Origin: a virus
Taxonomy: Duplodnaviria > Heunggongvirae > Uroviricota > Caudoviricetes > Schitoviridae
Length of the DNA stretch: 12,239 nt
Direction: 5' to 3' (one strand)
IMG/VR virus record: IMGVR_UViG_2974544868_000001
Coordinates: 64,001 to 76,239 of that record
This document shows positions 1 through 12,239 of the stretch, piece after piece; positions within the stretch are counted from its first letter, which is position 1; the number at the start of each line of letters is the position of its first letter. The notes beneath the pieces are model-generated. The model saw nothing but the letters and a program-made list of their open reading frames with translations. It was not told the DNA's origin and ran no database searches. Made by a program: the position numbers and the translations under genes.

Positions 1-352
1 TCAGCAGCACTTGGTTCTGCTGTGCGGCAGCAGAGTCTTCGAAGGTGCGTGGCTTCACTTCGAAGATTCGATAGTTCGACAGGAACGGTTCCGTCAACGA
101 CGGATACCGCCATTCGGCCTGACGACGAATCAGCTTCGGTTGGATGGCACTTCGGCCACGAATCTTCTTGGGACGCTCAGGACCAGAGACATTCCGGAGA
201 TTGTCCCACTCCACGATCTTGGTCATCTGAGTCTGGTGTGCAGGCTTCGCTGCTTCCAGATCACGCTTCAGAGCCAGAATGGACGGTTCATTCGCCCAGT
301 TCGTGAGCTTCTGTGGCAGTGAAGGATCTTGCTCTCGGTAGGTTTCGGCCAT
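1..352 (-). CDS. Portal protein, N4 gp59-like (5' part only; runs off the left edge of the window)
   Basis: Not in the ORF track. Manual translation from ATG at 352 gives MAETYREQDPSLPQKLTNWANEPSILALKRDLEAAKPAHQTQMTKIVEWDNLRNVSGPERPKKIRGRSAIQPKLIRRQAEWRYPSLTEPFLSNYRIFEVKPRTFEDSAAAQQNQVLL..., open to the edge. The KLTxWxNEP and QPKLIRRQAEWRY..LTEPFL segments are typical of N4-like portal N-termini. The ATG lies 1 nt after the i-spanin stop (TGAcATG), matching N4 gene order. Confidence 0.9.
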   Translation of the reverse strand, partial: MAETYREQDPSLPQKLTNWANEPSILALKRDLEAAKPAHQTQMTKIVEWDNLRNVSGPERPKKIRGRSAIQPKLIRRQAEWRYPSLTEPFLSNYRIFEVKPRTFEDSAAAQQNQVLL

Positions 353-353
353 G

Positions 354-884
354 TCAGTCGCTCATCAAGTTGCGGTCATTTTTGATTTGTTCGCTCAAGG
401 ATCGGACTTGTTCGTCACGGAGTCCAAGAGCAGTCCGGAGTTCTCGTACCAGAGATCGGCCTTCTTCAAGAGAGGCGTCGAGTTCGCTTGCATGGCTTGC
501 GAGACTTCGACACTCAGTGGCTCCAGCTTCGGCTTGACGTTGGTATATGGCCGACCTTTGGGAACTGAGCTGCAACCGGCGAGAGTAATCAGAGCGCAGG
601 GTAGCAACTTCAACATCATGTTTCCGATTCGCTTCAGCCAGTGCATGAGTGATCTCATCATTCTTACTCCGGTGGATTGCTTCTCGTGCGTCGTACTCTT
701 TCTGCAACGAGGCAATGTGTTCATTGTAGTCCTTCGTCTCTGCATCCCACTTCTCTTGAACAGAAACGGCTCCCTCTCGGAAGCCGTTCTGCTTGACCTT
801 CTGATAGGTGGCAACACCAGCACCAATCAGGAAGATCAGAGCCAAGAGGTGGGGAAGATACTTAACGAGCGTCTTCTGCCACAT
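354..884 (-). CDS. Rz: Inner-membrane spanin (Rz-like, i-spanin), 176 aa
   Basis: Likely start is MWQKTLVKY at 884 (GGAG SD about 9 nt upstream), not 953. It has one N-terminal TM helix (YLPHLLALIFLIGAGVATY) followed by a long coiled-coil-like region, lies directly after the endolysin, and contains a nested lipoprotein ORF. Confidence 0.88.
   Translation of the reverse strand: MWQKTLVKYLPHLLALIFLIGAGVATYQKVKQNGFREGAVSVQEKWDAETKDYNEHIASLQKEYDAREAIHRSKNDEITHALAEANRKHDVEVATLRSDYSRRLQLSSQRSAIYQRQAEAGATECRSLASHASELDASLEEGRSLVRELRTALGLRDEQVRSLSEQIKNDRNLMSD
395..619 (-). CDS. Rz1: Outer-membrane lipoprotein spanin (Rz1-like, o-spanin), about 74 aa, fully embedded in the i-spanin gene in another frame
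   Basis: MMLKLLPCALITLAGC-SSVPK...: signal peptide with an LAGC lipobox and a Pro-containing mature part. GGAA lies upstream of the tandem ATGs at 619/616. The ORF-track start at 826 is an upstream extension. Confidence 0.85.
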   Translation of the reverse strand: MMLKLLPCALITLAGCSSVPKGRPYTNVKPKLEPLSVEVSQAMQANSTPLLKKADLWYENSGLLLDSVTNKSDP

Positions 885-1497
885 CGAAACTGTCTCCGAA
901 GTTCTTGCACTTCGACAACGGGATGTTGCCAATTCGGTGATCCACCCAGCCAACCGTGAAGATCTTGAGGTTCGTCAGGCTGACGTAGTGCTGGGCTTGG
1001 AAACTGTCCAGCAACTTGAGCGTCAGCTCACAAGCCTTGACCTCACCACGGGCAGTGACCAGACCTTCATAGGCCCGGATCGTACCGGGTCCAACCTTAC
1101 CATCCACGGTAAGTTGGGGGTAGTCCTTTCCATCACGATTGAGGGCATTCAAGGACTGCTGGAACCAACGGGAACCACGGCCCGGACCTGCGTTGACGCC
1201 GATGTCGGTCAGCTTCCAAGCCACGGCTGGACTCTTCTCGATCATCGGGGCATAGCCCGGCTTCAGGATGTAGTCCTCGTAGTAGATGGACTTTGCCGCC
1301 TCGACGGACAGATCCTTCATGTTGCCGGTGTAGCCATGGTCTCGGGCCACCTTCTCAGTGATCCCATGGTTCGTGGCCCCCCCCGGATCTTTCGGGTTGT
1401 TGACGTAGCCACCTTCGACGGCGACCACGGCACCAATGATCAGTGCGGCCACACCGGCAATGCCGGTCTTCTTGCCATTACTCAGCTTCTGAGGCAT
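862..1497 (-). CDS. Endolysin, glycoside hydrolase family 108 N-acetylmuramidase (N4 gp61-like) with probable N-terminal SAR domain
   Basis: EGGYVNNPKDPGGATNHGIT catalytic motif of GH108. C-terminal PG-binding-like segment (LQQ-like FQQSLN...LTVDGKVGPGT). Gly/Ala-rich weakly hydrophobic N-terminus (KKTGIAGVAALIIGAVVAV) directly before the catalytic Glu. AAGGAA SD upstream. Confidence 0.93.
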   Translation of the reverse strand: MPQKLSNGKKTGIAGVAALIIGAVVAVEGGYVNNPKDPGGATNHGITEKVARDHGYTGNMKDLSVEAAKSIYYEDYILKPGYAPMIEKSPAVAWKLTDIGVNAGPGRGSRWFQQSLNALNRDGKDYPQLTVDGKVGPGTIRAYEGLVTARGEVKACELTLKLLDSFQAQHYVSLTNLKIFTVGWVDHRIGNIPLSKCKNFGDSFDVAEDAR

Positions 1498-1708
1498 CGG
1501 CTGTTCCTTTGAACTTGATGATACGGGCGATCATCGCCAGACCCAGAAGGATGATGGTGATGGTCTTGCCGTGGGGAATCCCATTGATGGAACCAAGGGG
1601 GATGTTGGAGACTACGAAGTCAGCGACATTCAGCAGGAAAGCCCCTGCCATGTACCAGATGCTGCTGAACTTCCAGCTGTGTTTCCAGTTGGGGATCAGC
1701 TTGATCAT
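1478..1708 (-). CDS. Small two-TM membrane protein, holin/pinholin or antiholin candidate (N4 gp62 position)
   Basis: 76 aa with two hydrophobic stretches (IWYMAGAFLLNVADFVV; TITIILLGLAMIARII) and a charged C-tail; overlaps the endolysin start. Confidence 0.7.
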   Translation of the reverse strand: MIKLIPNWKHSWKFSSIWYMAGAFLLNVADFVVSNIPLGSINGIPHGKTITIILLGLAMIARIIKFKGTADASEAE

Positions 1709-1711
1709 GGC

Positions 1712-2023
1712 TCAGTTTCCACTGAGCCAGAGAGCGATCTTTTCCCGGCTGGTCAGGAGGAACGTGACCACCGCAGTGGCTACAACCCAGACCCACTTGC
1801 CGAACTGTCCAGCTCCCACCACCTTATGTTTGATGATCAAGAAGTCATCGATGACAGGCTTCTGCGTAGTCAAGCTGGTCTCTACGTTCGCAACCCGCTG
1901 CTCCATGCTGGCCAGTCGTTGGCCTTGGTCCTTGAGCTGCTCCAGAATTTGCCGGTTGGAGTCAGCTTGGGTCTTCAGGCGTTCATCCAATCGCGCCAGT
2001 AGAACTTCAGTGGATTCGGACAT
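1712..2023 (-). CDS. Coiled-coil plus C-terminal TM protein, holin-associated (N4 gp63 position)
   Basis: 103 aa; heptad-like N-terminus (LARLDERLKTQ...LASMEQRVANVETSL) and a single TM helix (GQFGKWVWVVATAVVTFLLT); first gene after the terminator. Confidence 0.7.
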   Translation of the reverse strand: MSESTEVLLARLDERLKTQADSNRQILEQLKDQGQRLASMEQRVANVETSLTTQKPVIDDFLIIKHKVVGAGQFGKWVWVVATAVVTFLLTSREKIALWLSGN

Positions 2024-2073
2024 AGCCCCAAGTACCTAAAAAGAAAAATCTCGTAGGGCGAAGTGTAGGGCAT

Positions 2074-2111
2074 AGAAAAGGCTGGGGGAACCCGAAAGTC
2101 CCACCCAGCCT
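2074..2111 (-). terminator. Rho-independent terminator ending the tail operon
   Basis: Minus strand reads AGGCTGGG-t-GGGACT-TTCG-GGTTCC-CCCAGCCT-TTTC: a long GC-rich stem with a UUCG loop and U-tract, 20 nt after the stop at 2132. Confidence 0.85.
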
Positions 2112-2131
2112 AGGTTTTCACATGATTTGAG

Positions 2132-3373
2132 TCAGCTGACCAGACCGCTTACGACGAAGGAGATGCCGTAGGGATAGTCGGAGGAAGCAGGCTGAGTGAA
2201 GCTGGAAAGTGTCGTCTGACCTGTAGTAGGGAGTGGCACGTATCCTGCATACAACCGCTTGTCAGTGGTGATGTTGGCAGTGTCCATCCGAACCATGTTG
2301 CTGGGGGTATTGGTCACCGTACCGTTGCTGATCGATGCGTGGGAACCCACGGCAATCAGCATGGAGTCCGGCGCAGTGTTCAGGTGCGACGGAAAATTGA
2401 CGGTGAGAACGTTGGATGGAGATGGAGCCAAGGGGTTGACCACAATGTCCTTGATGACAGGACCATACTCACTTCGGAATGCAGACAGACAGATCAGGAA
2501 TCGACTGGTGTTCGTCTGGTTGAACCGATAGGTCGCAGTGGTCTCATCAGCGGTGTTAGCCACCTTACCCAGTACCAGCAACTTCTGATTGGTTGCACCA
2601 GATCCATAGGTCTCAGTCTCAGCCACCAAGAACCAACCAGTGGGGATTGGCACACTGCTACGGTGGACGATGTACGCCAACAGCAGATCACGGGACTTCA
2701 GGCCGGGGATATTCGGCATGTCCTTCTGGCTTTCAGAAGTGCCAATCCAGTCATTGGCACCAACAAAGGTGACAGGCTTGGACTGATTGATTGGCGGCAC
2801 ATAGCGATGACCGACACAGAACCATTGAAGACGGTTCTTGTTGTTCATGCCCACAGAGATGAGATCACCCTCAATCAGTCGATCAATAAGAATCTCATTC
2901 TGATAGCGCTGGCGCTGCACTCGAATGCACAGGTCCATGCCCTTCTTGTAAGACAAGATGAGATCACTGGAATTCTGGAACTGATCTCGCTTCTCATCCA
3001 TGCAAAGGCGTGGAGTGGTGGCATCCGGAATGATCATGGTCCGCATGGCATTCACTTGAGTGTCGAACCAGTAGAACTTGCAGACACCGCCTTCTGCCAT
3101 GTAGGCAATGTGCGGTCGCATCAGCTGGTCGAAACCAAGTGCAATCTGAGTGATCCCTGCTTCAGTGATCACCGTGATTGGGTCCACTCCAGGTCGATAC
3201 ACAATGACCTTGCCGTCCACGTACTCAGCAGTCCACAGGACTTCCTGTAGGTTGTCAGACGCAGAGAACAACTGACTACCGCCACGCTCATAGTCAATGA
3301 GCGGGCGGGTCAGACGATTCTGCTGCTCAACCCAAGGGCCAACAATCTCGCGTTGAGAGCGTTCAGGAATCAT
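2132..3373 (-). CDS. Tail/virion structural protein, 413 aa, with a C-terminal beta-rich extension
   Basis: ATG at 3373 forms an ATGA overlap with the upstream stop, so it is preferred over the TTG at 3391. The N-terminal ~190 aa (DYERGG...LWTAEY...IALGFDQLMRPHIAY...YWFDT...PRLCMDEKR...SSDLILSY...RxQRQRY...VGMNNKNRLQW) resembles from recall a conserved distal tail protein of Pseudomonas/Xanthomonas phages. Confidence 0.75.
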   Translation of the reverse strand: MIPERSQREIVGPWVEQQNRLTRPLIDYERGGSQLFSASDNLQEVLWTAEYVDGKVIVYRPGVDPITVITEAGITQIALGFDQLMRPHIAYMAEGGVCKFYWFDTQVNAMRTMIIPDATTPRLCMDEKRDQFQNSSDLILSYKKGMDLCIRVQRQRYQNEILIDRLIEGDLISVGMNNKNRLQWFCVGHRYVPPINQSKPVTFVGANDWIGTSESQKDMPNIPGLKSRDLLLAYIVHRSSVPIPTGWFLVAETETYGSGATNQKLLVLGKVANTADETTATYRFNQTNTSRFLICLSAFRSEYGPVIKDIVVNPLAPSPSNVLTVNFPSHLNTAPDSMLIAVGSHASISNGTVTNTPSNMVRMDTANITTDKRLYAGYVPLPTTGQTTLSSFTQPASSDYPYGISFVVSGLVS

Positions 3374-4338
3374 GGCGAGTAGCGCCCCCAAGTGACTGCC
3401 ATACGCAGAGCCACAGTCTCAGCGTTGGTCTTCGCCCAGCCCGGCGAGAAGCCGACTTGGAACTGAAGAACAGCACTGACACCTTCGGCACCAGTGAAAG
3501 TCATACCTGCACCATTCTGGATGGTCATGGGGCCACTGGTCTCCCAACGATAACTGCCAGCAACATAGGCATGTTGGGTGATGGATGCGTTGGAGAACGT
3601 CGTCAACGTACCGGATGGCTTTCCATCAGTAGGACCGACACCCAGACCAGTGCCATCACGATACCAGTAGTAGCCCCACACATAGTCAGAAAAGGCAAAA
3701 GAACCAGACGGGGAGAACCACACAGCCGTGTCATTGATCTGGGATGGGCGAACCGTGACAGTGGTATCAACACCCTTGATGTTCACAACCGAAGTCTTGT
3801 CAGTCATGTCCACATAGAGGCGAACCTCATACGTGACGATCAAGATCTCGTCGGACAGCACCGTGATGGTAGTAGGCTCACCACTCGAATCCTTGATCAG
3901 TGCACGAGTGTGCATCAGGTTATCGTTGGTGTAATACTTCAGACCGAGTTCCGACAGGTTGCCTGCCGCTGCACCAGCTGCAAACTCATAGGTCTTTCGA
4001 GACCACCCATAGGGGTTGGCACCCAGAACACGACCACTGGTCGATGCACCAGCTCCAGAGCTTCGTTCGGTCTGAGCAATCTTCGCCACCAGTCCGGTAT
4101 CCGAAACGGTAGGCGGGGTCGAGCCAGAACCCACAGCCAATGCGTACATCCACGAATCGAGGCTGCGAATGCTGTTGTTACCGAAGGCATCGAGACCTCG
4201 GTTGAGGATCAGGTTGTCCTGCCACGGTGCAACCTCGATGAGTTCATCAGAACCCACCTTACGCTTGTCAATCTTGAATCGGCCTTCAAGGCCGAAGTGT
4301 GCAGCGTGGATTACAGGGGATTCTTTGTAGGTCTTCAC
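3370..4338 (-). CDS. Tail/virion structural protein, 322 aa
   Basis: GTG start with GGAG SD and a GTGA overlap. Contains the pattern NLILNRGLD...AVGSGSTPPTVSDTGL...YEFAAGAAAGNLSELGL...TRALIKDSSGEPTTITVLSDEILIVTYEVRLY, typical of phage tail proteins; beta-rich and Gly/Thr-rich. Confidence 0.78.
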   Translation of the reverse strand: MKTYKESPVIHAAHFGLEGRFKIDKRKVGSDELIEVAPWQDNLILNRGLDAFGNNSIRSLDSWMYALAVGSGSTPPTVSDTGLVAKIAQTERSSGAGASTSGRVLGANPYGWSRKTYEFAAGAAAGNLSELGLKYYTNDNLMHTRALIKDSSGEPTTITVLSDEILIVTYEVRLYVDMTDKTSVVNIKGVDTTVTVRPSQINDTAVWFSPSGSFAFSDYVWGYYWYRDGTGLGVGPTDGKPSGTLTTFSNASITQHAYVAGSYRWETSGPMTIQNGAGMTFTGAEGVSAVLQFQVGFSPGWAKTNAETVALRMAVTWGRYSP

Positions 4339-5564
4339 GAACCGAACTCCAGAGAGACGAAGGAGGAAGAAAGGGTGAGGTGATCTTCGAGTGGCTGATC
4401 CACACGAGGATGTTGCTTAATGGTAATGGACTGGAAGCTCGAAGACATTCGCATCCCATCTTCTGGGTCAAACGCATGTGCGTAGTCCCTTCGAATGGTA
4501 CGAATGGTGATGCTTACGAAATCACTACCCAACTGAAGAATGTCTTCATTTGGATGAGCATAGTCCCTGCGGATGCTGCGCAGATCAAGACTGATGAAGC
4601 TGGCTGCCATCTCCAGTGGGGAGACTTCCATCTCCATCTCTTGGATTCGAAGCTCATCCAAGGATGCGTACATGCCCAGATCTTCATGGTCGTAGAAACC
4701 ATAGAGTTTGCTGGTGACATACACACCGGCCATCTTGATCGGACCACTCCATCGAGCAATGCGACCAATGGAGTCAGTAGCAGTCAGCTCAACGTTGTAC
4801 TCGTTCAGTGGGTTTGGGGATTCAATGATCTCAGTGACTTCCAGATCCCACTTGAAATCATCAACGAACAGTTCCTTGTTCTCTTTGAATCGAACACCCT
4901 CACAACCAATGGAACAAGTGACAGCCCCAGCAGGAACAGTTGAAGCCAGTCGAGACGGGGACACACGATTCTTGGCTCCATCATCGACAAGGTTGCCCCG
5001 GTCGATATGAATCATGTTCCCCTTGTCATCGAAATACTGGATGGTGACAAGTGCACCAACATTGTACTTGGCAGATGCACCCTGACGCACGGTGCATTGT
5101 GCGTTGATGACAGTGCCCGGTTCTACCTTGTGACGTGCCTTGTTGAGGATATGGCTGGAGCCATTGAAATCCATGAAGCACGCAGAGTAGCTGCCAGTGA
5201 TGTTGTTGATGTTGTTCACCGACCAACCAAGACCCATCTCCCATCCCTTCTTCGCACTGCCACTTTCGAAGCCGGGATCGGAGATTTCTGCTGCATAGAT
5301 CTTGGTGACTGGATCAATCCAGAACAGTGCTGGCCACGTGATCACGATCTCGTTCGTGTCTGGATCGAACGAGATGGAGTGACCATTCGGAAGTTCATCA
5401 CCCCCAGTCTGTTGAATGGTGCAAGACCCTACATTGTTGAACACCTGAAGGCGACCCTCATAAGGATCGCCGAGGGTGTACTCAGCAGGAGTGCCGCCAA
5501 TCCGCATGGGTAGCAAGTACCCATGCTGATCGACATTCGGGCGCTGGAAGATACCAGTGCTCAT
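4335..5564 (-). CDS. Tail protein, 409 aa, with a CBM/galactose-binding-like central domain and C-terminal tandem repeats
   Basis: ATGA overlap with the upstream gene. ISDPGFESG..KGW...FVDDFKW resembles a carbohydrate-binding beta-sandwich. IRRDYAH occurs twice within ~26-28 aa repeats. Confidence 0.7.
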   Translation of the reverse strand: MSTGIFQRPNVDQHGYLLPMRIGGTPAEYTLGDPYEGRLQVFNNVGSCTIQQTGGDELPNGHSISFDPDTNEIVITWPALFWIDPVTKIYAAEISDPGFESGSAKKGWEMGLGWSVNNINNITGSYSACFMDFNGSSHILNKARHKVEPGTVINAQCTVRQGASAKYNVGALVTIQYFDDKGNMIHIDRGNLVDDGAKNRVSPSRLASTVPAGAVTCSIGCEGVRFKENKELFVDDFKWDLEVTEIIESPNPLNEYNVELTATDSIGRIARWSGPIKMAGVYVTSKLYGFYDHEDLGMYASLDELRIQEMEMEVSPLEMAASFISLDLRSIRRDYAHPNEDILQLGSDFVSITIRTIRRDYAHAFDPEDGMRMSSSFQSITIKQHPRVDQPLEDHLTLSSSFVSLEFGS

Positions 5565-6997
5565 TGACGCATACCCATCAGGAGGATTTTGACGCCACGA
5601 GCACCCGCACCAGCTTGGGTGATATACATCTCCAGACGATCACCCTTGGCAAACGTGTCACCACCATCAACGAACGAAGCCGGAGTCGTGGCAGTCGCAG
5701 AGGTGTACTCGTTGTTGTTGATCGTCAGCAGAGTCTGGAACACCGTGGTTCCATTGCGTCGGATGTCCAACGTCAGAATGCTGCCAGAGGTGTTGGGAGC
5801 CAGCACGCAAGCACTCAGGCCGCCATCCAGAATCGCATCCAGCTTCAGACCGAACGGCAGGATGATCCCATCCACCGGAGTCGTAGCAGATGCAGCACTG
5901 GAACCATTGAGACGGCTCTTGTCTTCCAGCACGATCAGGTGACGTTCCGTGGTCAGAGCACCACGCAACAGATCGCCACTCAGAAGCCACTGGTTCGCAT
6001 CTGGATTGATGCAGGTAGCCGAGATCGTGGCATCACGCCCACGGGTCTTGGCGATGAACTCAGTCGGCAGGAACAAGGTTCCACCCGTGCCAATGGCCAG
6101 CTCGACTTGTCCGGTGTTGTGCTGAACCACCGAGAAGAAGTCACCCTTCTTCCAGTCCTTGTCGCCATCGCCATTGTTGCGACGAATCTCCAGACGAACT
6201 GGGGCAGCGTCACTGACGATGATCAGGCCATTTGCATAGTTGTGGTCCAGAGAAGCACCCGGAGCAGGCGGAGACACCACACCCGGATTCACTGTGGTCA
6301 AGGGCGGCTCACCGACATACGGCTTGGCATAGCCACGCAGGACAGCGAAACCGATGGTGCCATCCTTCGGCGGGGTCAGGAAACGGATCGTCGCCGGAGC
6401 TGCACCGACCGGAGGATCGATGTTGTAGTCAGCAGGATTGACGGCATGGAAGTCCTTCTGCCCGACCGTATTCTCTTGCGAGGTGTCGAACAGGTACTTG
6501 TTGTAAGCATCGGCTCCGTTCAGCGGGAACGAAGTCTGGATGCCATCACCGATCCAGCTGAAATACTTCGGGATGATGCCGCCTTCTTCACCACCTTCGC
6601 CGGGGTCAGTACCACCACCCGGATCGGTGCCAGCAGCGTAGCCATAGCCCAGCAGAGCAGCATACTCAGTGCCACTGGCTCCATTGGTTTCCACATACAG
6701 GGAACCATGGTGGATGCCTTCCACTCGCGGTGCGAAGATGACATCGATCAGGAAGTGCTCACCCGGATTCAACCAGCCCGTCTTGTTCGAGGTAGCACGG
6801 TACGAACCGGCAACACGAATGCCACCGATCTTGACCGGGCAGTCACCGACATTGGTGACCACCACTTGATGCACAGTCGAGTTCCGATTCATGACCACAT
6901 TGCCGAAGGACACCAGACTTGGTGCCACTTCGATGCGGAAAGGATTCGGGCCTTCCGAGCAGATGATGCGACTGGAATGATCAGGGAGCTGGAGCAT
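5561..6997 (-). CDS. Multidomain tail protein, 478 aa, with an N-terminal Ig-like (ASH/choice-of-anchor D-like) domain
   Basis: N-terminal pattern SFGNV...VVVTNVGDCPVKI..I...LNPGEHFLIDVIFAP..EG...GSLYVETN; Gly/Asp/Pro linker (GTDPGGGTDPGEGGEEGG); GDGIQTSFPL motif common in tail-fibre proteins; beta-rich C-terminal domains. Confidence 0.72.
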   Translation of the reverse strand: MLQLPDHSSRIICSEGPNPFRIEVAPSLVSFGNVVMNRNSTVHQVVVTNVGDCPVKIGGIRVAGSYRATSNKTGWLNPGEHFLIDVIFAPRVEGIHHGSLYVETNGASGTEYAALLGYGYAAGTDPGGGTDPGEGGEEGGIIPKYFSWIGDGIQTSFPLNGADAYNKYLFDTSQENTVGQKDFHAVNPADYNIDPPVGAAPATIRFLTPPKDGTIGFAVLRGYAKPYVGEPPLTTVNPGVVSPPAPGASLDHNYANGLIIVSDAAPVRLEIRRNNGDGDKDWKKGDFFSVVQHNTGQVELAIGTGGTLFLPTEFIAKTRGRDATISATCINPDANQWLLSGDLLRGALTTERHLIVLEDKSRLNGSSAASATTPVDGIILPFGLKLDAILDGGLSACVLAPNTSGSILTLDIRRNGTTVFQTLLTINNNEYTSATATTPASFVDGGDTFAKGDRLEMYITQAGAGARGVKILLMGMRQ

Positions 6998-7394
6998 AGA
7001 CCACCCCGACCGTCATGAACCAGATCACATCAGCGGATTGGAGAGCCTCTGGTGCAGTCTCATTGAGTGAGATCGTCAGACCATTCACCGTGTACGCAGT
7101 GGTGAAGTAGCCGGACTCGGAGTTGTAGCGGGAACCAGTGAGAGGATCGACCAGCCACACAGTCGAATCCACCAGAGCACCCAGAGACACATCGGCAGGG
7201 AACAGGATGTTGGTCACCAGACCAGATGCCTTGCCGTATGCAGTCAGACGGGCATACGGCTCAGATGCAGCCTTGGCAATCAGGTTCATGTTGTGAGCCA
7301 CGAAGCGAACGATGTCGTAAGCCTTCGGACCCAGAACGCGGTCAACCAGTGGATTCAATCCACCGTAGGGATCACCGCAGGTTCGCATGTTCAT
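6981..7394 (-). CDS. Short virion protein, 137 aa, with an N4 gp66-like N-terminal anchor segment
   Basis: N-terminus DPYGGLNPLVDRVLGPKAYDIVRFVAHNM resembles the N-terminus of N4-like gp66 appendage proteins (recall). It occupies the position right after gp67, with a TGATG overlap. Confidence 0.62.
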   Translation of the reverse strand: MNMRTCGDPYGGLNPLVDRVLGPKAYDIVRFVAHNMNLIAKAASEPYARLTAYGKASGLVTNILFPADVSLGALVDSTVWLVDPLTGSRYNSESGYFTTAYTVNGLTISLNETAPEALQSADVIWFMTVGVVYAPAP

Positions 7395-8098
7395 CAGATG
7401 AAGCCCCTCTTTTCGAATCGGGTATTGGTGGGTGCAGTCGAAGTCTGCACAGCATCATGTTGCTCGGCTTCATTGCAGAGACGGTCGAACATTGCGAGAT
7501 GTTCTTGCGCCTTCGCAGTGGCCTCAGCAGTCGCCATGTTGGTGTACTTCTTGTAGGCCACGTAAGCCACCAAGGGTTCAACCAAGATGTCGGGGAGCAT
7601 GATCTCTTGACTCAGATCCCCGTTGGCCAACAGCTTCGGATGCCTTGCTTGATACGTGATGTTCAGAGCCTGTCCCGGAATCGGGTGAGGAACTTGCAGC
7701 ACGTTCTTCTGTGGGGTGAACAACGAATGCGGGTTGCCATCGTCATTCAGTGGATGGAGGTAGCCGTAGGTGTTGTAGACCTCAAGGATCTTCACCACAT
7801 CACCCTCGAACCGTTCTTCCGGCAGATCGAGAATGTAACGACGCTTCTCCTTGCTATCCGCTTGATGCGGGGAGAACTTACGATCCAAGTGGTAGAAGGT
7901 GGTGATCTCATTCATCTCGATCATGACTTCCTTGCGGATCAGATCGAATTTCGTGAACAGGATCAGCAGTGCATCGTTGGTATGGCTCAGGACTTGTCCA
8001 TGAGCCGTCTCTTCGATGAACCCGCTACCTGCCGTCCCCGGATAGAGAGCGGCATAGGGACCATAAGACAACTTCTCGAAAAGGTCTTCGATGATCAT
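7394..8098 (-). CDS. N4 gp67-like virion protein (head-tail connector/adaptor), 234 aa
   Basis: Size and position directly after terL match N4 gp67. Contains the segments LFEKLSYG, HTNDALLILFTKF, DVVKILEVY, PLNDDGNPHSLFTP...LQVP, YQARHPKL and LVAYVAYK, and the FEKRGFI end typical of this family. Confidence 0.8.
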   Translation of the reverse strand: MIIEDLFEKLSYGPYAALYPGTAGSGFIEETAHGQVLSHTNDALLILFTKFDLIRKEVMIEMNEITTFYHLDRKFSPHQADSKEKRRYILDLPEERFEGDVVKILEVYNTYGYLHPLNDDGNPHSLFTPQKNVLQVPHPIPGQALNITYQARHPKLLANGDLSQEIMLPDILVEPLVAYVAYKKYTNMATAEATAKAQEHLAMFDRLCNEAEQHDAVQTSTAPTNTRFEKRGFI

Positions 8099-8102
8099 CT
8101 GG

Positions 8103-9698
8103 TCACACGACGTAGGAGTTGATAGGAAGCTCCTGTTCCGGAGCCTGTTCTAGTTCCCACCGATCCACTTCATCAGGGGTTGCCGGTGCCGATGCGGAAG
8201 GGAGCCATGGCTTGAAGTAGCCGAGCATGGAGATGGTGTCGATGCAATCGTCCTTTCCCTTGATGCCGGACTGGGTGACCAAACGGATCTGCCCCATGAA
8301 CAAGCCCATGATAACACTCTGCTTCAGTTCTTCAGGGAAGTACATCTTGCCAGCCTTGAACCAAGGCACGACCAGATTGAAGCGGGTCAGCTTGTCGGTG
8401 CTCGGACGGATACCCGGATCACCAGACTTGGAGTTGCTGGCGAAGTTGAACCAGATCTTCCGGTTCATCATCTCAGACTGGAGCCAGGTGATGAAGGCCG
8501 TCTGCTGGCCGCTGACCTCGATACCCACCTGCTGGGGTTCGTACATGGAGACGAACTTGAACAGCTGGTTGATGGACTCATCCATCGTGGTTCGCTTGGC
8601 AAAGCCATCCACCCAGAACCAGTCACCATTGTGGTTGACCGCCCAGACCGAGATCACGCTGTAGTCAGCCGTGGTCTTCTTGCTGGTGGCGAAGTCAGTG
8701 GTGATATAGAAGTTGAAGCTGCTCTTGTTCTCCAACAACTTAGCACGCGAGTACCACCGGATCTCGGCATCCTGCACAAGCCGTTCTTCTTCGGAGGTAA
8801 CACGGAGCATCAGCTCCTGCATGAAGCCTGCGACCTTGCCTGTACCCACTGCCAGCTTGTACTGGCTTTCGATGAAGTCGTAAGTGAATCGATCTTCCCA
8901 TGCACCACGGAACTCGGAACGCTCACAGGGGAATCGTTCGCAGACCGGATACACATTGACGTGCCACTCACCCGACTCGACCGCTTCTACGATCACGTCT
9001 TCCTTGTTGAATGGCGTACCGTTGAAGACGATCTTGCGGCGGGTAGGATCAAGCGCATGGTTCACACCGTTGTAGACCGTGTTCTTGATCGCATCCATGG
9101 CTGCCTTGGAGTTGGCATCGCCATCACCAATCAAGTCATCGAGCACACAGAACGTTGGACGCTTACCGAAGATCTTGGAACCACGGATACCAGTCTGTGC
9201 ACCAAACATCTTGACGCCCAGCTTGTGACCATCGACAGACTCAAACTCCAGATACGGATCAGTGAAGGTTGCCTTCTTGATCCAGCGCTGGAGGAATGGA
9301 CTGTTGTTGTAACGGAACTCGATGTTCTTGCGTGCATTCTTGACGCCGTTCTCCATCGAATCCGACACATAGATCATCGCTTCCACCTTTCCATGTCCGG
9401 GCAGATACCCGAACACTGCGAGGTAGAGCGTCATGTATTCCATGAACAACGTGGTCTTTGCAGCACCACGGAACAGCAGATTCACTAGGTAGTCGTGCGT
9501 GGACTGAGCCAGCTTGTCCAGCATCGCCAAGTGAACTGGGGGAGTCTTGTTTGACTCCCCCTGCTCTCCGTTCACCAGCTTGATGAACGTCATGAACTCC
9601 AGTGCAAATGTGGTCGGCACGTAGTCATTGCTGTTGAGGAAGCCGTAGTCGGCTTCATCCAACCAGTCTTCCAGTGACTTCTTACTGTTGGTCGTCAT
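8103..9698 (-). CDS. terL: Terminase large subunit (N4 gp68-like), about 531 aa
   Basis: Walker A-like FRGAAKTT, Walker B FCVLDDL, coupling motif FNGTPF, nuclease acidic residues YITTDFA and KDDCIDTISM. ATG at 9698 is preferred over the TTG at 9704. No intein or intron is evident. Confidence 0.95.
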   Translation of the reverse strand: MTTNSKKSLEDWLDEADYGFLNSNDYVPTTFALEFMTFIKLVNGEQGESNKTPPVHLAMLDKLAQSTHDYLVNLLFRGAAKTTLFMEYMTLYLAVFGYLPGHGKVEAMIYVSDSMENGVKNARKNIEFRYNNSPFLQRWIKKATFTDPYLEFESVDGHKLGVKMFGAQTGIRGSKIFGKRPTFCVLDDLIGDGDANSKAAMDAIKNTVYNGVNHALDPTRRKIVFNGTPFNKEDVIVEAVESGEWHVNVYPVCERFPCERSEFRGAWEDRFTYDFIESQYKLAVGTGKVAGFMQELMLRVTSEEERLVQDAEIRWYSRAKLLENKSSFNFYITTDFATSKKTTADYSVISVWAVNHNGDWFWVDGFAKRTTMDESINQLFKFVSMYEPQQVGIEVSGQQTAFITWLQSEMMNRKIWFNFASNSKSGDPGIRPSTDKLTRFNLVVPWFKAGKMYFPEELKQSVIMGLFMGQIRLVTQSGIKGKDDCIDTISMLGYFKPWLPSASAPATPDEVDRWELEQAPEQELPINSYVV

Positions 9699-10374
9699 GT
9701 TCAATCACTCGTGCCATGGACATCTCTGCAATCTTCTTGACTGGCATGCCCTCTGCAACCTGCTTCAGCTGAGCGTCTGCGAGGTCACGCATACCCTGAC
9801 GCAGTGCATCCAGACCCGTGTCAGTCACAGTGATGTTGACCAACGGAGCAACGTCCTTCGGCTTGTCAGTGTGAGCCAGTACGGAATTGGCAGCAGTCGT
9901 CTGCACCATCTCACTGGCCGAGTTCTCCATCAACCACAGCTGGCGATTCAATGCCTTCTGTCGTGCTTCCTGATTGATGAGCCAGAAAGGAATGAGTGAC
10001 TGCTCAAGGATGGCTTGAACCAGCTTGCCTTTGTGGTACATGGCCACGTAGGCAGAGATGGTTCGTGCATCCAGACCACGTGCAACCTGATCTGCATGAC
10101 GGGCAGGGAACGTCTTGGCGTAGGACTCGCCATTGCTGTAACCCATCATCTTGTAGGTGCAGTAGGTCACTGCATTGAGGTAGTCCTCTGTCTTGAACTT
10201 CCCTTCCTGTAGCACCTTGGTGTAGCTGATGAAGTTGTCCCGGACCACTTCTGCGATCTCAGGGTCAGCCACGATGTTGTTGATCTTGTCGGCGAACTCT
10301 TGGGTTGCCATCGAACGCAGGCTACGAGGCAATGCCTGCGCCAGCTGTTCCTGAGTCAAAAGTTCATTGCTCAT
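9682..10374 (-). CDS. N4 gp69-like protein, putative terminase small subunit, 230 aa
   Basis: Lies immediately upstream of and overlaps terL. HTH-like region (YLNAVTYCTYKMMGYSNGESYAKTFP); size and position match N4 gp69. The small-terminase function is inferred. Confidence 0.75.
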   Translation of the reverse strand: MSNELLTQEQLAQALPRSLRSMATQEFADKINNIVADPEIAEVVRDNFISYTKVLQEGKFKTEDYLNAVTYCTYKMMGYSNGESYAKTFPARHADQVARGLDARTISAYVAMYHKGKLVQAILEQSLIPFWLINQEARQKALNRQLWLMENSASEMVQTTAANSVLAHTDKPKDVAPLVNITVTDTGLDALRQGMRDLADAQLKQVAEGMPVKKIAEMSMARVIEHDDQQ

Positions 10375-10850
10375 TACTGTGCCTGCTGGCTCTTACGCTT
10401 ACCGTCTTCGTAAGCGATACGGGTGGTCAGGGCATTGAAGTAGGACTGCATAGCAGTGGCCTGCTGTTGCAGCAGCTGGAATTGGATGTCGTCCAGCTGG
10501 GTTGCCCCAGTCTGAAGGAAGCGCAGCAGACTGTTCAGACGGGCATTCAACTCATCGGCCTCATCCTTCATCCGGCCAAGGAAGTCCCTGTTCTCCGAGG
10601 CCAGACGATCAGCCAGCCGGAAGCCGAGGTAGGCCCAGACCTTCTTGACAGCTTCCTCTCGGGCGTACTTGTTGCCGATCTCAGCATTGAAGTTCTCCTT
10701 GCTGACACAGGCCGAGTGGCCATCGACAGTGAAGCCATTGTCCAGCGTCAGCTGGCAGATGGTGGTCCGCCCATCCGGCAGGACGGTGTAGGTCTCTTCA
10801 CGGATCGCAGCTTCGACCTGTTCGATGGTGACGCGGGGAGCACTGCTCAT
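10374..10850 (-). CDS. N4 Gp49/Sf6 Gp66-family domain fused to a C-terminal helical hairpin (crAss001_48-like), 158 aa
   Basis: Start at 10850 follows the AGGAAG SD; the ORF-track start at 11018 overlaps another gene. The N-domain VTIEQVEAAI...TTICQLTLDNGFTVDGHSACVSKENFNAEIG..YAREEAVKKVWAYLGFRL is the Gp49/66 signature. The C-domain is RMKDEADELNARLNSLLRFL...LLQQQATAMQSYFNALTTRI. Confidence 0.85.
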   Translation of the reverse strand: MSSAPRVTIEQVEAAIREETYTVLPDGRTTICQLTLDNGFTVDGHSACVSKENFNAEIGNKYAREEAVKKVWAYLGFRLADRLASENRDFLGRMKDEADELNARLNSLLRFLQTGATQLDDIQFQLLQQQATAMQSYFNALTTRIAYEDGKRKSQQAQ

Positions 10851-10864
10851 GATCTTCTTCCTAT

Positions 10865-11092
10865 TTAGATTTGACGAGCGGAGATGTGAAGCTGGTGGTC
10901 CAGCTCGTTCAGCTTCTTCTGAAGGGCAGCCTTCACCTCTTGGTTCCCGAGGTGCTGCTGATGCTGGATGTAGAAGTCCAGCTTGTGGTCGGCGATCACC
11001 TTCAGATGATCGACCCACTCCTGCTTGGCCTCTATATAAGGAATGGGCTTGATGTGGTCGTAGTCGCCTAACGGGTCTTCACGGGATGGCAT
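10865..11092 (-). CDS. Hypothetical protein, 75 aa, His-rich and predicted helical
   Basis: Fills the gap exactly between two copies of the junction motif; its own TAA is part of the next motif and it has an AGGAAG SD. Confidence 0.8.
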   Translation of the reverse strand: MPSREDPLGDYDHIKPIPYIEAKQEWVDHLKVIADHKLDFYIQHQQHLGNQEVKAALQKKLNELDHQLHISARQI

Positions 11093-11105
11093 GTCTTCTT
11101 CCTAT

Positions 11106-11429
11106 TTACAGTGAGGCAACGGTCTGCTTCTGGAAGTAGGCAGCGAGGTCGAACTCAAACCAGTCGTCCGCCAACAGATCGCCCGTGCTCGGCACCCAGA
11201 CACTGACCTTGCCCTGTGCATTCTTCAGGGCGAAGTAGCCCTCATAGGGAACCAAGTTCGAGGGGAACGCCAGCTTGGCTGCACCCGTCTGGGCCGGGTA
11301 CTCATTGGCCGGGACGTAATAGACGAACTGGTTCTCCCCGTTCCAACCCCGGCGACTCATCGCCAGATTCGCCTTGAGCTTGATCAGGGCGTATTCGAAC
11401 TGACCCTCAGATGCCATCTCAATGTTCAT
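11106..11429 (-). CDS. tad2: DUF2829-family protein (Thoeris anti-defence 2, Tad2-like), 107 aa
   Basis: FEYALIKLKANLAMSRRGWNGENQFVYYVPA...YFALKNAQGKVSVWVPSTGDLLADDW matches the DUF2829 pattern (F..AL..LK.G..V.R.GWNG.....W.PS..D.LA.DW). Start at 11429 follows the SD motif. Confidence 0.88.
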   Translation of the reverse strand: MNIEMASEGQFEYALIKLKANLAMSRRGWNGENQFVYYVPANEYPAQTGAAKLAFPSNLVPYEGYFALKNAQGKVSVWVPSTGDLLADDWFEFDLAAYFQKQTVASL

Positions 11430-11446
11430 GTTCTTCTTCTTCCTAT

Positions 11447-11614
11447 TTAGATCGCATAAGCGAAGGCTGCCACCAGAGCGGCAATGGCGATGGATACCCA
11501 CACGAAGGCTTGGGCATTCAAGACACGGACACGTGCCTCACTCTCGGCAAGACTCGCCTCATGGACTTCCTGCTCCATGCGGTTCGCCTCGTTGTACTCT
11601 TGATGGGTGAACAT
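11447..11614 (-). CDS. Small membrane protein, 55 aa (below the ORF-track cutoff)
   Basis: Manual translation: MFTHQEYNEANRMEQEVHEASLAESEARVRVLNAQAFVWVSIAIAALVAAFAYAI*. Acidic helical N-terminus and C-terminal TM helix. The stop TAA is part of the third junction motif, and the ATG is about 25 nt downstream of the predicted transcription start. Confidence 0.75.
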   Translation of the reverse strand: MFTHQEYNEANRMEQEVHEASLAESEARVRVLNAQAFVWVSIAIAALVAAFAYAI

Positions 11615-11645
11615 TGCTTCCGGCCTTGTGTTGGTTGGAGGCTAG

Positions 11646-11674
11646 ACTTTAGACTCCCCATAGGTAGATGACAA
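11646..11674 (-). promoter_or_regulatory. Sigma70-like promoter driving the accessory cassette and late operon
   Basis: Minus strand TTGTCA (11674-11669), 17-nt spacer, TAAAGT (11651-11646), positioned about 30 nt upstream of the first ATG (11614). Confidence 0.65.
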
Positions 11675-12038
11675 GACTACCCCCAATACCGAGAAGGATG
11701 GGGGTACGGGCAACCTATGCTGGTTCCCAAGGGGGGAACCAAGGAAGGGGGGAATCAGGCTCACAAACCTCTTCCAATTTGTCCTCACCTGTTCTACTCT
11801 TTCCCTGCACGCTGCGCTGCCCGTCACACTCGCTACGTGCTTGCTCCTAGTACCACCATGCGGAACCTTCTTCTTGGTTTCCAGTCAACCCTACCGGGCG
11901 TGGGGACAATAACCACCGGAGCTGGAGCTTCTGGCGTACCTCCTTCCAACAGAACAGCGTTGGTGCAACACAGACGGGATTCTGGTCCCGGCGAGTCAGA
12001 AGTGATCCAGTGGCAGAGCACACTGCCAGACCAAACAG

Positions 12039-12063
12039 ACCCCCGTCTTTACGGGGGTTTTTT
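12039..12063 (+). terminator. Rho-independent terminator on the plus strand
   Basis: ACCCCCGT-CTTT-ACGGGGGT followed by TTTTT; a perfect 8-bp stem plus U-tract. Confidence 0.85.
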
Positions 12064-12239
12064 ATATCCACCCTATCAACTTATGCTGGTAGAGCCTTAT
12101 CCAATTTACCCTCGCTAATTTTTTGGACATCGGGATTGAGATCACTCTCCCACCAAAGGTTATGTTGGTAGGAGAAGACATGAGGATGAGTTGGGGGAGG
12201 CATATGGAAGGTAGCTCAGCTATGTCTGAGTGAGGGTTT

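Follow-up and report, generated by a model that had tools for sequence, protein, structure and literature searches.

Upstream of the terminase genes of a 76-kb N4-like phage lies a cassette of four small genes, gA-gB-gC-gD, that is very likely a promoter-driven, accessory anti-signalling module leading into terS and terL, with gB (Tad2 family) and gD (an Acb4-Sequestin fusion) as its signal sponges. The source phage is a Pokkenvirus-like member of the Schitoviridae with a Stenotrophomonas host, and the window, that is, the whole stretch of 12,239 nucleotides analysed here, is the right end of its genome.

Layout of the cassette and its control signals

The original prediction was that four small genes share one promoter and a uniform junction design at the head of the packaging operon, and all of these elements are found in the DNA. 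The four ORFs are on the minus strand between 11614 and 10374, where that prediction had placed them and less than 2 kb from the right genome end, in the order gA (55 aa; 11447..11614), gB (107 aa; 11106..11429), gC (75 aa; 10865..11092), and gD (158 aa; 10374..10850). Wherever the same allele can be compared, dN/dS for all four cassette genes is 0.03-0.5; this is purifying selection, and they are therefore real genes. The stop codon of gD overlaps the ATG of terS by 1 nt (TAATG at 10374), and terS is translationally coupled to gD. The small terminase subunit encoded by terS (230 aa; 9682..10374, minus strand) matches phrog_2109 (E 5e-86) and is annotated as such in phages Piffle and Paxi. The end of terS is overlapped in turn by terL (8103..9704, minus strand), the large terminase subunit, which matches phrog_38 (E 8e-94) and Terminase_6C. 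We propose that the cassette runs unbroken into both terminase genes under one promoter.

A consensus scan revealed a single sigma-70-like site ahead of gA, TTGTCA-17-TAAAGT at 11674-11646 of the minus strand (-35 TTGTCA, 11674-11669; -10 TAAAGT, 11651-11646). It forms part of a conserved promoter block (11636..11720, minus strand), which also contains an upstream hairpin with the arms TACCCCCA (11706-11699) and TGGGGGTA (11685-11678). Some 75 nt of this block are near-invariant across six lineages, while the flanks have diverged; near-invariant copies stand in the window, Piffle, Paxi, RiverRider, L012, L016, and L019, and the first genes that follow them differ. The junctions within the cassette are equally uniform, with the exact 15-mer TAAATAGGAAGAAGA, a stop-plus-RBS module, standing at 11435-11449, 11094-11108, and 10853-10867 of the minus strand; at the first of these positions it combines the TAA stop of gA with the Shine-Dalgarno region ATAGGAAGAAGA. 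Three matches are to be compared with 0.10 expected by chance, and this number was reached in 0 of 200 shuffles. The whole 76,239-bp genome holds no further exact copy, and the 15-mer is kept at all three junctions in Piffle and Paxi.

Upstream, the cassette has a terminator-like boundary in the form of a G+C-rich hairpin (12037..12060), with a T-run on the plus strand and an A-run before it; a search of 11400-12239 against Rfam returned this terminator hairpin alone, below threshold. The region between hairpin and promoter (11675-12036) displays no codon bias (GC3 0.51), and its ORF calls differ between Piffle and Paxi. A tRNA scan found none, nor was a terminal repeat between the genome ends found in this record.

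Turnover of the cassette and the place of gA and gC

The terS-adjacent site is found again in six or more Schitoviridae genera. N4 itself has nothing upstream of terS; we found no description of this site in the literature. The cassette is an accessory, fast-turnover region with module exchange: genes are gained and lost between relatives, and replaced alleles (the Sequestin domain in Paxi, the centre of gC in Piffle) have 37-43% nucleotide identity within flanks that are ~90% identical. We also observed that an unnamed domain of ~70 aa (domain X) is fused to all three sponge families, and that it has no similarity to the N-terminal domain of RyR-Tad (CB1 gp68). For an OLIVR1 homologue that is labelled "putative structural protein", our literature search found no proteomic support for the label.

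The first gene of the cassette, gA, encodes an acidic N-terminal helix followed by a C-terminal transmembrane segment and is predicted to be a tail-anchored membrane protein. A search of Pfam, PHROG, and PADLOC gave no match. In L016 (47% identity, E 1.6e-12), L019, and RiverRider, a homologue likewise opens the cassette; gA has a dN/dS of 0.11-0.25. We considered and rejected a role as holin, because a complete lysis cassette is located elsewhere in Piffle.

The product of gC begins with the invariant peptide MPSxxDPxGxxDHxxPIP, is His-rich, and continues into a long helix (residues 19-74); since it is net acidic (charge -3) and modelled as a single long helix, it does not look like a sponge. 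Comparison with the PDB gave no fold match and no sequence or profile match, and the ESM Atlas gave nothing usable for either gA or gC. The family is rare and mosaic, with its centre swapped between alleles; an exhaustive HMMER search of 1.8 billion representatives recovered five clusters only.

Most likely, the island has in gA and gC two more accessory factors for interaction with the host. We lean slightly toward the view that anti-defence is the business of gB and gD only, and that gA and gC are unrelated accessory genes (e.g., a superinfection-exclusion or membrane-remodelling peptide, or a packaging or assembly helper) sharing the promoter since the genome end tolerates insertions. Neither protein has similarity to any defence or anti-defence family in Pfam, PHROG (including its function classes), PADLOC, the PDB, or the Atlas, and the gC helix offers no pocket-forming fold. 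In addition, L011 carries gC directly ahead of terS without the Acb4-Sequestin gene, and other cassettes hold assorted unannotated genes (62-aa and 63-aa coiled coils, 89-aa and 127-aa proteins, and phrog_32645). Against this view, gA-type proteins, as called, are present in all cassette lineages that bear Tad2 (6 of 6) and in none of those that lack it (0 of 6), and the relatives of gC lie inside such cassettes in every context recovered. The swapping of gC alleles is, furthermore, typical of arms-race genes, and gA, with lysis genes elsewhere, is no holin.

Guilt by association suggests that at least one of the two may be a counter-defence protein, because both are confined to cassettes of this sort, gA accompanies Tad2, and the gC family is mosaic; we put the chance of this somewhat below even. 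Such a protein would probably target a membrane or protein effector instead of serving as a sponge. Rather unlikely, in our estimation, is the broader proposal that the terS site is a second, undescribed anti-signalling island of the Schitoviridae, late-timed and with at least one orphan (gA or gC) that is a counter-defence factor of a new type. Were it true, the target to be blocked might be a membrane effector (ThsA of type II Thoeris, or the transmembrane effectors of Pycsar or CBASS); alternatively, the factor might protect the phage against systems that sense sponges, Panoptes for example.

The putative sponge genes gD and gB

The Pfam searches bore out the families that had been named for the cassette, with matches to PF11195, PF13876, and PF21825, each of which has a single copy in the genome, all within the cassette; PADLOC gave a sub-threshold match for gD and nothing for the other three proteins. 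In gD, an Acb4 domain (residues 7-82; 10605..10832, minus strand; PF13876, E 8.5e-26, 90.7 bits, cut-off 27) is followed by a Sequestin domain (residues 89-146; 10413..10586, minus strand; PF21825 or crAss001_48, E 2.3e-15, 56.7 bits, cut-off 24.8). The link between Gp49/66 and Acb4 that the original prediction had made is correct, as PF13876 (Phage_gp49_66) is defined as the Acb4 family by Chang et al. (10.1101/2024.12.30.630793). The "second small domain" that it had seen fused to this one is the PF21825 domain, now named Sequestin in the literature and described as a 3'cADPR sponge; gD is therefore a putative dual sponge.

The structural model of gD (pLDDT 89) contains the alpha-beta3-alpha fold of Acb4, and its 13 best PDB matches are all SPO1 Acb4, 9e4w (TM 0.65-0.76 by target, rmsd 1.4-3.4 A, 32-34% identity), which gD also matches by sequence. 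Among the residues with which SPO1 Acb4 contacts 3'3'-cGAMP, those retained are R28 (for K36), F40 (F48), F54 (F62), N55 (N63), and I58 (I66), and those altered are E49 (T41 in gD), V56 (C48), Y57 (V49), T70 (Y62), and K81 (A73), so the ligand preference of gD is uncertain. All eight Acb4 homologues tested by Chang et al. bound 3'3'-cGAMP, and those from phages of Gram-negative hosts bound cGAMP and cAA (10.1101/2024.12.30.630793). By homology, the Acb4 part of gD would assemble into a tetramer and act as a sponge for the cyclic dinucleotides of CBASS (3'3'-cGAMP, cUA, and cAA, for example).

The Sequestin domain is modelled as a helical hairpin (helices 90-114 and 121-157, pLDDT ~90). Its R93, E97, Q130, and R144 align with R8, E12, Q47, and R61 of SequestinA, with matching spacing (4, 33, 14); across 33 fusion homologues, E97, Q130, and R144 do not vary, and the conservation of R93 is 90% or higher. 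In Sequestin, E12, Q47, and R61 are required for activity, and type I Thoeris is inhibited by 10 of 13 PF21825 proteins. A search of PDB sequences with this domain returned only coiled-coil noise. We infer that it would act as a helical-hairpin dimer that sequesters the 3'cADPR of type I Thoeris.

One may ask whether a gene so placed is mainly a packaging or nucleic-acid-handling helper, with sponge activity secondary or absent. PF13876 has a fold that resembles dsRNA-binding domains, terS is directly preceded by a PF13876 gene in at least six genera of the family, with translational coupling between the two here, and some ligand contacts of SPO1 Acb4 are altered in gD. A tie to packaging is nevertheless hard to reconcile with N4 and the Migulavirinae, in which the Acb4 gene is elsewhere (N4 having no gene before terS), or with L011, which has no PF13876 gene at all. 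The cGAMP binding of every homologue tested, the proven sponge activity of the fusion of N4-like Ab09, and the fusion to another sponge domain with intact functional residues also argue against it, and we give this explanation a slim chance.

The product of gB matches the Tad2-like family PF11195 over residues 10-91 (E 6.8e-19, 68.6 bits, cut-off 25; Pfam, confirmed on the genome), as had been predicted for a DUF2829 protein, and it matches solved Tad2 structures: ModTad2 (9eib/8v3e) with E 4e-17 and ~44% identity over 80 residues, and SPO1 Tad2 with E 4e-9 in the PDB sequence search. In the HMMER alignments, W29, N30, W78, S81, and D84 of gB correspond to W25, N26, W73, S76, and D79 of the gcADPR pocket of SPO1 Tad2, from which gB differs at T78 (Gly) and H71 (Ser). 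It is highly improbable that gB is instead an AcrIIA7-like anti-CRISPR, a label that some phage records give to its relatives and that appears among its PDB matches (AcrIIA7, "Inhibitor of Type II CRISPR-Cas system", E ~1e-6), since gB matches the sponges ModTad2 and SPO1 Tad2 far more strongly, the pocket residues are kept, the entries of the 8kbi series, which bear the CRISPR-inhibitor label, seem to represent the HgmTad2 sponge, and Yirmiya et al. argue that DUF2829 proteins are anti-Thoeris and not anti-CRISPR. By homology, then, gB would be a tetramer that sequesters ADPR-type signals made by TIR proteins.

Acting together, gB and gD would weaken signalling by Thoeris, CBASS, and perhaps also Pycsar. 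In a sample of the host genus, the SMODS CD-NTase domain was present in 11 of 101 genomes and the ThsB-TIR domain in 7 of 101. As read from the sequence, the phage would stack three signal-sponge domains within ~800 bp that connect directly to the genes for packaging. The cassette would stand at the head of a host-RNAP operon that, by analogy with N4, would be expressed late, and from this position we infer that the sponges would accumulate alongside the structural proteins that trigger these signalling systems. Sponges are usually held, in published discussion, to need early expression, and a late-operon position would be unusual for them.

The terS site recurs in many N4-like phages and is therefore a second place to mine, beside the primase-to-vRNAP hot spot; candidate new anti-defence genes are gA, gC, phrog_32645, and domain X. 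Because N4-like phages that infect Stenotrophomonas, Achromobacter, and Pseudomonas are candidates for phage therapy, knowledge of their anti-defence load would help to predict host range.

Comparison with known anti-signalling proteins and loci

Earlier work has described the sponge families, the fusion of Acb4 to Sequestin, and the way in which sponge genes group together in N4-like phages (Tal et al. 2025; Fedorova et al. 2026). The nearest characterised relative of gB is, by sequence, the His-ADPR/cUMP sponge ModTad2 (MoTad2; PDB 8V3E, 9EIB), which binds His-ADPR of type II Thoeris as well as cUMP and cCMP of Pycsar. The two align essentially without gaps over 80 residues and have the pocket of Trp, Asn, Trp, Ser, and Asp in common, whereas gB has extensions of ~10 residues at the N-terminus and ~17 at the C-terminus. 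Function varies widely within the Tad2 family (gcADPR, His-ADPR, N7-cADPR, cyclic dinucleotides, and cUMP), and the identity to ModTad2 therefore does not fix the ligand of gB.

With SPO1 Acb4 (9E4W), gD shares the fold (TM up to 0.76), the adenine-pocket motif ENFNxEIG, and the stacking Phe. It differs in the guanine-reading Glu49, which is a Thr that is invariant in the gD clade, in the phosphate contacts Y57, T70, and K81, and in its fused Sequestin domain. Closer to gD is the fusion of Ab09 (gp59) and Pseudomonas phage YH6, likewise N4-like, with the same domain order and size (Acb4 ~1-83 and Sequestin ~84-147) and the key Sequestin residues; Ab09 gp59 is a sponge that binds both gcADPR and cGAMP and gives protection to an N4-like phage (10.64898/2026.06.04.730250; 10.1101/2025.07.12.664507). 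That fusion, however, is located between SSB and the virion RNA polymerase, whereas gD is at the far right end of the genome and coupled to terS.

The published fusion and clustering locus extends from the primase-polymerase to the virion RNA polymerase (Fedorova et al. 2026, 10.64898/2026.06.04.730250), and in Piffle, a close relative, nothing but SSB, a RuvC-like gene, and one unannotated gene occupies this canonical site. Like that hot spot, the cassette is a compact island of Tad2, Acb4, Sequestin, and small unannotated genes with rapid turnover. It lies upstream of terS rather than in the position that defines the hot spot, belongs to a different predicted transcription class (the head of the terS-terL late operon), and is further set apart by a conserved promoter block of its own and by the stop-plus-RBS module repeated at its junctions.

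A Constrained Gene Cassette at the Head of the Terminase Genes

The window occupies the right end (bases 64001-76239) of the 76,239-bp record and shares ~90% DNA identity with Piffle and Paxi, two Stenotrophomonas phages of the genus Pokkenvirus (Schitoviridae). All genes of interest lie on the minus strand and run leftward into the small and large terminase genes, terS (9682-10374) and terL (8103-9704). The four small genes of the original prediction were found as ORFs at 11614..10374, namely gA (11614..11447, 55 aa), gB (11429..11106, 107 aa), gC (11092..10865, 75 aa), and gD (10850..10374, 158 aa), with the stop codon of gD and the ATG of terS having one base in common (TAATG). Pairwise comparison of three close phages, using matching alleles, gave dN/dS values of 0.03-0.25 for gA, gB, and both domains of gD, and ~0.4-0.5 for gC, versus 0.02-0.06 for terS and terL; all four should therefore be regarded as genuine, constrained genes.

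A uniform junction design and a single shared promoter had also been proposed, and both are borne out. The exact 15-mer TAAATAGGAAGAAGA, a TAA stop plus a Shine–Dalgarno region with the next ATG 1-5 nt downstream, is present at all three internal junctions (three copies observed, 0.10 expected by chance), and no further exact copy was found across the whole 76,239-bp genome. The module is retained at 3/3 junctions in Piffle and Paxi, and more distant relatives possess degenerate forms (TAAATAGGAG...). One sigma-70-like site (TTGTCA, 17 nt, TAAAGT; minus strand, 11674-11646) precedes gA, inside a block of ~75 nt that is near-invariant in the window, Piffle, Paxi, and RiverRider, as well as in three loci from metagenomes (L012, L016, and L019). 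The DNA around this block has diverged, and L012 carries a different first gene behind it.

Just upstream of the -35 element is an 8-bp hairpin (TACCCCCA / TGGGGGTA, 13-nt loop, 11678-11706), which is conserved along with the promoter and could serve to regulate late transcription from it; in L019, an A:T pair has become G:C on both arms, and in L016 the hairpin is less well kept. A strong hairpin terminator (12037-12060) is followed by ~360 nt before the cassette promoter (stretch 11675-12060). Here, there is no codon bias (GC3 0.51), a search of Rfam returned nothing above threshold, and the Piffle and Paxi annotations record conflicting ORFs on opposite strands; the stretch is, therefore, probably non-coding.

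Known Sponge Families in gB and gD

The assignment of gB to DUF2829/Tad2 holds, with a match to Pfam Tad2-like PF11195 at 68.6 bits (cut-off 25) and matches to solved Tad2 structures. The closest of these is ModTad2 (8V3E/9EIB; E 4e-17, ~44% identity), then SPO1 Tad2 (E 4e-9), followed by HgmTad2, SptTad2, and AcrIIA7. SPO1 Tad2 holds gcADPR with W25, N26, W73, S76, and D79, and gB has the corresponding residues W29, N30, W78, S81, and D84. ModTad2 sequesters the His-ADPR of type II Thoeris, a second ModTad2 pocket binds Pycsar cUMP/cCMP, and the family is very plastic in ligand choice. Family and mechanism can be assigned to gB with confidence, an assignment that leaves out the ligand.

The N4 Gp49/Sf6 Gp66 domain of gD (PF13876, residues 7-82, 90.7 bits) does belong to the anticipated Acb4 family, as which PF13876 was identified by Chang et al., who found that 8/8 purified homologues bound 3'3'-cGAMP and that homologues whose source phages infect Gram-negative bacteria bound 3'3'-cAA as well (10.1101/2024.12.30.630793). 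The sequence of gD matches that of Acb4 (9e4w; E 7e-5), and the 13 best PDB matches of its AlphaFold model (33 homologues, pLDDT 89) are all 9e4w (TM 0.65-0.76 by target, rmsd 1.4-3.4 A). Five of the ten ligand contacts of SPO1 Acb4 are unchanged or conservatively substituted in gD (R28, F40, F54, N55, and I58) and five differ (T41, C48, V49, Y62, and A73); the base preference of gD may therefore differ from that of SPO1 Acb4.

The second small domain that had been noticed in gD is PF21825 (residues 89-146, 56.7 bits), that is, Sequestin, a 3'cADPR sponge that was discovered precisely through its fusions to Tad2 or Acb4. Type I Thoeris is inhibited by 10/13 PF21825 members, and activity needs E12, Q47, and R61. 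In gD, R93, E97, Q130, and R144 match Sequestin functional residues with the same spacing, the last three being invariant among 33 fusion proteins. With Tad2 in gB, and Acb4 and Sequestin in gD, the cassette thus holds three known sponge domains in two genes, and these are the only copies of the three families in the genome.

An unnamed domain of ~70 aa, domain X, follows Acb4 or separates it from Sequestin (L012:1369-1881, protein P0032 residues ~98-168; Philippe gp098, L008:955-1638; L014:3501-4214) and is N-terminal in the PHROG profiles phrog_872 (with Tad2), phrog_9467 (with Acb4), and phrog_32732 (with Sequestin). It is carried by 124 phage records, sequence searches of Pfam and the PDB gave no match for it, and it shows no similarity to the RyR-Tad N-terminal domain. 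Because it is fused to all three of these sponge families, the same fusion logic that uncovered Sequestin, domain X is a candidate further anti-signaling domain. In a non-N4 phage contig (L015:3501-4162), a stand-alone Acb4 (96 aa) adjoins a 123-aa protein with an RyR domain, the family to which RyR-Tad, a sponge described recently, belongs; judged by family, this is another case of adjacent sponge genes.

The Genes gA and gC, and Module Exchange

gA comprises an acidic helix and a C-terminal membrane segment preceded by Arg residues, which by the positive-inside rule would place its N-terminus in the cytoplasm as a tail-anchored protein. Family/profile and fold-database searches gave no family match. 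Clear homologues open the cassettes of L016 (47% identity, E 1.6e-12), L019, and RiverRider, and L014 and Philippe encode proteins of the same build. With genes as called, a gA-type protein is present in 6/6 Tad2-bearing cassette lineages and 0/6 Tad2-less ones; gA and Tad2 are neighbors in lineages that are themselves related, so this is a lead and not a statistic. A role as holin was rejected, a full lysis cassette being located elsewhere in Piffle.

Relatives of gC form only five clusters among 1.8 billion representative proteins, and all recovered contexts are within sponge cassettes. Its first 18 residues follow an invariant pattern (MPSxxDPxGxxDHxxPIP), the remainder is modeled as a single 56-residue helix (pLDDT 88), and its net charge is acidic. 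Structure and sequence searches of the PDB returned no fold or sequence match. gC does not look like a sponge and is more plausibly an inhibitor or adaptor that binds a protein.

The cassette also turns over. Piffle possesses an extra 81-aa gene, gp091 (L001:5372-5617; phrog_32645), 73% identical to RiverRider gp92 (L006:2380-2619). In both phages, the gene sits between Acb4-Sequestin and terS; the Piffle copy is inserted precisely at the start codon of terS, with the first three codons duplicated. The gene is absent from the window and Paxi. The L011 locus is without Acb4-Sequestin, and in L012 Sequestin and Acb4 are separate genes in reversed order. The Paxi Sequestin domain has only 37-40% DNA identity to other alleles between flanks that are ~90% identical, and the central 44 codons of Piffle gC are only 43% identical. 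Both synonymous and non-synonymous sites are saturated here, which indicates replacement of modules by recombination, not drift by point mutation; crossovers may plausibly have been anchored by the invariant junction modules and the conserved ends of the genes. In the N4-like contig L019 (1850-2499), two genes (89 and 127 aa), without Pfam match, separate Tad2 from Acb4-Sequestin.

Proposed Working and Comparison with Known Islands

Host RNA polymerase would start near 11639 and make a single transcript of gA, gB, gC, gD, terS, and terL. Short stop-plus-RBS junctions of identical sequence, together with the TAATG overlap, would promote coupled translation. Oligomers of Tad2, Acb4, and Sequestin would sequester TIR-derived and CD-NTase-derived signals, so that Thoeris, CBASS, and possibly Pycsar effectors would stay inactive. 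The late genes of N4 are transcribed by host RNA polymerase with the phage SSB, which is retained in the Pokkenvirus-type group (Piffle), and by analogy the cassette would be expressed late. Sponge synthesis would then coincide with that of the structural proteins, which in related phages reportedly include the tail-fiber triggers of type II Thoeris; however, one usually expects sponges to be made early, which conflicts with late timing. Both kinds of target system are present in the host genus: among 101 genomes sampled from the genus of the Stenotrophomonas MAG with locus L023, a SMODS domain is found in 11 and a ThsB-TIR domain in 7.

Sponge genes recur directly upstream of terS in many phages and loci, in these gene orders: a 51-aa TM protein, a 62-aa protein, Tad2, Acb4-Sequestin, and a 79-aa protein in RiverRider; a 53-aa protein, Tad2, a 54-aa TM protein, and Acb4-X-Sequestin in Philippe; a 63-aa protein and Acb4-Sequestin in Achromobacter Axy04; Acb4-Sequestin in Agrobacterium OLIVR1; Acb4 in Erwinia phiEaP8; and variants of the same layout in metagenomic L012, L014, L016, L019, L020, and L021. 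N4 has no gene at the corresponding place.

The original observation is thus confirmed, and its anti-defense interpretation is supported for two of the four genes, gB and gD. The value of the cassette lies in its leads: gA, gC, phrog_32645, and domain X.

In N4-like phages, the published anti-signaling hot spot is flanked by the primase-polymerase and virion RNA polymerase genes (10.64898/2026.06.04.730250), whereas the sponge genes here are directly upstream of terS, a site for which our literature search found no describing paper. In Piffle, the hot-spot site (L013, Piffle 39843-41590) contains only SSB, a RuvC-like resolvase gene, and one 148-aa unknown. Since Bes1, through which Ab09 evades CBASS and Thoeris, belongs to the RuvC-like family, the anti-signaling load of Pokkenvirus-type phages may be split between two sites. 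As in gD, gp59 of the N4-like Pseudomonas phage Ab09 is an Acb4-Sequestin fusion; it is a tetramer with tight binding of gcADPR and weaker binding of cGAMP, and it protects the phage (10.64898/2026.06.04.730250; 10.1101/2025.07.12.664507). The families and this fusion are already known, as is the clustering of sponge genes in N4-like phages. The undescribed part is the second site: next to terS, an island of a known kind has a new location, and the kind of system is not new.

What the first reader, a model, noticed from the sequence alone, without database searches (positions are those of the whole stretch)
10374..10850. Two-domain fusion: Gp49/66 domain plus helical hairpin, possibly a dual-specificity signal sponge
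Residues ~1-85 are a complete Gp49/66 domain. Residues ~90-150 form a separate helical hairpin (R.K.E..EL..RL..L..FL ... LL..Q..AM..Y...L..RI) matching the crAss001_48-like small phage family. From recall, unverified, that family includes a T4 protein and may correspond to the TIR-signal sponge Sequestin. If both assignments hold, one polypeptide could sequester CBASS and Thoeris signals together. If the second assignment is wrong, the fusion still points to the hairpin as a new anti-defence domain.
Basis: partly seen in the sequence, partly recalled or inferred. Interest (0 to 1): 0.78.

Follow-up and report, generated by a model that had tools for sequence, protein, structure and literature searches.

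The report
Known Acb4–Sequestin dual sponge fusion
This phage gene encodes one small protein joining two known "sponge" domains (Acb4 and Sequestin) that soak up bacterial alarm molecules; the same fusion has already been published and tested in a related phage, so this is a new member of a known kind.

Summary
Window 10374-10850 on the minus strand encodes a 158-aa protein. Residues 7-82 match Pfam PF13876 (Gp49/66, E 8.5e-26) and residues 89-146 match PF21825 (crAss001_48, E 2.3e-15).

Both functional guesses also hold. PF13876 is the Acb4 family of cyclic-dinucleotide sponges. PF21825 is the Sequestin family of 3'cADPR sponges, and its T4 member is Y16O.

The idea is not new. Tal et al. 2025 discovered Sequestin through its fusions to Acb4 (91 instances in Pfam). 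Fedorova et al. 2026 showed that the Acb4-Sequestin fusion of Pseudomonas phage Ab09 (gp59) is a tetramer that binds gcADPR tightly and 3'3'-cGAMP weakly. It inhibited type I Thoeris strongly and type II-A CBASS partially. The window's protein is colinear with gp59 (40% identity, E 4e-33) and keeps all four Sequestin pocket residues (R93, E97, Q130, R144).

Points not found in the papers read:
- The gene sits at the head of the terminase operon of an N4-like Stenotrophomonas phage, next to a Tad2 homologue.
- Its Sequestin half has been exchanged as a cassette relative to sister phage Paxi.
- Relatives carry an uncharacterised 75-aa "domain X" at the same joint.

The scan's other notes on this same window had already flagged the surrounding gene array.

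The parts
10374..10850 (-). Acb4-Sequestin fusion gene, 158 aa (P0003); the stop TAA occupies 10376-10374
   Evidence: ORF and translation; two Pfam domains; 40% identity and colinear with the experimentally tested Ab09 gp59
10605..10832 (-). [quoted passage not shown]
   Evidence: Pfam E 8.5e-26; whole-genome hit at G000 74605-74832; PDB 9E4W by sequence E 7e-5 and by Foldseek E 7.8e-6
10413..10586 (-). Sequestin (PF21825) domain, residues 89-146, a helical hairpin with pocket residues R93, E97, Q130 and R144
   Evidence: Pfam E 2.3e-15; whole-genome hit at G000 74413-74586; these four columns are invariant with T4 Y16O, Paxi and Ab09; AF2 hairpin
10594..10623 (-). Recombination joint at the domain boundary, just after the conserved LGFRLAD motif (residues 75-81)
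   Evidence: Nucleotide identity to phage Paxi falls from 0.87-1.00 to 0.32-0.60 here and recovers in the terminase gene. The N-terminal halves are 95% identical, while BLASTP finds no alignment between the C-terminal halves
10853..10867 (-). 15-nt stop-plus-RBS module TAAATAGGAAGAAGA preceding the gene (one of three exact copies)
   Evidence: Three exact copies at 10853, 11094 and 11435 on the minus strand; none in 200 shuffles
9682..10374 (-). Small terminase subunit gene; its ATG overlaps the fusion gene's TAA by one base (TAATG)
   Evidence: Sequence; phrog_2109 E 5.4e-86; annotated as terminase small subunit in Paxi and Piffle
10865..11092 (-). 75-aa ORF of unknown family lying between the two sponge genes
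   Evidence: No Pfam or PHROG hit; conserved in Paxi; no usable Atlas hit
11106..11429 (-). Tad2 homologue (PF11195), 107 aa
   Evidence: Pfam E 1.2e-18; PDB ModTad2 9EIB E 4.2e-17, Tad2 8V3E E 4.4e-17 and SPO1 gp34.65 E 4e-9

Best explanation
The gene encodes a two-domain nucleotide-signal sponge of the published Acb4-Sequestin type, carried by an N4-like (Schitoviridae, Pokkenvirus-like) Stenotrophomonas phage.

Shown here:
- Both domains are present and intact.
- The N-terminal half has the Acb4 fold.
- The C-terminal half keeps the four residues that line the 3'cADPR pocket of Sequestin.

Inferred from the tested homologue Ab09 gp59 and from SPO1 Acb4 and SequestinA/B:
- Four Acb4 domains form a pinwheel tetramer whose inter-subunit pockets bind CBASS-type cyclic dinucleotides.
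- The Sequestin hairpins pair as antiparallel dimers whose two interface pockets bind the type I Thoeris signal 3'cADPR.
- One polypeptide therefore removes both signals before they reach their effectors.

The gene is the last of a three-gene array (Tad2 homologue, 75-aa unknown ORF, Acb4-Sequestin). Its stop codon overlaps the small-terminase start. I infer that it is made together with the late packaging and structural proteins.
For: Pfam domains lie well above the curated cut-offs. PDB 9E4W Acb4 matches by sequence (E 7e-5) and by fold (E 7.8e-6, rmsd 1.5-3.4 A over 68-74 columns). The AF2 model has pLDDT 88.8 and the expected topology. The protein is 40% identical to Ab09 gp59 over 141 colinear residues (E 4e-33). 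The literature reports that gp59 binds 1'',3'-gcADPR tightly, binds 3'3'-cGAMP weakly, binds 2'3'-cAA, is a tetramer, and has a Sequestin domain that crystallised as an antiparallel dimer. The Sequestin pocket residues defined by mutagenesis are E12/Q47/R61 plus R8 in SequestinA and R7/E11/Q45/R59 in SequestinB. They correspond to R93/E97/Q130/R144 here. These are invariant with T4 Y16O, Paxi and Ab09. E97, Q130 and R144 are invariant and R93 is at least 90% conserved across 41 fused homologues. The Acb4 ENFNxEIG loop (residues 52-59) is identical to that of SPO1, and the contact residues F40, F54, N55 and I58 are identical, with K36 replaced by R28. A bona fide Tad2 homologue lies two genes upstream. 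The fusion architecture is common: 57 of the best 120 homologue clusters carry both Pfam domains.
Against: No binding or phenotype data exist for this protein, and I could not model the oligomeric state. Five of the ten SPO1 Acb4 ligand contacts differ: E49 to T41, V56 to C48, Y57 to V49, T70 to Y62 and K81 to A73. The nucleobase specificity of the Acb4 half is therefore uncertain, and in Ab09 that half bound cGAMP only weakly. Identity to the tested homologue is only 40%. A late-operon position is unusual for an anti-defence gene, and expression timing was not measured.
Confidence: 0.85

Rival explanations
1. Effectively a single-specificity protein. The Sequestin half sequesters 3'cADPR, while the Acb4 half mainly supplies tetramerisation and avidity and binds CBASS signals too weakly to matter in vivo.
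For: [quoted passage not shown] Five of ten SPO1 Acb4 contact residues are changed here, including the guanine-reading E49 and the phosphate contacts Y57, T70 and K81.
Against: All eight Acb4 homologues tested by Chang et al. bound 3'3'-cGAMP, and those from Gram-negative hosts also bound 3'3'-cAA. The ENFNxEIG loop and F40 are conserved here, and N55 and R28 are closer to SPO1 than the Ab09 equivalents are. The Acb4 half is 95% conserved between sister phages.
Confidence: 0.2
2. The architecture is the same but the ligand spectrum has shifted. This Sequestin allele and/or this Acb4 pocket would target other signals than those of the characterised members, for example other ADPR-derived TIR products, 2'3'-cAA or trinucleotides. 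The cassette exchange between sister phages would then reflect a switch in specificity.
For: The Sequestin halves of this phage and of Paxi are unalignable by BLASTP, although the flanks are about 90-97% identical at nucleotide level. Acb4 contact residues differ from SPO1. Sponge families are known to vary in ligand range (abstract of 10.1101/2025.08.24.671296).
Against: Both alleles keep the same four pocket residues. In Tal et al., the 13 PF21825 members tested inhibited only type I Thoeris among five systems.
Confidence: 0.15
3. The C-terminal hairpin is only a coiled-coil or oligomerisation tail with no ligand pocket.
For: It is a simple two-helix hairpin. Foldseek found no solved structure for it.
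Against: It matches PF21825 above the cut-off on its own. Standalone homologues of 64-99 aa exist, including T4 Y16O, which is a verified anti-Thoeris sponge. The polar pocket residues R, E, Q and R are invariant, which a mere coiled coil would not require.
Confidence: 0.04
4. Not an anti-defence protein at all, but an accessory factor of DNA packaging co-translated with the terminase.
For: Its stop codon overlaps the small-terminase start. The same position upstream of the terminase genes is seen in Achromobacter phage Axy11 and Erwinia phage Gutmeister.
Against: Both domains belong to experimentally verified sponge families. In Ab09 the homologous gene lies far from the terminase and is dispensable for growth without immunity. 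Piffle has an extra gene between the fusion and the terminase.
Confidence: 0.02

Closest known systems
Pseudomonas phage Ab09 gp59, Acb4-Sequestin fusion (Fedorova et al. 2026, 10.64898/2026.06.04.730250)
   Same: Same domain order and about the same size (147 vs 158 aa). The two are colinear at 40% identity (E 4e-33). The R, E, Q and R pocket residues are conserved. Both are from N4-like phages.
   Different: Ab09 gp59 lies in the hotspot between the primase-polymerase and the virion RNA polymerase, next to Bes1 and Bes2. Here the gene heads the terminase operon at the right genome end, next to Tad2. Some Acb4 contact positions differ (N55 vs D, R28 vs L, F40 vs W). The window's protein has not been tested.
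Pseudomonas phage YH6 PF21825-Acb4 fusion and the 91 Pfam Acb4/PF21825 fusions (Tal et al. 2025, 10.1101/2025.07.12.664507)
   Same: Same two-domain architecture. This architecture was the clue that led to the discovery of Sequestin. The YH6 fusion was modelled as a homotetramer (ipTM 0.74).
   Different: Different host genus. The sequence relationship to YH6 itself was not measured here.
Bacillus phage SPO1 Acb4 (PDB 9E4W)
   Same: The N-terminal half shares the fold (TM by target 0.66-0.76, 32-34% identity), the ENFNxEIG loop, and contacts F48, F62, N63 and I66.
   Different: SPO1 Acb4 is a single-domain protein of 96 aa. Five of its ten ligand contacts are substituted in the window's protein, and its C-terminal helix region is here followed by a Sequestin domain.
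Standalone Sequestins: phage T4 Y16O (64 aa), SequestinA and SequestinB
   Same: The C-terminal half matches the same Pfam model. It aligns with Y16O at 32% identity, with the R7/E11/Q45/R59 equivalents invariant.
   Different: Those proteins are free-standing dimers. Here the domain is tethered to a tetramerising Acb4 domain.
Pasteurella phage Pm86 Acb4-Tad2 fusion (Tal et al. 2025)
   Same: The same principle: one polypeptide with an anti-CBASS and an anti-Thoeris sponge domain, shown to cancel both systems.
   Different: The partner domain there is Tad2, not Sequestin. In this phage Tad2 is a separate gene two ORFs upstream.

Membership tests
Acb4 (PF13876) sponge family | Match to the PF13876 profile above the gathering score | tested here: met
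   90.7 bits against a cut-off of 27, residues 7-82 covering profile positions 1-81 of 82; confirmed in the whole-genome search
Acb4 (PF13876) sponge family | dsRBD-like alpha-beta-beta-beta-alpha protomer fold as in 9E4W | tested here: met
   AF2 secondary structure H9-15, E16-23, E29-36, E41-47, H56-86; Foldseek top 13 hits are all 9E4W chains, E 7.8e-6 to 6.7e-5
Acb4 (PF13876) sponge family | Conservation of the ligand-contact residues of SPO1 Acb4 (K36, F48, E49, V56, Y57, F62, N63, I66, T70, K81) | tested here: inconclusive
   Four are identical (F40, F54, N55, I58), one is conservative (R28) and five are changed (T41, C48, V49, Y62, A73), by the HMMER alignment read. The tested homologues are also divergent and all bound cGAMP
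Acb4 (PF13876) sponge family | Homotetrameric pinwheel with four inter-subunit pockets | not testable with these tools
Tetramers were reported for SPO1 Acb4 and for Ab09 gp59
Acb4 (PF13876) sponge family | Binds CBASS cyclic dinucleotides without degrading them | not testable with these tools
   Requires EMSA, SPR or HPLC on purified protein
Sequestin (PF21825) sponge family | Match to the PF21825 profile above the gathering score | tested here: met
   56.7 bits for the whole protein and 58.9 bits for the C-terminal half alone, against a cut-off of 24.8; residues 89-146 cover profile positions 2-60 of 61; whole-genome search E 5.7e-17
Sequestin (PF21825) sponge family | Short two-helix hairpin protomer | tested here: met
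   AF2 helices 90-114 and 121-157, with per-10-residue pLDDT blocks of 84-97 over residues 91-150
Sequestin (PF21825) sponge family | Conserved pocket residues R, E, Q, R (SequestinA R8/E12/Q47/R61; SequestinB R7/E11/Q45/R59) | tested here: met
   R93, E97, Q130 and R144 are invariant in the alignment with T4 Y16O, Paxi and Ab09. They are invariant or at least 90% conserved in 41 fused homologues.
Sequestin (PF21825) sponge family | Antiparallel homodimer with two symmetrical interface pockets that bind 3'cADPR | not testable with these tools
   No complex prediction is available and no solved Sequestin was found in the PDB copy. Reported for the Ab09 domain crystal
Acb2 (T4 Vs.4) sponge family, considered as an alternative identity for the hairpin | Sequence or fold match to Acb2 | tested here: inconclusive
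   No Acb2 chain appeared in the PDB sequence search at E up to 10 or among the listed Foldseek rows. The T4 protein matched by PF21825 is Y16O, not Vs.4

The most novel reading that the evidence does not exclude
The head of the terminase operon may be a second, undescribed anti-signalling hotspot of N4-like phages, in which sponge modules are shuffled at a fixed joint after the Acb4 'LGFRLAD' helix. On this reading, the Sequestin cassette exchange between sister phages reflects selection for a different signal range, or for escape from host systems that sense sponges. The ~75-aa SH3/Tudor-like 'domain X' found at the same joint in relatives would be a further, unnamed family of immune-signal binders. 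Domain X occurs alone and also fused to Acb4, Sequestin or Tad2.
Probability: 0.25. Interest if true: 0.6.

Novelty: new member of a known kind. Interest (0 to 1): 0.27.

Why it matters
The finding as stated is a correct re-derivation from raw sequence of something published in 2025-2026: phages fuse sponge domains to block CBASS and Thoeris with one protein.

Its practical value is annotation. The orthologues in Stenotrophomonas phages Piffle and Paxi are still labelled 'hypothetical protein', and these phages are candidates for use against S. maltophilia. Knowing that they carry Tad2 plus Acb4-Sequestin helps predict which host defences they can overcome.

The observations beyond the published work are modest but testable:
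- The array is terminase-linked and probably late-expressed.
- Only the Sequestin half has been swapped between phages that are otherwise about 90% identical.
- An uncharacterised domain repeatedly fused to three known sponge families can be approached with the same fusion-based reasoning that uncovered Sequestin.

Tried and rejected
- **Homo-oligomer modelling.** Oligomeric state therefore rests on the literature only.
- **Solved structures for the hairpin.** Foldseek against the PDB found nothing for the Sequestin half, and phmmer against PDB sequences found only Acb4. I found no Sequestin structure in the PDB copy searched.
- **Exhaustive search with the hairpin alone.** Single-sequence phmmer of the 73-aa C-terminal half against 1.84 billion representatives gave only 15 hits, all weaker than 1e-10. 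That is enough to show standalone relatives exist, but too insensitive for a census.
- **Hairpin as Acb2.** I first suspected from memory that the hairpin family containing a T4 protein might be Acb2 (Vs.4). I rejected this because PF21825 is Sequestin and its T4 member is Y16O.
- **Comparing the two Sequestin alleles.** BLASTP between the window's allele and Paxi's gave no alignment. Their relationship is visible only through the Pfam profile and MAFFT.
- **Promoter scan.** One sigma-70-like site was found in 9500-12239, against 0.9 expected by chance. This is no evidence about transcription.
- **Domain X identity.** It has no Pfam hit at E up to 10, no PDB sequence hit and no significant Foldseek PDB hit; SPO1 Tad2 rows appeared only at E 1.6-4 and TM about 0.35. 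The best VIA-align Z was 5.4, to a DUF1653 protein among generic SH3/Tudor-like barrels. AFDB clusters returned only unnamed proteins. The idea that domain X is a divergent Tad2 is therefore unsupported. PDB 6E3C, mentioned in Hadary et al., is the phage L decoration protein and is unrelated.
- **The 75-aa neighbouring ORF.** No Pfam, PHROG or Atlas lead was found.

Full report
**1. What is there**

The stretch 10374-10850 is coding on the minus strand. The ATG is at 10850, an AGGAAG ribosome-binding site lies 8 nt upstream, and the TAA stop is at 10376-10374, giving a 158-aa protein, P0003. The plus-strand reading of the same coordinates has no stop codon but matches no annotated gene in the relatives.

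Pfam places PF13876 (Phage_gp49_66) on residues 7-82 (E 8.5e-26) and PF21825 (crAss001_48) on residues 89-146 (E 2.3e-15). Both are far above their curated cut-offs, and both are recovered when each half is searched alone. PHROGs has a family that spans both halves (phrog_3934, E 1.5e-55), as well as families for each half.

An AlphaFold2 model built on 41 fused homologues has mean pLDDT 88.8. It shows a short helix, three strands and a long helix (residues 9-86), followed by a helical hairpin (90-114 and 121-157).

**2. Where it sits**

The window is the last 12.2 kb (64001-76239) of a 76,239-bp virus record rated 100% complete. The nearest isolates are the N4-like Stenotrophomonas phages Paxi and Piffle (Schitoviridae, Pokkenvirus), at about 90% nucleotide identity.

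Downstream on the same strand lie the small terminase (9682-10374), the large terminase, a virion protein and tail-fibre genes. The small-terminase ATG overlaps the fusion gene's TAA by one base (TAATG).

Upstream on the same strand lie a 75-aa ORF with no family (10865-11092) and a Tad2 homologue (11106-11429). The Tad2 homologue scores PF11195 E 1.2e-18 and ModTad2 9EIB E 4.2e-17. An identical 15-nt stop-plus-RBS module, TAAATAGGAAGAAGA, precedes each of these three genes; it did not occur in any of 200 shuffles.

PF13876, PF21825 and PF11195 each occur exactly once in the whole genome, all in this array.

**3. What the two domains are**

PF13876 is the Acb4 family. SPO1 Acb4 is a tetrameric sponge that sequesters 3'3'-cGAMP and related CBASS dinucleotides, and all eight homologues tested bound cGAMP (10.1101/2024.12.30.630793). 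The window's N-terminal half hits PDB 9E4W by sequence (E 7e-5) and by fold (Foldseek E 7.8e-6, TM by target 0.66-0.76).

I read the HMMER alignment against the contact list:
- Identical: F40, F54, N55, I58.
- Conservative: R28 replaces K36.
- Changed: T41, C48, V49, Y62, A73.
- The ENFNxEIG loop is identical to SPO1.

PF21825 is Sequestin. Tal et al. queried Pfam for unknown families fused to Tad2 or Acb4. PF21825 was the commonest partner of both (60 and 91 instances). Ten of 13 members tested inhibited type I Thoeris by sequestering 3'cADPR. T4 Y16O is a member. Pseudomonas phage YH6 is their example of the Acb4 fusion (10.1101/2025.07.12.664507).

I recovered Y16O in the T4 genome with the Pfam model (E 1.8e-19; 64 aa) and aligned it with the hairpins of this phage, Paxi and Ab09. 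The mutagenesis-defined pocket residues (R7/E11/Q45/R59 in SequestinB numbering, which is also Y16O's) are invariant and correspond to R93, E97, Q130 and R144 here. Across 41 fused homologues, E97, Q130 and R144 are invariant and R93 is at least 90% conserved.

**4. The fusion itself is already characterised**

Fedorova et al. studied Pseudomonas phage Ab09 gp59, an Acb4-Sequestin fusion (10.64898/2026.06.04.730250). They report the following:
- It binds 1'',3'-gcADPR very tightly and 3'3'-cGAMP more weakly.
- It binds 2'3'-cAA and triggers Panoptes.
- It strongly inhibits type I Thoeris and partially inhibits type II-A CBASS.
- The full-length protein is a tetramer.
- The isolated Sequestin domain crystallises as an antiparallel dimer.

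I fetched Ab09 ORF59. It is colinear with P0003 over both domains, at 40% identity (E 4e-33).

For this protein it remains an inference from homology. I put it at 0.85. The main uncertainty is how effective and how specific the Acb4 half is.

**5. Fused versus free**

- Among the best 120 homologue clusters of the full protein, 57 carry both Pfam domains and 63 carry PF13876 only.
- In the INPHARED phage collection, 656 records match the protein, but only 26 have a place covering at least 80% of it.
- Free Sequestin-like proteins of 64-99 aa exist.

The fusion is thus a recurrent minority form of two families that mostly occur free, as Tal et al. state.

**6. What I did not find in the papers**

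(a) Location. In Ab09 the gene lies in the hotspot between the primase-polymerase and the virion RNA polymerase. Here it heads the terminase operon at the right genome end. The same position is seen in Achromobacter phage Axy11 (a fused form) and Erwinia phage Gutmeister. The Fedorova text does not mention terminase or these hosts. Figures could not be read.

(b) Cassette exchange. Nucleotide identity to Paxi is 0.87-1.00 through the Acb4 half (10624-10863). It falls to 0.32-0.60 across 10374-10593 and recovers to 0.93-1.00 from about 10310 within the terminase gene. At protein level the N-terminal halves are 95% identical. BLASTP cannot align the C-terminal halves, although both match PF21825. 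Piffle carries the window's allele (92% identity) but has an extra 81-aa gene before the terminase and a divergent centre in the 75-aa ORF.

(c) Other modules at the same joint. Relatives whose Acb4 half is about 75-86% identical diverge just after the LGFRLAD motif into other modules. One is a ~75-aa 'domain X', placed either instead of Sequestin or between Acb4 and Sequestin, as in phage Philippe.
- Domain X also occurs alone (73-96 aa) and fused to PF21825 or PF11195.
- It folds confidently (pLDDT 93.4) as a small beta-rich domain.
- It has no Pfam, PDB or named AFDB relative.

By the reasoning that uncovered Sequestin, domain X is a candidate signal-binding module. This is a lead only, and domain X is not in the window.

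**7. Verdict**

The kind of system is already known and tested, so the window adds a new, unannotated member. Interest is low to moderate and rests on the side observations in section 6, not on the fusion itself.

Noticed in passing
window 11106-11429 (-): A bona fide Tad2 homologue lies two genes upstream of the fusion (PF11195 E 1.2e-18; ModTad2 9EIB E 4.2e-17). The phage therefore carries three known sponge domains in about 1.1 kb.
   Followed up: partly
window 10865-11092 (-): A 75-aa ORF lies between the Tad2 and Acb4-Sequestin genes. It has no Pfam, PHROG or Atlas relative. It is conserved in Paxi, but its centre (about 10894-11013) is only 33-50% identical at nucleotide level to Piffle.
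   Followed up: partly
window 10853-10867, 11094-11108, 11435-11449 (-): An exact 15-nt module, TAAATAGGAAGAAGA (stop codon plus RBS), precedes each of the three array genes. It occurred in none of 200 shuffles.
   Followed up: yes
window 10374-10623 (-) compared with L005 (Paxi) and L010 (Piffle): Only the Sequestin half of the gene has been exchanged relative to sister phage Paxi. The breakpoint lies at the domain boundary after LGFRLAD. Piffle keeps the window's allele but has an extra 81-aa gene inserted before the small terminase.
   Followed up: yes
relatives P0022, P0023, P0024, P0035 (phage Philippe), P0054, P0020, P0021; standalone P0151 (Erwinia phage phiEaP8): An uncharacterised ~75-aa 'domain X' (conserved GYLVEYLDGGKPNHP...YISWSPK) occurs alone and fused to Acb4, Sequestin or Tad2. 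Its AF2 model has pLDDT 93.4 and an SH3/Tudor-like fold. It has no Pfam, PDB or named AFDB match, and is a candidate further anti-signalling module.
   Followed up: partly
relatives P0080 (residues 85-214) and P0020/P0021 (residues 1-100): Other unannotated extensions are fused to near-identical Acb4 domains: a C-terminal domain matching phrog_19300 and an N-terminal ~100-aa region with no PHROG hit.
   Followed up: no
L011 (Achromobacter phage Axy11), L012 (Erwinia phage Gutmeister): In other Schitoviridae lineages the Acb4 or Acb4-Sequestin gene also sits directly upstream of the N4 gp69-like small terminase at the right genome end. This suggests a second accessory-gene hotspot besides the primase/vRNAP one.
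   Followed up: partly
I did not study it further.
   Followed up: no
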